A stretch of DNA of 64,000 nt from Escherichia phage REP5. Position numbers and translations under genes: made by a program. Shown here in pieces: positions 1 through 64,000 of the stretch. The notes beneath the pieces are model-generated. The model saw only the letters and a list, made by a program, of their open reading frames with translations, ran no database searches and was not told where the DNA came from. Positions within the stretch are counted from its first letter, which is position 1. Every line of letters begins with the position of its first letter. The stretch is from sequence record OQ174504.1. One strand, written 5' to 3'.

Positions 1-6
1 ATGTCT

Positions 7-81
7 GGTACAGGTGGAGGGAATTGAACCCATCGTCTTACTGATTAAGAGTCAGCCGCATAACCATTTTGCTACACCTGC
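7..81 (-). tRNA. tRNA, anticodon CUU by hand fold (Lys?)
   Basis: Reverse complement folds as cloverleaf: acceptor GCAGGTG/CACCTGT, T-arm GGTTCAATTCC, anticodon loop CUCUUAA, CCA encoded. Confidence 0.55.
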
Positions 82-88
82 ATTAATT

Positions 89-166
89 TGGTAGGAGACA
101 AGGGATTCGAACCCTCAAACATCTCGTTCTAAGCGAGATAGGTTTACCAATTACCGTCAATCTCCC
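89..166 (-). tRNA. tRNA, isotype unresolved (anticodon loop CUUAGAA, UAG?)
   Basis: Acceptor GGGAGAT/GTCTCCT, T-arm GAGGGTTCGAATCCCTT, CCA encoded; D-arm poorly paired by eye. Confidence 0.5.
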
Positions 167-421
167 ATTAAGTCTTTTTAGAGAACTTCTAAGAACCTAA
201 GCAACAAGGTTCCACAACAAGCTGTAATAACCTTAGAAGCCCTCTAAAAAGACCTAAAAAGGTCTTTGCATAGTCTTGTTTAATCCGGTGACTAGAACCT
301 TTGGAGAGCTTGATATTATCTCTTCTCCGTGACACCTACTAGGTGTTTTATCAATGTGTACAACAATACACGCGGTATACCAAAGCAACATCCGAATGAA
401 GCTTGGCTTTAAATCTTATTA

Positions 422-508
422 GGCGGTAAGTAAAGGAGTCGAACCCTCACCGTATCTCTACAGTGGCAACTGTTTTCAAGACAGTTTGGCTACCATTAGC
501 CGCTACCT
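422..508 (-). tRNA. tRNA with long variable arm, anticodon UGA (Ser?)
   Basis: Anticodon arm ACTGT-CUUGAAA-ACAGT resembles tRNA-Ser; T-loop TTCGACT; acceptor pairing imperfect. Confidence 0.5.
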
Positions 509-524
509 ACCCCTAATAAGACTT

Positions 525-607
525 TGGCATGGGACGGAGGAGTTGAACCCCTTTGAAACGGTGTTGGAAGCCGTTGCTCATGCCTTAGAGTCTTAACATC
601 GTCCCAT
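525..607 (-). tRNA. tRNA-like element, atypical anticodon arm (9-nt loop), isotype unresolved
   Basis: Acceptor ATGGGAC/GTCCCAT plus CCA, T-arm GGGGTTCAACTCC; stem AACGG/CCGTT encloses a 9-nt loop. Confidence 0.4.
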
Positions 608-749
608 ACTATAATTCGAAGCTTACCGTATTATCTCAACACTGTAAAGCCCCTTCTCAGATTATTTACATGTTCTGGAAAACATGAGATACAGACCACC
701 TCCCTACAGGAAGACCCGCTTAGGTCGTCTAAGTAATCTGCTAACTATT

Positions 750-826
750 TGGCACACCCTACAGGATTCGAACCTGTAACTCAATGATTAGAAGTCATTT
801 GCTCTGTCCAGTTGAACTAAGGGTGC
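750..826 (-). tRNA. tRNA-Arg (anticodon UCU)
   Basis: Acceptor GCACCCT/AGGGTGT, anticodon arm AATGA-CUUCUAA-TCATT, T-arm ACAGGTTCGAATCCTGT, CCA encoded. Confidence 0.6.
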
Positions 827-1073
827 ATTAATCTTTAAAGACTCTCTTAGAAAGCCCTTAAAGATGCCCACCTTATTAATCATACCGTGGGCTAGTACGC
901 CAAATTCTTTGATGAGGGATTGGAAGACCTCACTGGTGTTTAGCCTATCAAGCTACTGCCAGAAAAACATTGTCGTTTGCATTTATTTTAAATTTGCAAA
1001 ATAGACGCTACGCAACGAAAACTAAGGTTACTATAAAGTGGTCACATCTCAGTGTCAACAACTTTATTGAAAT

Positions 1074-1149
1074 TGGTACTGTGAGAAGGATTCGAACCTT
1101 CTGCCTTTCGGTTATCAGCCGAATGCACATCCATATGTGCTTTCACAGC
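1074..1149 (-). tRNA. tRNA-Ile (anticodon GAU)
   Basis: Acceptor GCTGTGA/TCACAGT, D-stem GCAC/GTGC, anticodon arm TTCGG-CUGAUAA-CCGAA, T-arm GAAGGTTCGAATCCTTC. Confidence 0.6.
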
Positions 1150-1151
1150 TT

Positions 1152-1229
1152 TGGAGGTTCAGATGGGAATCGAACCCACATTCATAGGGCTTATGAGACC
1201 CTTGCATTACCTTATCTGCGACTGAACCA
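1152..1229 (-). tRNA. tRNA with CAU anticodon (Met or Ile2)
   Basis: Acceptor GGTTCAG/CTGAACC, anticodon arm AGGGT-CUCAUAA-GCCCT with three G-C pairs, T-arm GTGGGTTCGATTCCCAT. Confidence 0.55.
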
Positions 1230-1232
1230 TTT

Positions 1233-1308
1233 TGGTAGAAGTGGAGGGATTCGAACCCATCGCCTGTCAGATTAAAAGTCTGCCGCATCACCATTCTGCT
1301 ACACTTCC
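1233..1308 (-). tRNA. tRNA-Lys (anticodon UUU)
   Basis: Acceptor GGAAGTG/CACTTCT, anticodon loop CUUUUAA, T-arm GGGTTCGAATCCC, CCA encoded. Confidence 0.55.
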
Positions 1309-1312
1309 ATTA

Positions 1313-1456
1313 AATTATCTTTGTAGATAAGCTACCCAGACTTGCTTAAGGTCTGTAGCGATGTGCCTTGTTGGGTTTAAATCTAGAATTTACCCTTTCA
1401 CCCTTTGTGGTCGCATACTCACAGGTAAGCTTAATAACTTATCTACAAAGATAATT
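1313..1456 (-). ncRNA. Candidate structured small RNA or processing element (19-bp inverted repeat enclosing 106 nt)
   Basis: aattatctttgtagataag at 1313-1331 is the exact reverse complement of 1438-1456; lies between tRNA genes. Confidence 0.3.
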
Positions 1457-1739
1457 ACCAGACCGTTGTTTATCATCTTAAGTGCTACCATTACACCAAC
1501 TCGACATCTGCCGAGTGAAGGAATCGAACCTTCACCTTTTCTTTACCGGAGAAATAGATTGTTTAAGTTTTGCTGTAAACGGTCTTCTGTAAATTTGTTG
1601 AGCCAGACCAAGTTTTAAATTTTTCAAAATTAAATTGGCTTGAAATTTTCATACGTTCTTGCTGTATTTGGTCTTCTGCTCCTTTAAAGAATACTCGTAA
1701 GAACTCTTTAAGGGAGGGGCTAAATAGCCCTCTCAAAAT

Positions 1740-1825
1740 TGGCGGCTACGATGAGACTTGAACTCACATCATCTCCCAATATCCTTTTACGTGGGAGTAT
1801 TTTAACCAAATTAAACTACATAACC
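1740..1825 (-). tRNA. tRNA-like element, 86 nt, anticodon arm unresolved
   Basis: Acceptor GGTTATG/CGTAGCC with G-U pairs, T-arm GTGAGTTCAAGTCTCAT, CCA encoded; central stem CTCCCA/TGGGAG encloses 11-nt loop. Confidence 0.4.
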
Positions 1826-1830
1826 TTTAT

Positions 1831-1918
1831 TGGTGTGCCGTGTAGGAGTCGAACCTACCGAGTCTCAATGACAAGGGATTTACAGTCCCCACCGCTACCA
1901 TCTACGGGATAACGACAC
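1831..1918 (-). tRNA. tRNA-Tyr (anticodon GUA), long variable arm
   Basis: Acceptor GTGTCGT/ACGGCAC, anticodon arm GGGGA-CUGUAAA-TCCCT, variable arm, T-arm TAGGTTCGACTCCTA, CCA encoded. Confidence 0.6.
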
Positions 1919-1929
1919 ATTTAAATTTG

Positions 1930-2003
1930 CGGTTAGTCAGGGATTCGAACCCTGTGCCATTCGCTTAACAGGCGACCGCACATACCTTATGTGCTTCCTA
2001 ACC
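1930..2003 (-). tRNA. tRNA-Asn (anticodon GUU)
   Basis: Acceptor GGTTAG/CTAACC, D-stem GCAC/GTGC, anticodon loop CUGUUAA, T-arm CAGGGTTCGAATCCCTG; CCA not encoded. Confidence 0.55.
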
Positions 2004-2087
2004 ATATTTAGTATTACCAGACCGTATCTTTCAATTTTTTCCGCTAAAAATTTGATAAGTGTTGCTGTAAACGGTCTTCTGTAAAAT

Positions 2088-2163
2088 TGGAGGCGGGTGC
2101 AGGAGTCGAACCTGCCGATACCATGCTAATGAGACATGTGAGACGCCCTTTCTCTATACCCGC
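2088..2163 (-). tRNA. tRNA with CAU anticodon (Met/fMet or Ile2), 1:72 mismatch
   Basis: Anticodon arm CATGT-CUCAUUA-GCATG, T-arm GCAGGTTCGACTCCTGC, acceptor GCGGGT/ACCCGC with unpaired first position. Confidence 0.5.
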
Positions 2164-2255
2164 AATTCTTAATGACCAGACCAAATCTCTTCTTTGTCCG
2201 ATTTACCTTCAGATGAATAAGATTAAGTTTGCTGTAATTGGTCTTCTGTCAAAAC

Positions 2256-2333
2256 TGGCGTTCCAGAAGGGATTTGAACCCTCAGATATCCACTTTGAAA
2301 GAGTGGTGACTATACCATTTTGTCTACTGGAAC
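2256..2333 (-). tRNA. tRNA-Glu (anticodon UUC)
   Basis: Acceptor GTTCCAG/CTGGAAC, anticodon arm CCACT-CUUUCAA-AGTGG, T-arm GAGGGTTCAAATCCCTT, CCA encoded. Confidence 0.6.
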
Positions 2334-2340
2334 ATTAATT

Positions 2341-2420
2341 TGGTCTCCGTTGAAGGATTTGAACCCTCGACCCCTTGCTCCCAAAGCAAGTGCTGCTAAA
2401 CCAAACTGAGCTAAACGGAG
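2341..2420 (-). tRNA. tRNA-Pro (anticodon UGG)
   Basis: Anticodon arm CTTGC-UUUGGGA-GCAAG, T-arm GAGGGTTCAAATCCTTC, acceptor CTCCGTT/AACGGAG, CCA encoded. Confidence 0.6.
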
Positions 2421-2585
2421 ATAAACTTTTCAAACTCTATGTAACCACTTTAACATTATTTTTTAGTGGTTGTCAAGAACTTTTTTAAAATATTTTTCAG
2501 TATCTTAGAAAAGCTCTCATTTCGTTTCTATGTAGAACATATTAAAGGGTATTAAACACATTGTCAATACCCTTTTTAAAACTTT

Positions 2586-4001
2586 TTACCAGATGTAACG
2601 GTCAATCGTTACTGCTTTGAGCATTACGCTGATTGGGTCAAACTTCTCACCACCAAGCAGAGCTTTTAAAGTGGCTGGAGAGAACCCTGATACCATTGCT
2701 ACACCGTTATCCTTAACAGATACTTCGCAAGTACCATTACGGTTTGCTAAGTACCAGAATACCAGTTGTGGCATCTCATATCCAGCTTTTTTGTACTTAC
2801 TCTGAATTGCTTCAAAGTTTGTACGACCGTTAGCTCCATCAACCTGATTGAACTCCATATCGGAGAAGATGATAAGCTTACTTGGCATATCTTTCTGAGT
2901 CAAGTTGTTTCTCTTACCTGTCTCAAGGATGCGGTCAAAAGCTGCTTGTAAGTTAGTTGAACCATATTCAACATGTCGCATCACCTGACGGTGACGGTTC
3001 TTTAAATCGCCACTCAGTTCGATGAAATGAGGGTTTGTTGAATAAACCATTAACTCGTTCTTAAAGCAACCTGTATTGCGTTCTGCTACATACAAGGCAA
3101 GTGATACACCAATATCAAGGGCAGTAATTGAGCCAAAATTCACCCAAGACATTGAACTTGAAACATCAGACATACATAGAATGTTTTCACCCTCTGCCAT
3201 CCAGTTTGGTAGTGCTTTCCACTGCTCATTAGCAACATCTGCATTACCATACTTAACAGATTTAATCACATCGTATGGATAAACAGCACCAGCGTTAATC
3301 TTAGTCTCACCCTTTGATAAGGACTCGATGTAAGCTTTGTAACGCTCTCCATCTTTACGGTTAAACAGTTTTTGGTAACGTGCAGCAGCAAGTGAAGGAA
3401 TCTTACTGTAGTCAATATTACCAAACTCATTAGCAGAGATTTTTTGCTCAACTGTATCAGATAGTGCAGACAATAGTGTGCGGTACTCTTTCTCACTCAA
3501 GTTGGCAAACTTGCAGAAACGTTTTACAAACTGCTTATGACGTGGTTTGACTCGTGGTAACCACTTAGCTGCTAAACCTGCTGTTGCAGGGTCTAGTAAA
3601 GCTGCTTCTAAATGTTTGAAGGCATCTGTCTCGAAACGAGTACCTACAAAGATTTTGAAGTCATCAAAACGACCAAGTTCTGCAATCTTATCCATAATGC
3701 GAAGAACCTGCGTAGGCTCTAAAACTTTATCTTCAATCGCTTGAAGTAAAACAGTTCGGAAAGCTTTACGCTCACCCATACCCTCTCGTACATCTCGCAT
3801 ATGCAGTAAAATACGAACTGCAACATCAACATCCTCATGCAAAGCTTTGTAGAACAAGTCTGGTAAGATTTCTACATTGCTACGGCTAGAACCAGCAGCT
3901 TTGTAAAAGTCCACAAGAGCAGACATTGATGAAGTATGGTTTACAGCACCATTTTCAGTTCGACCTGCATGAAGGTGCGCATGTTTAAATAACTCGCTCA
4001 T
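2586..4001 (-). CDS. vWA-domain protein with MIDAS-like motif (possibly Ro60/TROVE-like or DUF2828-like)
   Basis: 471 aa ORF; DVSSS metal-ion-site motif followed by vWA-like strands; helical N-terminal half; co-oriented with downstream tRNA cluster. Confidence 0.6.
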   Translation of the reverse strand: MSELFKHAHLHAGRTENGAVNHTSSMSALVDFYKAAGSSRSNVEILPDLFYKALHEDVDVAVRILLHMRDVREGMGERKAFRTVLLQAIEDKVLEPTQVLRIMDKIAELGRFDDFKIFVGTRFETDAFKHLEAALLDPATAGLAAKWLPRVKPRHKQFVKRFCKFANLSEKEYRTLLSALSDTVEQKISANEFGNIDYSKIPSLAAARYQKLFNRKDGERYKAYIESLSKGETKINAGAVYPYDVIKSVKYGNADVANEQWKALPNWMAEGENILCMSDVSSSMSWVNFGSITALDIGVSLALYVAERNTGCFKNELMVYSTNPHFIELSGDLKNRHRQVMRHVEYGSTNLQAAFDRILETGKRNNLTQKDMPSKLIIFSDMEFNQVDGANGRTNFEAIQSKYKKAGYEMPQLVFWYLANRNGTCEVSVKDNGVAMVSGFSPATLKALLGGEKFDPISVMLKAVTIDRYIW

Positions 4002-4081
4002 ATTTTACTCTCTTCTCTCATTGTTGTTTGATGTGACAGACTTTAGAGCAACTTTGTAGAGTCTGTCAACACCTTTTAAAA

Positions 4082-4453
4082 TTATTTTTTGAGAGTCGCT
4101 ACAGCAGAGAACGTTGGCTTGTTATCTGTCTGAGACTGACCACCATTATCAGGGGTCTTCTTAGTGTCTGCTGCAATCGCTTTCATCTCACCTGCTGAGT
4201 GAGTCATGATAGTTTTACCAGCCTCCATCATCGACTTCAGGTTTACATCGTCAGTCGTTAAACCGAACTCTGCAAGCTTATCAGCGTCCCTTGTAACAAT
4301 CGCCTCAAACAACTTTGCAGCAAACTCAGCAGAATTATCAATGGTCAGTTGAGCTTTTACGAGTGAGCTTTTGTTACGAGAGCCTTTTGGTCTTCCAGAT
4401 GGGTTTCCAGACTGGCCTTTTTTAAACTGGCCTTTGTTTGTTCTGTTTTTCAT
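4082..4453 (-). CDS. Hypothetical protein with GQSGNPSGRPKG N-terminal motif
   Basis: 123 aa ORF upstream of the vWA gene; basic N-terminus. Confidence 0.55.
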   Translation of the reverse strand: MKNRTNKGQFKKGQSGNPSGRPKGSRNKSSLVKAQLTIDNSAEFAAKLFEAIVTRDADKLAEFGLTTDDVNLKSMMEAGKTIMTHSAGEMKAIAADTKKTPDNGGQSQTDNKPTFSAVATLKK

Positions 4454-4845
4454 TGGTATGCCTCTTATAAGACCTCTTAAAAGGCTTTTAAGATAAAAGA
4501 TAGATATCCAGAAAGATATCTGTTTAAATAGCCTTTTTAGAGGAACCTTTTAAGTAATCTTCTAAGTATTTATAAGCCTACACCTTGTCAAGTACCTTGT
4601 CAACAACTTTTTTAACTTGCAATAGTTCTTGACTTGTTGTATGGATTACTGTACCATCTTACTTAAAGCTGTAGGTCTGCCTTGTTCTACAAAGGAGACT
4701 TAATGAGAAAATCAAATAAACCGAAGAAAGGTAAGAATACCAATCACTGTAAGGAATCAAAAAGGGTAGAATTAATCTACTATTCGTCCTCTGAAATTGG
4801 TCTGTACCTGTTCTTTCAAAATTACAGAAGACAAGAGGATTATCT

Positions 4846-5079
4846 ATGTGTAGTTCCCAATTAGAAATCGCAGATATTATAGATTTATATCAAACTGCAA
4901 AGAGTCATGGCTATATAACCTCAATTGGAAAGAATAGTCACTATGATGCTTTGACTGGAATGTATTTCAGGGCAATGGCTCAATCTAGTGAACAACACTT
5001 AATGGTTTCTTCCAGTGAGTTTACTTCGTTTCTCTATTGCAGCAAAATTATAAACCGCAGGAGAACTGAAAAATGTTAA
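4846..5079 (+). CDS. Hypothetical protein
   Basis: 77 aa ORF with AGAGGA Shine-Dalgarno upstream; first gene of plus-strand block. Confidence 0.4.
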   Translation: MCSSQLEIADIIDLYQTAKSHGYITSIGKNSHYDALTGMYFRAMAQSSEQHLMVSSSEFTSFLYCSKIINRRRTEKC

Positions 5080-5663
5080 CAGTAAGTTTTAATTACAATA
5101 GTGATGGCTCTGTATCAATTAATTCACCATATGCAAATGACCTACTTAAAGAGTTAGTAAACCAGTGTGAAAGAGGTCTTCACTATGTTCAAAATTCTTT
5201 TAAACAGAAAACTATTGCTAATAACTTGATGCGTGTAACAGTGACGACATCGAATCCAAATTATGATATTGATAGTGGAAGCCCTTACTCTTTAGTGGCT
5301 CTTGGAGAGCTAAATCAACTTAAACTTGTATGCCACGACTCAGAAACATTTCTTAAGGTATTTTCCAACCTTATCCATAATAATAAGTACAGCTACGTTG
5401 ATGGTAGTGTAAACTTCTATCCAGCAAACTATACATGCTTGTTGATTGATAATATGGGAAGTGGCAGGATTGAACCTACAGAAATTTCATTTGATGTGAA
5501 CTCTAGTCCAGATGCAGAAACAGGTAAGAACTTTGATATGAGTTACGCATTGTCACTCAGTAAGAAATCCGAGTTCATTGATTATGTCAATGGATTTGGT
5601 TTTAAGTTTGATGAGAGTATGAATCTTAAAAAACTTAAGAACCTACTTAAGACTAAAGCTTAA
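5073..5663 (+). CDS. Hypothetical protein
   Basis: 196 aa ORF, SD caggaga upstream. Confidence 0.6.
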   Translation: MLTVSFNYNSDGSVSINSPYANDLLKELVNQCERGLHYVQNSFKQKTIANNLMRVTVTTSNPNYDIDSGSPYSLVALGELNQLKLVCHDSETFLKVFSNLIHNNKYSYVDGSVNFYPANYTCLLIDNMGSGRIEPTEISFDVNSSPDAETGKNFDMSYALSLSKKSEFIDYVNGFGFKFDESMNLKKLKNLLKTKA

Positions 5664-5855
5664 GTGTGAATAGGGGCTGATGCCCCTTTAATTATTTATA
5701 AGCACACCCTATAAAGGTAAAAGTGTAAAAGACTTTATTGCTCCCACAACTACACATCAATTCCGTGAAATAGTGAAGTGCGTCATTGTTGGTGATGTGT
5801 CCCACTATATAAAGTTTATTTTGAGATTAAACGCACATTTAGAGGATAAAAAGAA

Positions 5856-6737
5856 ATGATTAAAGCAAAGACTTACCCAGACTTCAAAGAGTTTGTAAAA
5901 GGTTTTGTTGCAAATGTAAAGGCTGGTAAGAGATATGATTTTAGAACATATCAAGAGGCTATTTTACCGCTTACCTATAGCTCGTATTGGCCTGAAGCTG
6001 ATATTGCAGAAGTTAAGAAGTTTGACTATAAACCAGACTATAAAGTTCCATTTAGTGATGAGTTGCTTTACAGCATTGGTGCTCAAATGAGAACTTCTGA
6101 CTTCTTCATGGACTTACAATATGCAATTATCAATGGTAAAGACGTTGATACAGTTTATTGTGAATGGCTGGCAAGAGTTAAACCATTCTCAATGTTGAAT
6201 GCTAAGTTGAAGGATGCTGTCAAGACACCAGAAATCACTCAGCAACCAACCAATCAAACAGTAAATGAAGGTGGTACACTTACCCTAAGCATTATTGCAA
6301 CCAATGCAACTGGGTATCAATGGAAGAAAGATGGTTCTGACATTCCTTCGGCTACAGAAGCTACCTATAGCAAGTCTGGCGCACTGCCAGCAGATGCAGG
6401 TTCATACACTTGCGTTGTAACAGGTGCAGGTGGTTCTGTCACTTCCAACCCTGCAACAGTTACTGTGAACGCACTTCCAGTAATCACTCAACAGCCAACC
6501 AATCAAGAAATCAATGAAGGTGAGACCTTAACGCTGAATGTTGTGGCAACAGGTGCAACAGGTTACCAGTGGAAGAAAGGTGAGGAAGACATCCTCAATG
6601 CAACCTCTGCAACTTACACCAAAGAAGGTGCAACTGCTGCTGATTCAGGAAGCTACACCTGTGTAGTTACTGGTGCAGGTGGTTCTGTAACATCTAACGC
6701 AGCAACAGTTACAGTTAATCCAGTAGGAGGGGCATAA
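5856..6737 (+). CDS. Protein with two tandem Ig-like domains at C-terminus
   Basis: 293 aa; two near-identical ~80 aa repeats (ITQQPTNQ..GSYTCVVTGAGGSVTSN..TVTVN); stop overlaps lysozyme start (TAATG). Confidence 0.7.
   Translation: MIKAKTYPDFKEFVKGFVANVKAGKRYDFRTYQEAILPLTYSSYWPEADIAEVKKFDYKPDYKVPFSDELLYSIGAQMRTSDFFMDLQYAIINGKDVDTVYCEWLARVKPFSMLNAKLKDAVKTPEITQQPTNQTVNEGGTLTLSIIATNATGYQWKKDGSDIPSATEATYSKSGALPADAGSYTCVVTGAGGSVTSNPATVTVNALPVITQQPTNQEINEGETLTLNVVATGATGYQWKKGEEDILNATSATYTKEGATAADSGSYTCVVTGAGGSVTSNAATVTVNPVGGA
6237..6722 (+). repeat. Tandem 243-bp coding repeat (two Ig-like domain copies)
   Basis: Direct nucleotide and peptide repeat 6237-6479 / 6480-6722. Confidence 0.7.
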
Positions 6738-7201
6738 TGCAACTCTCAAGAAAAGGTTTAGAAGCTATTAAGTTCTTTGAAGGCATTAAGCTAGAGGCTT
6801 ACGAAGACTCTGCCGGAATCCCAACAATCGGGTATGGTACAATCCGTATTGACGGAAAACCTGTTAAGATGGGTATGAAGATTACCGCTGAACAAGCTGA
6901 ACAGTATCTTCTTGCAGATGTTGAAAAGTTCGTTGCAGCAGTGAACAAAGCCATCAAGGTTCCAACTTCTCAGAATGAGTTTGATGCACTTGTAAGTGAA
7001 ACATACAACATTGGTATCACAGCTATGCAGGACTCTACATTTATCAAGCGCCACAATGCTGGTAATAAGGTCGGTTGTGCAGAAGCTATGCAGTGGTGGA
7101 ACAAGGTTACAGTAAAAGGTAAGAAGGTCACTTCAAACGGCCTGAAAAACAGACGTAGAATGGAAGCTGACATTTATCTTGACAGTGTATATCCAAAGTA
7201 A
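6737..7201 (+). CDS. Lysozyme (T4 e-type, GH24) endolysin
   Basis: 154 aa; EAYEDSAGIPTIGYGT catalytic region typical of T4-type lysozyme. Confidence 0.8.
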   Translation: MQLSRKGLEAIKFFEGIKLEAYEDSAGIPTIGYGTIRIDGKPVKMGMKITAEQAEQYLLADVEKFVAAVNKAIKVPTSQNEFDALVSETYNIGITAMQDSTFIKRHNAGNKVGCAEAMQWWNKVTVKGKKVTSNGLKNRRRMEADIYLDSVYPK

Positions 7202-7206
7202 TATCT

Positions 7207-7236
7207 TCATAGGCTCCTTCGGGAGCCTTTTTTATT
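7207..7236 (+). terminator. Rho-independent terminator
   Basis: Hairpin aggctccttcgggagcct followed by T-run. Confidence 0.6.
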
Positions 7237-7252
7237 TTCTAAGGAGAAAACT

Positions 7253-7651
7253 ATGAAACTTTGGGCTAGTGACTTTGGAACTTTTAAGTACACTCGTAAT
7301 GGCTCGCTTGTACGCATTGTCGGAAACAATGTGGTTTCAAGAGGTGACAAGGTATATACACGGTTTACTGTAGAGCTTGTTGAGCTGTCGCCTATTGAGT
7401 CTGTGAACAATGGACTCTTCAAGTTTGAGACTTACAATGTCAATGAACATGGACAATTCAACCCTCTTGGTGAAAGTGGACTTGATATTATTTCAGAACA
7501 CCCATTGACAAAAGAGCAACTTGCAAGTTATTATAAAACTGTTCTTGAAAGGCAGTTAGCAACACATGAACAAGAAGCTAACTATCATTTACAACATTGT
7601 GAAGCTTTAAGAGCAAAAATCGAACAAGCAGAGAGAGGTTTTTATGAATAA
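7253..7651 (+). CDS. Hypothetical protein
   Basis: 132 aa ORF, SD aaggagaaaa upstream. Confidence 0.6.
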   Translation: MKLWASDFGTFKYTRNGSLVRIVGNNVVSRGDKVYTRFTVELVELSPIESVNNGLFKFETYNVNEHGQFNPLGESGLDIISEHPLTKEQLASYYKTVLERQLATHEQEANYHLQHCEALRAKIEQAERGFYE

Positions 7652-8039
7652 TAGCAGTCATATCCACGTTAAAGTTGATGTCAGTCGTTACAGTGAAAAT
7701 GAAGAATTAGACCTGCAAGATGCTCTTCTCTTTGAGAAGAATGGCAATCTGCATTTGCATTTTGAAGGTACAAACACATATCTCCACAGATGCCGAGATG
7801 ATGCCGATGGTTGTCCTGTTTTTGCTTGGTACAATTTAGAGTTTCCTCTTTATGCAATCCATTATCCAGATGGTGGAGAAGACTGGACAACTCAATCAAT
7901 CTTTGATGAGCTTAATGGTGTTCCAGTTGAGCAAGAAGAGCGAGAGCCTGTTGAACTTACCTTCACCTTTATCAAAGAAGAGAAAGTAGGTGACTTGTCA
8001 GTAACTGAAGCAATTCAAGTCTCACAGGTGATTCGTTAA
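7644..8039 (+). CDS. Hypothetical protein
   Basis: 131 aa ORF overlapping upstream stop. Confidence 0.6.
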   Translation: MNNSSHIHVKVDVSRYSENEELDLQDALLFEKNGNLHLHFEGTNTYLHRCRDDADGCPVFAWYNLEFPLYAIHYPDGGEDWTTQSIFDELNGVPVEQEEREPVELTFTFIKEEKVGDLSVTEAIQVSQVIR

Positions 8040-8332
8040 TGAGTAAAGTACAGGTTATTTTCCCTATTTGTGACTTCTCACTAGAGCGTGAACTTGACCT
8101 GTACGAAGAAATTACTGACGAAATCATCTGGTCTGTTGTAGAAGAGGCTATCAAGAAACTGTATGGTGGCCTCTTAAATCCATCAAGTAAAAAGCTCACT
8201 ACTAAGCAAGTAGCTGATACGTACACTTCATATGATGCCTACAACAAGCCTTTTGAGAACACCTGCTTTGACCTTATGGTAGGTAATAATAAAGTCAACT
8301 ATTTCTTCGTCAGAGAGTTTAACGATGAGTAA
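8039..8332 (+). CDS. Hypothetical protein
   Basis: 97 aa ORF, start overlaps previous stop. Confidence 0.55.
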   Translation: MSKVQVIFPICDFSLERELDLYEEITDEIIWSVVEEAIKKLYGGLLNPSSKKLTTKQVADTYTSYDAYNKPFENTCFDLMVGNNKVNYFFVREFNDE

Positions 8333-8669
8333 GCTCCATGTCACAGTTTACAAAAACTTCTCAGATATTAAAGAGTCTTTAACAAATAAGCTTGACATGC
8401 AACGGAAAAGACTCTTTTTAATGTACGATATCGACAACTACGACCATCCTAAAGAGTTTAACTACAAAGATGGTACAAAGGTTGTTGAATTTGAAGATTC
8501 TGTAACGGTGTATGTCAAGTATGACTTACCAGCGAAGTATATAGGGATGTTAGAGTATTACATATTCAAACATACAGGTATGCGTGGTGAATCTGTCAAG
8601 ATATCTTCTATAGAAGTTTTTGAGAAACCTAACACCCAACTTAAAAAGTATTTAATGAGGAAACTGTAA
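8325..8669 (+). CDS. Hypothetical protein
   Basis: 114 aa ORF. Confidence 0.55.
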   Translation: MSKLHVTVYKNFSDIKESLTNKLDMQRKRLFLMYDIDNYDHPKEFNYKDGTKVVEFEDSVTVYVKYDLPAKYIGMLEYYIFKHTGMRGESVKISSIEVFEKPNTQLKKYLMRKL

Positions 8670-9250
8670 TGTCCGAAGAGCAACAGAATATCACTCCACA
8701 AGTAACACTGGTACAGCATTTTGGAAACATTGAAGGGTGTATTGCACTTTTTCAGCCAAGTATTAACTCTCCCGCAAAAGTTTGTAAGTTGACTATGAAT
8801 GTCAACAATATCAGTGTTTGTCTTGTTGATGAAGTTCAGTACTTCAAGTTCAATGACAGAGAAGTTGATGCAGCTTTGTTGAAGTATCGTGCAAATCTCG
8901 AAAAAGACATTGACCACAAAGAGCTTGTAACACTGTTTGGTGACCTTCACAAGCTTCTTGAAAAGGTTATGAAGCGTACATACTACATGAACAACGGTTC
9001 AATTATCACCACTTTGATTTCACCATGTATTTCAGAGCCAATTTTAACTGATGATGGTGGCTACTACGTGGTAGCATCAGCAGACTCTGATTGGTGGATG
9101 AAGAACACAGCACTTAAAACTGTGATTGAGGCTATCCGTGAACACATACCTTCATTCAGCCCGTGGAAAGGCAAAAGTGATGATTTCATTGCACTATTGA
9201 GTGAAGAGAGTAACAAGCGCAGTGCATTGCTGCCTAAAAAATACTCTTGA
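8669..9250 (+). CDS. Hypothetical protein
   Basis: 193 aa ORF, start overlaps previous stop. Confidence 0.6.
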   Translation: MSEEQQNITPQVTLVQHFGNIEGCIALFQPSINSPAKVCKLTMNVNNISVCLVDEVQYFKFNDREVDAALLKYRANLEKDIDHKELVTLFGDLHKLLEKVMKRTYYMNNGSIITTLISPCISEPILTDDGGYYVVASADSDWWMKNTALKTVIEAIREHIPSFSPWKGKSDDFIALLSEESNKRSALLPKKYS

Positions 9251-9333
9251 CCGAGTATACAACACTGGTTATGATGGGAGCTATCGAGAGGTAGTTCCCT
9301 TTTTAGTTTCTAGATAAGAGACATGGTAAAAGA

Positions 9334-9552
9334 ATGAAAAAACTAACTACAGTTGAAGATTACTACAAACTGTCCCTGTTAGAACAGTATCGTAGGAGCC
9401 AGAATATCAGAAAATGCTATGGTAAACACGCTGAAGGTGACTTTTACCGTTGCTACGATGCAGATTTAAAAGGTGTAACACCTAGAGGGAAAGTCCTGCA
9501 AAGACTTGTTGACCTTGAGTGGAACAAACGATTGAGAGGGGTTGGGAAATGA
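9334..9552 (+). CDS. Hypothetical protein
   Basis: 72 aa ORF. Confidence 0.45.
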   Translation: MKKLTTVEDYYKLSLLEQYRRSQNIRKCYGKHAEGDFYRCYDADLKGVTPRGKVLQRLVDLEWNKRLRGVGK

Positions 9553-10052
9553 TTTACGAAGAAAGATACAAGATAGATTATCAGAAGACTGGTCATCACA
9601 CTTCACTAAGAGTAACCAAACCAAATGGGGATACTGGTATCATAGCACATTTTGGTGGTGATTATTGGTACGGCACAGGTTGCTTTGAAGGCTACACTCA
9701 AGAATACTTAAAAGCTTTCTACAGAGACTTTACAAATGACTACAACAGGGTTGTTGAAGAGAAGAATAAGTGCATTAAGCATGAATACCATGCCAGAGGT
9801 TGTCTGAATATTGTTATGATACTGGTTTTCTTCTTAGCAACATTACTAGCCGTATCAGCAATCAGCTACATAGCTCAAGACTTGACCATTACACAGATTA
9901 CTGCAAAGGTACATGATGTTTGGTACTTGTATGCTGTTCCTTTAGCTGGTATCATCATCTCACTAATGAGGTTCAGAGTTCATAAGAAACGACTTAAGGA
10001 CTCTGAGGTTAAACTTGAAGAGGTAAGTAAAGAATGCAACCTACAATTATAG
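9519..10052 (+). CDS. Hypothetical membrane protein
   Basis: 177 aa ORF with two hydrophobic C-terminal segments; true start may be internal. Confidence 0.55.
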   Translation: MEQTIERGWEMIYEERYKIDYQKTGHHTSLRVTKPNGDTGIIAHFGGDYWYGTGCFEGYTQEYLKAFYRDFTNDYNRVVEEKNKCIKHEYHARGCLNIVMILVFFLATLLAVSAISYIAQDLTITQITAKVHDVWYLYAVPLAGIIISLMRFRVHKKRLKDSEVKLEEVSKECNLQL

Positions 10053-10128
10053 CTGTATGTGTTCGTTTTGCAATCGCTGAAATGATTAACAAGGCAATCT
10101 TAAAAGATGCCTATGGAGAGACTAAGTA

Positions 10129-10353
10129 ATGATTAAGACACCTGTACCAATTTTTGGATTTCCTTCTATAGAAGAGTTTAAAGTTTATCTTGACAAAAAC
10201 TTCTACAATGAGCAGCCTGTTACTCTGCTGAAGAGTGACTTATCAGAGCTTCTTGATATGGTTATCAAGGCAACTCCTGAGAAGGAGCCTGAACAGAAAG
10301 CTGAGAAGAAGACCAGTAAGAAATCTGATAAGAAGACTGAAAAGTCTGAGTAA
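10129..10353 (+). CDS. Hypothetical protein, lysine-rich C-terminus
   Basis: 74 aa ORF. Confidence 0.5.
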   Translation: MIKTPVPIFGFPSIEEFKVYLDKNFYNEQPVTLLKSDLSELLDMVIKATPEKEPEQKAEKKTSKKSDKKTEKSE

Positions 10354-10406
10354 GAACTTGAGGGGTTACTTGATAGCCCCTTTGTAGAAACTTAGAAGGT
10401 AGCGAA

Positions 10407-10835
10407 ATGAAAGAGCATGTAGGTAAAGAGCTTGACATTGTAGATGCAAAGACACAGAGATATATAACTACTGTTAAGTTTCTTGGAATTAGTGATATGA
10501 GTGATTTTTATCCTCTCCACTGCATAGTGCTAGACAAATTTGAGGTTTGTGGTATTAATTTTAATGAGGATAACTTTATAAGCTTTGATAAGGACGGTTT
10601 CTGGCGTGGTAAGAACCACCCTCAAGCAAATGATTTTGATATGCGTCTAGTGATACCACAAAAAGGTAACCAACAAAACGTAAAAGATATCCTTGTAGAA
10701 GCCTATGCAGAAGGTATAATAGATGTTGTGAATGATGTTGAAAAAGCTTTAAAACTCATCATGCCACATTTAGAATCTGGAAAGCTGACTTTAGAGATGC
10801 TTAATAGGGTTATTCGGAGAGCTTATGAAAATTAA
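10407..10835 (+). CDS. Hypothetical protein
   Basis: 142 aa ORF. Confidence 0.6.
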   Translation: MKEHVGKELDIVDAKTQRYITTVKFLGISDMSDFYPLHCIVLDKFEVCGINFNEDNFISFDKDGFWRGKNHPQANDFDMRLVIPQKGNQQNVKDILVEAYAEGIIDVVNDVEKALKLIMPHLESGKLTLEMLNRVIRRAYEN

Positions 10836-11364
10836 AGAAGTTGAAGGTAACTATCTAGTCCTTGATTGGAGTGATGTTCAAGAAGCACTCTCCAAAGAGA
10901 GTCTTAGCATACTAGAGCAACTTATCTTCTCAGTACGGCATATCAGAGAAGTTAAAAATGGTAAAGAGCCACTTGAAGGAATCTTTGTAGAGAAGTCTTA
11001 TCCGTTCTATGAAGACACCTTGCAGAAAGTTAAAATGTACTTTAAACAGAAGAACCGTAAAGTGGTCACTATGGTATCTCTTGGTGGACAGAGTATGTCT
11101 GTGATGGAAGATATCAACCCTAAGAGACCGAGTAAAGGCGTTTGTATAAAAATCACAGGACATGAAGAGTATATCTCAGTGGATGACTTTAGTGCATTCT
11201 GTAATGGGTCTTGTGTCTTTAATGGTTTTCACTATGATATCCGAGTATACCCAATCAAGGGAGATGATATCATGATGCAGGTATTCGATAACAACAATGG
11301 ATTCACTCATTTTTATCAGACAACCAAGTCATCACTGAAGACAGTTCTGGAAACACTGATTTAA
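10825..11364 (+). CDS. Hypothetical protein
   Basis: 179 aa ORF, last gene of plus block. Confidence 0.6.
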   Translation: MKIKEVEGNYLVLDWSDVQEALSKESLSILEQLIFSVRHIREVKNGKEPLEGIFVEKSYPFYEDTLQKVKMYFKQKNRKVVTMVSLGGQSMSVMEDINPKRPSKGVCIKITGHEEYISVDDFSAFCNGSCVFNGFHYDIRVYPIKGDDIMMQVFDNNNGFTHFYQTTKSSLKTVLETLI

Positions 11365-11370
11365 AATATC

Positions 11371-11400
11371 TTAAGAGCCTCCTTAATTGGGGGCTTTTTA
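11371..11400 (+). terminator. Rho-independent terminator
   Basis: Hairpin agcctcc..gggggct followed by ttttt. Confidence 0.5.
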
Positions 11401-11459
11401 TTGAGTAAAATTTACGAAATTTATATTTTTTATAAAATTTTATCGGTTGTCCCAACCTC

Positions 11460-12640
11460 TGGGTCACCATCATATGTGAATAAAAATATCTATCCTTCTT
11501 AACAACCTTCTTAATCTTACTCTCTATATATAGTTATATAGTACTATATAGTATCTTAGTATCTATCTAGTGGTCTTAATAGCCCTCTGTATAAGCCTTC
11601 TAACAAGCCCTCTAACAATCCTTCTAAACACTCTTCTAACAAGCCTTCTTAACAACCTATACAATCACCTTAACCATCTCTCTATACCCTCTTAGAAGCT
11701 CCTATACACCTCTTAATCTCTAGGTTACCTGTGTTACTTAACAGTAACCCATTATGTCAGCTATGTTACCCTCTATAGGTGTTCACTAGGTATTACTAAG
11801 CCTCTATATAGACTGTTTTAACAAACTTAACAGGAATATCTTTACAGACCTTATCTCACAAGGTCTAACACGGTACTAACAAGGTATCTTATAAGCCTGT
11901 TTATGCCTGTATTTTTAAAAGACTGTCTAGGTAATTATTCAGAATTTTAAAATTTTTATAAAATAGGACTATCAAGTCATTTTTTAGGGTCTTTGAAGGA
12001 ACTCAAAAATATCTGTAGAAGATGTATATCTGCTTGGTAGCCCTTAACAGCTCCCTTACAAGTACTTTGCAAAATTTTAAAATATCCTTAACAATCTCTT
12101 AACAACTCTCTCAAGCTTTTAACATCTCTTTAGAGGTCTTAACAGATTCTTAACAGAACTAACAAGGCTGTAACAAGTTCTTAACAGTCAATACATGGTC
12201 TTTACAGAGTCTTAACAGATGACTAACAAGAGCTAACAAGTTAATTTTTAAGAGTTATTTTGTTAAGATAATTAACAAGTTCCTAACAAGTGTTTAATCT
12301 TTTTAACAAGCTATTAACATGGTCACTATCTCTGGTCTTATCGTTCCCTTTCTTTCTTAGTGATTCTCTAAACATACCTCTTAAAAGCCCTCTATAGCTC
12401 TTTGTAAGCTCTTTTAAGCCTCTTCCTAGTAATTACACCCCAACTATACAGACACCTATTTATAAGGCTTTACAGGAGCTTTAAAGGCTATGTCAAAGAC
12501 TCTTACAAGGCTTTTACATGATTTTAACAGAGATTTAACAAGGGGCTAACAAGTCTCTAACAAGTGCCTTAAAAGCATAACTATGTAGGGATTGTTAAGA
12601 AATTGTTAAGAAAATGTTAAGGGGGCTAGCATTTACGTAA
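11460..12640. repeat. Non-coding array of dispersed short repeats, consensus YTAACARG (more than 25 copies)
   Basis: No ORF of 60 aa or more; cttaacag / ctaacaag recurs every 10-40 bp on the plus strand; AT-rich. Confidence 0.7.
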
Positions 12641-13020
12641 CTTTTAAGCTACTTCAAAGTAACTTTATAGCCCCTATAACATACTTTTAAGACACTATCA
12701 AGCCCTTTTTAATAGTTCACAAGATAGCTAACGAGATGATAAAGCTTACACCCTTATAAGGTTCTTTTAAGGCTCTAGAAAGCTCTATAAAGGGCTTTTT
12801 AAAGGGAGTTAATGCAATCCCTTAAGTTGGGTTGATAAGGCTGTTATAGGGCTTTATAGAGCGTTTAAATGGTTGCCCTTCCCTTTCGGGTTATGGGCTT
12901 ATATTTAAGTTGATTTGATAAAAGGCTATAGGGTAGACTATAGAGTTATTGCTTTTTAAGGTCTGATAAGATTCTGGAAAGGAAAGGGAAAGGGTTGTAT
13001 AAGGGATTTGATAAGACGTA

Positions 13021-13045
13021 AAAAAGCCCCTATGAGGGGCTGTAT
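13021..13045 (-). terminator. Rho-independent terminator of minus-strand block
   Basis: Hairpin agcccctcataggggct followed by T-run on minus strand. Confidence 0.5.
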
Positions 13046-13059
13046 AAAGGTATCTGGGG

Positions 13060-13329
13060 CTATTTAGCCCCGTTGCGTCGATTAGTTAGTGCCTTCTTTG
13101 TCGTAGTACAGGGAGACAATTTTTCTCCCCAATAGTGATAAGTATAACCATCCTTGAGAACTTCTTGTTTTGTTTCCTCCCAGAACTTTTCTGAAGGATT
13201 ATAGCCTTTGATAGTCTGACTGATAAGACCTTTCACCATTTCAAAGGCGTTATCAGTTCCTACAATGTCAAATTTAACATCCAGAGAGGAAAAACCGAAC
13301 TCGTTAGCAGTAGCGCGGATAGTTGCCAT
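13060..13329 (-). CDS. Hypothetical protein
   Basis: 89 aa ORF preceded by conserved cassette and RBS TAGGAGA. Confidence 0.6.
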   Translation of the reverse strand: MATIRATANEFGFSSLDVKFDIVGTDNAFEMVKGLISQTIKGYNPSEKFWEETKQEVLKDGYTYHYWGEKLSPCTTTKKALTNRRNGAK

Positions 13330-13397
13330 TTTTGAATCTCCTAGTTTAAGGGTTTTACTTAGTGGGGAAGGTCATTCCCTCCCCGTTGATTGACAAT
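13330..13397 (-). promoter_or_regulatory. Type A regulatory cassette (stem-loop plus conserved RBS)
   Basis: ctcctagtttaagg..ggggaaggtcattccctcccc hairpin immediately 5' of the start codon. Confidence 0.5.
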
Positions 13398-13928
13398 TTA
13401 CAGATTTTTGATTGTCTCGTCAATATCTTTTTCAATATCTTTTAAAGTTTTTTCTAAGTTCTTGATATTGAAAGATAAGCCTTCTCCCAGTGTCTTAGAG
13501 TAACCACTAGGACGTGAGTTATATAATTCGATTTCTTCCACTTCGAAGAGACTAACCAACTCACCGCTTACACTGTAAGCCATAGAAACAGTATTTACAG
13601 GGGCTTTATAGAACTTGTTTAAGGTCTTGATAGAACGCTCATAAGCCATTTTATAACCATTTAAAAGGTTTTTAACATGATTACGAACGTTTTTACACTC
13701 ATCTAAGTAAAGCCCTAAAAACATCGGGAGAAGTTCCGCGACAGCTTGCATAAAGTGAGAGACTACAACAGTAGAAACATTACGACGATGAACGTAATAA
13801 GCCCCGTTTTCTGATTTGGTGATGGTTGCAAAGTGTACACCATTGCAGAGAAATTCGTATGTGTCTTTTACAGGTTTAGACATTACAGCATTTGAACGAA
13901 TGAAGTTGATAGCTTTGAACTTGTTCAT
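13398..13928 (-). CDS. Hypothetical protein
   Basis: 176 aa ORF. Confidence 0.6.
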   Translation of the reverse strand: MNKFKAINFIRSNAVMSKPVKDTYEFLCNGVHFATITKSENGAYYVHRRNVSTVVVSHFMQAVAELLPMFLGLYLDECKNVRNHVKNLLNGYKMAYERSIKTLNKFYKAPVNTVSMAYSVSGELVSLFEVEEIELYNSRPSGYSKTLGEGLSFNIKNLEKTLKDIEKDIDETIKNL

Positions 13929-14000
13929 TTTTGAATCTCCTAGTTTAAGGATTTTATTCAGTGGGGAAGGTCATTCCCTCCCCGTTGATTAGTAATTTAC
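13929..14000 (-). promoter_or_regulatory. Type A regulatory cassette
   Basis: Near-identical copy of the 13330 cassette. Confidence 0.5.
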
Positions 14001-14152
14001 TTGTTTTGATATCTGATTGCAAGCAATTTTTTAAGTTTATCTTTAAAGAAATCTTTTAAGTGAATCCCTTTAAGATAAACCCCCTCGAACAAAGTTACCA
14101 ATGTCAAGAGGGATTGTCAACACTTTTTTAGAAGTTTTTTGTAAGTTCTTGA

Positions 14153-14494
14153 TTAGCTTATAAATATTTTTTCAGGTTTTACGTAGCTGATACGTTGATT
14201 TTTTAGCAGGTCATCCCAGATTAGCGCGGCAATATGAGAATAGCCGGATTCACGTAGAAGCTTCATTGCTTTACATCTCGTTTCAAAGCGGGTTGCATAG
14301 TGCTCACTATTTAAAACCGTTTTAATCCCTTCGTTGTCTGTATGGATAATCTGCATCACTTGGAAGGGGCTTGCTTCCTCGCCTTTATTCCATTGCTCAA
14401 AGTATTTTAGGCACTGCATAGGTGTCATCTTGTCGCTTACTTGGGTTGACCAAGATGAATCCGGTTTATTGGTAATTACAGTTACGTGAGCCAT
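14153..14494 (-). CDS. Hypothetical protein
   Basis: ORF; start chosen at MAHVTV directly after the cassette RBS (longest ORF extends to 14539). Confidence 0.55.
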   Translation of the reverse strand: MAHVTVITNKPDSSWSTQVSDKMTPMQCLKYFEQWNKGEEASPFQVMQIIHTDNEGIKTVLNSEHYATRFETRCKAMKLLRESGYSHIAALIWDDLLKNQRISYVKPEKIFIS

Positions 14495-14575
14495 TTTAGA
14501 ATCTCCTAGTTTAAGGGTTTTATGTAGTGGGGGGGTCATTACCTCCAGTTGATTAGTAATTTACAGATTTTTATC
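14495..14575 (-). promoter_or_regulatory. Type A regulatory cassette (variant)
   Basis: Same cassette with altered stem. Confidence 0.45.
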
Positions 14576-14583
14576 CGGCTTGT

Positions 14584-14817
14584 CTAGTCTTTTTCTATGA
14601 TAATTTCATCTTGTCCGTCAACACTGTCAAAATAAACGCCGTCGCTGTCTTCTGTCTTAAAGTAACACTGAATGTCATCACTGGCGGGGTAGTCTTGTCT
14701 TGCTATCTGGCAAACCTGAATGGCATTTTCTTTACTCCCTGTAAACTCCCCAAGCTCTTCGAAATCACATGAATGGCCATTACAAATAGAAAGGATGAGG
14801 TAAACGGTTGTAAGCAT
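14584..14817 (-). CDS. Hypothetical protein, Cys-containing hydrophobic N-terminus
   Basis: 77 aa ORF. Confidence 0.5.
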   Translation of the reverse strand: MLTTVYLILSICNGHSCDFEELGEFTGSKENAIQVCQIARQDYPASDDIQCYFKTEDSDGVYFDSVDGQDEIIIEKD

Positions 14818-14883
14818 GATTAAAGCCCCCTAAAAGCCCCTACAAGGGGCTGAATAGTGTTTATAAGGTGATTGCATAGGTTT

Positions 14884-15426
14884 TTATAAAAAGCTCTTTA
14901 AATCCTCTTCTGCGATGTTTCCCGTTAGTGTGTCCATGATGTCACAAAAAACCTGAATGCTGTCCGACTGCTGAACACTTTTAGCAAGTAGTTCTAATGT
15001 CTCATCAAGATAATTCATATTTGGGTTATCCAATGAAGGGAGACAAAAAGGCGAAAACATCGCATTAAACTCAGTTACGTAAACCTTTTTAATCCAATTT
15101 AAATCGAAGTATTCCGTAAAACTTGCCACGTTCGCCATATTATCACAAGAATAATCATCATTTAACTCATCTTCTGGAATATCAAGTTCCAAGATAACAA
15201 TATTTTGGGTTTTCATCTGGAAAGCTGCGGTGATGGCGGCATTGCCCAGAGCTTGCTGGATACCTTCAGAGATTATCTCTTCCTCATCGTCGCCATAGAT
15301 TTTATTTTCTGGATAAACGTAAAAATTCCCATCCATATCCGAACAATTCCATGCACCTGATGGCTTATCACCGTTATTAATCAGGTTGCAGAAGTTTTCT
15401 TGAGTAGTACCGTGAAAGCATTTCAT
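14884..15426 (-). CDS. Hypothetical acidic protein
   Basis: 180 aa ORF rich in D/E. Confidence 0.6.
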   Translation of the reverse strand: MKCFHGTTQENFCNLINNGDKPSGAWNCSDMDGNFYVYPENKIYGDDEEEIISEGIQQALGNAAITAAFQMKTQNIVILELDIPEDELNDDYSCDNMANVASFTEYFDLNWIKKVYVTEFNAMFSPFCLPSLDNPNMNYLDETLELLAKSVQQSDSIQVFCDIMDTLTGNIAEEDLKSFL

Positions 15427-15513
15427 TTTTGAATCTCCTAGTTTAAGGATTTAGTGGTAAAGCTCTTTATCTGGGGTTTACTTTATCGAACTATAAACCC
15501 CTTGTAAAGTACT
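15427..15513 (-). promoter_or_regulatory. Type B regulatory cassette (promoter-like TTTACA/TAAAGT, AAAGTACTTT palindrome, stem-loop, RBS)
   Basis: Stem GGGGTTTA/TAAACCCC here versus GGGGCTTA/TAAGCCCC in other copies (compensatory change). Confidence 0.5.
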
Positions 15514-15717
15514 TTATTTGTTATTTTTGACAACTTTTAAAACTGCACGGTAACCTAAGCAATACGAATCACCGAAGAGAGACCGACCCATGAAGGAGTC
15601 CTCTGTAATATCTTTCGCCGTGACGGTTTTTTCTACGCCGTGAAAGAGAACTACATCACCAACTTTAATATCTTTGATGTGCGTTGTTTCAATGGTTAAA
15701 CCGTTAATAATAGCCAT
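15514..15717 (-). CDS. Hypothetical protein
   Basis: 67 aa ORF. Confidence 0.5.
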   Translation of the reverse strand: MAIINGLTIETTHIKDIKVGDVVLFHGVEKTVTAKDITEDSFMGRSLFGDSYCLGYRAVLKVVKNNK

Positions 15718-15790
15718 TTTTGAATCTCCTAGTTTAAGGGTTTTTATTTAGTGGGGAAGTCATTTCCTCCCCGTTGATGTGTAATTTAAT
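15718..15790 (-). promoter_or_regulatory. Type A regulatory cassette
   Basis: Hairpin ggggaagtcatttcctcccc plus conserved RBS. Confidence 0.5.
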
Positions 15791-15819
15791 CTATCTAAAA
15801 ACCAGTGTCAAGAAAATTT

Positions 15820-16224
15820 TTAAAGTTCTGCATAAATTGCATCGCAGATATTACGGAAATCGTGATTTGGCAAATTACGCTGCAACCAAGTGGCGAAAAA
15901 GTCAGCGATTGCATAATTAGCATCATACTCAACGGATAGCCATACTTTCACGGCGAATCTAAACATTTTTAAATCAAGCTCTTTATTCATTACCTTAGAT
16001 TTGCCCAACATGTCGGCCATTTCGTATTGTGCACCGTCTAGCGTGATACCTGCTGCAACGTCAGCCAGTGAGTTTTTTACGCTTTCAACGTCTAAGATAA
16101 CACTTTGAATCTTCCCAATAATGTTGTGCAATGTTTCATCTGGTGCTGATGACGTAATAACATTAATCCGGTTAACGGTCAAACGTGCTTTTAAGATTGA
16201 TAATTCACGGTTATTAATAGCCAT
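15820..16224 (-). CDS. Hypothetical protein
   Basis: 134 aa ORF. Confidence 0.6.
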   Translation of the reverse strand: MAINNRELSILKARLTVNRINVITSSAPDETLHNIIGKIQSVILDVESVKNSLADVAAGITLDGAQYEMADMLGKSKVMNKELDLKMFRFAVKVWLSVEYDANYAIADFFATWLQRNLPNHDFRNICDAIYAEL

Positions 16225-16309
16225 TTTTGAATCTCCAATTTAGGATTTAGTGGTAAAGCTCTTTATCTGTGGATTAAGGTAACAACTTTTAAACCCCTTG
16301 TAAAGTACT
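16225..16309 (-). promoter_or_regulatory. Type B regulatory cassette
   Basis: Copy of type B unit. Confidence 0.45.
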
Positions 16310-16582
16310 TTACACTAAATGCAGCTTTTTACCTTTTACCATGATGTAACTTGATGCGCTATTGCTGTAAACATCCTGATAAATTCTGCGCAAACGTCCT
16401 TCGTAGTATACTTTCCAACTAGTTGGAATCTTTTTACCGTATCCGGTAGCAGTTTTTTGGAATCCTGCAAGTTGCCAATCCAAAATATGCTGTTCAGCTT
16501 GTAAATCCTCGAAGTGCATTACACCGTTCACGTAGTGGCGTAGGGTTACGTTTAAGGTGCGACCGTTGTTAGTAGTATGCAT
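16310..16582 (-). CDS. Hypothetical protein
   Basis: 90 aa ORF. Confidence 0.55.
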   Translation of the reverse strand: MHTTNNGRTLNVTLRHYVNGVMHFEDLQAEQHILDWQLAGFQKTATGYGKKIPTSWKVYYEGRLRRIYQDVYSNSASSYIMVKGKKLHLV

Positions 16583-16660
16583 TTTGAATCTCCTAGTTTA
16601 AGAGCTTTATGTAGTGGGAGGTGATGACCTCCCGTTGATTAGTAATTTACTTGTTTTTAA
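16583..16660 (-). promoter_or_regulatory. Type A regulatory cassette (compensatory stem variant)
   Basis: Hairpin gggaggtgatgacctccc replaces ggggaagg..ccctcccc, preserving pairing. Confidence 0.5.
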
Positions 16661-16668
16661 AATCAAAA

Positions 16669-17001
16669 TCAAGAAAAATTTTTTCGTTTGTTCAGTTCTT
16701 GAACAATTACAGCGTAGTAGTCTTTTAAGTCACTGATATTTAAAGCATTTATCAGGGAATTATAATCATCGACTAACTGAAAATCCTCTTTGAAGATGTC
16801 ACTAATCTGGTAGGTTTTCGCTTTAAATCTGAAGCTCATTTCTAGCCGCTTTATTTGCTCATCACTGAGGCGCCCTAGAAAGCTTTCTACAAGGTTATTG
16901 CTAACCTGCTGTGTGATTGCCTTACTTGCCAGATTATAGGCTTTATATGCCTTATATAGTGCCAGAATGGCTATGATTGCGGTGATGCCAGTCATTAGCA
17001 T
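16669..17001 (-). CDS. Hypothetical membrane-anchored protein
   Basis: 110 aa ORF with N-terminal hydrophobic helix. Confidence 0.55.
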   Translation of the reverse strand: MLMTGITAIIAILALYKAYKAYNLASKAITQQVSNNLVESFLGRLSDEQIKRLEMSFRFKAKTYQISDIFKEDFQLVDDYNSLINALNISDLKDYYAVIVQELNKRKNFS

Positions 17002-17291
17002 GGTGTTACCTCTTTTTGTGAGATTTTGCCATTTACAGTTATCTCATAGGATTCTAATAAGTCACTTTTAGACTTTACTGGACTTTTAAAAGTATTATCG
17101 TAAATATTGACTTGCAATACAGGTTTTTTATACTCCCTGCAACTATTCCATAAACAAATCACTACACGACGGCCTTTTATTTTGCCGTGTAACCATTCCA
17201 TAACATCATGATTATTTCTTGATGTTTCAATGAAATCAATTTTGTTGAGTAACTTGCTTAGATTTTCACGGACTTTATTTGATAATTTCAT
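16995..17291 (-). CDS. Hypothetical protein
   Basis: 98 aa ORF. Confidence 0.55.
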   Translation of the reverse strand: MKLSNKVRENLSKLLNKIDFIETSRNNHDVMEWLHGKIKGRRVVICLWNSCREYKKPVLQVNIYDNTFKSPVKSKSDLLESYEITVNGKISQKEVTPC

Positions 17292-17379
17292 TTTAGAATC
17301 TCCAGTTTAGGATTTAGTGGTAAAGCTCTTTATCTGGGGCTTAAGATATCAGCTTTTAAGCCCCCTGTAAAGTACTTTA
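17292..17379 (-). promoter_or_regulatory. Type B regulatory cassette
   Basis: Stem GGGGCTTAA/TTAAGCCCC. Confidence 0.5.
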
Positions 17380-17637
17380 TCAGATTAAATTGCCAGTTAA
17401 TGATAAGTGCATTTTATAGCCTTGCTTAGTGAATACGTTCACTTTACCGAGTGTTTCCACACCTTTAAAAAGGTTGTTTGAACTATGTTTTAAGATTAAA
17501 CGTTTATCAACCTTTACGCCCCATCTTACAGCAGATTTTTTCCCGTTGTCAATCACTTTCCCGCATAACTTTTTAGCCATAACGCGAGCGTCATCACGAG
17601 TTTTTGCAGAAATTACAACGTTTTTGATAATAGCCAT
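17380..17637 (-). CDS. Hypothetical protein
   Basis: 85 aa ORF. Confidence 0.55.
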   Translation of the reverse strand: MAIIKNVVISAKTRDDARVMAKKLCGKVIDNGKKSAVRWGVKVDKRLILKHSSNNLFKGVETLGKVNVFTKQGYKMHLSLTGNLI

Positions 17638-17725
17638 TTTTGAATCTCCAATTTAGGATTTAGTGGTAAAGCTCTTTATCTGGGGCTTACTTTATCGAAC
17701 TATAAGCCCCTTGTAAAGTACTTTA
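17638..17725 (-). promoter_or_regulatory. Type B regulatory cassette
   Basis: Copy of type B unit. Confidence 0.5.
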
Positions 17726-18106
17726 TTAGTTAATTTTGAAAATTGTCACATAACCATCACTGCCGATTATTTGAGACACTCCAGCTTTTTCCACTTGATA
17801 GCCCATATTTTCAAGATGATAAACAGCATCATCGTAACCATATGCGCCGCCCTGATAACGTCTCTTATTGCATTTTATCAGGTTTTTACCACGTCCAGCA
17901 AGCGCATTCAGTACGGCTTTTTCACTTGAAAGAGTACCGTCTAACATGGTTGCCGTGTAATGGTTAATCCTGTTACCATTTACGTCATATTTAAAATTGA
18001 ATGCGTGAACAACAATCAATTTGCCGTTAAATTTTTCATCAAGTGACTTCTCCAGTGCGTTGCGGAAGTTGTCTTTGTTGATGAATTTCGGTGCACGATA
18101 AGCCAT
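17726..18106 (-). CDS. Hypothetical protein
   Basis: 126 aa ORF. Confidence 0.6.
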   Translation of the reverse strand: MAYRAPKFINKDNFRNALEKSLDEKFNGKLIVVHAFNFKYDVNGNRINHYTATMLDGTLSSEKAVLNALAGRGKNLIKCNKRRYQGGAYGYDDAVYHLENMGYQVEKAGVSQIIGSDGYVTIFKIN

Positions 18107-18195
18107 TTTTGAATCTCCTAGTTTAAGGTTAGTTAATAAAGCTCTTTATCTGGGGCTTAAGATACCAACTTTTAAGCCCCCTGTAAAGTACTTTA
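18107..18195 (-). promoter_or_regulatory. Type B regulatory cassette
   Basis: Copy of type B unit. Confidence 0.5.
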
Positions 18196-18402
18196 TTAGA
18201 TTTCGTAGTAGTAAACTGCTGTCTGTCTTATGTGCTTTCTTGTGATTCTCGTAAGGTAGCAATTAGAATTTATAGCCGTTTCTACATGGTTGCAATAGTC
18301 AGTTTCTGATATCCTAGTCCATACGTCACAAATTTTCATGTAGAAACGTTTTACATCTGTATCAACGTTGGTTGTAACCATCAATTCACGGCAGTAAGTC
18401 AT
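18196..18402 (-). CDS. Hypothetical protein
   Basis: 68 aa ORF, first gene after promoter at 18453-18481. Confidence 0.5.
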   Translation of the reverse strand: MTYCRELMVTTNVDTDVKRFYMKICDVWTRISETDYCNHVETAINSNCYLTRITRKHIRQTAVYYYEI

Positions 18403-18452
18403 TTTTCAGTTCTCCAGTTTAGGAAGTGGGCTTGTCGCCCCGTCTGATGCAG

Positions 18453-18481
18453 ATACTATAAAAACCCGTTCAAGGAGTCAA
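18453..18481 (-). promoter_or_regulatory. Sigma70-like promoter (-35 TTGACT, 17 bp spacer, -10 TAGTAT)
   Basis: Read on minus strand: TTGACTccttgaacgggtttttaTAGTAT, AT-rich upstream. Confidence 0.5.
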
Positions 18482-18653
18482 TAAAAATTTTAAAAATATT
18501 TTTGGCAAAAATGTAATGAAACGGGCGCACGCGACTACCACAAAACAGAACTACAATCAAGAATTATTTTTCAATCCGCTACAAATTTTTATGTTGACTT
18601 TTCTTTTCAGATGTGGTAGCCTCGTGAGAAATGGCGACATCCCCACCTACACC

Positions 18654-18841
18654 CACCTACCTGCACAATTCTAAAATGATTTTTCTTGCCCGACCTGATT
18701 TTTATCTGCACGTTTTGAAAATGAAAAAGCTCTTTGGAGATTACCTGCACAGTTTGAAAATGAATTTTCTCTTTGGAGTTCAAAATTCTCTCTACAGATT
18801 TCTCTATAGAAATCTACCTGCACAATCCTGAAATGAAAAAG
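18654..18841. repeat. Four direct repeats of about 22 bp (consensus TACCTGCACARTTYTRAAAATGA), iteron-like
   Basis: Copies at about 18654, 18704, 18745 and 18815 in a non-coding interval upstream of the promoter. Confidence 0.6.
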
Positions 18842-18909
18842 CCCTCCTTACCTGAAAAATTTACCAGATAAGAAAGGCTTAACCTATTGTGAATATCCTA
18901 CAGAGTTTC

Positions 18910-19695
18910 TTAGTTATTTGCGTCTAAGAAGGTAACTTCTGGTGAAGAGAAGATTGCCCCAATATCCTCATCAGTTCTTGCATAGATGTAGGCATCTGCA
19001 TCACTGCCAAATGTTACTGCAATCCTGTGATTGCTCTTCGACAGGTGGGTAACTAGAGCGTTACTTAGAGACATCTTTTCAACCGGAGGGTTACTTTGAT
19101 GTACCTTACCTTTTCTTCGTCTGAAGAGGGTAACTGCATTATCTGAGAACACTGCTACGCCTGCAAAGTATTCTGGTTCACAGTAGTTCTTCCAACCTGA
19201 GTGTAACTCATTATACATTTTTGCTTCATAGACATACAGATAAACATCTACACTCTTCATTGCCTGATTAATGATAACTGTGACAGCTTGAGGGTCAAGT
19301 CCACCGATACCTGCGCCAATCATAGGTAACCCAACTTTCTTCAACTGATTAACTTCACAGTATCTGTTAAGTTGCTTCAAAGATGACTCTAAAGCACTGT
19401 AACGGGCATCTTTACCAGTCTTAAGCTGAGTGTAAAGATTAGCTATACGACCTTGTTTTAAACGCGCTACAGAGAAATTACCTAGTAAATTTTCACAGGG
19501 TTTGTGGCCTATACCACCTGCATACAGATAAACTTCTGTATCGGTCTCATATGCTTTTGGGTAAAGTTTAGAAATCTTAGCAGCGATACCTGCACCCATT
19601 AAGTTCATACAGTTGCAACCGTGACCAATGATATCAAACTTACCCTTATCAAATGCGGAGAAGATATCCCCATTGATGATTTTTACAATACCCAT
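18910..19695 (-). CDS. Macro-domain protein (ADP-ribose binding/processing) with C-terminal extension
   Basis: 261 aa; INGDIF..DIIGHGCNCMNLMGAGIA and GLPMIGAGIGGLDP resemble macro-domain glycine-rich motifs. Confidence 0.6.
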   Translation of the reverse strand: MGIVKIINGDIFSAFDKGKFDIIGHGCNCMNLMGAGIAAKISKLYPKAYETDTEVYLYAGGIGHKPCENLLGNFSVARLKQGRIANLYTQLKTGKDARYSALESSLKQLNRYCEVNQLKKVGLPMIGAGIGGLDPQAVTVIINQAMKSVDVYLYVYEAKMYNELHSGWKNYCEPEYFAGVAVFSDNAVTLFRRRKGKVHQSNPPVEKMSLSNALVTHLSKSNHRIAVTFGSDADAYIYARTDEDIGAIFSSPEVTFLDANN

Positions 19696-19896
19696 TTAGC
19701 ATCTCTCCCAAGATTCTTTATCTTCTGAAGGTTTTACACGTTGCCCTTCGTGGTCTACCCAGATACATCCACAACCTTCACAAATTACTGGCATTGCATA
19801 GCCAGCTTTAAAGTCATCTTCAGTGATAAGACCTTTTAAGTCACCTGTATCACGTCCGAACATTTCAATAGAACAGTCTTTGCAGAAGTCAGCCAT
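19696..19896 (-). CDS. Small Cys-rich zinc-binding protein
   Basis: 66 aa; CxxC..CEGCGC. Confidence 0.5.
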   Translation of the reverse strand: MADFCKDCSIEMFGRDTGDLKGLITEDDFKAGYAMPVICEGCGCIWVDHEGQRVKPSEDKESWERC

Positions 19897-19908
19897 ATAA
19901 TATATACC

Positions 19909-20136
19909 TTATAGTTCAGTTTCTCGTAATTCTTTACCTTCATCATAGAAGCATTTATAGAATGTGTCTATAGAGATTCTGGCAAAGGTAAGGTCTTCAA
20001 AGTATTCTTCTGGAGTTATCCCTGTAAAGCTAAAACTACCGAGACTGTAAAATGGTATCACTGTGTCGTGACTCACGAAAACACATGCTGACGTGACTTC
20101 TCCAGTATCTTTGTCAATTACCTCTAGAGCTTTCAT
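19909..20136 (-). CDS. Hypothetical protein
   Basis: 75 aa ORF. Confidence 0.45.
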   Translation of the reverse strand: MKALEVIDKDTGEVTSACVFVSHDTVIPFYSLGSFSFTGITPEEYFEDLTFARISIDTFYKCFYDEGKELRETEL

Positions 20137-20437
20137 AGCTTACCTTTTCGGTTAGTTCATATAAATCAACATGCTCAATACTGTCAATGTTGATATCAAT
20201 CTTTTTGAAACGCTCCATCACTTCGTTGTCAGTCATCCATATCAGACACCAATGATTCTGGATGGATTCTTCAAGAAGGTCAACACAATCTTTAAAGGTT
20301 TTTGTATCACTTCTTGTCCCTACTACTGCGATTGTTCCATATAGCCACTTACCATTGCCATAGGTTACCTGTGCTACACCAACTTCTTTATCGTTCTCAT
20401 AGTAAACGGCTACAAAGTCTCTTCCATTAATCTGCAT
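20114..20437 (-). CDS. Hypothetical protein
   Basis: 107 aa ORF. Confidence 0.5.
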   Translation of the reverse strand: MQINGRDFVAVYYENDKEVGVAQVTYGNGKWLYGTIAVVGTRSDTKTFKDCVDLLEESIQNHWCLIWMTDNEVMERFKKIDINIDSIEHVDLYELTEKVSYESSRGN

Positions 20438-20439
20438 AG

Positions 20440-20709
20440 TTACTTCCTCGTTTTTAGAACTGCTAAGATTTCTTTAGAGTCTGGTAAGAACCATGTGTAG
20501 TGATTCTCTTTGATTTCTGGATGAGTGTCAACCTTTATTTTGCACTCTTTACCAACATGCTTAAGCTGTGCTGTGACACCTTGCATAAAGATATGACACA
20601 TCACATTATCCATAACGGTTGGTGAAAAATCAAACCGCATATAAGTTTCTTTTGGTCGTGGTAGCAGTAAGTACCCTTCTACATAGAAAGTGTCTTCATT
20701 CTCTGTCAT
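20440..20709 (-). CDS. Hypothetical protein
   Basis: 89 aa ORF. Confidence 0.5.
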   Translation of the reverse strand: MTENEDTFYVEGYLLLPRPKETYMRFDFSPTVMDNVMCHIFMQGVTAQLKHVGKECKIKVDTHPEIKENHYTWFLPDSKEILAVLKTRK

Positions 20710-20975
20710 TGCTGTTTGTTTCCTAATAAAATCATATCAATAAGGTTATTAGCTTTGATTGTGCACTGGTAAAAACCATCACGATAAAACTCAAGGGCTG
20801 CTGCTACATCACTGCCTGTGCTCCCTTTGATAGTATACCGTGATTCTTCTTGAGTGTACTTATCACTCTCACTTACTTGGGAGTTTTTGAATGTACTGTT
20901 CACTTTGTTCGTTGAACACCCTGACATAATTATCAGTAACACAAACATTATAAAATTCTGGCTTAGTTTTTTCAT
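20706..20975 (-). CDS. Lipoprotein, candidate outer-membrane spanin (Rz1-like)
   Basis: Signal peptide with lipobox LIIMSGC; overlaps 3' end of upstream gene in a different frame. Confidence 0.5.
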   Translation of the reverse strand: MKKLSQNFIMFVLLIIMSGCSTNKVNSTFKNSQVSESDKYTQEESRYTIKGSTGSDVAAALEFYRDGFYQCTIKANNLIDMILLGNKQQ

Positions 20976-21216
20976 ATGTTAGTACCTCTTTTGTATGCTT
21001 ATTCTTAGCAAGCACATCTTTCAAATCATTTTTGTAATTGGTGCTCAGTGTGACTAAACCTTCCTGATAAGCATCTTTAGCAACACTTATTAGCTTCTCA
21101 TTATTTAGCTCAGCTTCAGCAACTTGATAGTCTCTGTAAGAGTATCCTCCCCAGACACCTGCTCCAACTAAGAAAACAATTATGAAAGTAGCTTGACAAA
21201 ACTCTTTAAATGTCAT
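20869..21216 (-). CDS. Candidate inner-membrane spanin (Rz-like)
   Basis: 115 aa; N-terminal transmembrane helix then charged periplasmic region; overlaps the lipoprotein gene. Confidence 0.5.
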   Translation of the reverse strand: MTFKEFCQATFIIVFLVGAGVWGGYSYRDYQVAEAELNNEKLISVAKDAYQEGLVTLSTNYKNDLKDVLAKNKHTKEVLTYEKTKPEFYNVCVTDNYVRVFNEQSEQYIQKLPSK

Positions 21217-21233
21217 TTAACAATCTCCTGAAA

Positions 21234-21258
21234 TGAAAAAAGGCTCCCGAAGGAGCCT
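21234..21258 (-). terminator. Rho-independent terminator
   Basis: Hairpin aggctccttcgggagcct plus T-run on minus strand. Confidence 0.55.
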
Positions 21259-21263
21259 GTGTA

Positions 21264-22076
21264 TTATTCTTGACTGTAATAGTTGACAAGTGAAATCGCT
21301 TGATTCATCAACAACTTATCAGCCTGTGCTCCGCGACCAGCTTGTAATGCCAGTTGGTATACCTCTGTAACATATTTGTTAGACATACCTTCACAGTAGT
21401 CATTATAGTCTTCCCAAAAGGAAAATGCAGCATCACCATATAGGCGTAGTGTAATTAACATTGCTGCACGAATCCCAGAAGAATATTTCCGTTTTGCGTT
21501 TACTACACCTTTAAGCTGTACTTCAAGAGAATCAATTTGTTCCAGCTCATTTTTAAAGTCGTTAAGATATTTAACTGTTTCAGTGTTAGATACTTGTTGT
21601 ACACCGTAGTATGCAGCAACATACTTAATAGCAGTTGCCCAAGATGCTTTCATCAGTTCTGACTCTGGGTTGAAAGAAATCATCTTCATATTTCCGTAAT
21701 AAACTTCTGAAGGTTTTTCTCTTGCTAACTCAGAGTCAAAATGAGTGTACAAATCTGTGACATCCAATATGGAGTTCACATGGTATATAACTACAATCAA
21801 GTTTTCTGGTCGTGTCAGGTTACCAACTTTCCATGCCTCTCGACGTGAGTGCCCATCAATGATGAACAGTGAACTGCCGAACTTAGCCACATGGACTACT
21901 GTTTGGTCTGGTGATACGTCACCATTAAGGTGTTTACTTTTCAGACGCTTAAGTGTATTTCGTTGACGAGGGTTTTCTTTGTAACGTTTTTCATTAAGAA
22001 AATCCTCGACACTGATAATCTTAGTGTGAATTTTAACAACCTTGCCATTCAGTGCTACATTGATGCTGTTTGCCAT
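21264..22076 (-). CDS. ParB/sulfiredoxin-like domain protein
   Basis: 270 aa; IIDGHSRREAW resembles the ParB-like nuclease domain motif. Confidence 0.5.
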   Translation of the reverse strand: MANSINVALNGKVVKIHTKIISVEDFLNEKRYKENPRQRNTLKRLKSKHLNGDVSPDQTVVHVAKFGSSLFIIDGHSRREAWKVGNLTRPENLIVVIYHVNSILDVTDLYTHFDSELAREKPSEVYYGNMKMISFNPESELMKASWATAIKYVAAYYGVQQVSNTETVKYLNDFKNELEQIDSLEVQLKGVVNAKRKYSSGIRAAMLITLRLYGDAAFSFWEDYNDYCEGMSNKYVTEVYQLALQAGRGAQADKLLMNQAISLVNYYSQE

Positions 22077-22087
22077 AACTTGATACC

Positions 22088-22972
22088 TTAGTTGTGGATA
22101 ATTACTTCGTTAATATCTTTGCTTCTCTGTGCATGTATTGTGTATGAATGGCTAACCTCTGTCAAGTTAAAATTTTCAGGAATTAGTTTTGCCCATCCAT
22201 CCCACTGAGAGTTTGACATCAAAACTTTAGAGCCTAACTCCCCCCAAGAAATCATATCTTCGCATAATTTTACAGACATCTCAATGTCAAACTTTGCACC
22301 ATATTTCTGGTTGGTGTTGATATACGGGGGGTCACAGTAAATAACTGTGCCTTCTCCATGTTTTATGTCAACCCTGTCATAAGGTTCACTGCTAAGTATT
22401 ACCCTCTCATCAGTGATAAAACTGTAGAACGCGGATAGTGATTCTTTAGTTTTTGTGAAGAAAATCTCTTCTTCCAGTAAATACCCACAAGGTGTTGCAT
22501 AGTGACCTTTCATCTCTTTAGTAGTCTGCCATACACCACCAAAACTTAGTTTTTGAAGGAAAAACTGTCTGGCGTAGTACCTGTAGTCATATGCTCCCTC
22601 TTCACCAAGCAAAAGAAGTTCCTCTCTTACACTGTAATACATTTTATAGCGTAGACGGTTATGACGCTGGCCTTTCACGGCATACTCTTCCTGCATAGGT
22701 AAGGCTAAGTACCTCTTTGACAAGTACTCAAATTCTTCCATGAAGTTCTCATAGTCATCTCTGAAAGTTGTGTAAAGACCTATAATATGTTTATTTATCT
22801 CATTAATAAACACTTTTGCCTCTGGATATCTGTTATAAGCCCATATAGCTACTGAACCACCACCTGAAAACAGGTCATAGAAGTTTGTACAGTTGTCTGG
22901 AAAGACACCTAAACGCTCATACTCTTTTAATATTCTTGTTTTACCACCAAGATATTTGAACATCGGCTTCAT
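22088..22972 (-). CDS. dam: DNA adenine methyltransferase (Dam family)
   Basis: 294 aa; YLGGK N-terminus, FSGGGS SAM motif, DPPY catalytic motif. Confidence 0.8.
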   Translation of the reverse strand: MKPMFKYLGGKTRILKEYERLGVFPDNCTNFYDLFSGGGSVAIWAYNRYPEAKVFINEINKHIIGLYTTFRDDYENFMEEFEYLSKRYLALPMQEEYAVKGQRHNRLRYKMYYSVREELLLLGEEGAYDYRYYARQFFLQKLSFGGVWQTTKEMKGHYATPCGYLLEEEIFFTKTKESLSAFYSFITDERVILSSEPYDRVDIKHGEGTVIYCDPPYINTNQKYGAKFDIEMSVKLCEDMISWGELGSKVLMSNSQWDGWAKLIPENFNLTEVSHSYTIHAQRSKDINEVIIHN

Positions 22973-22990
22973 TAATACTCCTTGAAATTT

Positions 22991-23012
22991 AAAAAGGCTC
23001 CCGAAGGAGCCT
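22991..23012 (-). terminator. Rho-independent terminator
   Basis: Hairpin ggctcccgaaggagcc with flanking A/T runs. Confidence 0.5.
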
Positions 23013-23023
23013 GTATCTTAACC

Positions 23024-23488
23024 TTAACCGAGGACTTTAGCAAGGATATTCGCAGCCATCGAAGAAGCTTTTGCAGCAGCAACTACGCCAGCTTTGACAG
23101 TGCTATCCTTAATAGCAGATACCGTTGCAGCATCAGTAAAGAGATAAGTGATTGTTTTAGAACCACTTGTAAAGGAAAGCATAAGAGTAGTTTCCAGATT
23201 GAAAGAGCGATACGGAGCACCTTCTTTAACGATACCTTCAGCACCTAACTCTGAAGCCTTACCCATATCATAGATAGTCATCAGGTTTTCTTTGTGTGCA
23301 GTCGTTGAACCAGCACCTTTTACGTGTTTTTTAACATTCAACAATGCACGATATTCACGAATGCTGCCATCAGCTTTTACATTAACAGCACGGAAGATTT
23401 TACCCTCAAAGTTGCTCTTGATAATGTTACGAACTACTTCAGATTTGTTTTCCGTAACGTCCAGTGCTACCGTAATGATATTGTTCAT
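23024..23488 (-). CDS. Hypothetical protein
   Basis: 154 aa ORF. Confidence 0.6.
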   Translation of the reverse strand: MNNIITVALDVTENKSEVVRNIIKSNFEGKIFRAVNVKADGSIREYRALLNVKKHVKGAGSTTAHKENLMTIYDMGKASELGAEGIVKEGAPYRSFNLETTLMLSFTSGSKTITYLFTDAATVSAIKDSTVKAGVVAAAKASSMAANILAKVLG

Positions 23489-23497
23489 AAGTTTCTC

Positions 23498-24193
23498 TCA
23501 ATGTTTAACTAACATGGTTTTGATGTGTGGAAGGATTCTGTTAACCTTCTGAACATTCTTCTCTGTATCTTCTATAAAACATACTATATTAAAGTAAGGA
23601 AGAATGCAAGACTGAATCATCCTAACCTTTAAACTTTCTGCACTTAGGGAATTTGTTCCAAAGCCACGCATAAAAAGCAAGTAATCATGCTCTATATTGT
23701 GTCTTAAAAACATCTCAGTAGGTATTCTCTGAGTCTCACCTCTTGCTGTCAAGAACCCAACGGCTGCATGATTTGCAATTGCATCAATGATGTGGAAAAC
23801 ATATGTTGGTTTTGCTCTTACAGCATCAAGTAAGTTGGTGTACTGTGAAAATGACCCATCAGTCAACTCTGCTGAGTAAGCTTCGTGATTAAAATATGTT
23901 AGAACACCATCAATATCTGCTAGGATAAGATTTCCTTTCTCTACAAGGTCTTTATTGACTATGACTAGGCTATCACGTCTTACACCTATGGCTTTCCCAG
24001 TCTCTTTATCGACAACATTCACAATTGGCTCCGGTGTGTGGAACTCTTCGAGTGAACATACAACTTCTCTTGCAGTGTCTTCAAAATCCCTACACTGTTC
24101 TGGAGTCCATACACAGGAATCAAGACCTAACTCATGAGGATGTAAGTCGTAAGCATGACACAGTACTTCATCAGACTTTTTTAATTTTTTCAT
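23498..24193 (-). CDS. HAD-like hydrolase domain protein (possible nucleotidase/phosphatase)
   Basis: 231 aa; LILADIDGVLT resembles HAD motif I. Confidence 0.5.
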   Translation of the reverse strand: MKKLKKSDEVLCHAYDLHPHELGLDSCVWTPEQCRDFEDTAREVVCSLEEFHTPEPIVNVVDKETGKAIGVRRDSLVIVNKDLVEKGNLILADIDGVLTYFNHEAYSAELTDGSFSQYTNLLDAVRAKPTYVFHIIDAIANHAAVGFLTARGETQRIPTEMFLRHNIEHDYLLFMRGFGTNSLSAESLKVRMIQSCILPYFNIVCFIEDTEKNVQKVNRILPHIKTMLVKH

Positions 24194-24719
24194 GGTTTAC
24201 CTTAGAAATGTTTGTTGCAAATTCACATTGAGCAATGACTTTCATGTTGTTATAGACATCTTGAGAATATTTCTTAGCTTTAGGGATTTTGTACGAATAC
24301 CCAGCATTATATGATGCTAAAACTTTTTGTAAAGTCTTCTTTGACTTTGGCTGACCATGCACCTTTGTCCAAAACTCAAGCTCTTTGTGAGTTTCCTTCG
24401 CAGCATAATCAAAGTCTCTTAAGAGTTTCTTTTTAGCCACATTAGGGCTAATTTTGTTACGCTTTACAACAGTCTTCAAGTGATTCTGGAAAATACCATA
24501 ATCATGTGTCTTTTTATTCTCTACCTTCAGACCTAACTCTGACTCTTGTAAGGCTATAGCAGCTAGAGTGATACCCCAACCTTTACCCATGTTGTTCTCA
24601 CCATACTGGTAAGCTTTTAACATGTTTACTTTTTGGCTAATTGATAGCTCTGGGCAGTCAACTGCATAAGATAAGTGTGCTGTAAACATTAAGCACAAAC
24701 CTAGAATCAATTTCTTCAT
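24171..24719 (-). CDS. Secreted lytic transglycosylase-like protein
   Basis: 182 aa; signal peptide; ALQESELG, YGIFQ and SYNAGYS resemble SLT-domain motifs. Confidence 0.6.
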   Translation of the reverse strand: MKKLILGLCLMFTAHLSYAVDCPELSISQKVNMLKAYQYGENNMGKGWGITLAAIALQESELGLKVENKKTHDYGIFQNHLKTVVKRNKISPNVAKKKLLRDFDYAAKETHKELEFWTKVHGQPKSKKTLQKVLASYNAGYSYKIPKAKKYSQDVYNNMKVIAQCEFATNISKVNHEKIKKV

Positions 24720-24780
24720 TGGTTCTCCTGTTTAGTTTATCGTGACAACAATTATACAGCACTCTGCACAAAATACAAAT

Positions 24781-24802
24781 AAAAAAGGCCGCCGAAGCAG
24801 CC
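24781..24802 (-). terminator. Terminator-like hairpin
   Basis: ggccgccgaagcagcc hairpin flanked by A and T runs. Confidence 0.45.
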
Positions 24803-24819
24803 TTTTAAGAAATTACTTA

Positions 24820-25929
24820 TTAGATTTCACGTTTACGCTGAGAGATAAGTTCACCAGCAGTGCCAACGATGACATGCAAAGCTTCAGTCTTGCCATCCCA
24901 TGCTTTCAGTACTTTACGTTGATTATCAACGATTGCTGCAACTTCATAACGAGACGAGCGCATCTTCATATCGTTGTAATCAGTTGGTACGGATACAACG
25001 TCTCGTGGATGGACACGAACCTTCAGAATTGTATCACCTGAGAAGTAACGAACATAATCCCAAGCACCAACGTGAAGACCTTGAGAGCAAGTCACGTTAC
25101 GGTTATTATCAACCATCCAACGTGGCATTTCTACAATGTTACCCAAATCATTAGGTACTTTGCAGGTGCGGGAGTCAACCAGCTTGCCTTCACGAGTAGA
25201 GACTTTCTTCCAACCAATGATGTAGCCTTCTTCATCAATTTCAACATCAAGGTGAGATATGAATCCCCAAAGTTGTTCTACAGAATCTTTAGATGGGTTT
25301 TCCATCAGTTTTTCGAAGAACATTACAAGTCGTTCAAAACCTTTATCACCAGTCTTCATCATGTGAAGTATACGGTCAACCAGAGTAGAACGCATCTCAA
25401 CAGCACCGTAGAATAGCTTATCACCTTTGATTGTGATAGCTCCCTGCGTGAAGTTTTCGATAGACTTACGAATGTTCATCAGTTCAAAGGCTTTCTTGAA
25501 CTCACCTTTCACAACATGAACTACAATCTCTTGATAGTTCGGATGAGTAGACTCAACAATTTCAGATTCTGAACCGTAAGTCATAATTACAGAGTCACCA
25601 GTAATCATGTACTCAATCTTGTCATCTTTCTGCATAGCTTCGTGCAGTTTATTTACTGGAGCTTTCTGTACAGAATCTTTAACAACCTTTTCAACTGGTT
25701 TGTCAGCTTTCTTTTTAAAGGTCTTAGCAACTTGCTTCAAAGTCTTCGTAGCTGGTGTAGAAGTTACCTTCTTATTCCCTTTTAATGTTGCTTCATGACG
25801 CTCTACAGCACGACCGACTGAACGGGTTGAAGTATTAAATTTCTGTGCAATAGCTGTTTTAGTCAGCTTACCTTCTTTAACCAGTTTGTAAATTTCTGCG
25901 TCAATCTGTGCTTTAGTTTTAGTAGTCAT
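24820..25929 (-). CDS. rIIB: rIIB-like protein
   Basis: 369 aa, immediately downstream of the rIIA-like gene; assignment by position and size. Confidence 0.5.
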   Translation of the reverse strand: MTTKTKAQIDAEIYKLVKEGKLTKTAIAQKFNTSTRSVGRAVERHEATLKGNKKVTSTPATKTLKQVAKTFKKKADKPVEKVVKDSVQKAPVNKLHEAMQKDDKIEYMITGDSVIMTYGSESEIVESTHPNYQEIVVHVVKGEFKKAFELMNIRKSIENFTQGAITIKGDKLFYGAVEMRSTLVDRILHMMKTGDKGFERLVMFFEKLMENPSKDSVEQLWGFISHLDVEIDEEGYIIGWKKVSTREGKLVDSRTCKVPNDLGNIVEMPRWMVDNNRNVTCSQGLHVGAWDYVRYFSGDTILKVRVHPRDVVSVPTDYNDMKMRSSRYEVAAIVDNQRKVLKAWDGKTEALHVIVGTAGELISQRKREI

Positions 25930-26008
25930 CTTATTACTCTCTCTTGTTAGTTAATAAATCATTTTGTGAGGATATTCTAAGGGGCTTTGAAGCCCCTTGT
26001 CAAACACT

Positions 26009-28375
26009 TTAATCGTAAATTGTAGTCCCTTCTGGAACACACTTCACATCAAAGCCCAAGAACTTGCTCACTTCGATGGGTGACACTTTATTCCAATCTA
26101 AATGAGAAAGCAAGAAGTTTTCTTGTTTTCTTTTTGAAAGATAGTTTGTCACCTTAATAACCATACGGTCACCAGCTTTTTTGATTTTCTTGTACAGCTT
26201 TGTATCGTTGTCAAGGCATTCTTTCAAAGTTTGCAACCTGCTAACAGTGTAAGTGTATGCAAACGGTGCAGCAACGTATTGGATTTTACCAAACATTGCC
26301 TCAACAGCATCTTCATTACCTTCTAAGAAGATAGTTTTATTTGTGTCTCGTGAATAGCAATAACCACGAGAAATCTTCCTGTTATTGAACGTAAAGTTTC
26401 TGGCAATAATCCAATTGCTTGTAAGGTCAAGGACACCATTCATATAGATACGTGTCATATACCTGTTATGGTTAATCCAGTGAACATCAGTTAAGCTGTC
26501 GTTCAAGAGCTTCTCATCTACTTCAATCCAGTCTTCTGGTATCTTTTTCCAATTTGCTTTTCGGAAAACATATACTGTCTTTCCAATGACATTGGCAACT
26601 GACTTAGCTACATCTTCTGGAGATGAGCAAAAACATTCGCCATCAACTGTGTCGCCTACTGCCTTAATATAAAGCTGAGGCTCTTCAATCGTATCTAAGT
26701 CTTCTGACACCTCTTTGTATGAAGCTACACCTTCTGCTGGAACAGCTTTCCAAAGTTTTACAACACCTCTTACAGCTTCTTTACGCTGATAATGATGTTC
26801 ATTATCAGACATCTTAACAATCTTTAACAAGCTTTTATCAAGTTTGTGCAGATTGATTAAGTCGTCTAACTCTTTCTCTGTAGAGAATACAAAGACAATA
26901 CCATTATATCTGTGAAACATACTCGACTCACTGGCATAGTCTCGACATGCACCACGCAAGATTTGATTGCGTCCTACAGTCTTCTCAGTACCGTTTTTAT
27001 TGCGACGGTCATTGATAACAAACAAAAACTGTTCAATTTGGCTTTTGCGCATTGCACCAAAGATATTGAACATACTTGCCTCTTGAGTGTAGGAAAGTGA
27101 TGTTGCACGAATCTTACTCTCTAAAGAGTTGAACTTGACATAAGCAACTGGGTCATAAAGATAATCTACTTTAGGGATGTTGTTTCCGTTCCTATCAACC
27201 TTAATATTACCTTTACCGTCACGTTCATAAATGACTGAGCCGTCTTCTGCGTAGATAATTCCACGACGAATGTTTAGTAATTCTTCTTCCAGAGAATCAA
27301 GCTTAACACCTCCCCACTCTAACTTTGGACACACAGCATTAAACATCTCTCGTGAGTTCAAACGTAACTCAGCATAAGCCTGTGCAGCATCCATGAGTGT
27401 AGGTTGACTGTTAACTTTCTTGATAACATCCTTTGTAATTGCTTCAGTTATCTTTTTAGTAGCCTCGATGATAACATTTTTTGTCGTGTCATTCATCTGC
27501 AATGCTTCACGAGAAGCTGCAATAGCAACTGAACCAATAGGCATGTAGATGTTTACAAGGTCTACGCTCCTACGGAAAAACTCTGGCAAGACTTTGAAGA
27601 AATCATCACCAAGTAACGCTTCCATGTTAACTGGATAGGCAATATTACCCATCACCACATTGAATTCTGTCCTGTTACTACTAGAGCGCCAGCTTTGCTT
27701 ATGAATCATGGCATCATAAACACCTTCTTCACGGGCAATGACATTCATATCTGCTAATACATCATCGTATACAATGTTGCTTTCTGGTTTTACAGTGAAG
27801 TATGAGTATACGTTACCAGCTTCTTCAAAGAACTTTGAAATACGGTGGTCAGCAACTGCTACACGTACAGCTAAACCATTAGGCTCTTTTGTTGGGTTAG
27901 TGGTCAGCTTAGTTACTTGAGGGATACCATTCTCAAGATAAACAGAGTACTTGTTAACAACACCATCAACATAGCTAGACACTGTGAATGACTGAGCAAT
28001 TGCAAATGGAGATTTTGAACCAATACCCATTGCACCAATGTAGTCATTAGAGTCATTCTTCGTAGAAGCCCCGTAATTTAGATACAAACTCATAACTTTA
28101 TCATGAGTCAATCCAGTTCCAAAATCACGAACTTCGAAGTAAGGCTCAAAACGAGTAGGTAAATGCACATGGAATGGGATGTTCTCTTTTCCAGCTTCTT
28201 TCTGAGCATCTACTGCGTTACATGACAGTTCACGAATAACTGCCCTTTCTTTAAAGGTATACACACCAGAACTCAAAAGGCTGAACATTTCAGGTGTCAT
28301 TGTAATCTGTGCTTGAGACGTCTCTAAAGAAGTTGAACTCTTAATCACTTCTGCGTGGTTGTTTACCATGCGCAT
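26009..28375 (-). CDS. rIIA: rIIA-like protein with GHKL ATPase domain
   Basis: 788 aa; ELSCNAVDA, VRDFGTGL, GAMGIGSKSPF match GHKL ATPase boxes. Confidence 0.75.
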   Translation of the reverse strand: MRMVNNHAEVIKSSTSLETSQAQITMTPEMFSLLSSGVYTFKERAVIRELSCNAVDAQKEAGKENIPFHVHLPTRFEPYFEVRDFGTGLTHDKVMSLYLNYGASTKNDSNDYIGAMGIGSKSPFAIAQSFTVSSYVDGVVNKYSVYLENGIPQVTKLTTNPTKEPNGLAVRVAVADHRISKFFEEAGNVYSYFTVKPESNIVYDDVLADMNVIAREEGVYDAMIHKQSWRSSSNRTEFNVVMGNIAYPVNMEALLGDDFFKVLPEFFRRSVDLVNIYMPIGSVAIAASREALQMNDTTKNVIIEATKKITEAITKDVIKKVNSQPTLMDAAQAYAELRLNSREMFNAVCPKLEWGGVKLDSLEEELLNIRRGIIYAEDGSVIYERDGKGNIKVDRNGNNIPKVDYLYDPVAYVKFNSLESKIRATSLSYTQEASMFNIFGAMRKSQIEQFLFVINDRRNKNGTEKTVGRNQILRGACRDYASESSMFHRYNGIVFVFSTEKELDDLINLHKLDKSLLKIVKMSDNEHHYQRKEAVRGVVKLWKAVPAEGVASYKEVSEDLDTIEEPQLYIKAVGDTVDGECFCSSPEDVAKSVANVIGKTVYVFRKANWKKIPEDWIEVDEKLLNDSLTDVHWINHNRYMTRIYMNGVLDLTSNWIIARNFTFNNRKISRGYCYSRDTNKTIFLEGNEDAVEAMFGKIQYVAAPFAYTYTVSRLQTLKECLDNDTKLYKKIKKAGDRMVIKVTNYLSKRKQENFLLSHLDWNKVSPIEVSKFLGFDVKCVPEGTTIYD

Positions 28376-28404
28376 AATACTTTCCTCTTAGTTTACTGTT
28401 AAAT

Positions 28405-28578
28405 TACTTATTAAACATTTTACCAGAACCACCACAAATAGGGCAACAACCTGCTCTTGTATACCCTTCTCCGTTACAGTAGTCACACTTTTTGTGTTCT
28501 GCAAAGTACTTACAAAGAAGGCAAACAAATATTGCTACACTACCAAGTGACAGTAAAATTTCTATCCAATATGCTTGC
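28405..28578 (-). CDS. Small membrane-anchored zinc-ribbon protein
   Basis: 57 aa ORF not in supplied track; hydrophobic helix then CDYC..CPICGGSG. Confidence 0.3.
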
Positions 28579-28897
28579 ATGACTCACCTCTCATGTTTTT
28601 GTAAAGGATAAAGCTTCTGTCATGAACGATACTTGTAGATACTGCAAAGTTACTTTCAAGCATCTGTTTATTTGGATTGTAGAAGCTTTCTTTGAACTCG
28701 TCAAGTGCAAATTGGTGATTGTCTGGAAGACCTTTTACACAGACCTTTATTGTGATTGCTGCTGCAATCTTACCAGTCAGTTCTTCTTTAGCCGCTACTA
28801 AAATTTTGTTAAGGAACTTATGACCATCTTCAGGCTTCTTGATGTTCTCCCAACGTTCTTCTAAGACAATGTTGATGTTCATCTCTTTGATTTTCAT
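28562..28897 (-). CDS. Hypothetical protein
   Basis: 111 aa ORF. Confidence 0.55.
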   Translation of the reverse strand: MKIKEMNINIVLEERWENIKKPEDGHKFLNKILVAAKEELTGKIAAAITIKVCVKGLPDNHQFALDEFKESFYNPNKQMLESNFAVSTSIVHDRSFILYKNMRGESCKHIG

Positions 28898-28913
28898 AGT
28901 TTTCTCCAGAAAT

Positions 28914-28935
28914 TAAAAAGGCTCCCGTAGGAGCC
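28914..28935 (-). terminator. Rho-independent terminator
   Basis: Hairpin ggctcctacgggagcc plus T-run on minus strand. Confidence 0.55.
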
Positions 28936-28950
28936 TCTTATCATATACTT

Positions 28951-30732
28951 TTAAAGCTGCTTGTCAATATTATTTCGAATATCACCAAGAGTTGTGTAGC
29001 CGAACTGCTCAGAGTCGCTAAAGACTAGACGTAAAGCACAAGCTGGATGTTCAAGTGCATCTGCAAAGCTCTGGAACCCATAGCCATCTACAGCTTTCAG
29101 ATTTTCACCATCCCACATAGGTGCTACACCACCAAAAGCAGACTTCTTAACACCGCTATCTGTTTTAGGGTCTTTTGCAAGCATAATCTCTTTACCACCA
29201 ATGCTTGCAAGAGTTGCTTTGACAGCAAATGCAAAGGTATCACGAGTCATGTACTGGTAAGTGTAAGAACCCACACCAAACACTACGTTAGAGCTTGCAA
29301 AACCCATTTCATACAAACGCTTCAGGATTTCGTTTGCACGTTCCAACGTGATAGAGTCACCATAAATAAGGCCAATGTGTTCATCCAGTACCTTAAAACC
29401 TTTAGAGTTGATAGTCCCTCCAAAGATGTTATACAAGGTCTTAATAGCCCCATCAATCTCTGCTACAGGACGTGTTACAACGTTTGCAGAACCAACCATA
29501 TAAGCGTTTTTCAACATCACTGTATCAGCAACTTCAAAGTCTTCTCTGTCAACAACCATTTCGTAGCCTTCTGACAGTAGCCATCCAGCAATACCATAAT
29601 TGATGTTTTCAAGCTTCATGTTCAGGACGGTGCTCAGCATTGTATCACTAGCTTCCAGCTTGCTAAGATGTTCGTAATAAGCCTTTTTAGCACACTCTAA
29701 ATGGATTGCTTTGTATCCTGTGACAATATGTACAGGGTCTCCAGAGTCAGGACGAATTACCAGTTTACCATCACGTTCCATAATCTCTTTACGGAGTTCT
29801 GGTAATATAACTGATACAGTTCTCCAGAAGTTATAAGTATCTGAAACAACACTTGCAATACCAGTTGGGTAAGTTTCTGTTAAGAAACGACGGAAGGTTT
29901 GTAACTCACCTTTAAAACGTCTTTCTTCTTCAATCAACTCATTACCACCTTCCCAAGCAATGTTTGCACACATTACAGAGTGTTCAGTGGCTGGTACAGA
30001 GCTACCAATATCAGAGATTGGGTAGGACTGTCCATAGATTCGTTTAGCCGTGTATACAGCAGGGAAGCTATCAGTCCCTTTAAAGCTGGTTAAGTGACCT
30101 ACAGCATTAAATGCGTCATCAGTAAAGCCAGACATACCACGCATAGCAAAGTCATGGCACTGATAAGGCAAATGTAAGTCATTGTCACAAGTAAGGTCAG
30201 ACCACTTCTTACAAATACGTTTGTAGTGCAATGCAATAGTTGCAATGGTACAAGCCTTCCAAATCTCAGCAGAGAAAGCATCTTCCAGATAACCTGCTAC
30301 CCAATGGAAACCTGAAACAGTGTTCTGGAAGACAATCATTGGTACACGCATCGGAACAACTGTACCTTCTTCTACAGCGTATACTTCAACTGGTAGATAA
30401 CCTAAGTCGTGAAGTGCTTCCCAATGCTCTCGACCGATAGCATCTTTACCTAGAACACCATTCATGACTTCTAAGATTTCGTCAACGGCTTCTTTTTTAT
30501 CACGTTCAAAGAAAGTGGCGTTCCAGTGGTCTATCAAGTAATCTTTAACAAAACGTTGAATACCAAAAGCTACTACACCGTCAATTGCTAAAGGACTGTT
30601 AAACCATTTATCACTACGTGGTGTCAGGTTCAACATAAGATATTGCGTAGCATCTGGATACTGATATATATGTGATGCCTTGTAAGCATCTGCATTAAGA
30701 CCTGCTGGTACTGCATAAAGTGATTTAGTCAT
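28951..30732 (-). CDS. nadV: Nicotinamide phosphoribosyltransferase (NAMPT/NadV)
   Basis: 593 aa; N-terminal DAYKASHIYQYP matches the NAMPT signature. Confidence 0.85.
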   Translation of the reverse strand: MTKSLYAVPAGLNADAYKASHIYQYPDATQYLMLNLTPRSDKWFNSPLAIDGVVAFGIQRFVKDYLIDHWNATFFERDKKEAVDEILEVMNGVLGKDAIGREHWEALHDLGYLPVEVYAVEEGTVVPMRVPMIVFQNTVSGFHWVAGYLEDAFSAEIWKACTIATIALHYKRICKKWSDLTCDNDLHLPYQCHDFAMRGMSGFTDDAFNAVGHLTSFKGTDSFPAVYTAKRIYGQSYPISDIGSSVPATEHSVMCANIAWEGGNELIEEERRFKGELQTFRRFLTETYPTGIASVVSDTYNFWRTVSVILPELRKEIMERDGKLVIRPDSGDPVHIVTGYKAIHLECAKKAYYEHLSKLEASDTMLSTVLNMKLENINYGIAGWLLSEGYEMVVDREDFEVADTVMLKNAYMVGSANVVTRPVAEIDGAIKTLYNIFGGTINSKGFKVLDEHIGLIYGDSITLERANEILKRLYEMGFASSNVVFGVGSYTYQYMTRDTFAFAVKATLASIGGKEIMLAKDPKTDSGVKKSAFGGVAPMWDGENLKAVDGYGFQSFADALEHPACALRLVFSDSEQFGYTTLGDIRNNIDKQL

Positions 30733-30777
30733 CTTTTAATCTCTCTCAAAATGGGGCTTTTAAGCCCCTATAAACTT

Positions 30778-31677
30778 TCAATCAAGGTTTGCTACAGTAA
30801 CTTGACTATAATGTGTTAAGCTACGGTCTTTAGCTTCTCCTAAAGAGTTTGTAGTGTAGATGTGGTCAATACCATTGTCAAGTAAGTTTTCAACACCTTT
30901 AGAGAAAATACCATGAGTTACATAGAGTTCCACACGTTTTGCACCTGCTTCACGTAGGTGTTTAGCTGCCTCTACGAAGGTTCGACCACCATCACAGATA
31001 TCATCAAGAATCATAACAGTTTTATCTGTCAAATCAACATCATCAAGGATTCGCATACCAGTAATTTCACCAGTCTTAAGGTTACGTACTTTAGACATTG
31101 TGATATATGGTTTATCCACCTCTTTAGCAGTCTCTGCAATCTTCTTAGAAGCACCTGCATCTGGGGCTACTAAGTAATCAACCAGTGGGTCATTTGCATA
31201 GTGGACTGCAATTTCCTTTTGAGAAATACTCTGGAAGCAGTTAAACAGGTTATCTGATACATAACTGTGAGGGTCAACGGCACAGACTGCATCAAAACCC
31301 ATTGCATTAACCTGTTGTGCAAACACTTTCAAAGCTGCTGCATCACCTTTAAACATGTGACGGTCATAACGTGCATTTGGCAAATAGTAAAAGATAGCAG
31401 TCTTCATAGCAAACTTATGAGGTACTAAATCATCAATTGCCTCTTTAGCAAGTGCCACAGCAAATAATGTGTCCTTGTCATAACCTTTCACAATCATAAT
31501 CACATTGTTGATAGACGATGCTGCATAAGCAGTAAAATCAACAAGCTCTTGTGAAAAATGTCCACCAATCTCACCAGAAGGGAATTGGATGATGTTAAAC
31601 TCTTCTTCATGAGTTCCTTTAGTCGGTGAATGAACTGTAACACGGATAGATGTTTTCATAGTTTCTCTCTTAGTCAA
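30778..31677 (-). CDS. prs: Ribose-phosphate pyrophosphokinase (PRPP synthetase)
   Basis: 299 aa; VMILDDICDGGRT PRPP-binding motif, FPSGEI N-terminal motif. Confidence 0.75.
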   Translation of the reverse strand: MTKRETMKTSIRVTVHSPTKGTHEEEFNIIQFPSGEIGGHFSQELVDFTAYAASSINNVIMIVKGYDKDTLFAVALAKEAIDDLVPHKFAMKTAIFYYLPNARYDRHMFKGDAAALKVFAQQVNAMGFDAVCAVDPHSYVSDNLFNCFQSISQKEIAVHYANDPLVDYLVAPDAGASKKIAETAKEVDKPYITMSKVRNLKTGEITGMRILDDVDLTDKTVMILDDICDGGRTFVEAAKHLREAGAKRVELYVTHGIFSKGVENLLDNGIDHIYTTNSLGEAKDRSLTHYSQVTVANLD

Positions 31678-31948
31678 AAGTTACGTTTGTTACTGCCATT
31701 GCAGATTTGCATTTTGCAGGGTCTACAACGTGATAAAGTACACTACAGTTACCTGTGCTGTCTGGTACAGGCTTTACCCATTGATGCTTTATAGTTGGCT
31801 CTCCTAAGTCTTTGTAAGAACCATCTGTAAAGTTGTTTACCATCTCAAGTGCAATTGGTTCTGGAACATGACCACGTATCATGTACATTTCACAACCATT
31901 ACCGCCTTCACTGACTAATGGTAAAATCTCCCACTTCTCTTTAGCCAT
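31670..31948 (-). CDS. Hypothetical protein
   Basis: 92 aa ORF. Confidence 0.55.
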   Translation of the reverse strand: MAKEKWEILPLVSEGGNGCEMYMIRGHVPEPIALEMVNNFTDGSYKDLGEPTIKHQWVKPVPDSTGNCSVLYHVVDPAKCKSAMAVTNVTFD

Positions 31949-32456
31949 TGTAAGTTGCCCTATAAACTGTCTCGAACTTCAACAGGAGAGATATTGCCAA
32001 ATCTGTATAGTTGTTGTCAAGCACATCTGGCATATTATTTTTGATATATTTCTCTTGTTCTTCATAGGTCATCTTAGGGATACTTAGGAGGCTATCCCCT
32101 TGCTTCTGGTTATCAAGTTTAGTCTGAATAAACCAGTTTGCACAGTGATGCTCACCACCCTTTGTAACAGGTTTGTAGTGGCCTAATGTGAAGGATTGAC
32201 TACCTGTGTATCTGCAAAGTTTATTGAGTACCGTAATGGTGTTCTTCACAACAAAACATTCATACAGGTTGTCTATGGTGTAGTGTGGGTAATATCGGAA
32301 TAGTGCTCTTTCACGAGTACTCTCACGATTCCAGAGAACCATATGATTAGAGTTAGAAGGGTCGTATTGGTGGGAGTCAATGAACTCTTGACGTTCCTCA
32401 AAGCTAAGTCTTAACACTGACATTGCAGCAGAACGTTTTAGGTTTGACAGATACAT
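31941..32456 (-). CDS. Hypothetical protein
   Basis: 171 aa ORF. Confidence 0.55.
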   Translation of the reverse strand: MYLSNLKRSAAMSVLRLSFEERQEFIDSHQYDPSNSNHMVLWNRESTRERALFRYYPHYTIDNLYECFVVKNTITVLNKLCRYTGSQSFTLGHYKPVTKGGEHHCANWFIQTKLDNQKQGDSLLSIPKMTYEEQEKYIKNNMPDVLDNNYTDLAISLLLKFETVYRATYNG

Positions 32457-32507
32457 TTTATCTCCAAAATAAAAAGGGAACCTTTACAGTTCCCCTATAG
32501 TATCTGT

Positions 32508-32828
32508 TTACTGAGCTACTTTCAAGATACTTGTGAATGAAATCTCACTCTCATCCATAAACTCTTTTGCTTCTCCAGTAACTTTTACAAAGTTATCTAG
32601 GCAGATAATCTTCTTATCTTTCTTGCTGTAGGTTAGCTTAACCTTTTCAATATCTTTCTTAGAGCTTTCCTCTCCATTGAAGAGTTTTACAGCCTCTTTG
32701 AATGGTAGATATGAGCCGTCATTATCACTAATGAACCCTGTGCCACAATAGTAGTAGTTATACTCTTTAGCCATAAACTTGCACAGTACGAAAATCTGTA
32801 ATTTACGAGTGTTATAAACTTTGCTCAT
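32508..32828 (-). CDS. Hypothetical protein
   Basis: 106 aa ORF. Confidence 0.55.
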   Translation of the reverse strand: MSKVYNTRKLQIFVLCKFMAKEYNYYYCGTGFISDNDGSYLPFKEAVKLFNGEESSKKDIEKVKLTYSKKDKKIICLDNFVKVTGEAKEFMDESEISFTSILKVAQ

Positions 32829-32830
32829 GA

Positions 32831-33088
32831 TTATTTAGCCTTCTTGTTACGTTTACGGTTACGAGCTTTCTTAGCTGCTCGTTTAATAGCTGCTGCACCA
32901 GACGGACGGTGGGCTTGTTTCTTACCACCTTTGCCACGGCCTACATAGATACTTTTCATAATCTCATTAGCCAGCTTCTCATCCATCTTAAAGTTCTGCA
33001 TAAGATGAGTCACATCAACACCAGTGAGCATACCTAGTGATGCCAGTGCTGCTTTTACTTTTGATTTAAAACTGTTCCAGAGTCCCAT
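32831..33088 (-). CDS. Hypothetical protein with basic C-terminus
   Basis: 85 aa ORF. Confidence 0.5.
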   Translation of the reverse strand: MGLWNSFKSKVKAALASLGMLTGVDVTHLMQNFKMDEKLANEIMKSIYVGRGKGGKKQAHRPSGAAAIKRAAKKARNRKRNKKAK

Positions 33089-33360
33089 TTCGTATCTCTC
33101 TCAATCTTTTCACAAAATGTTTTAAGTTCTTCTTCAGTGACACCAACAATACTATCACCGACGTTTAAATTTGTTTTGTAGAATATTGTGTAATGGCCTT
33201 TGCCAACAACTTCGAATGTTCCAGCTTTCTCAATCTCTGCTAAAGCTTCCATTCCAACATTACCGAAGAGTGAGTTTGTATACTTTTTCCACTCATCGAG
33301 GAGTTCGGTCTTAACCTTATAAGTGCCTAACAAAGCACTGTTAAAAGAGATAATCATCAT
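33055..33360 (-). CDS. Hypothetical protein
   Basis: ORF trimmed to internal Met after the nrdG stop; longest ORF overlaps nrdG. Confidence 0.4.
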   Translation of the reverse strand: MMIISFNSALLGTYKVKTELLDEWKKYTNSLFGNVGMEALAEIEKAGTFEVVGKGHYTIFYKTNLNVGDSIVGVTEEELKTFCEKIERDTKWDSGTVLNQK

Positions 33361-33394
33361 CTCACCCTTTCCGTAGCCAATTTTACGACGAGAT

Positions 33395-33880
33395 TTACTC
33401 TGCTCGCCACTGACAATCACCTTGCCACCCATACTCTTTTCTCCAGAGGTTTTGGTTATCAGAACCACGATATGGTTTAACTGTTGGTTTAGATGAATCA
33501 TACTTACCATCAATCACCACGTCAACATATTTCATTACATCTAGGTGAATTTTTTCGTGTAACTGAAAACCTGTCCAGAGCCATATAGTCTTCTCTGGGT
33601 AAACAGTTTTAACACGTTTGCATATGTCTGTAACCTCTTGAATATTTCTATCATCCAGAGGTTCTCCACCAAGTATTGACAAACCACTGACAGCATTATC
33701 ACCCATTAGCTGGATGATTCCGTAGAGGTTTGCATAAGTGAACACTTTACCAGCATTAAACTTCCAAGACTCCCTGTTAAAGCAACCTTCACAGTGATGT
33801 TTACAGCCAGCTACGAAGAGGCTTACACGAACCCCTTCACCATTAGCTGTGTCAAATGGTCTAATCTCCATGTAATTCAT
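33395..33880 (-). CDS. nrdG: Anaerobic ribonucleotide reductase activating protein (radical SAM)
   Basis: 161 aa; CKHHCEGCFN radical SAM cluster motif. Confidence 0.8.
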   Translation of the reverse strand: MNYMEIRPFDTANGEGVRVSLFVAGCKHHCEGCFNRESWKFNAGKVFTYANLYGIIQLMGDNAVSGLSILGGEPLDDRNIQEVTDICKRVKTVYPEKTIWLWTGFQLHEKIHLDVMKYVDVVIDGKYDSSKPTVKPYRGSDNQNLWRKEYGWQGDCQWRAE

Positions 33881-33889
33881 CTAGTTACC

Positions 33890-34189
33890 TCACCAATACA
33901 TATAAGTGTTCTTAGCGGCTTTCTTTGGAGACTTGCTATCAATGTCAAAGTCTTCATCTAAGAAGGATGTCTTAGAAAGCTGCCTGATTTGTGTTCTTGT
34001 AAGACGTTTAGTAGCCTTCTTAATCTCTCTACAAGGCTGACTTGTGAAGTCGTAAGAGCCACCTTTTCTGGACATCATATCAGAGTGGTAGTAGACCTCT
34101 GAAGCATTTTCTCTGTTACGTACCTCATTTCTCCACTCATAGAGTCCATGAACGTTCTTTAAACCTTTTCTTCGAATTGTTTTACTCAT
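33890..34189 (-). CDS. Hypothetical protein
   Basis: 99 aa ORF. Confidence 0.5.
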   Translation of the reverse strand: MSKTIRRKGLKNVHGLYEWRNEVRNRENASEVYYHSDMMSRKGGSYDFTSQPCREIKKATKRLTRTQIRQLSKTSFLDEDFDIDSKSPKKAAKNTYMYW

Positions 34190-34581
34190 TCAAACACCAC
34201 CTGACAAGGAACCTGTTTAGTAATAAATTCTTCACAGTGTTCTTTAATGAAGTTTTGTAATGGTACACAGTCTTGTGCACAAGTCATTAGCATAATGTAC
34301 TCTGGATTCATAATATTTTCAAGACTGTAGAAGACAACATCGTTAGATAGTTCATGACCGTCTTCTTCAGACCAAGTTCCAGTGACTACAGCTAATTTGT
34401 CAAGCAATTCATTAGGTAATGCTACACCATCTTCTACAGAATCACTTAGAACATTGTCACTGATGTACAATGTGAAGACCGTGTGGAATGTTGAGTACCT
34501 TACGTGATTCTTTTCGCAAGAGCCACACTCTGAGGCGTAATCTTTAAGCCACTCTAACTGTTTTTGGTTTAACTTCATCAT
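34186..34581 (-). CDS. Hypothetical protein
   Basis: 131 aa ORF. Confidence 0.55.
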   Translation of the reverse strand: MMKLNQKQLEWLKDYASECGSCEKNHVRYSTFHTVFTLYISDNVLSDSVEDGVALPNELLDKLAVVTGTWSEEDGHELSNDVVFYSLENIMNPEYIMLMTCAQDCVPLQNFIKEHCEEFITKQVPCQVVFE

Positions 34582-34793
34582 AATTTCACCTTAGTTGGTA
34601 ATGCACTGAATGCTATAGCTAACCCTAAAAATGGTTTGAAACATGACCATAAATCCATCTGACCATGATATGAGAAACTCCATTGTGGGTCTGAAAAACC
34701 CCATACCATAATGCTAACCCCAAAGAAGAAGACTGTTATATGTAGTATGGGTATCAATACTTTTAAGAGTGTTGTCATTGTTAATTCCACCAT
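34578..34793 (-). CDS. Small membrane protein
   Basis: 71 aa, hydrophobic. Confidence 0.45.
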   Translation of the reverse strand: MVELTMTTLLKVLIPILHITVFFFGVSIMVWGFSDPQWSFSYHGQMDLWSCFKPFLGLAIAFSALPTKVKL

Positions 34794-35167
34794 ATAGTTT
34801 TACCATTATCACATGTGTAAAGATACTCTACAGAAGTTTGTGGGACAAGTATAGTGGTGCTACCACTAAGTACACTCACAAAATGAGTAACCTCACGATG
34901 CTGATGAGTTTTTACACAATTGTTTGCCTCCATCCATATCACAGTTTTGTATGAATAGAATACCGCCAAGACACAAAGTGTAATAACTCCAACTATCATG
35001 GCAAACTCAGGCAAAAAATCTGACTGTATGATGTCTCTAAATCGCATTATTCCAAGAATAAATAAGATTATCAGACATACAATCCCACAAACTGCTACAT
35101 AAAGCCACAAGTCCATAATGTAACTCCAAATAAAAAGGTGATGTAAGCCTATCAAGACCCACATCAC
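34781..35167 (-). CDS. Membrane protein
   Basis: 128 aa, multiple hydrophobic segments. Confidence 0.5.
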   Translation of the reverse strand: MMWVLIGLHHLFIWSYIMDLWLYVAVCGIVCLIILFILGIMRFRDIIQSDFLPEFAMIVGVITLCVLAVFYSYKTVIWMEANNCVKTHQHREVTHFVSVLSGSTTILVPQTSVEYLYTCDNGKTIWWN

Positions 35168-35178
35168 CTTGTCAAGTT

Positions 35179-36045
35179 TTACATAGAAACCCTATCCTTA
35201 ATTTCTGCCATCTTAGCGTCATTCATTCGAGACTGACCTTTAATTTTTGTGAATGACAAGTACCCACACACCCTGTTAATCACAGAGATATCATGTGAAT
35301 GGCAAACCTCACATTCTTCAACATCAGCCTTTGGTCTGTGACCACAATGTTCACAGATTGCTAAGTCAAAGTTAAGTCCTTGATAAAAACCTTTCAACAT
35401 CCCTCTTGTAATACAACTTTTAAGTGCTGATAAGTTTTCTGGATTAGCTACCCTTACATACTGGATTCTTCCGCCTCTACAGATATGGAAGAAGGGTTCT
35501 TCTAAGTCCTGCTTCTCAAATGGTGTAATATCTGCTGCAACATTCATATGGAAACTGTTTGTAAAGTATTCCTTATCAGAAACACCTTTGATAACACCAA
35601 ACATATCTCTGAACTGTTTTAGCTGAGTCCCACAAAGTGATTCTGCTGGAGTGCCATAGACTGCATATAAGAAACCGTCTTCATTTTTAAACTCTTCAGT
35701 TTTCATGTTGATGTATTCCAGAACATCGTATGCAAAACTACAGCTTCCAACTTCATGAAGTCGTTTACCTTCAGCAAGAACAGATAGCTCATCAAGCGCA
35801 GTAACCCCAAAAGAAGCTGTGAAGGACTTCACAATATCCCAACCAACCCTGTCAGTAGGCTTCTTAGTTCCTTTATACAGACCACCTTGTGTAAATGCAA
35901 GAGGGTTAGAACTTGCTGGCATATTAGCAATCATTTCGTAACGTTTCTTGTGGAAGTTGCGAATCATCTCTAGGTACTTATCAAGCTCTTTCCAGAAATC
36001 TAAACCATTCTCTTTAGAGTACTGGTAAATCATTGGCAAGTTCAA
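35179..36045 (-). CDS. nrdD: Anaerobic ribonucleoside-triphosphate reductase, C-terminal exon
   Basis: Zn ribbon CEHCGHRP..CEVCH and glycyl-radical motif RVCGYL; true exon start lies upstream of the first Met. Confidence 0.75.
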   Translation of the reverse strand: MNLPMIYQYSKENGLDFWKELDKYLEMIRNFHKKRYEMIANMPASSNPLAFTQGGLYKGTKKPTDRVGWDIVKSFTASFGVTALDELSVLAEGKRLHEVGSCSFAYDVLEYINMKTEEFKNEDGFLYAVYGTPAESLCGTQLKQFRDMFGVIKGVSDKEYFTNSFHMNVAADITPFEKQDLEEPFFHICRGGRIQYVRVANPENLSALKSCITRGMLKGFYQGLNFDLAICEHCGHRPKADVEECEVCHSHDISVINRVCGYLSFTKIKGQSRMNDAKMAEIKDRVSM

Positions 36046-36439
36046 AGATACAGCACCAATGTTGGCACGACCTACATAAAACTCTTCACCATATTCGTTA
36101 TGGTATGGTGATAAAAATGCTCTACACTTGTTGTTCAGGTAAGTTCGCTAAGCTTACCCCGCTTTATTCAAGCTGCTTACTGTCGCCAGTAAGTCCAGAC
36201 TATATCTTCTACTTATTTCTAAGTAGCGTACCATTTCGAGTCGCTTGACCCTACACCGCTACATTCATCACGGTTAGTCGTTCGGCATTTAGATGTATTC
36301 AAACTCATATTCGAAGTTATTTGGCATGTAAGACCCCTATGTTGTATAGTTTCTTACATCGTACATCATTTAGCACAGGATTGTCTACATCTGTAGAGTT
36401 TCCCTGTTTAGGCACGTTTTAGATGAGCTATAGAGCTTG
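36046..36439 (-). other. Putative group I intron in nrdD (boundaries approximate)
   Basis: About 394 nt between the two nrdD ORFs; on minus strand P-like CAGGGAAAC, Q-like AATCCTGTGC, R-like GAACGACTAAC and S-like GATATAGTC occur in canonical order. Confidence 0.5.
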
Positions 36440-37639
36440 TTAACCCATCGGCGAAATAACCTTGCCAGAACGCTCAAAAGCTTCTGCTACAGCACCATGA
36501 CCAGATACACTTAAGAAGTCTGGATACATTGCTTTAGAACAACACTCAATAGCTTTACTGTACAGGTGGCCTTGACAGATATTCTCATTGTGTCTCTTCT
36601 GGTCATAAATATAAACCAGTTTAGGGAATACAACAGGCTTCTTGCTCTTACCTTGTCCATTCATACGAACATCTAGGAGAGTACTTGCAATCATGTATTG
36701 CAGTCGGTTGTCTTCATTAGACATGTCTGAGTCAAGTAACCCAAATGTCAAAGTTGTGAATGCAAAATCCCCACGACTACAAGGTACAGTATTTAGTTTC
36801 ATTTCAAGTGACTGGAAACCTTGAGTTAGCTCAATCTGTAGCTGCTCCATGACATAATTGTGGTGATGTTCTTTAGGAATACCATAAGATGCTGCTTTCT
36901 CAGCATGATAGCGTAGAGACTTCTTAGCATACGGTACAAGTACCTTATCAATCTCTGCTAAAGTAAAGCCACCAAATTGCTGTGCAGTTGCTGAAAGTAC
37001 TACGTCACCAATAACCTGTAAGGCTGATAGTACAGATTTAGGTTCACAGTATTCAATGCCAGACATTTCAAAGCCACCTTTCAGTACTTTACCAATGTCA
37101 AACAGGCAACAGTTGATACCACCAAAAATTAGGTCTCTTAAATCATGGATATAGATAAACCCTTTTTCAATGGCTTCCAATTCCTCTGGTGTTAAATGGT
37201 ACTGTTTAAAGATTTCTTTAGTCAGGTAACCACGGATAATTGAACCTTTCGTAGAAATTAAACTGCTGTCAAAGTTAGCATTTTCACGGTCACCTAAGAA
37301 GAGTGTATCTTTAGTCTTCTGGTAGAGTTCATCCCAGTTTTGAGCAACCTCTTTACGGTAATTTCTATATGTTGAGTAAGACTCATAAATCTCGTGATTG
37401 ACTTCTGCCAAAGCACCCTCAACAATACTGTGAATATCATTTACTGAAACGAGTAAATTATTCTGCTTAGTAGATTTTACCAGAATCCTCATAAATGCTG
37501 ACTCAAGAGCTTGAGTAACATCTGGTGGAAGCTCTTTATAACCAACTCTGTTAGCTGACTTTGTGACTGCTGCTAAAACTTTTTTGATATCAGGTTCTTC
37601 AAGTGAGCCATTCTTTTTAATAATCTGTACTTTGTTCAT
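36440..37639 (-). CDS. nrdD: Anaerobic ribonucleoside-triphosphate reductase, N-terminal exon
   Basis: 399 aa ORF with ATP-cone-like N-terminus; continues into 35179-36045 after the intervening sequence. Confidence 0.75.
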   Translation of the reverse strand: MNKVQIIKKNGSLEEPDIKKVLAAVTKSANRVGYKELPPDVTQALESAFMRILVKSTKQNNLLVSVNDIHSIVEGALAEVNHEIYESYSTYRNYRKEVAQNWDELYQKTKDTLFLGDRENANFDSSLISTKGSIIRGYLTKEIFKQYHLTPEELEAIEKGFIYIHDLRDLIFGGINCCLFDIGKVLKGGFEMSGIEYCEPKSVLSALQVIGDVVLSATAQQFGGFTLAEIDKVLVPYAKKSLRYHAEKAASYGIPKEHHHNYVMEQLQIELTQGFQSLEMKLNTVPCSRGDFAFTTLTFGLLDSDMSNEDNRLQYMIASTLLDVRMNGQGKSKKPVVFPKLVYIYDQKRHNENICQGHLYSKAIECCSKAMYPDFLSVSGHGAVAEAFERSGKVISPMG

Positions 37640-37658
37640 TATTGCCCCTTTACATGCT

Positions 37659-37680
37659 AAAAAGGTCTCCGAAGAGACCC
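37659..37680 (-). terminator. Rho-independent terminator
   Basis: Hairpin gggtctcttcggagacc plus T-run on minus strand. Confidence 0.5.
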
Positions 37681-37687
37681 TTTCATT

Positions 37688-37894
37688 TTAAATCTTTTTA
37701 GAAAACTTCGCAAAGAGTTCTCTTAGTTTTTCAGTGATGCCAAGATGTATCTCTAGGATTTCAAATATAACCCATAGTAACATGACTCCAAACAACAAAC
37801 CTTGTTTAAAGTCAGTAAATAGGTTAGCAATAAGCATACCAATTACAATAACTGGTGCATCAATAACCAAACCTTCCCAAAGGCGTTTAAGCAT
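37688..37894 (-). CDS. Small membrane protein
   Basis: 68 aa with two hydrophobic helices. Confidence 0.5.
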   Translation of the reverse strand: MLKRLWEGLVIDAPVIVIGMLIANLFTDFKQGLLFGVMLLWVIFEILEIHLGITEKLRELFAKFSKKI

Positions 37895-38129
37895 TATTCA
37901 CCTCTGCCATAAAATTCTGTAGCGTCCCAACAGGTTTTAGGTTTTGTCCATCAGTTTTCATGATGAATGGCATCTGACGAACTGGCATCTGTGCAATGTC
38001 CATTAGTTCCGATAGCTCATAGTCCTGCCCTAACATTCTCACAACATGGTCAATACCACGAGCTTTTGCAAAATTCTTTGCAGTCTCACACTGAGGGCAT
38101 CCAGTTTTGGAGTAAATTACATAAGTCAT
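37887..38129 (-). CDS. Glutaredoxin/NrdH-like redoxin
   Basis: 80 aa; CPQC active site. Confidence 0.75.
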   Translation of the reverse strand: MTYVIYSKTGCPQCETAKNFAKARGIDHVVRMLGQDYELSELMDIAQMPVRQMPFIMKTDGQNLKPVGTLQNFMAEVNNA

Positions 38130-39202
38130 TAAGGAACCTCTAAAAATCCACTATTCAAATCATCTACAACAGTATTCAATAGGTACGCACCGTTCTGTTG
38201 CTCCTGATTAGCATTCTGCTCTTTATCAATTTCCATCTTCTTAATCATGTACTTCAAAGGTGGTTCTTTAGGAGCTACAAAATCTCTGGGAATGCCAAAC
38301 ATATCATACAGTGGGGCAGCATTATAGTAAACCCACTCATGAAGAAGCTTTGTATTTAAGCCAACTACAGCACGTCCTTCGGAGAAGATATAATACGACC
38401 ATTTCTCTTCACTTTCAACTACTTCATCCAAGATTACTTTAATCTCTGGAAGAATTTGTTGAAAAGCTTTCTGCCACTCATCATCTCTCAAAGTTTCTTT
38501 TAAAACTTCAATATCAATTTTAGTGTGGAGGATTTCATCAAGCATAATCTTCTGCACAGCTTGAGCAATACCCTGAAATTTATCTTGAGCATCAAGTGCA
38601 AAAGTACATGCAAAGGATGCCATAAAAGATATACCTTCCAGTGCAGTCACTGCAAATAGACCTTTCAGAATCACTTTATGGAAGTGTAAAGGGTCTTTGT
38701 CCAGAAGTGAATCACGGACATAACTCAGACGGTAGTTTATACCTTCATCCAGTAATTCTTCAAGAACACGATTCACAGTTTTTAATCGGTCTTGCACAGC
38801 AACATTCTGGTTAATCTCATCTAAGATTGTTTCAGGGTTTTTAATACATTGCCTTACAATCTCTGAGTAAGTAAGAGCATGTAGGTTTTCAATCTCAGAC
38901 TGCTTCATGATTGCAGTTGCATAAATGTCATCAGAGATAAAGGGTGCAAAGGCAAATGCCAAGCTCTTAGCAACTTGAGTATCTGCTTCCCACTGCCACT
39001 TAAGAATCTCAAGCATTACACCTGACATTGATGCTGGGACACTCTCAAAATCAAGACGTGATTGTTCAAAAGGGAACTCATCTTCTGACCAGTCTTGTGC
39101 TTTTTGTTGTTTATAAAGTTCAAAGATTTTTGGGTAGTGTTTATTAAGTGAGTCAAAAGTTTTTCTCTCACCACCTAAAAAGATTGGGTGCTGGTTAATC
39201 AT
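38129..39202 (-). CDS. nrdB: Ribonucleotide reductase small subunit (class Ia)
   Basis: 357 aa ferritin-like ORF adjacent to nrdA. Confidence 0.8.
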   Translation of the reverse strand: MINQHPIFLGGERKTFDSLNKHYPKIFELYKQQKAQDWSEDEFPFEQSRLDFESVPASMSGVMLEILKWQWEADTQVAKSLAFAFAPFISDDIYATAIMKQSEIENLHALTYSEIVRQCIKNPETILDEINQNVAVQDRLKTVNRVLEELLDEGINYRLSYVRDSLLDKDPLHFHKVILKGLFAVTALEGISFMASFACTFALDAQDKFQGIAQAVQKIMLDEILHTKIDIEVLKETLRDDEWQKAFQQILPEIKVILDEVVESEEKWSYYIFSEGRAVVGLNTKLLHEWVYYNAAPLYDMFGIPRDFVAPKEPPLKYMIKKMEIDKEQNANQEQQNGAYLLNTVVDDLNSGFLEVP

Positions 39203-39456
39203 AGCGTGATTTCTCCTTTCTTTATCATTTCTAAGGCTTGTTTTCTGTCTAAAACTTCCCAGTTTTCTTTGTTAAACATCTCATAAGGTCTTGCGTAGAT
39301 TTTACCATCTGCTGTAGAGATGTAAGAGGCTCCAGTGACCCATAAATCATCATTCTGCTTTATCATGATACCTGTGCTGCTCACATAGTACAATGTTTTG
39401 CGGGGTTTGTAGAGCAAGTATATTGGTCGCTCATGTTTTTCTATTAAATCTTTCAT
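39199..39456 (-). CDS. Hypothetical protein
   Basis: Start chosen at MKDLIEK after the nrdA stop, with GGAGAGA RBS. Confidence 0.4.
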   Translation of the reverse strand: MKDLIEKHERPIYLLYKPRKTLYYVSSTGIMIKQNDDLWVTGASYISTADGKIYARPYEMFNKENWEVLDRKQALEMIKKGEITL

Positions 39457-39511
39457 GGTCTCTCCAAAGTTATTTTTAGAGGGTCTTTTACGACCCTCAT
39501 AGTTGTTAAAA

Positions 39512-41746
39512 CTAAACACCACAACCCTCGCAATAAGCATCTTGCAGTGCAGATTTACCTACACCAATGCGACTGTTAAGGTAGTACATGGTTTTCATAC
39601 CTACCGAGTTGGCATAAATCATGTACTTCAAAGCTTGAGCCAATGATACCTTCTTAGACTTTGCGTAGTCAACATAGAAATCTGAAGAGATAGCTTGACC
39701 AGTGAACTTTTGAACAATTGCATAACAATCAATCAGGTCAAAGGTGTCAATACCCCAAGCAATTTCATATACATACTTTAACTCTTCATAATCTGGAACA
39801 ATAAACAGTACGTTACCAGTTGCAGACTTTTTAGTTAGAATAAAGTCACGGATTGGATACAAGCCATTTGTCGTATTAGTTGCCAGTGAAGAACTCTCAT
39901 TAGGCATATAAGCTTCTAATACAGAGTTTCGGATTCCACCATTTTCTTTGATACGTTGTGCTAAGTCATCCCAATCATATCGTAGTTTTGCATCATGCTT
40001 TTCATCAATCTTCTTATTGGCTGTCTTTGGAGGAACCCAGCCTTCAGGATACTTAGTGAACTTCATATACTCAGGTACACCACGTTCTTTAGCAAGTCTC
40101 AAAGAAGCTTCGTGTAAGTAGTAAGAGTGCATTTCAGCAAGCTCATGAAGCTTCGTCTTACCTGCTCTTGAAGAATAGTTCACGTAGTTCTTCGCAAGGT
40201 AATGAGCCACATTTGTAAGGCCAATCCCAACAGAACGACGCTTCTGAACATGGTTACGCATCGACGGATACGGATAATCCATAAGGTCAATAACGGAGTC
40301 AACCATTGCAAGAGCATAATAAGCCACGTCAGCGTATTCATCTTCTGAAATTCTCCCTGCAACCAAACTAGCTAGGAAGCAAAGAGCCACCTCACCATCC
40401 TCTTTCACAGCATCGTCTCTGTAAAGGTCTGTCTCTTTCTCAAAACCATACACTGGCAATACAATTTCCATACAAAGATTTGACATCTTCAATGGTTCTT
40501 TAAATGGTGTATGTGTGTTTGCATTGTTAGTGAAGAATGGATACACACGACCTGTAGCATAACGCTGTTGAATAAACAGCTTAGCAATTTCACGAGCCTT
40601 TACCCGTCTGTGCTTAACACCTGAATGTACTGCGTGACCAACTGCCATAGCAAACTCATCAGCAGATGCTGTGTAGAACATGTCATAGAGTTTTGGTGCA
40701 TCTTTGTAAGAGAATAGCAACCAATCTGTATCATACTGGACACACTGCCAGAAATAATCGTTTGTGCCGAATGAGTAGTCCATCTCATTAATACGTTTAG
40801 AAGGAACCGTTGTAGGGTGCTTCAAACGCAGTAAGTCCTCAATCTGTGGGTCTAGAGCAGTGTAGAAGTTATTAGCTGAACCACCACGACTCTTCTGTTT
40901 ATTTGCCTCTACAGATGAACGTACAAGCTTGTAATAAGGTAGCTTACCCATGTGCTCAATAGTATTTTGACGGATACCATCACCAATAGTACGTGTCTCC
41001 ATCAGCATACCGATACCAGCTTGCTTTGTAGTCATATCATAAGCAACCTTTGCAGCAATACCGAGAGATTCAGCGGTATCATTCGCCTTAATCAAACAGC
41101 ATGACGCATAACCTGATTTAGTAGCTCTTAAACCGTTTAAATAAGGCGTAGGAGCGTTAATCTTCAGGTCAGATAGGTAAGTGTACAGCTTGATAACATC
41201 TTGCAGTCTACGGTGCTTTGGTTGCTTCTCAAAGGCTTTCATAGCCATACCCATAAACATAAATTGTGGTGACTCAAAAAGTCTTCCAGTTTTAATATCA
41301 CGGATACCATACTTGTCTCTGAACTGTTTCAATACTGCATAGCCGTAAGAGATATCTTTTGAGTGTACGATGTAACCTTGCAGATATTCAAGCTCTTCCT
41401 GTGAATAATCCATCTTCTCCCAAAGTCCTGCTCTCTCCATATTTTTAACGAAGGTAATCAGCGTAGGAACCTTAGTAAAGCCTCCAAAGGCTTCTTTGTA
41501 GATAATACCCAAAAGCAGTCGTCCAGCCATGTCTGAGTACTCTTGAGTTTGTTTATCAACACAAACATCAATCATGGCTTGGTGCATCTCTTTTGTAGTG
41601 CAACCCTCGTAGACACGCTTCATGGCTTCCATAGTGACTTCTGACCAGATAATTCCACGCTTGTCTGCCCATGATGCCCACTTATTCAGTCTTTCTGGGT
41701 CAAAGCTTACTACTGTACCGTTTGATTTTTTAATTGTCTTAATCAT
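39512..41746 (-). CDS. nrdA: Ribonucleotide reductase large subunit (class Ia)
   Basis: 744 aa; ATP-cone N-terminus, C-terminal CEGCG redox cysteines. Confidence 0.85.
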   Translation of the reverse strand: MIKTIKKSNGTVVSFDPERLNKWASWADKRGIIWSEVTMEAMKRVYEGCTTKEMHQAMIDVCVDKQTQEYSDMAGRLLLGIIYKEAFGGFTKVPTLITFVKNMERAGLWEKMDYSQEELEYLQGYIVHSKDISYGYAVLKQFRDKYGIRDIKTGRLFESPQFMFMGMAMKAFEKQPKHRRLQDVIKLYTYLSDLKINAPTPYLNGLRATKSGYASCCLIKANDTAESLGIAAKVAYDMTTKQAGIGMLMETRTIGDGIRQNTIEHMGKLPYYKLVRSSVEANKQKSRGGSANNFYTALDPQIEDLLRLKHPTTVPSKRINEMDYSFGTNDYFWQCVQYDTDWLLFSYKDAPKLYDMFYTASADEFAMAVGHAVHSGVKHRRVKAREIAKLFIQQRYATGRVYPFFTNNANTHTPFKEPLKMSNLCMEIVLPVYGFEKETDLYRDDAVKEDGEVALCFLASLVAGRISEDEYADVAYYALAMVDSVIDLMDYPYPSMRNHVQKRRSVGIGLTNVAHYLAKNYVNYSSRAGKTKLHELAEMHSYYLHEASLRLAKERGVPEYMKFTKYPEGWVPPKTANKKIDEKHDAKLRYDWDDLAQRIKENGGIRNSVLEAYMPNESSSLATNTTNGLYPIRDFILTKKSATGNVLFIVPDYEELKYVYEIAWGIDTFDLIDCYAIVQKFTGQAISSDFYVDYAKSKKVSLAQALKYMIYANSVGMKTMYYLNSRIGVGKSALQDAYCEGCGV

Positions 41747-41764
41747 TTTTAAATCCTACAGGTG

Positions 41765-41786
41765 AAAAGAGCCTCCGAAGAGGCTC
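41765..41786 (-). terminator. Rho-independent terminator
   Basis: Hairpin gagcctcttcggaggctc plus T-run on minus strand. Confidence 0.5.
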
Positions 41787-41792
41787 CCTAGT

Positions 41793-42131
41793 TTAAATCT
41801 TGAAAATTTGCTCATTCTGCCACATATCGTAAAACTTATCACTTACTTTTGTAACTGAAGAAGTGTGCATACAATTCAGGAAGAACCATGATGATGTATT
41901 ATTCTCCATAAGTGTTTCAAGTTTTTGTGTAACGTTCACATCCATGTCTGCAACAACGTAATTACCTCGCATCTTGCAAACAATTCTTCCAAACAAGATT
42001 GCACTTCTCCCTCTTCGGTCATCACAGTACATAACTGTGTCCCCGTGCTTAACATCTTGTCCGATACTATCAACACCTAATTTAGCACCTGAGATAATGT
42101 CATCATAAGATAGCTTTTTTGCTTTAGACAC
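41793..42131 (-). CDS. Hypothetical protein
   Basis: 112 aa ORF. Confidence 0.55.
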   Translation of the reverse strand: MSKAKKLSYDDIISGAKLGVDSIGQDVKHGDTVMYCDDRRGRSAILFGRIVCKMRGNYVVADMDVNVTQKLETLMENNTSSWFFLNCMHTSSVTKVSDKFYDMWQNEQIFKI

Positions 42132-42456
42132 GGTATTTCTCCAAGTTTCTTTTTAGATATAACCAACCGTAGTCAGTCCTTTCTACACCCATAAAGAGTG
42201 GAGCCATCACGACTTTACCAAAAGTATTCCTGTGTTGGCAGATTTCAAAGGAATACTCTTTCTCAATATCAATCCCATATTTGTACAGGACTGCTTTTAA
42301 AACTTGTTCATTATCCAGAAGTGTATCTGGAGTCTCACCATACTTCTCAAGTAACGGGTCATACATAAACACCGTCATAGAAATATTATAGTTTGAGAAG
42401 TGGCTCTTCTGAGCCACACCTTCTTTATTAATGTTCTGTGAATCCATTATAACCAA
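42124..42456 (-). CDS. Hypothetical protein
   Basis: 110 aa ORF. Confidence 0.55.
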   Translation of the reverse strand: MVIMDSQNINKEGVAQKSHFSNYNISMTVFMYDPLLEKYGETPDTLLDNEQVLKAVLYKYGIDIEKEYSFEICQHRNTFGKVVMAPLFMGVERTDYGWLYLKRNLEKYRV

Positions 42457-43183
42457 CCCCTTTTAACCAGCACTTCAGGTTATTAGCATCATAATTCAGT
42501 TTCGGGTATGAGGTTACATGGAACTGCTCACCATCATAGTAGACAATATCTGCAATCCATAGTCCATTCTCTTTACAGAAGTCTTTATCTGCTTTAGAGG
42601 TAATTGGATTAACTTCTACAAAACCATCTACACCCAAATCCTTTAAGCTACCTACAATACCTTTGCAGATAACGCATGTCTCAGATACTACCACAAAAAG
42701 TTCTTGGCTTTCAAGTTCTACAATGTATTCACCAAGCTGTACTTTAGGGAGATTTGATTGCTTCATAATCTTCCCATCGGCTGCACGAACAATCGCATAC
42801 CACTCTTTACCATCAACTACTGACATTCTGATAATACACTCTTGACCAGTACGCTTTTCAATGTCTGCAAGACGTTTTAAAGCTTCTTCATAGTCATCTG
42901 TGTACTTCAGGTCATTATTATGGCAAACAGCTTTCATAGCACCGTTATGGTCATGTTGTGACAGATAAATCAAACCGTCAAGAACATATTGCAAATCCGC
43001 CTGAGCATCCAGTGTCTCAATGGGGTCTTTCTCTTCAATTGCTTTTACAAGCTCTTTTGCTTCTTCAAGCATACACAGGGATTGAGATTTTAAAGATTCC
43101 CAATACTCATTACTGTAAGGTTGCTTTTGAGTGTTTCCACAACGAAGGTTCCAGTTTTTTACTGATTCTCTTGAGTTAAACAT
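42428..43183 (-). CDS. MazG-like nucleotide pyrophosphohydrolase domain protein
   Basis: 251 aa; N-terminal EEAKELVKAIEE..ETLDAQADLQYVLD resembles the MazG EExxE/D motif. Confidence 0.5.
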   Translation of the reverse strand: MFNSRESVKNWNLRCGNTQKQPYSNEYWESLKSQSLCMLEEAKELVKAIEEKDPIETLDAQADLQYVLDGLIYLSQHDHNGAMKAVCHNNDLKYTDDYEEALKRLADIEKRTGQECIIRMSVVDGKEWYAIVRAADGKIMKQSNLPKVQLGEYIVELESQELFVVVSETCVICKGIVGSLKDLGVDGFVEVNPITSKADKDFCKENGLWIADIVYYDGEQFHVTSYPKLNYDANNLKCWLKGVGYNGFTEH

Positions 43184-43422
43184 TCGGACTCCTTAAAATA
43201 TCTGTTAACTTTTAGCTCTCGTGTTTCAATATATTCTAGATGCTCACGTAGCTCTTGACGTTTAAGCATGAGGTGCTGCATTTGAGATTCAACAGCTTCA
43301 ACTTCTTTAATTATTGACTCTTTAGCATTTGCAAGGATGCGCTCAAGTTCCTCAATCTTGCTGTCAACTTTTGCTACATGACTCACAGCTTTACTTTTGT
43401 TAAACATTTTATTCTCTCTCAA
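43159..43422 (-). CDS. Hypothetical coiled-coil protein
   Basis: 87 aa ORF. Confidence 0.5.
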   Translation of the reverse strand: MRENKMFNKSKAVSHVAKVDSKIEELERILANAKESIIKEVEAVESQMQHLMLKRQELREHLEYIETRELKVNRYFKESECLTQENQ

Positions 43423-43428
43423 TAGTTA

Positions 43429-43926
43429 TCAAGCACAATTTGCTTTCATTACCTTATGGATTCTTTTTTCAGCATCTTCATAAGTTTCTTTAGTAATAAA
43501 CTTAATTGCTGCAATATTGGCATTGTAGAAGAGTCTGAGCTTCGAGTCAATCCTTTTTGTCATTACATCGAATTTATGTTGAAGGTTTGCTTCACCATAA
43601 ACTAGGCCACCTTTTGTGTAGTAGGTCTGAATAATGTAAAAGTCAAAAAATTCTTTTCCAAAGCTCTCAATATCTTTTTTAATATACTCAGAAGAAGTCT
43701 CATAAGTCATCCAATCACTCTCCTTAGTGACTACCTTCTTCCGAGTCTTGCCAGCAACTTTTCTTTTGGTCACACTATTAAGCTGTTTCTTTCCAATATA
43801 GTATTGTCCGGTTTTCTTACAGTGTACTAAATAGACAAAACCAAAATGTTTAGTGGGGTCAACTTCCCCACATAAAGATACCCAATGACCATAGGTAGGA
43901 CAATTACCAAAGCCTTTAATCTTCAT
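43429..43926 (-). CDS. GIY-YIG-like nuclease (possible free-standing homing endonuclease)
   Basis: 165 aa; FGFVYLVHCKKTGQYYIGKK resembles the GIY-YIG motif. Confidence 0.45.
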   Translation of the reverse strand: MKIKGFGNCPTYGHWVSLCGEVDPTKHFGFVYLVHCKKTGQYYIGKKQLNSVTKRKVAGKTRKKVVTKESDWMTYETSSEYIKKDIESFGKEFFDFYIIQTYYTKGGLVYGEANLQHKFDVMTKRIDSKLRLFYNANIAAIKFITKETYEDAEKRIHKVMKANCA

Positions 43927-44956
43927 TCATACACGGCTCCCAATTATATTTCTTAAAAGAGAAATTATCTTTCTTGTTTCTTTCCTGATAAGCTAAGAAA
44001 AAGTGTTGCTGCATTAACTCTAAAGGTGTTCTGGTAATTGTTTGACCATCCCATGATACATAAGTGTATGACTCTTTCTTAGCATAAAGTTCATAGATAG
44101 CATCAAGACACTCTTTATAAGTATTTTTACCTTCAAGGGCTTTCATTACAGCAACCTTACCAACGCCCTTTAAACCAAAATAATTATCAGCATTATCACC
44201 AGCCACAGCTTGGTAACAAAGAAATTTAAAACCTACCCCAACTGTCTTCTTAGCTTTTGGTGTCGATTTTATTGGACAATCCCAAATTTCACCAACGTTG
44301 TTATCAGCAATAAAAATCAAAGGCGACTTTTCATAGGTCATATCAATGCAGTAAGTACCTTCAGCTTGTCGAAGGTCTTTATCAATACTCATTAAGGCAG
44401 CCTTTTTACCCATCTTTTCAGCTTTAGCAATTACGATAGAGTCAGCTTCAAATCCATCAAGAATCAGCTTGAACTCTGGTCTTGACAGAAGATACTCACG
44501 ACAAGCAACTAAGTGTGTTGGTGTGACAGCATCTTTGCGGTTACCTTGATATTGGTGCTCAAGACCTTTAATGTCTTTATGTTTATGCACACCTTTCTCT
44601 GTTAAATAACCTACCCAAGTTCTTTCTTTACCAACAACCTTAAGCCATTCCTGAAGCACCTGTTGAGTAGCCATGATAGCTTCTTTTTCACTCTTAGCTT
44701 CTTTCCAAGTCTGTCTTTCCCATTCATCTTCATCAAATGTCAGGCCAAGTTCTTCCACAAGGATTCTCTGGTCTGCTAACCATCTTGCAGCATCTTTTGC
44801 ATTATCAAATGGTTCAGATTCTTCTGCTGTGAGTTTATTGACGTATTTATATTTTGCTTTCTCAACTACACAAGCACCTTTATAGGCAATACTGTCAGAG
44901 TCAATAAAGACATGTGTAACTGAATCGGGAAGTTTTGTTAATGTGTACTTCTCCAT
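43916..44956 (-). CDS. Flap endonuclease / 5'-3' exonuclease
   Basis: 346 aa; PIN-like acidic residues (FIDSDS, SIDKD) and H3TH motif AGDNADNYFGLKGVGKV. Confidence 0.8.
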   Translation of the reverse strand: MEKYTLTKLPDSVTHVFIDSDSIAYKGACVVEKAKYKYVNKLTAEESEPFDNAKDAARWLADQRILVEELGLTFDEDEWERQTWKEAKSEKEAIMATQQVLQEWLKVVGKERTWVGYLTEKGVHKHKDIKGLEHQYQGNRKDAVTPTHLVACREYLLSRPEFKLILDGFEADSIVIAKAEKMGKKAALMSIDKDLRQAEGTYCIDMTYEKSPLIFIADNNVGEIWDCPIKSTPKAKKTVGVGFKFLCYQAVAGDNADNYFGLKGVGKVAVMKALEGKNTYKECLDAIYELYAKKESYTYVSWDGQTITRTPLELMQQHFFLAYQERNKKDNFSFKKYNWEPCMNED

Positions 44957-45018
44957 TATGGCTCTCCATATGAAAAAGCCCCATACTAAGTACAGGGCTT
45001 TAAAGTAACTTTTAGAGA

Positions 45019-45876
45019 TTAGTCTTCTGTATCGAAGTCTTCATCTTCTTCGTCATCTGGGTCTGGCAAGTCTTCATCATCACCATCATCAGAATCGTTC
45101 GAAGGTTTGTGGTCTTTTGCGTCTTCTTCAGTGATTTCACCGTTATCTTCAACACCATCAAGACCAAGCATAGCCAGTTCATCTTCATCCAGTTCAGGTT
45201 CACCATTAGCACCGTTACCACCAGTGTAAGGTACAAGAGTATCAATGATAAACTGTTCCTGAATAGGTTTTGTCAGAACATTGTTCTCAAAAGTGTAGAA
45301 GTGAGTAGAAAGAATCACACTACCAAAAGAACCGTTACCAACTGCAATATCTGGATGAATTACATCATAGTTCTTGTCATCTTCATGTTTATCAGATGCT
45401 TGAGCTTTGATTTTCTTCATCGGCTGTTTAACAGCTACACGCTTACCATTTACTTCTTCAATCAGCATCACAGGGAATGACTGTTTAGCTGTCCATACAG
45501 CACCATCTTTATAAGCTGCTGCACGACTTACTTTCAAGATGTAGTAAGTGTCTGCTTCAAAAGGTGGTTTACAACCAAACTTCTCTTCGAAGTCGTCTGC
45601 ATCAACTGCTTCAGTAGTAACTTTATCCCATCCTTCTGGATTTTTCTTAGACTTAGTAAACTCTTTAAACAGTTTGTTACCGTCTTCTGCCAGAATTGAT
45701 ACGCTGTAGTTACAATCTTTTCCTGGGAATTTCTTATCAATAGACTTACCTTTTCCCGGACGTGGTGAAGTATTCAGGTAATAAAACCAGACATCTTTCA
45801 GCAGGTAACGCAGAGTTTGACGTTCAGTACCATTGTACTTCTCTACCGGAGCTTTCATTTTAACAACTTTAGACAT
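45019..45876 (-). CDS. Putative ssDNA-binding protein with acidic C-terminal tail
   Basis: 285 aa; last ~60 residues dominated by D/E ending DEDFDTED. Confidence 0.5.
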   Translation of the reverse strand: MSKVVKMKAPVEKYNGTERQTLRYLLKDVWFYYLNTSPRPGKGKSIDKKFPGKDCNYSVSILAEDGNKLFKEFTKSKKNPEGWDKVTTEAVDADDFEEKFGCKPPFEADTYYILKVSRAAAYKDGAVWTAKQSFPVMLIEEVNGKRVAVKQPMKKIKAQASDKHEDDKNYDVIHPDIAVGNGSFGSVILSTHFYTFENNVLTKPIQEQFIIDTLVPYTGGNGANGEPELDEDELAMLGLDGVEDNGEITEEDAKDHKPSNDSDDGDDEDLPDPDDEEDEDFDTED

Positions 45877-45946
45877 TATTTAAACCTCTATCTCAATTTA
45901 TGAAGAGTACCAATTCTAATTTGTTGATACTCTATTGTCAAACATT

Positions 45947-46097
45947 AATTACTGGAAGTTGTGCTTATCTTTAGAAGCTGCTTTACGTGCAGTTTTTCCA
46001 GTTCTTACACGTTTTTCTTCATAGTATTTTGCTGGTTTTCCAGCAGTGGCTTTTAAAGAGTCCCCAAAAACTTTTTCAAATGCTTTAGAGTGTTTCA
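45947..46097 (-). CDS. Small basic protein
   Basis: 49 aa ORF not in supplied track; GGAGA RBS 8 nt upstream. Confidence 0.35.
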
Positions 46098-46350
46098 TGA
46101 TATTCTCCGATATACTTGATATTCAAACACATTTTCTTTCATTATAAACAGCCAACCAATATTATGCTGAGGCAGTGTAATGATGACTGTAATCATACTT
46201 TGATGGAACTGTTGTTCTATTTCAACTTCTCCATCGCATTTCATGTGGAGCATTCTATAGAACCTATCAATCTTTGTCAAACACTCTTCATGAAATTTAT
46301 TTAAGCTTTTTTCTTCAAAGAAGGGTGTGAACCCCTCTCTTTTATAGCTA

Positions 46351-48342
46351 TCACTCAGTTTCGAACGGGCAGTCATCTGCATCCTCACTTAATACAGGTG
46401 GAATCGTTGAACTTTGACGCTGTTCTTCAGTATAGACTTCACCAGTCTCACGGTCAAACACTTCATCCTCATAATGAGGTAAAGAGTCATCATAATGGTC
46501 TTCAGCTTCACCAATACCAAACTGCTGGCGAATATTTTCTGCTGCACCATCAATATCAACACCACATCCAGAAGCTTTGATAAGACGTCCTGTATCTGGA
46601 TTGTACCAAGTATGACCAGCAATACCTGTTGACTTACCATGACGACGACACTTAGTTAACTTGATTTTTGTCAAGTTTTTCTTAACAGGGTCTGGGTCAA
46701 CCTTGTTACGCATTAACAGGATGTTATTCATAGAAATCTGGAAATACGCACCAGAACCTTTGATATCCTCTTCAGAGATGTCTCCACCTTCAGAGTTGGC
46801 TTTCTGACCACCTGCACTCTTACGAACGTGACATACGTTTACCTGTGCATACTGGTAGCGTTTGCAACGACGCAATAGCTCAGACAAGACTTCCTCTTCA
46901 TCCGTATCAGAACGTGACAGAGCCAACGTAATAGGGTCAAGAATAATAATCTTACAGTCTAAACTGTTAACAAGGTAGTCAACAAACTCTAGCAGGTTAT
47001 CTTGGTCAATTGCCCCTTGATGGTCAACGATATGGATACGACGACCTTTAGACAGTTCTGCATGTGCTCCTTTTAATTCATCCCAATCCCGTTCATCATA
47101 AGGAATCTCAGAAATCTGTTTACTCAGGTGGATTGCACAGAGCATCTCCATCAACTCTTCATAGGTATCTTCTACAGGAATTACACCGATATTATAGTCA
47201 GTTTCTTTCCAAGCTGAATAAATCATCTCACGAGTGTAAGCTGACTTACCTACTGAAGATGGTGCTGCAATAGTTGTAATCTCACCTAAACCATAACCAC
47301 CATAAGTCAGCCTGTTCAAATCTCCGAAAGACTCTGGGAAAGGAATCAATGGAATCTGACCACGATTCTTCATTGCCTCAAAACCGTCTGCAAAGTTCTT
47401 GATACCAGCAGGGCAGTAACGAGGTGCGTTATAGATACGCTGCTTGAATCCTTCCAGAACTGTATCTTTCTCTTTATAGAACTTTGTCCACCATTCATTA
47501 AGGTCTTTTACACCTTCTGGATACTGGAATAAACGAACCTTCTCAATCGGAAGGATACCAGCAGCCTCTTTGGTAGCTTTAGCACCTGCTTCATCGTTAT
47601 CAAAGCACAAGTAAATCTCATCAAATGATGTGATGTACTGATAGTTGTCTTTGATAGATTTAATGTTTGCACCTGATGGGACAGATACGTGACAGTAATT
47701 CTTACGACGAGACTTATCTTTAATCGCCAAAGAAGTCATATAGATTGCTGTCGCACATTCCATCTCACCTTCCCAGATGAATAGACGGTTACCACCTTCT
47801 GGAGCAATCCATGAACCGAACATTGCCAGTTCACCTTTAATGTCTCCAACACCACCAGAAAAGTCTTTTAACTTACCTCGTAGGTGCTCTTTTGGATGGT
47901 CTTCTGGGTAACGGTGACGAACACGGTAGCCAACATGCTCTAGCTTGCCATCTTCATTGCGTTTGTAAGTTGGGTAGAAATGCGCGTCAATTTCACCATC
48001 ACTGTCAATGTCGACCTTGATACCCAAACGCTCAAGAACTTTTGCAGGAATCTTCCTGCCCTTTAAGTCCATTGCTTCAAGGTTTTCTTTCACATCGTCT
48101 AAATCCATTCCACGGAAAGTACGGTTTTTATTGTCTGAACCAGTAGAATAAGTGCTCACGATTTGTCCTTTATCAAAATCCCACTCTGGGAAACCTTTGT
48201 TACAACTAAAGCAAGTCATTGAATAAGAGCCATCGTCATGATGATAGATTGAACCAGCATCTGATGAACCACAACGTGGACATGCGCAATGACCAACAAA
48301 CTGACCAGCCTCTTTCAATTTACGACCTTTAGACATTAGCAC
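46351..48342 (-). CDS. Bifunctional DNA primase-helicase (T7 gp4-like)
   Basis: 663 aa; N-terminal Zn ribbon CPRCGSSD..CFSCNKG, TOPRIM DNDEAG, Walker A APSSVGKS, Walker B IIILD. Confidence 0.8.
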   Translation of the reverse strand: MLMSKGRKLKEAGQFVGHCACPRCGSSDAGSIYHHDDGSYSMTCFSCNKGFPEWDFDKGQIVSTYSTGSDNKNRTFRGMDLDDVKENLEAMDLKGRKIPAKVLERLGIKVDIDSDGEIDAHFYPTYKRNEDGKLEHVGYRVRHRYPEDHPKEHLRGKLKDFSGGVGDIKGELAMFGSWIAPEGGNRLFIWEGEMECATAIYMTSLAIKDKSRRKNYCHVSVPSGANIKSIKDNYQYITSFDEIYLCFDNDEAGAKATKEAAGILPIEKVRLFQYPEGVKDLNEWWTKFYKEKDTVLEGFKQRIYNAPRYCPAGIKNFADGFEAMKNRGQIPLIPFPESFGDLNRLTYGGYGLGEITTIAAPSSVGKSAYTREMIYSAWKETDYNIGVIPVEDTYEELMEMLCAIHLSKQISEIPYDERDWDELKGAHAELSKGRRIHIVDHQGAIDQDNLLEFVDYLVNSLDCKIIILDPITLALSRSDTDEEEVLSELLRRCKRYQYAQVNVCHVRKSAGGQKANSEGGDISEEDIKGSGAYFQISMNNILLMRNKVDPDPVKKNLTKIKLTKCRRHGKSTGIAGHTWYNPDTGRLIKASGCGVDIDGAAENIRQQFGIGEAEDHYDDSLPHYEDEVFDRETGEVYTEEQRQSSTIPPVLSEDADDCPFETE

Positions 48343-48529
48343 CTCTTCGTTGTAGTTCTGCCTTCAATCCATTTTCAATCTTGTCCAGTTCATGAATTTC
48401 ATCTGCAATCTCTTTCCTTCGTGATTCAACTCTCTTAAGACGTTCAATCATTACCTCATTGGAAAGAGATGAGAGTTCCACTAAACGGTGGTCAATAACT
48501 TTAAAATTGTCTTTTACTCTCATCTTCAT
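48329..48529 (-). CDS. Hypothetical coiled-coil protein
   Basis: 66 aa ORF. Confidence 0.45.
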   Translation of the reverse strand: MKMRVKDNFKVIDHRLVELSSLSNEVMIERLKRVESRRKEIADEIHELDKIENGLKAELQRRGANV

Positions 48530-48537
48530 TCTCTCTT

Positions 48538-49281
48538 TTAAACTTTAATGATGGCTCTTAGCTTGTTCTCAAGGTCTGCAAGAGTACCATTATTATGAAT
48601 AATGTCACGCTCATATTTTGTAGAAATCCCATTTTCTGAAACATGTGATGAAACTTTGTCCACATTGTCTCTTTTTACTTCAATAGTTTGGTGTGCAAAT
48701 CTACTCAGCCATTCAGCTTCAGAGTCAAATCTTAAATCACTGATTAAGACAAAACCATATTGGTTTCTAAGTGAGCACATTTCATGGAATCTAACCATTC
48801 TTTTTTCAAGGTCTTTAGACCAGAACTTGTCGCCCATTACTTTACGGACAACTTCAGTACCCCAAATCTGTTGAATTTGTCTTGATGAGAATTTATACTT
48901 TTTACTAAACCCCAGACGTGTCAATAGAGTCGGTTTAGCAACCTTCTTAAGCTCCATGATTAATCGTCCGGTTAACTCTGACATAAGCTTGAAGTCCATA
49001 TGGTAACGTTCATCTCTGAAGGTGAACTCCATAGCTTCCGTAACTTTAAACATCAGTTCAGGATATGATAAGTCAAAAACCTGCGGAGTCTCTTTAGTTT
49101 CACCGTACAGGTCATTCCAAGTCAAGTCAAATATCTTTGATGCAGATAGTTTAAGGTTGTCTGCAAAGGCCATTACAGCAACATTGTAGCCATACTCATC
49201 CTCTAAGATGTTCTTCACAACAGAACATGAGGTATCTTTTCCAGAACGTGCCTTTCCAGTAAATGCAATAATATTACTCAT
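48538..49281 (-). CDS. Deoxynucleoside monophosphate kinase
   Basis: 247 aa; N-terminal IIAFTGKARSGKDT P-loop as in T4 gp1. Confidence 0.7.
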   Translation of the reverse strand: MSNIIAFTGKARSGKDTSCSVVKNILEDEYGYNVAVMAFADNLKLSASKIFDLTWNDLYGETKETPQVFDLSYPELMFKVTEAMEFTFRDERYHMDFKLMSELTGRLIMELKKVAKPTLLTRLGFSKKYKFSSRQIQQIWGTEVVRKVMGDKFWSKDLEKRMVRFHEMCSLRNQYGFVLISDLRFDSEAEWLSRFAHQTIEVKRDNVDKVSSHVSENGISTKYERDIIHNNGTLADLENKLRAIIKV

Positions 49282-49342
49282 TTTATCTCCCTTAATTACT
49301 AAAAAGCCCCCAACTAAGGAGGCTTGTAAGATTTATAAAGAC

Positions 49343-50143
49343 TTAGTGCAGTTGGTCAGCATACTCTTTTTCAGCCATAGCTGAGATTTGCTTCACAAAA
49401 TCATCACCGAAGTTAATGCGTAGCTTCTCTTCAATGATTGAAGCACCAATATTCACCAAAACATCATTGATTGCTTGCATACTAACGCCACCAGTCATTT
49501 CCTCAATGAACTCAATACTCACACCCATCATCTGTGACAGTTGGATTAGTGCAACGATATTCATCATCGTAGAGATAGCTGGAATCATCAGTGCAACTTT
49601 CACCTGAAGTGGTTCAATGTCAGCTACAGAGTCATTTTCAACAGCTTCTTCCAAAGATTCTTTAGTTTGCTGGATAATCTCTTTGATTCGTGGGTTTAAT
49701 TCTTCTACGCCCCAATCAAGTTTTTCATATCGTGAAAGTTTCTCTTCCATACGCTTCTCAAGAACAGCCATAACAGCACTCGTTGATGAGATAAGCGTAT
49801 CAATAATGAAATCAGTGTCCTTAGTCAGCAACAGTTCCTTATCTTCGTCTGACATCCTGATATAGTCATTCTTTTGCATTTCATAAAAAATGAACTCAGC
49901 AAGTGCATCAACACCAACCGCAATAGATGCCAGAGCAAGTGTAGTGTCTGTCAACATCATATTAACCTGTTCTGCAAAAGCACCGTTATCAGACTTGTCT
50001 TCAGGCAAGTTATAGCTTGCAGGCATAAACCGTTCTGTGTAGTTATTACCACGAAGAATCATAGCCATGCTTTCTACGGCATTGATTAAGAATGCTTCAT
50101 CAACACCTTTCTCTTCAAGCATCTTTTCTACATCGATATTCAT
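49343..50143 (-). CDS. Hypothetical acidic protein
   Basis: 266 aa ORF. Confidence 0.6.
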   Translation of the reverse strand: MNIDVEKMLEEKGVDEAFLINAVESMAMILRGNNYTERFMPASYNLPEDKSDNGAFAEQVNMMLTDTTLALASIAVGVDALAEFIFYEMQKNDYIRMSDEDKELLLTKDTDFIIDTLISSTSAVMAVLEKRMEEKLSRYEKLDWGVEELNPRIKEIIQQTKESLEEAVENDSVADIEPLQVKVALMIPAISTMMNIVALIQLSQMMGVSIEFIEEMTGGVSMQAINDVLVNIGASIIEEKLRINFGDDFVKQISAMAEKEYADQLH

Positions 50144-50144
50144 A

Positions 50145-50567
50145 TTATTTCTCTCTCAGTTGGTTAAGTTTCTTTCTAGAACATTTTAAGTTTTCTGATG
50201 AAGAAAAGTCAAGTGTCTTTTCAGAACGTGGATAGTAGTGTCTATCCCAAGAAGTTTCGACATCGTTAATCAGTGATGCTAGATTACACAGGTCTGTACC
50301 ACTTTGCAATCTCTTTTTAAGAGAATCTAGTAAAGCAACTGTGTCTTTGGCTTTACGTCTAGCTGTAGCAACATCTTTCATATGCTCAAAGACAGAGCAT
50401 TTTAAGTCATCTTCATAGTTTTCAGACAACTCTATTTCATGTTGTATATCAACCATTCTCCTGTGATGGTGAGCATATTCCCGTTGAGCAGCAATGTCAA
50501 GTTCTTCCAACTTCTGCAAAGCCCTAACAAAGTCAGCTATGTCTGGGTGAACAAACATTTTCTGCAT
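50145..50567 (-). CDS. Hypothetical protein
   Basis: 140 aa ORF, first gene of minus-strand block. Confidence 0.55.
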   Translation of the reverse strand: MQKMFVHPDIADFVRALQKLEELDIAAQREYAHHHRRMVDIQHEIELSENYEDDLKCSVFEHMKDVATARRKAKDTVALLDSLKKRLQSGTDLCNLASLINDVETSWDRHYYPRSEKTLDFSSSENLKCSRKKLNQLREK

Positions 50568-50824
50568 GTAAGCCTCTTTTAAGTAACTATTAAGTTTTAA
50601 TCTTTTATCTTAACGTATTCTATACGTTATACTTTAAAGCTTTTTAAAAGCTATTAAATAATCTTTTAAGAGTTTTAAAGTATCTGTATAGTTAAACTGT
50701 TAAGTAACCTTTTAAGTAAAAACCCACTTCGCAAAGATTAACACCTTGTCAAGTGCATTGTCAACTTGCTTTTTATAATTTTTTGCAGTAATGTATGAGG
50801 TTAATGATTTTAGAGGGAGTAAAA

Positions 50825-52967
50825 ATGGAAAACGTAGATTTTAAAAACTTACATTTAGTTGGTGATACAGAAACTGATGGTTTACTCCTTGAGTTCACTA
50901 AAGTGCACGTAATGGCTTTCGCAGACTATAAATCTGACGATGAAGAGCCACCTGTATGGGTCTTTACAGATGAGCCTATCCTCGGTCACAAGTACACTAA
51001 GTACATCAAGGGTGGTTTACGTGAAGGTGTTGAGTTTGCGTTAAAGGCAAAACGACTTTGCATCCATAACGGCCTCGGTTATGACTGGTGGGTTTTCAAT
51101 CACATTGCACCTGATTTATGGAACTTTGATAATCCAAAGTGTAAACCGTGGAGTAATTTCTTTCAGGATTCTCTTATCCAGTCTCGTGTTCAGTGGATGG
51201 ATAGACCAACTCCAAAGGGTTATAAAGGTGCTCATGGTTTGGCTGCATGGGGTGCTCGTGTTGGTGTTCGTAAACCAGAGATTGAACATTGGGGTGTGTG
51301 GAATGCAGAAATCTTCACTCGTGTTGTAGAAGATATCCGTATTAACGCCAAAACTAAACGGGCACTTGATAATGAATATCTCAAGCTTAAGAAGTGTGGC
51401 ATAGATACTTATGAAACCTACATGCGAGCTAAAGAAACATCTTTCTGGATGAGTCAACAAGCTATCAATGGCTGGAAAGCTGATAAAGAGCTTATGGAGT
51501 TCCATGTAAAGGAACTTGACAAGTTGACTAATGAGCTTGCTTCAGAAGTTGAACCACACCTTCCACCAACTATTAAGACCAAAGGTAAAGTCACTGGAGA
51601 AGAATTTGCAAAAGCTTGGAATGAGTATGTTGAAGCATTCGGTCATGCAGATGGACTGAAGAGGATTACCAAGTACCCTAAGACAAAGTATCGTCAGCAG
51701 GTACGTAATGGTGAGATGCAGACATATGAAATCAAGCCATTTGGTAAGCCAACTACAAAGATTTTTAACATTGAAAAAAGGAATTGCTATACACCAACCA
51801 ACTCTGTAACTGGTGAAGAGTACAAGGAAGGTTTTGTAGCAATGAAGGATGCTCGTGCAATTTGCAATGAGTTGAACGCAAAGATTGGTAAGAAATGCAA
51901 AGACTGGAAGCCAGTAAAAACAGTCAAAACTGTGAAGTACTATAACAGCCACGTTGTTAACCACTTTGAACTTGAGTCAAGTCGCTACACGGGTTTGATT
52001 GATGCACCATATACACCAATTGAGTTTGAAGTTTCTCGTATGACTCAGGTAGCAGTTGTTAAAGACTACTTGAAATCAGTTGGTTGGATTCCAGATGACT
52101 GGAACTACAAGAAAGACTCAGACGGTCGCCCTGTCAAAGTTTGTCGTTTCAAAGACAATAAAAAGATGATTACAAAGCATCCTAAGTGGCAGGAGATGGT
52201 AGAGCGGTGTGGTTTGAGCTATGTTGAGCATGAAGGTGTACAGTACATTGAGCATAACTGGTCTGTGAAGAAGTACACAGATTTGCTTGAGCCTTGCTTA
52301 ATCCGTACTTCACCAAAGCTTACTGAGTCATCTTATGATACGATTGAAGGTGAACTTGGACAGAAGATTGCTAAGTACTATACTTTGATGCACAGACGCA
52401 GAACTATTGAGAACTCAAAGGATGATGAAAAAGGTTGGTTGAACCAGATTCGTCCTGATGGTCGCCTTAGTGCTGGCGCAATGGTGTTTGGTACTTCAAC
52501 TGGACGCATGACACAATATGGCATTGTAAACGTACCGTCTGGTGCTGCTGTCTATGGAGCACCGATGAGGGAAGTGTGGATTTGCGAGGAAGGGACTAAT
52601 ATCGTTTCAGTTGACCAGAACTCAGCCCAGCTAGTTCTCCTTTGTAACTTTATGGGTGATAAAGAGTTCACTAAAGCGGTAACTGAAGGTAAAGAGTCAG
52701 TAGAATTTACTAAGCAAGATGATGGGAGATATTATTGCAAACATCTTGACAAGTATCTTAACCCAGAAACTGACAAGTATCTGCGTTATGATGCTGAAAA
52801 TGACCTCTATGAAGTCTACACAGGTACTGATGCACATACACTGAATAGTATTTACTTTGGTCTGAACAAGGAAGAAGATATTGTTCGTTGTAGGGAGACA
52901 CAGGATGAGGAACTTCTCCACGAGATTACAAAAGGTCGTAAGAAAGCCAAAAATGGCATTTATGCGT
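50825..52967 (+). CDS. Family A DNA polymerase, exon 1 (3' boundary approximate)
   Basis: Start at MENVDFKN after RBS gagggag; 3'-5' exonuclease motif VGDTETDGL; motif A-like VSVDQNSAQLVLL; motif B begins RKKAKNGIYA. Confidence 0.8.
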
Positions 52968-53235
52968 CAGTGGCGCATGTAAAACGTTGTGAATTGCTGG
53001 AAGCCTAAGTCTGAGAAGATACGGTAATCAGCAGCGAAGCCTCTTAAGAGGAACGTTCAGAGACTATCGAAAAGCATACTTAACGTATGAACTGAGTAGA
53101 GTAGGGTGGTAAGCTAATGACCATCCCCAAGTGCAACGGTAGCACCACTGCTACGTGATATAGTCCGACACTCCGTAGAAATGCGGAGAAGTTCATAAGA
53201 GAACTGGTACACCTTGCGAGTGTATTGACCAGATG
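52968..53235 (+). other. Group I intron in DNA polymerase gene (boundaries approximate)
   Basis: P-like AATTGCTGGAAG 52992-53003, Q-like AATCAGCAGC 53026-53035, R-like GTTCAGAGACTA 53055-53066, S-like GATATAGTCC 53157-53166; interrupts motif B. Confidence 0.65.
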
Positions 53236-53792
53236 TATTGTTCGGGGCTGGAGACGAGAAGTTTGCAAAAACTATCAAGGCATCATCTACGGAAGAAGGT
53301 GCATTGACTAAACAAACTTACTATATGCGTCTGCCAAAGATTAAGAAGTTACTTGATAGCTTAGAAGCCGATTTTAAGGCGTCTAAAAAGGCTCTGGAAG
53401 AGGTTTTTGGGAAGAATTCTTCAATTGCTAAAGGTGGTTATATCAGGGTCGCTGGAGCATGGATATGGTGCAAATCTCCACATAAACTGCTGAACTACCT
53501 TCTGATGAGTTCTGAAGCACAGATTCAGAATGAGGCCATCAACCTAGCAGCAAGAAAAGCCTGTGAAGATGGTCTGACAAAACTGAATGCTCGAAAACCA
53601 GCTATCGGAGCAAGGTTACTTCTGGCATATCACGATGAAAATAGTTGGGAATGCCCAGAGAATATGACACATGATATGAAAGCAATTGCTGACTGGATGT
53701 ATGGACAAGCTTCAAAAAACTTAGGTTTGAGGAAAGAAACACTTGTAACTGGTACAGCAAAGGTTGGTAAGAGCTGGTATGAGGTACACTGA
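53236..53792 (+). CDS. Family A DNA polymerase, exon 2
   Basis: Continues motif B (LFGAGDEKFAKTI) and carries motif C (LLAYHDEN). Confidence 0.8.
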
Positions 53793-53795
53793 TTG

Positions 53796-54329
53796 ATGGA
53801 TTTTATTTCACAAAAACGTTTAAAGGAGCTACTACACTATGACCCCGAAACAGGGGTCTTTACTTGGCTTCGTAGAGAAGGTAAATCAAGAGCTGTTAGT
53901 GTTTTTAACAGTAACTATGCAGGAAAGGTAGCAGGTAATGTTCAGACAGATTCAACTGGTCATAAACAGATTAGTATCTATTTTGACAAGAAAGCACATA
54001 AAGCACACAGACTCGCATGGCTTTATGTATATGGTAAGATGCCAAAAGGTATCATTGACCATATCAACGGAGACTCTCTTGACAACAGGATTGCAAACTT
54101 AAGGGAAGCAGATGACTTCCAAAGTGCTTGGAATAAAGGTAAACTAGCCACCAATAAATCTGGGTACAAGGGTGTAAGCCTTAAGAAGAAGTCTGGTAAG
54201 TGGGTCGCACAGATAAGTTATAAAGGTAAGAAGATGTTTTTAGGTTACCATGACACGCCTGAAGAAGCCCATAAAGCTTACTGTGAAGCTGCTATGAAAC
54301 TCCACGGAGAGTTTGCAAAACTAAGTTGA
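53796..54329 (+). CDS. HNH endonuclease with AP2 DNA-binding domain
   Basis: HINGDSLDNRIANLR HNH motif; GYKGVSLKKKSGKWVAQISYKGKKMFLGYHDTPEEAHKAY AP2-like. Confidence 0.75.
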   Translation: MDFISQKRLKELLHYDPETGVFTWLRREGKSRAVSVFNSNYAGKVAGNVQTDSTGHKQISIYFDKKAHKAHRLAWLYVYGKMPKGIIDHINGDSLDNRIANLREADDFQSAWNKGKLATNKSGYKGVSLKKKSGKWVAQISYKGKKMFLGYHDTPEEAHKAYCEAAMKLHGEFAKLS

Positions 54330-54380
54330 CAAGGTGCTCATGGAAGAGTACCTTATACTACATCTTGTATAGGAGGGCTT

Positions 54381-54590
54381 ATGAGCCACCGTGGAAGAAC
54401 CCATGCAGCGATGATGAAAGGTGCTTCAAAGGAAACCATCAAGAATCGTAAGCAGAAGTTGTTTGAGAGAATGAACAGGCTAATTGATAATTCATCTCTT
54501 TCAGGTTCTGAGAAGGTTTTCTTGAAAGGTAATCTGAAAAGCATTGCACAAGAGCTTATAGACATTGAATATTGGAGACATCAAAAATGA
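54381..54590 (+). CDS. Hypothetical protein
   Basis: 69 aa ORF. Confidence 0.5.
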   Translation: MSHRGRTHAAMMKGASKETIKNRKQKLFERMNRLIDNSSLSGSEKVFLKGNLKSIAQELIDIEYWRHQK

Positions 54591-54805
54591 CACTTGCAGA
54601 CGTTATTCAGCAACTTCATGATAACTGCTATACTCCAGAGCTGATTCAGGAGATGTGCATTGTAGTCATGCCTAGTAGGTTCGTAAAAACCTTTAACAGT
54701 GACACTTTAAGGTCTGCACACATTCTTATTGTTGAAGGTAAGATTGCAAAAGACCGTACAGGTGTTCTTAAGGGTGAACGTATTGATATCTTGGGATTGT
54801 TATGA
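54572..54805 (+). CDS. Hypothetical protein
   Basis: 77 aa ORF. Confidence 0.5.
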   Translation: METSKMTLADVIQQLHDNCYTPELIQEMCIVVMPSRFVKTFNSDTLRSAHILIVEGKIAKDRTGVLKGERIDILGLL

Positions 54806-54962
54806 ATAAGTTATATAGTCTCTGGGGAAGGATGGGTAAAGATTCTGACTGGAATCTGCTCAAAACAAATGTAAAAAGTAATGAGATAGCGTACTACAAA
54901 ATTCATTACTACAAAACTTTCAGAGAGCTTGAGTATCGTGAACAACAGACAGGAGAAGTATT

Positions 54963-55199
54963 ATGTGGAAATCAGTAATTGTGCTTGGTGTTATTTTTCT
55001 ATCTGGCTGCAACCCTTCTTATGAAGATAAAAATGCTTCTTATAGTCTCCCACCAGAGATGCAAGATTGTAAAGTCTATAAGCTGAATGGGGATGCAATA
55101 AGCACAGATATTGTTGTTGTAAGATGTCCAAACTCTCAAACGACAACATCTTATCGTTATGGTAAAAATAGTCAATCACACACTACTGTTATTGAGTGA
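54963..55199 (+). CDS. Small lipoprotein
   Basis: 78 aa; signal peptide with lipobox FLSGC. Confidence 0.55.
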   Translation: MWKSVIVLGVIFLSGCNPSYEDKNASYSLPPEMQDCKVYKLNGDAISTDIVVVRCPNSQTTTSYRYGKNSQSHTTVIE

Positions 55200-55417
55200 G
55201 GTTTTTCAAGATGCAAGTCTTAGTAAACTATATCTACCGTTATGATACTGTTCACTCCACTACAACCATAGCTCAACGTAACCCAATCGTACCGCGAGAA
55301 GGTGAATTGGTTCGCATTGAGGGTTGGACTTACACTGTGGAAAACATCATTCATAAGTTTGATGTTGCTGGTGATGTTCAAGTTATTGACGTAGAGATTG
55401 GTGGTAAGAGAAAATGA
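55196..55417 (+). CDS. Hypothetical protein
   Basis: 73 aa ORF. Confidence 0.5.
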   Translation: MRFFKMQVLVNYIYRYDTVHSTTTIAQRNPIVPREGELVRIEGWTYTVENIIHKFDVAGDVQVIDVEIGGKRK

Positions 55418-55605
55418 ACAAAGAAGATAAGCATAAAAATGCTGTACGAACTCCTGATGGGAAGATTCAATCATTCACCCTGACAGTTGGTGGAAAGCCA
55501 TTCCGTTGCCACTGCGGAGCAAACTGCTTTCATAAACCAGATAAAAATGACTTAGAGCTTTACGCATGTAATGCTTGCAATACTTGGTATCATTCAGAGG
55601 AATAA
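55414..55605 (+). CDS. Small zinc-finger protein
   Basis: 63 aa; CHCGANC..CNAC. Confidence 0.5.
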   Translation: MNKEDKHKNAVRTPDGKIQSFTLTVGGKPFRCHCGANCFHKPDKNDLELYACNACNTWYHSEE

Positions 55606-55606
55606 A

Positions 55607-56707
55607 ATGACAATTCTATACAAACAAAATAAAGATGGTTCTTTCAACGTCTGGTCATGTGCTGCTGTAGGTGACAAAGTTATTACAACCTACGGTAAAG
55701 AAAATGGCAAGATGATGTTTGAAGAGTATACAGCAGAACCTAAAAACATCGGTAAAAAGAATGAGCGTAACGCTGAACAGCAAGCTCTCTTTGAAGTTGC
55801 TGCTAAGTATAAAAAGCAAGTTGACCGTAAAGGTTATGCTTACACAAAAGAGTCTGCACAGAATACTGAAAAGGTAGGTGTACAGCTTGCTCATGATGCT
55901 GCAAAGGTTAGCCATGCAAAGTATCTGAAGTTCCCTGCTGATGCTCAACCAAAACTGGATGGTGTACGTTGTAGAATTTCAAGAGATGATGATTCAGTTA
56001 GCTTCACAGCTTATTCTCGTGAGAATACTGTTTACAACGTTCCAGCAGAACTAATCCCAGATTTGCTTTTGTTGCTTAAATTACACCCGCAAGTTGAAGA
56101 CTTTGATGGCGAGATTTATGCTCATGGTTGGGACTTAGAAGACATTGTGTCTATGATTAAGAATGCTGACAATCCAGAACGTCACCTTCTTAAATTCTAC
56201 TGGTATGATATCTGTGACAATTCAAAATCTTGGCCTGAGCGTCGTGAAGTTATTGATAACTCACCTATTGTTGAGCTTGGGGATACCTGTAGGGTTGTTC
56301 CTGTACAGACTATCCGTGTAAATTCTTGGGAAGAGTTTGATGAAGCTCATGATAAGTGGGTTGAAGCTAAGTTTGAAGGTGCAATGTACCGTTCAATCTC
56401 TGAAGACTCCTTCTATGAGTGTTGTCACCGTTCATACTTCTTGATTAAGCACAAGAAGATGCACACTGAAGAGTTTAAAGTGACTGGTGTAAAGACCGAT
56501 AAGCGTGGTCATGGTAAGTTCGTTGTAGAGACTCTTCCTAACGTCTTTGTAGATGTTTCATGGAAAACTACACACGAGAAGAAACAGTATCTTGCTGAAC
56601 ATCCTGAAGAGTTTATCGGGAAACCTTTAACTGTTCAGTTCCAGAAGATGACTCGTAAGGGTTCTTTACAGTTTCCTGTAGGGCTAGTTATTAGGGATTA
56701 TGAATAA
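55607..56707 (+). CDS. ATP-dependent DNA ligase
   Basis: Adenylation motif I KLDGVRC; start at MTILYKQ (longest ORF begins at 55571). Confidence 0.8.
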   Translation: MTILYKQNKDGSFNVWSCAAVGDKVITTYGKENGKMMFEEYTAEPKNIGKKNERNAEQQALFEVAAKYKKQVDRKGYAYTKESAQNTEKVGVQLAHDAAKVSHAKYLKFPADAQPKLDGVRCRISRDDDSVSFTAYSRENTVYNVPAELIPDLLLLLKLHPQVEDFDGEIYAHGWDLEDIVSMIKNADNPERHLLKFYWYDICDNSKSWPERREVIDNSPIVELGDTCRVVPVQTIRVNSWEEFDEAHDKWVEAKFEGAMYRSISEDSFYECCHRSYFLIKHKKMHTEEFKVTGVKTDKRGHGKFVVETLPNVFVDVSWKTTHEKKQYLAEHPEEFIGKPLTVQFQKMTRKGSLQFPVGLVIRDYE

Positions 56708-56710
56708 ACT

Positions 56711-56857
56711 ATGTTCAGTACAGTCATTCTGTTTATACTGGTTGTCTTTGTATTGTCATACGTTGCAAGTAAGCTTTTGGACACATCTTTTGCAATGGGT
56801 GTCTTGTTTACAATCTTTTGTTTCGTGACACATATAGCTATCAGAACTTTTTTATAA
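56711..56857 (+). CDS. Small two-helix membrane protein
   Basis: 48 aa ORF not in supplied track. Confidence 0.3.
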   Translation: MFSTVILFILVVFVLSYVASKLLDTSFAMGVLFTIFCFVTHIAIRTFL

Positions 56858-56924
56858 AAGTTGTTGACATAGAAAATTTGGTGAGTATACTGAGCAGCAT
56901 AAACCAACAGGTACTCACCAGCAT

Positions 56925-57853
<929 letters not shown>

Positions 57854-57855
57854 TT

Positions 57856-58296
57856 ATGAATACAAAAGCATTAGCAGCAAAGTTTAGTTACGGTGACACT
57901 GTATCACATTCTGAGATGGACACCTTCTTAGGTATTGTGAAGCCAACTTATCAAGGTGACATTGTTAAGTACGAAGATGAAATGAAGGCTTATGCGCTTA
58001 CACGTCTAAACCGACTTGAGAAGTTTATTGAGAAGCTTCTTAAAGAAGAGAAGATTTATCTGGTTGCTTCAATGGGTGTTGGTTATCGTGTGGTTGAACC
58101 TAAGCATCAAGCAACTATTGCAAAACGTAAAATGTCTGGTAAGATTGGTCGCGCTTTAAAGCAAGCCACTCAAGCAATTGAGAATGTGAACACTATGGCA
58201 CTTAGTCATCAAGAACGCTCACGACTGATTGAACAGCAAAACCATTTAGCTGCTATGAAAGCTAACATTAACAAGCAACGTAGAAAACCTTTCTAA
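57856..58296 (+). CDS. Hypothetical protein
   Basis: 146 aa ORF, coupled to upstream gene. Confidence 0.6.
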   Translation: MNTKALAAKFSYGDTVSHSEMDTFLGIVKPTYQGDIVKYEDEMKAYALTRLNRLEKFIEKLLKEEKIYLVASMGVGYRVVEPKHQATIAKRKMSGKIGRALKQATQAIENVNTMALSHQERSRLIEQQNHLAAMKANINKQRRKPF

Positions 58297-58302
58297 GTTG
58301 AC

Positions 58303-58330
58303 TAGGTAGCCTCTTAGGAGGCTCCTTTTT
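58303..58330 (+). terminator. Rho-independent terminator
   Basis: Hairpin tagcctcttaggaggct followed by ttttt. Confidence 0.55.
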
Positions 58331-58735
58331 AAAAGGTCTTTAAGAGGGTCTTTTAATGAGGTTTGGTATGGTCAGGTATGGTGTGGTGTTGTAAGGTTTG
58401 GTGCGGTCAGGTTAGGCTTGGTATGGGTAGTTAATCGGAGCTACATAAAAATCCGATTACATCACTTAAGAGTCTTCTAAGAGGGTTTTTAAGTGGTGTT
58501 TGGTAGGATAGAGTAAGGTAAGTTAAGGTAGGGTGAGGTCTGGTATGGTAAGGTAATGTATGGGTAGTTAGTCTCAGCTACATTAAAATGAGACTTACCT
58601 TTTTAAAAGGTCTTTTAAGAGGGTCTTTTAACAAGGTATTGTATGGTGTAGTTTGGTTAGGTATGGTTAGGTGTGGTAAGGTAAGGTAAGGTATGGAAGG
58701 ATGGCAGTAGCCTTATAAAAAATCTGCCAAATAAG
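58331..58735. repeat. GT-rich repeat array B (three units, each ending in a hairpin)
   Basis: Hairpins at about 58427-58458 (AATCGGA/TCCGATT), 58567-58600 (AGTCTCA/TGAGACT), 58697-58730 (GGCAG/CTGCC) with conserved A-rich loop. Confidence 0.65.
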
Positions 58736-58776
58736 CTATAAAATCTGTTGACAAGTCAGGTGTTATAGCTTATTTT
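58732..58776 (+). promoter_or_regulatory. Promoter-like element with flanking inverted repeat
   Basis: TTGACA at 58748-58753, 17 bp spacer, TATTTT; bracketed by ataagctata / tatagcttat. Confidence 0.45.
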
Positions 58777-58820
58777 TACACTCAATGTAATACAAAATTT
58801 AATATAACTTTGAGGTCATT

Positions 58821-59204
58821 ATGAAAAAGATTTTATTAGCTGCTGCAATGGTTATGGCAATGAATTTACCAGTCAATGCAACAGAACTTCCAAATGTGGA
58901 CTTATCGGGTGTTCCAGAAGACACTTGCCAGATTGTTAAAGGTGTTGCTCTATCTAATGGTGAGTTACTTAAACCAATCTCTGAAGAGTCTTTGACAGAG
59001 ATGACCGATAAGGTGACTGACTATCAGTATCGTGTTCTTGCAGAGTATTTCCTGCAATCTGCAAATATTAAAGAGAAGCACCATGATGATGTTGATGTAC
59101 AGGCTATGCTCAATCATCGTATCCAGTTTAAAGAAGATTTGATGCAAAAAGCTATGTATGGTGTTGAGTATTTCTTAGAAAACAGAAGCTGCACAGGTAT
59201 TTGA
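58821..59204 (+). CDS. Secreted/periplasmic protein
   Basis: 127 aa; N-terminal signal peptide MKKILLAAAMVMAMNLPVNA. Confidence 0.55.
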   Translation: MKKILLAAAMVMAMNLPVNATELPNVDLSGVPEDTCQIVKGVALSNGELLKPISEESLTEMTDKVTDYQYRVLAEYFLQSANIKEKHHDDVDVQAMLNHRIQFKEDLMQKAMYGVEYFLENRSCTGI

Positions 59205-59205
59205 T

Positions 59206-59418
59206 ATGGCTCTTAAAAAGTTACATCCCAGAAGCGGTTATGGTAAGATAATTGACGATACAGACGGCTTTACAGTCTTTACAGTTATCTGTCAAGATGA
59301 TTCACAGATTGAAAAGGCTCTTGATGATTATCTTAACGATGAACGTGAAAAGGTTAGGGCTACAAACATAGATTCATTGATTGACATTTCACGCAAACGG
59401 AAGAAGAAAGATGAATGA
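59206..59418 (+). CDS. Hypothetical protein
   Basis: 70 aa ORF. Confidence 0.5.
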   Translation: MALKKLHPRSGYGKIIDDTDGFTVFTVICQDDSQIEKALDDYLNDEREKVRATNIDSLIDISRKRKKKDE

Positions 59419-59710
59419 GGTTTTTGACCCTTATGCCCCACAAGATGATTGGGAGGCTGATAGAGAGGCTGAAATGGAGAGTTATATTTGTCCAATGGAT
59501 GTAGACGAAATGAGAGATTTCGTTGCACATCGTTTTAAGAGAGAGGTTAAATCCAGAGGTCTTTCTCAAGAGCAAGTTGCTAAAATTTGTGGTATCTCTC
59601 AGGCTCGTGTATCCAACATAATCCATCTCACTGGTAACGTCTCCCTTGAGTATATGTTGGAAGTGTGTGAAAAATTTGGTGTTAATTTCAATTTAAGGTT
59701 GGCAGATTAA
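59381..59710 (+). CDS. Helix-turn-helix DNA-binding protein
   Basis: 109 aa; C-terminal LSQEQVAKICGISQARVSNI resembles an XRE-type HTH. Confidence 0.55.
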   Translation: MTFHANGRRKMNEVFDPYAPQDDWEADREAEMESYICPMDVDEMRDFVAHRFKREVKSRGLSQEQVAKICGISQARVSNIIHLTGNVSLEYMLEVCEKFGVNFNLRLAD

Positions 59711-59711
59711 T

Positions 59712-60071
59712 ATGAAACGTGAAAACATTATCCACTCTGAAAACTTCGCATTAGGCTTTTATGGTGTACCTACTCACCTTGAAAAGTATTATGGTGTAAA
59801 GATTCTTTCCAATCTCATTATGGCTTACAAAGATGGTAAGATTAAGCATACTGAGAAGAAACGTGTCATGGGTTATATGGCTGTAGGTTCAGCAATCTCG
59901 AACATTAAGCTGGAAACAACTAGTAGTCAGATTGTGAAAGACCACTTCATCAAAGAGCTTTACCACAATCTTGATGGTGTAGATGTTCAGGCTGTTTGGT
60001 TGGATGTTGATGGTCACAACTACACAAGTTTCGTTTTCAAAAACGATGACATTAAGTGTCTGTTCCCATAA
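59712..60071 (+). CDS. Hypothetical protein
   Basis: 119 aa ORF. Confidence 0.55.
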   Translation: MKRENIIHSENFALGFYGVPTHLEKYYGVKILSNLIMAYKDGKIKHTEKKRVMGYMAVGSAISNIKLETTSSQIVKDHFIKELYHNLDGVDVQAVWLDVDGHNYTSFVFKNDDIKCLFP

Positions 60072-60084
60072 TAGGTGGTTAACG

Positions 60085-60600
60085 ATGATTGATATCTACT
60101 TACAAGATGCTCATGCAGATTTCCTTAAAGTGATGCTTAAAAAGTTTATGGCTTCACAGTATGAGAATGAAGCATCTTTTAAAATAGTTACATGTGGCGA
60201 CGAAGCTGGCTTTGTTGAGATTGAACATGAAGGTACTGGAAAGACTGTTTGTAAGCTACCTGATAGTATGTTCTCTAGCACGTTCTTAACAAAGACGAGT
60301 ATAAATGTTAAACTTGTTCCTCAGATTGAAACATACTCTGGTACAGATTACCCTAAAGGTTTTAAGTCATTGATGAAGTACTTCTTAGATGACTTTGTGA
60401 GTAATCTTCTGAGAGAGGTAAAAGAAAGCCGTACAGTGTTGACTGTAGAGAATATGGGAGGCACTATTAGAATTACTTCTGACTGCTTTGTTATGAGCCT
60501 CTTCGACTTCGTTCCTAAGAACTTTGATGGTATTCTGGATGAAGAAGATGACTGTGTAGACTTTATATTGGTTCTTGAGCCAGTTTTTGAGGTTAAATAA
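60085..60600 (+). CDS. Hypothetical protein
   Basis: Start at MIDIYLQ after RBS aggtgg (longest ORF begins at 59983). Confidence 0.55.
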   Translation: MIDIYLQDAHADFLKVMLKKFMASQYENEASFKIVTCGDEAGFVEIEHEGTGKTVCKLPDSMFSSTFLTKTSINVKLVPQIETYSGTDYPKGFKSLMKYFLDDFVSNLLREVKESRTVLTVENMGGTIRITSDCFVMSLFDFVPKNFDGILDEEDDCVDFILVLEPVFEVK

Positions 60601-60861
60601 ATGAAAATTGAACACTGCTATGAGTCTGATGGAACACCTATCCGATGTCCACATTGTGGGTGTACAGACTTACAAGGCGAGGTAAGTGAAATAGTCAACG
60701 GTCATATTGCTGAAGAAAGTACCCGATGCACAGGGTGTAATGAAATTATCGCTTTCTGGGCTTATGGTTCATACCAACCATCTCCACATTTTATCTACCA
60801 TCGTAGTAAAGTTGTGAAGAGTGTCATTAACTGGTTCATTAAGAAAGGGTTTACAAAATGA
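60601..60861 (+). CDS. Small zinc-ribbon protein
   Basis: 86 aa; CPHCGC..CTGC. Confidence 0.5.
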   Translation: MKIEHCYESDGTPIRCPHCGCTDLQGEVSEIVNGHIAEESTRCTGCNEIIAFWAYGSYQPSPHFIYHRSKVVKSVINWFIKKGFTK

Positions 60862-61403
60862 TTAAATTAATCTTTGCAAGTGGTGAAAATGGTGAGTTTG
60901 GTACTCCAACTGGTATGCCGTGGCCTCGACATAAACAGGACATGCAAGAGTTCAAGAGGCTCACTAAAGATAATTTAGTAGTTATGGGTAATGAGACTTT
61001 TAAGACTCTGGGTAGTAAACCATTACCAGAACGTACAAACCTCGTCTTAACGAACTCTGTTCCATATTTGGGTATAGACTTTGACAAAGACGATGTAATG
61101 TATGCTAAGGCTAGTAAAGAGTCCTTTGGAGCATTTTTGAAGTATCTTGATAGCTCTATTGATGAAGATGTCTTTGTAATTGGTGGTGCAGGTGTTCTTG
61201 TCGATGCTTTGCCGTATGCTGGTGTAGTTTTCCATACAGTTTTCCATAAAGTTACTGAAGAGGCCACTGTGTATTTACCTTTTGAAAACTTCTTCGATAA
61301 ACTGTATGATAACCGTGTATTTGCAAAGGTACAGTCAAAACCATCAGAGGATGGTAAAGCAACTTTTGAAATTTATGTTCCACAAGTAAAAGGGCACTTT
61401 TAA
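60858..61403 (+). CDS. Dihydrofolate reductase
   Basis: 181 aa; GMPWP, VVMGNETFKTLG, NLVLTNS resemble DHFR motifs. Confidence 0.7.
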   Translation: MIKLIFASGENGEFGTPTGMPWPRHKQDMQEFKRLTKDNLVVMGNETFKTLGSKPLPERTNLVLTNSVPYLGIDFDKDDVMYAKASKESFGAFLKYLDSSIDEDVFVIGGAGVLVDALPYAGVVFHTVFHKVTEEATVYLPFENFFDKLYDNRVFAKVQSKPSEDGKATFEIYVPQVKGHF

Positions 61404-61404
61404 T

Positions 61405-62304
61405 ATGTCACAAGCAGATTCAAGTTACAAAAATATCCTGAACCATGTTTTATCAGTTGGTGAACTGCGTACTACACGAACTGGAGATGTTATCTCTGCA
61501 TTTGCTCCACCTCAGTTTCGTTTTGATATGCGAACTGGTTTCCCACTCTTAACATCTAAACAGGTGTTTACACGGCAAGTTATTGGGGAAGCTTTATGGT
61601 TCCTGAATGGTGAGAATAAACTTGGCGAACTTCGTTACCGCACTTGGGGTGAAAATGATGGAGAGCGTTGGACAATATGGTCAGATGATTTTAAACGCTG
61701 GTTAAGTTCTAATTATTCTTCTGAACAAGATTGGTTAGAAGATGCAGGTGGAAGAATCTACGGGGTTCAGTGGAGAAACTTTGAAGGTCATAATGGTTGT
61801 GTTGTAGACCAGTTAGAGACCTTAGTAACGAAGATGAAGGGTGATATTACAGACCGCTACATGCTTGTTAATGCTTGGAATGCAGCAGATATTGCAGCAA
61901 ATTCAATGGCTTTAGCACCTTGTCATGTTCTGTTTCAGATTTATATCACTAACGAAGGTGAAGTAGATTTGCAATGGTATCAGCGTTCTGTAGACACCTT
62001 TTTAGGACTTCCATTTAACATTGCGTCTTATGGTTTTATTCTGGAAGTTCTTTGTAAGATGACTGGATATACTCCACGGTACTTGATAGGTGTCTTTGGA
62101 GATACTCAGATTTATCAGAATCATATGAAGCAGGTTTATGAACTGATGAACAATGAAGAGTTCCATGCACCAACTTTTGATATTGGTTTACCACTTAATA
62201 CTTTAAGTGACTTAAAACATCTCACTGCAAGTGATTTTATCGGTGGAATTAACAACTACCAACATGCAGGAAAGATTGAAGCACCTTTATCAGTAGGCAA
62301 GTAA
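61405..62304 (+). CDS. thyA: Thymidylate synthase
   Basis: 299 aa; active-site region ALAPCHVLFQIY; adjacent to DHFR. Confidence 0.85.
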   Translation: MSQADSSYKNILNHVLSVGELRTTRTGDVISAFAPPQFRFDMRTGFPLLTSKQVFTRQVIGEALWFLNGENKLGELRYRTWGENDGERWTIWSDDFKRWLSSNYSSEQDWLEDAGGRIYGVQWRNFEGHNGCVVDQLETLVTKMKGDITDRYMLVNAWNAADIAANSMALAPCHVLFQIYITNEGEVDLQWYQRSVDTFLGLPFNIASYGFILEVLCKMTGYTPRYLIGVFGDTQIYQNHMKQVYELMNNEEFHAPTFDIGLPLNTLSDLKHLTASDFIGGINNYQHAGKIEAPLSVGK

Positions 62305-62307
62305 AAC

Positions 62308-62335
62308 AAAAAAGGCTCCTTTTTACGGGAGCCTT
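62308..62335. terminator. Bidirectional terminator hairpin
   Basis: ggctcctttttacgggagcc flanked by A/T runs between convergent genes. Confidence 0.55.
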
Positions 62336-62340
62336 AAATT

Positions 62341-62712
62341 TTATTTTCCAGTATTCTTTGTGTTCTTTTCAGTAATAGCTTGCAAGGCTGATACCGATTG
62401 AGCCAGATTGTTCACACTGTCAGAGAATTTATCAAGAGTTTTAGTAAGTTTTGCATTCTCACCCTTAACATTCTCTAACTGAACTTTCTGGTTCTCCATC
62501 CCTAACTGAAGCAATCTCATGTCAGACTGTAAATCACGAATAGCTGAGTAATTAGATTTACTGTAATTATCTAGCTGCTGTAATTTTGTTGTGATAGACA
62601 CCTCTTGCTTACCATCCGAAACTTGCATGGTGGTATACATTCCAATAACACTAAAAATACCAACTACAATTGCACCAATATTATTTTTAAAAGCTTCCTC
62701 TAGCCACCTCAT
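62341..62712 (-). CDS. Membrane-anchored coiled-coil protein
   Basis: 123 aa; N-terminal hydrophobic helix. Confidence 0.5.
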   Translation of the reverse strand: MRWLEEAFKNNIGAIVVGIFSVIGMYTTMQVSDGKQEVSITTKLQQLDNYSKSNYSAIRDLQSDMRLLQLGMENQKVQLENVKGENAKLTKTLDKFSDSVNNLAQSVSALQAITEKNTKNTGK

Positions 62713-62907
62713 TTATTTCTCCCCCTTAAAAGCTTTTTCTAAGTTATCTACGAACTCATCATCAATAGGTGTGTCTGTTTTACTCGCAAGGTATCTTGCA
62801 AGCCTAAAGAACACTTTCTCAATCATGTATTCACTTAGAAGGGATAAAATAAGTTTCCAGAAGAAGCTACCTAGATTTTTTAGAAGAATTGCTAGGATTG
62901 TAGGCAT
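62713..62907 (-). CDS. Small membrane protein
   Basis: 64 aa ORF. Confidence 0.45.
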   Translation of the reverse strand: MPTILAILLKNLGSFFWKLILSLLSEYMIEKVFFRLARYLASKTDTPIDDEFVDNLEKAFKGEK

Positions 62908-62986
62908 TTAATCACCTCATCAGCCAAGATGGTGAGAATACCCATAAAGAATATTAACACCATCTTAACAATCAGTCAACAAGGGA

Positions 62987-64000
62987 TTAAGCAGTTCTTA
63001 CCCAAGCCATTAGCTTGTAGAACTGGTTAGTAACACTAAATGCTGAACCAGAACCTGTACCACCAGTGTTACCACTAACTGTGTGGCTGTGAGCACCAAT
63101 ACCTACAGAGTGGGAATGGTCACCAGCACCACTAGTACCAAAAGAGAAAGTATGACTGTGGTCCCCTGCTGCATTAGTATAACTCCCACCCGACCTGTAT
63201 GATACGGCATATGATGACATATTATCACCACCTCTACCAGTACCATTCCACGCCTCAATGTAGTGAGTGTGCCCACCATTTGTGCTAGTAGAACCACTAC
63301 CAGAGTGTGTGTGGCCACCAGTAGTATTAGTTCCCTTCGTACCATAATCAAAAGATGAAGTGGTAGCAGAGAAACTGTGAGTGTGTGATGGTAAGTTACC
63401 AACAGATAGCGTCACAGAATCTGAACCACCAGTTGTAGCAACATCTGAACCATTTGCTGCTGCAATTCTAATAGTTCTACCAACACCATTATTCAGGTAC
63501 GTCCAAGTTAACCCAGGAAGTGCTGTATTAGGGTTAACGTTACTGTTAAACCACGTTACAATACCTACTGGATAGATTTTATTAAGGTCTGTAGAGTCAC
63601 TAATTGCTGTTGCAATTTTCTGGTCAGTTTCAGCTTTAGTGTATGCACCAATCTCTGAAGGGGTTGGTTTTTGTGCTTCCGTGTAAACTTTAGACCAGTT
63701 AACTTCGAAGCCATAGGCATCTCTTGATGTCCTATACCACATCCCACCATTTTTGTACTCAAATCTTAATTGTGCAGATGGTGTGGAAGGACCAACCCCC
63801 ACATACATGTGAGACACAAGGAAAGAAGCCTCAGCAGTTTTGTTAACAACCTGATACAGACCTGTTTTTGCATTCCATGCAACACCATCACCATCCTTCT
63901 CAGAAGCTTTATCAGTGGTACTTGCAAGCATATACCTTGAGTCAGCGGTAGATTGTGTATAATATCTAGCATCTAAGTTAGAGAAGTCAGAAGGTTGAAC
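62987..64000 (-). CDS. Tail fibre protein, C-terminal part (gene continues beyond window)
   Basis: Frame open to the window edge; Gly/Ser/Thr-rich with repeated HxH motifs (SHTHS, GHTHS, DHSHT, AHSHT). Confidence 0.65.

Follow-up and report, generated by a model that had tools for sequence, protein, structure and literature searches.

The window, a 64,000-nt stretch of Escherichia phage REP5 (OQ174504.1), is Felixounavirus DNA and is 100% identical to Escherichia phage REP6. Following one another on its plus strand are exon 1 of a family A DNA polymerase gene (50825..52967), a 268-nt ORF-less, IA-like group I intron (52968..53235), polymerase exon 2 (53236..53792), and a free-standing HNH-AP2 homing-endonuclease gene (53796..54329). 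Exon 1 was delimited by the ORF list, the REP6 annotation ("DNA polymerase") and, at the junction, intron-less alleles. Its last base, T52967, is the first base of a split leucine codon. Translation may start at 50795, 50804, or 50825, the last of which is preceded by a GAGGGAG ribosome-binding site, and the Pfam DNA_pol_A match of this exon is weak. Exon 2, which reads UA UUG UUC ... through to the TGA stop at 53790-53792, covers positions 218-381 of the DNA_pol_A profile and aligns with T7 DNA polymerase.

A first-pass annotation made from the sequence alone described a polymerase ORF that is broken within motif B and resumes after about 270 nt. The gap is exactly 268 nt (52968-53235), and the start coordinate given in that annotation, 52968, is the first base of the intron. 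The ORF at 50795..53008 enters the gap and ends at an in-frame TAA (53006..53008, plus strand), 39 nt into the intron, and the reading frame resumes as ...LFGAGDEK. This stop codon halts translation of unspliced RNA ahead of the ribozyme core. Comparison with intron-less alleles, a check that the annotation had proposed, fixed both boundaries: excision of 52968-53235 is exactly in frame and yields ...KKAKNGIYALLFGAGDEK..., equal in length to the intron-less alleles of sister phages, and the protein encoded by the joined exons aligns collinearly with that of phage bumzen, which lacks the intron, position by position over the junction, and with T7 motif B. The spliced junction would read ...TATGCGT|TATTGTTC... 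in the cDNA and GIYALLFGAGDEK in the peptide. When RKKAKNGIYALLFGAGDEK is aligned to RDNAKTFIYGFLYGAGDEK of T7 DNA polymerase, the split codon is equivalent to F528, in the O-helix (motif B). Based on the T7 alignment and textbook residue equivalences, we take the insertion site to be at about codon 764 in E. coli numbering.

A covariance-model scan for group I introns, also proposed in the earlier annotation, matched Rfam RF00028 with 59.2 bits (gathering score, 50; E = 1.8e-12), the only non-tRNA family matched between 52968 and 54329. The P, Q, R, and S elements that had been reported in canonical order are all present: P is GAATTGCTGGAAG (52991-53003), Q is TAATCAGCAGCG (53025-53036), R is GTTCAGAGACTA (53055-53066), and S is GTGATATAGTCC (53155-53166). 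The proposed P/Q pairing forms P4 (UGCUGG/UCAGCA, 6 bp), and the proposed R/S pairing forms P7 (GACUA/UAGUC, 5 bp). These elements and pairings are far beyond chance.

The helices that can be drawn are P1, P3-P10, P7.1/P7.2, and P9.1/P9.2, all on the plus strand and with every pair standard. In P1 (52962..52978), exon bases AUGCGU (52962-52967) form six standard pairs with the internal guide GCGCAU (52973-52978), with the 5' splice site at the U52967.G52973 wobble. The 5' strand of P3 and the P4-P6 domain, delimited by fold and covariation, occupy 52985..53056. They comprise the P3 5' strand (52985-89), P4 (52995-53000/53028-33), P5 (53004-05/53023-24), P5a (53009-12/53017-20, with a GAGA loop), P6 (53034-35/53055-56), and P6a (53040-43/53048-51, with a UUAA loop). 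The catalytic core, delimited in the same way, lies at 53062..53165 and contains P7 (53062-66/53161-65), which forms a pseudoknot with P3, along with P7.1 (53075-79/53085-89) and P7.2 (53104-10/53120-26), both with compensatory changes, the P3 3' strand (53134-38), and P8 (53139-44/53149-54). The 3' domain (53171..53235) consists of P9 (53171-76/53183-88), which shows covariation, P9.1 (53190-94/53201-05) and P9.2 (53207-12/53220-25), both drawn from the REP5 sequence alone, and the terminal G53235, the last intron base, at a boundary fixed independently by the intron-less alleles. The first five nucleotides of exon 2, UAUUG, can pair with intron nucleotides 1-5, CAGUG, to form P10. P2 is absent, as the spacer between P1 and P3 is only 6 nt (GUAAAA), and a close relative in phage ZQ2 also lacks it. 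Since P7.1/P7.2 are present and P2 is missing, the subgroup is IA-like rather than formal IA2.

A covariance model (R1) of the intron core recovered 98 related introns from phage contigs. In an alignment of these, all 47 nested core pairs, spread over 10 helices, show changes on both sides. Standard pairing was found in 94% of pairing cells compared with 57% in shuffles and at most 44% in slid controls, and the covariation score was 0.48 compared with 0.11 in shuffles and at most 0.073 in slid controls; because the alignment was fitted to the structure of the model, pairing is somewhat inflated. The covariation in these 98 introns does not extend to P7, P9.1, P9.2, or P10. At P7, standard pairs fill 90% of alignment cells with hardly any variation, so covariation speaks neither for nor against this helix. 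The Rfam score, exact excision, U.G wobble, terminal G, and covariation together uphold the earlier claim of a group I intron in motif B.

GenBank gives REP6 and most of its relatives two "DNA polymerase" CDSs, and a second ORF can start at TTG 53238. Taken at face value, these annotations describe a decayed, non-splicing remnant and a polymerase made from two separate polypeptides, one per exon ORF. However, the protein would then be split midway through the O-helix, between residues equivalent to T7 Y526 and Y530, and TTG 53238 lacks a Shine-Dalgarno sequence in the 20 nt before it (GAGTGTATTGACCAGATGTA). The ribozyme core is also intact, scoring above the Rfam gathering threshold with all pairs kept, and variants within the genus retain pairing: a C-G pair in P8 becomes U-A, the C-G pair at the base of P6a becomes U-A, and L5a stays GNRA. 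We therefore regard a two-polypeptide polymerase as extremely improbable. Among GenBank records of phage isolates, at least 44 have the 267-268-nt intron form, which means that a functional polymerase must come from the interrupted gene.

We consider it very likely that the locus holds a single spliced polymerase gene with a 268-nt ORF-less group I intron, and that the HNH-AP2 gene is a separate, independent neighbor. From the observed boundaries, fold, and covariation, we infer the chemistry of splicing as follows. The intron in the pre-mRNA would fold into an IA-type ribozyme, and free guanosine would attack after U52967, at the P1 wobble pair. The exon end so released would then attack after G53235, with P10 holding the 3' exon, and the ligated exons would read ...AKNGIYALLFGAGDEK... 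and encode one 900-aa polymerase. Ribosomes on unspliced RNA would stop at the TAA 39 nt into the intron.

We compared the states of this site across the genus, with the counts being samples from 259 records together with 35 directly read loci. The site is empty, or it holds the 268-nt ORF-less intron, a form of about 800 nt with an ORF, or a 311-nt ORF-deleted form. A form with a frameshifted ORF is also found among the stages at this locus. In the ~800-nt form, the ORF lies inside the P6a loop, between intron nucleotides 77 and 80, matches Pfam Endonuclease_7 (an Endo VII-type endonuclease), and is intact (160-161 aa) in 9 of the 10 ORF-containing loci. The window holds no copy of this ORF elsewhere. 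What had appeared to be a second intron copy in phage Si3 (locus L083, two R1 hits) proved to be the two halves of one polymerase intron, split by the ORF. Among 120 IMG/VR loci, no intron was found at exactly the same site in other phage groups; polymerase homologs in these loci have their interruptions close to positions equivalent to sites 674 and 881.

The P6a stem bears on which intron form came first. A simple deletion within the extended P6a found in the ORF form (UCUCUGUUAGGA...UCCUAACAGAGA) could not give the short P6a of the 268-nt form (CCUC-UUAA-GAGG), and the known deletion derivative, EC106 (311 nt), retains the extended stem. These observations favor an ancestral 268-nt form that was never invaded, with the Endo VII-type gene having invaded P6a to give the ~800-nt form. 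Alternatively, the 268-nt form would derive from an ORF-containing one by loss of the ORF, and an older deletion followed by a later compensating change could produce it. Both forms have the same exon flanks and a core that is 95-99% identical, such that the direction is unreadable from the sequences. We give an ancestral 268-nt form slightly less than even chances, and this question concerns the origin of the intron only.

Intron-bearing alleles have the flanks GCCAAAAATGGCATTTATGCGT|TATTGTTCGGGGCTGG in common, in polymerase backgrounds that are only ~80% identical. The shared flank spans about 40 nt and is unlike both kinds of empty site, the common one of which (wV8 and the L009 type) reads ...TATGCAC|TGCTGTTCGGTGCA..., and the intron core is 95-99% identical between these alleles. 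Judged from the sequences, such a flank in diverged backgrounds is a signature of homing. The obvious candidate driver is the Endo VII-type gene within the introns of sister phages: from the allele states and shared flanks observed, we infer that the form with an intact endonuclease in P6a would owe its spread to homing accompanied by short co-conversion tracts. The REP5 intron has no endonuclease gene and would therefore not be able to home by itself. The ORF-less intron is 97-99% identical where the adjacent exon 1 is only 87-93% identical, which hints that the ORF-less form may itself move; if it does, a nuclease would be needed in trans.

The HNH-AP2 gene encodes a 177-aa protein with matches to Pfam HNH_3 (55.3 bits, E = 5e-15) and AP2 (47.9 bits, E = 1.6e-12), both exceeding the curated cut-offs, and with an intact DH...N...N motif. 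Its ATG at 53796 follows the polymerase TGA at 53790-53792 by 3 nt, as first described, and an alternative TTG start at 53793 directly abuts the stop. The two domains and a presence/absence polymorphism in the genus bear out the identification of a free-standing HNH-AP2 endonuclease. The gene is absent in phages such as JH2 and VpaE1 and in loci L009-L014, among others, and other phages have either this gene or a different allele in its place; across different phages, this one spot is taken by four HNH-AP2 alleles that are 40-53% identical. The gene start always lies -19 to +10 nt from the polymerase stop. We found no HNH-AP2 paralogs elsewhere in the window.

The first-pass annotation had called the placement of this gene a typical homing arrangement, a claim that is not established. 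The same HNH gene lies beside intron-less polymerases (in bumzen, HY02, and others). The REP5 allele adjoins an intron-less polymerase in about 22 records among the matches listed, and nine of the 15 directly read loci with an empty site have an HNH gene downstream. Since it also adjoins intron-less polymerases, the HNH gene appears from these arrangements to be separable from the intron. It is probably a separate homing-endonuclease gene in a hot spot right after the polymerase stop, co-transcribed with the polymerase. It would not be a dedicated part of the intron, and at most it may aid the intron, 557 bp away, via co-conversion.

A functional link, in the form of trans or collaborative homing, is nonetheless possible from the distribution of the two elements. 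Among loci read directly, a downstream HNH gene accompanies 8/8 ORF-less introns and 1/1 ORF-deleted intron compared with 3/10 ORF-containing introns (one-sided Fisher P ~0.004 for ORF-less versus ORF-containing, ignoring relatedness), and the ORF-less intron and the REP5 HNH allele occur together in 32 further records among the matches listed. This association is confounded by linkage (557 bp) and relatedness. Two simpler accounts of it were rejected. Mutual exclusion of the intron ORF and the downstream HNH gene had been suggested by JH2, VpaE1, BPS15Q2, and EC6, which have no HNH gene, but Si3, PC79-13, and FM4b have both. A pure lineage effect does not hold for HMD-P8 (ORF-less intron, HNH gene), which shares its exon 1 sublineage with SP4, a phage whose intron has the ORF and which lacks the HNH gene.

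Under collaborative homing, HNH-AP2 would cut intron-less alleles at or near the motif B site or within co-conversion distance of it; the intron would protect its own genome or ride along, and intron and endonuclease gene would be co-inherited. The placement of an ORF-less intron 557 bp upstream of a free-standing endonuclease gene, the counts given above, and the greater conservation of the ORF-less intron relative to its exon 1 are consistent with this model. In addition, recombination breakpoints cluster in exon 2, and in intron-less genomes with the REP5 HNH allele, many synonymous positions of the insertion site are unlike those of the common empty site. The concept is also documented elsewhere (PMC3984707, PMC2988022, PMC6083498). 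However, the variant insertion site tracks polymerase lineage rather than HNH type, with locus L018 having the same site and another HNH type, and other HNH types coexist with the unaltered common empty site (L007, L008, and L017). The presence of the gene beside intron-less polymerases also argues against the model, as does the lack of any HNH gene in 7/10 ORF-containing intron loci. Furthermore, HNH-AP2 genes are ubiquitous in phages (3,569 records matched), and tight linkage can explain the association. We consider collaborative homing unlikely here. Less likely still is the more specific proposal that HNH-AP2, perhaps in each of its four alleles, recognizes the motif B region of intron-less alleles and forms a collaborative-homing pair with the intron.

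A full-text literature search found no description of the Felixounavirus intron beyond two passing mentions. Fang et al. (2018) termed the Endo VII-motif proteins of JH2, EC6, and FSL SP-010 "intron-encoded" (PMC6083498), and phage SPJ41 has been listed with "two introns" (PMC9951933). Each is a one-sentence mention that gives no boundaries, structure, ORF-less form, or HNH neighborhood. These four phages have the insertion site and exon flanks seen in the window and a core that is 95-99% identical, and SPJ41 has the same ORF-less form together with an HNH gene.

The intron of the T7-like phage Berlin also interrupts motif B of a family A polymerase. Its insertion point lies 11 nt farther upstream, behind base 2 of the F524 codon rather than base 1 of the F528-equivalent codon. 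Unlike the window intron, it carries an endonuclease ORF in its P6 region, and this endonuclease is 50% identical to that of the ORF-containing Felixounavirus form. The P9.1 hairpin, AGTTCATAAGAGAAC, is identical in the two introns, but the ribozyme core of Berlin is not close, as R1 scores it at only 9 bits.

Other phage polymerase introns lie at site 674 in E. coli Pol I numbering (SPO1, SP82, Bastille, and Pf-WMP3), at 676 (phiL7), and at 881 (PhiI and W31) (PMC3428280). They are self-splicing IA-type introns in conserved motifs of family A polymerases and often carry HNH genes. The window intron differs in its insertion site, presumably about codon 764, and in encoding no endonuclease, and its Felixounavirus sister forms carry an Endo VII-type rather than an I-HmuI-type HNH enzyme. 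Collaborative or trans homing has been described for the S-PM2 psbA intron with F-CphI, for polymerase introns of T7-like phages that have a free-standing endonuclease, and for T4 mobE with the nrdB intron (PMC3984707, PMC2988022, PMC6083498). In these cases, as here, an ORF-less or defunct-ORF intron adjoins a free-standing homing-endonuclease gene; in contrast, the endonuclease gene here can also adjoin an intron-less polymerase allele, and three other alleles take its place at the same spot. With the T4 td, nrdB, and nrdD (sunY) introns, the window intron shares an IA-type core, P7.1/P7.2, the P6a-loop ORF site, an early in-frame stop, and a host gene of DNA metabolism, but it lacks P2 and its host gene differs. 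A further intron in the window interrupts nrdD.

An intron in a phage polymerase gene is a well-known kind of element, one noted in passing for Felixounavirus, and this finding leaves current understanding unchanged. It does bear on annotation: two "DNA polymerase" genes are entered for REP6 and in dozens of related GenBank records where there is very likely one spliced gene, and the boundaries 52967|52968 and 53235|53236 allow a correct joined annotation. It also adds another motif B insertion site, 11 nt from that of Berlin, to those of phage family A polymerase introns. The proximity of the Berlin site and the homologous endonuclease are in line with the view that intron location is set by the specificity of endonucleases for conserved DNA. 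The genus displays the full homing cycle, stage by stage, at a single locus and is a convenient natural system. If the HNH-AP2 alleles do recognize the motif B region, the locus would offer every stage of the intron and endonuclease life cycle (empty site, ORF-less intron with free-standing endonuclease, ORF-invaded, frameshifted ORF, and ORF-deleted) in easily grown E. coli and Salmonella phages.

Across 50795-54329, the window shares 100% identity with the Escherichia phages REP6 and REP7, and its identity to many Felix O1-like phages (Ounavirinae, Felixounavirus) is 90-97%; this region matches 259 phage records. The REP6 annotation divides the polymerase into two "DNA polymerase" CDSs, places an "HNH endonuclease" after them, and has no intron. 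Two GenBank records named "Campylobacter phage A132/A126" (MG065664.1 and MG065668.1) show 96.8% identity to the polymerase region, intron and HNH gene included; their host label seems doubtful. The window also carries a cluster of 12 tRNA genes (9-2420, minus strand; Rfam), which is usual in Felix O1-like phages.

The polymerase ORF is broken and then resumes, as the first-pass annotation had proposed: the first ORF enters the gap and ends at TAA 53006-53008, and the second reads (L)FGAGDEK... and ends at TGA 53790-53792. When T52967 is joined to T53236, the product reads ...GRKKAKNGIYALLFGAGDEKFAKT... and runs collinear with ...GRKKSKNGIYALLFGAGDEKFAKT... in the uninterrupted, 906-aa polymerase of phage bumzen; we therefore place the intron at 52968-53235 (268 nt), where it splits a Leu codon (T/TA). 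Exon 1 ends in a U, whose partner in P1 (AUGCGU/GCGCAU) is G52973, and the final intron base is G53235. A P10 pairing is possible between the first five bases of exon 2 (UAUUG) and of the intron (CAGUG). When compared with solved structures using phmmer, RKKAKNGIYALLFGAGDEK aligned to RDNAKTFIYGFLYGAGDEK of T7 DNA polymerase. The split codon in this alignment is the equivalent of T7 F528, an O-helix residue lying between Y526 and Y530, which puts the insertion inside motif B, again as proposed. T7 K522, Y526, and Y530 correspond to E. coli Pol I K758, F762, and Y766, and through these equivalences we take the insertion site to be near codon 764 in E. coli numbering. Published polymerase intron sites are at 674, 676, and 881 (PMC3428280).

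The Rfam group I model RF00028 matches 52905-53188 with 59.2 bits (gathering score, 50; E = 1.8e-12), confirming a group I intron in the gap. The P, Q, R, and S elements seen at first pass are all present, and their pairings are P4 (UGCUGG/UCAGCA) and P7 (GACUA/UAGUC). Our hand-drawn model contains P1, P3, P4, P5, P5a (GAGA loop), P6, P6a (UUAA loop), P7, P7.1, P7.2, P8, P9, P9.1, P9.2, and P10, with every pair standard; P2 is absent because only six bases lie between P1 and P3.

A covariance model of the core (R1; 52979-53190, 47 nested pairs), built from five Felixounavirus variants, yielded 98 matches in diverse phage contigs sharing the 18-mer GTTCAGAGACTATCGAAA. In the alignment of these matches, which was fitted to the model's own structure, standard pairs filled 94.0% of cells, compared with 57.2% in shuffles, and both-side changes occurred in all 47 pairs. 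The covariation score was 0.480, compared with 0.112 in shuffles (0 of 500 reached 0.480) and at most 0.073 for slid partners. P7 paired in 90% of cells and scarcely varied. Within the genus, the fold is kept through changes in P8 (GUAGCA/UGCUAC to GUAGUA/UACUAC) and in the foot pair of P6a (C-G to U-A), and the L5a loop is always GNRA (GAGA, GUAA, or GGAA). The closest relative outside the genus is an intron in the RNA polymerase gene of N4-like phage ZQ2. The human-gut phage contigs of crAss-like phage cr3_1 (locus L029, 1450-1657) and locus L028 (1497-1705) also hold introns of this family (R1, 80-89 bits), one of which carries an ORF and interrupts a DNA polymerase gene.

The window has a second ORF-less group I intron in nrdD (anaerobic ribonucleotide reductase; 35179-37639, minus strand), which is split into ORFs 36440-37639 and 35179-36045; RF00028 matches at 36176-36557 with 53.6 bits. 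Since R1 does not match this intron, it is of a different subtype. The nrdD gene of other Felixounaviruses is split by a homing-endonuclease gene (PMC4837284).

Matches covering most of the polymerase intron occur in 96 records, and the site is empty in the remainder of the 259. At least 44 of the 96 have the ORF-less form (267-268 nt), roughly 40 have a 780-811-nt form, and ~10-15 have a 311-nt form. In the long form, the P6a loop holds the extra DNA, which falls between bases 77 and 80 of the intron and encodes a protein of 160-161 aa (Pfam Endonuclease_7). Of 10 loci, 9 have an intact ORF; in VpaE1 (L002, 3501-4280) it is frameshifted. The 311-nt form (EC106; L022, 2501-2811) keeps the extended P6a stem and the ORF leader and trailer, with the ORF missing. 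The VpaE1 frameshift and the EC106-type deletion represent stages in the decay of the intron's endonuclease gene. The 268-nt form has a short P6a of different make and is no simple deletion product of the long form. Two SUSP2-like intron-less loci (L015 and L016) have the intron-type 5' flank ...TATGCGT/T... (junction near 3998), a perfect P1 target, which could have been left behind when an intron was precisely lost or could be pre-adapted; other empty sites have GCAC or GCCC at the P1-target position.

Felix O1 has the empty site, and its genome paper accordingly found no introns (PMC3185647). Fang et al. (2018) applied the term "intron-encoded" to Endo VII-motif proteins in JH2, EC6, and FSL SP-010 (PMC6083498), and the SPJ41 paper gives "two introns" among non-coding RNAs (PMC9951933). 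Our full-text literature search found no description of the boundaries, structure, ORF-less form, or neighbourhood of the Felixounavirus polymerase intron. Outside the genus, the T7-like Yersinia phage Berlin has the nearest element, also a polymerase intron (L160, ~2314-2988). It too interrupts motif B, 11 nt upstream of the window's site and just past the second base of the F524 codon; its Endo VII-type endonuclease is 50% identical to the Felixounavirus intron endonuclease, and its P9.1 hairpin AGTTCATAAGAGAAC is identical to the window's, but the two ribozyme cores are not close.

Although the exons of REP6 are only ~80% identical to those of VpaE1 or JH2, they share the flanks ...AAAGCCAAAAATGGCATTTATGCGT/TATTGTTCGGGGCTGG..., within which the exon halves of P1 and P10 fall. 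Empty sites read ...AAGAGCAAAAATGGCATCTACGCCC/TGTTATTTGGAGCC... or ...AAAGCTAAGAATGGTATCTATGCAC/TGCTGTTCGGTGCA.... The intron core is 95-99% identical across polymerase backgrounds that are ~80% identical, and mismatch profiles reveal mosaic exons with breakpoints near the intron and within exon 2. Judged by these comparisons, the shared flanks and mosaic exons are what homing with short co-conversion tracts would be expected to produce. In fBSPA4 and tootiki (L020, L156) and BPS17L1 (L158), exon 2 switches abruptly between the two polymerase sequence types, ~60-100 and ~300 nt past the intron; the stretch from the intron to the HNH gene is where recombination breakpoints cluster.

Directly after the polymerase lies the HNH-AP2 gene (ATG 53796 to 54329, 177 aa; Pfam HNH_3, 5e-15, and AP2, 1.6e-12), whose protein family spans 3569 phage records. 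The first-pass annotation called this a typical homing arrangement; the gene is where it was described, but a functional tie to the intron is no more than possible. A synthetic query joining the two found the intron with the window's HNH allele in 32 records and the intron without this allele in many; the allele stands without the intron in ~22 records (7 of 60 sampled rows). These counts and the loci described below lead us to regard it as a homing-endonuclease gene that stands free in a hot spot and can be separated from the intron.

In loci read directly, counting genes whose start lies from -19 to +10 nt relative to the polymerase stop, a downstream HNH-AP2 gene accompanied the ORF-less intron in 8 of 8 loci, the ORF-deleted intron in 1 of 1, the ORF-containing intron in 3 of 10, and the empty site in 9 of 15. 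The contrast between 8/8 and 3/10 (one-sided Fisher, 165/43758 = 0.004, relatedness ignored) is suggestive. Systems in which a free-standing endonuclease is paired with an ORF-less intron go by the name of collaborative or trans homing (PMC3984707; PMC2988022; PMC6083498). Tight linkage (557 bp) can explain the contrast, as can an intron carried along by HNH-driven co-conversion. HNH genes at this site are of four types (loci L007, L008, L020, L021, and L157 among them), with proteins 40-53% identical that end in a common ~25-residue tail, DTPEEAHKAYCEAA.KLHGEFAKLS (window 54250-54329). Alleles are 92-99% identical over the final ~80 nt, and genomes that have no HNH gene lack the tail as well; it resembles a recombination arm that the alleles share for swapping. 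HNH types other than the window's coexist with the common unaltered empty site, and the bumzen-type variant site tracks polymerase lineage, not HNH type; there is therefore no positive sign that the HNH protein targets the insertion site. On this analysis, there is a modest chance that the intron and HNH-AP2 gene would represent a further example of collaborative homing.

The element itself is a real, ordinary group I intron, rightly spotted at first pass. Such introns have long been known in phage polymerase genes, with classic cases in the family A polymerases of SPO1, Bastille, Pf-WMP3, phiL7, and PhiI/W31 (PMC3428280; PMC11878797), and the window intron adds another.
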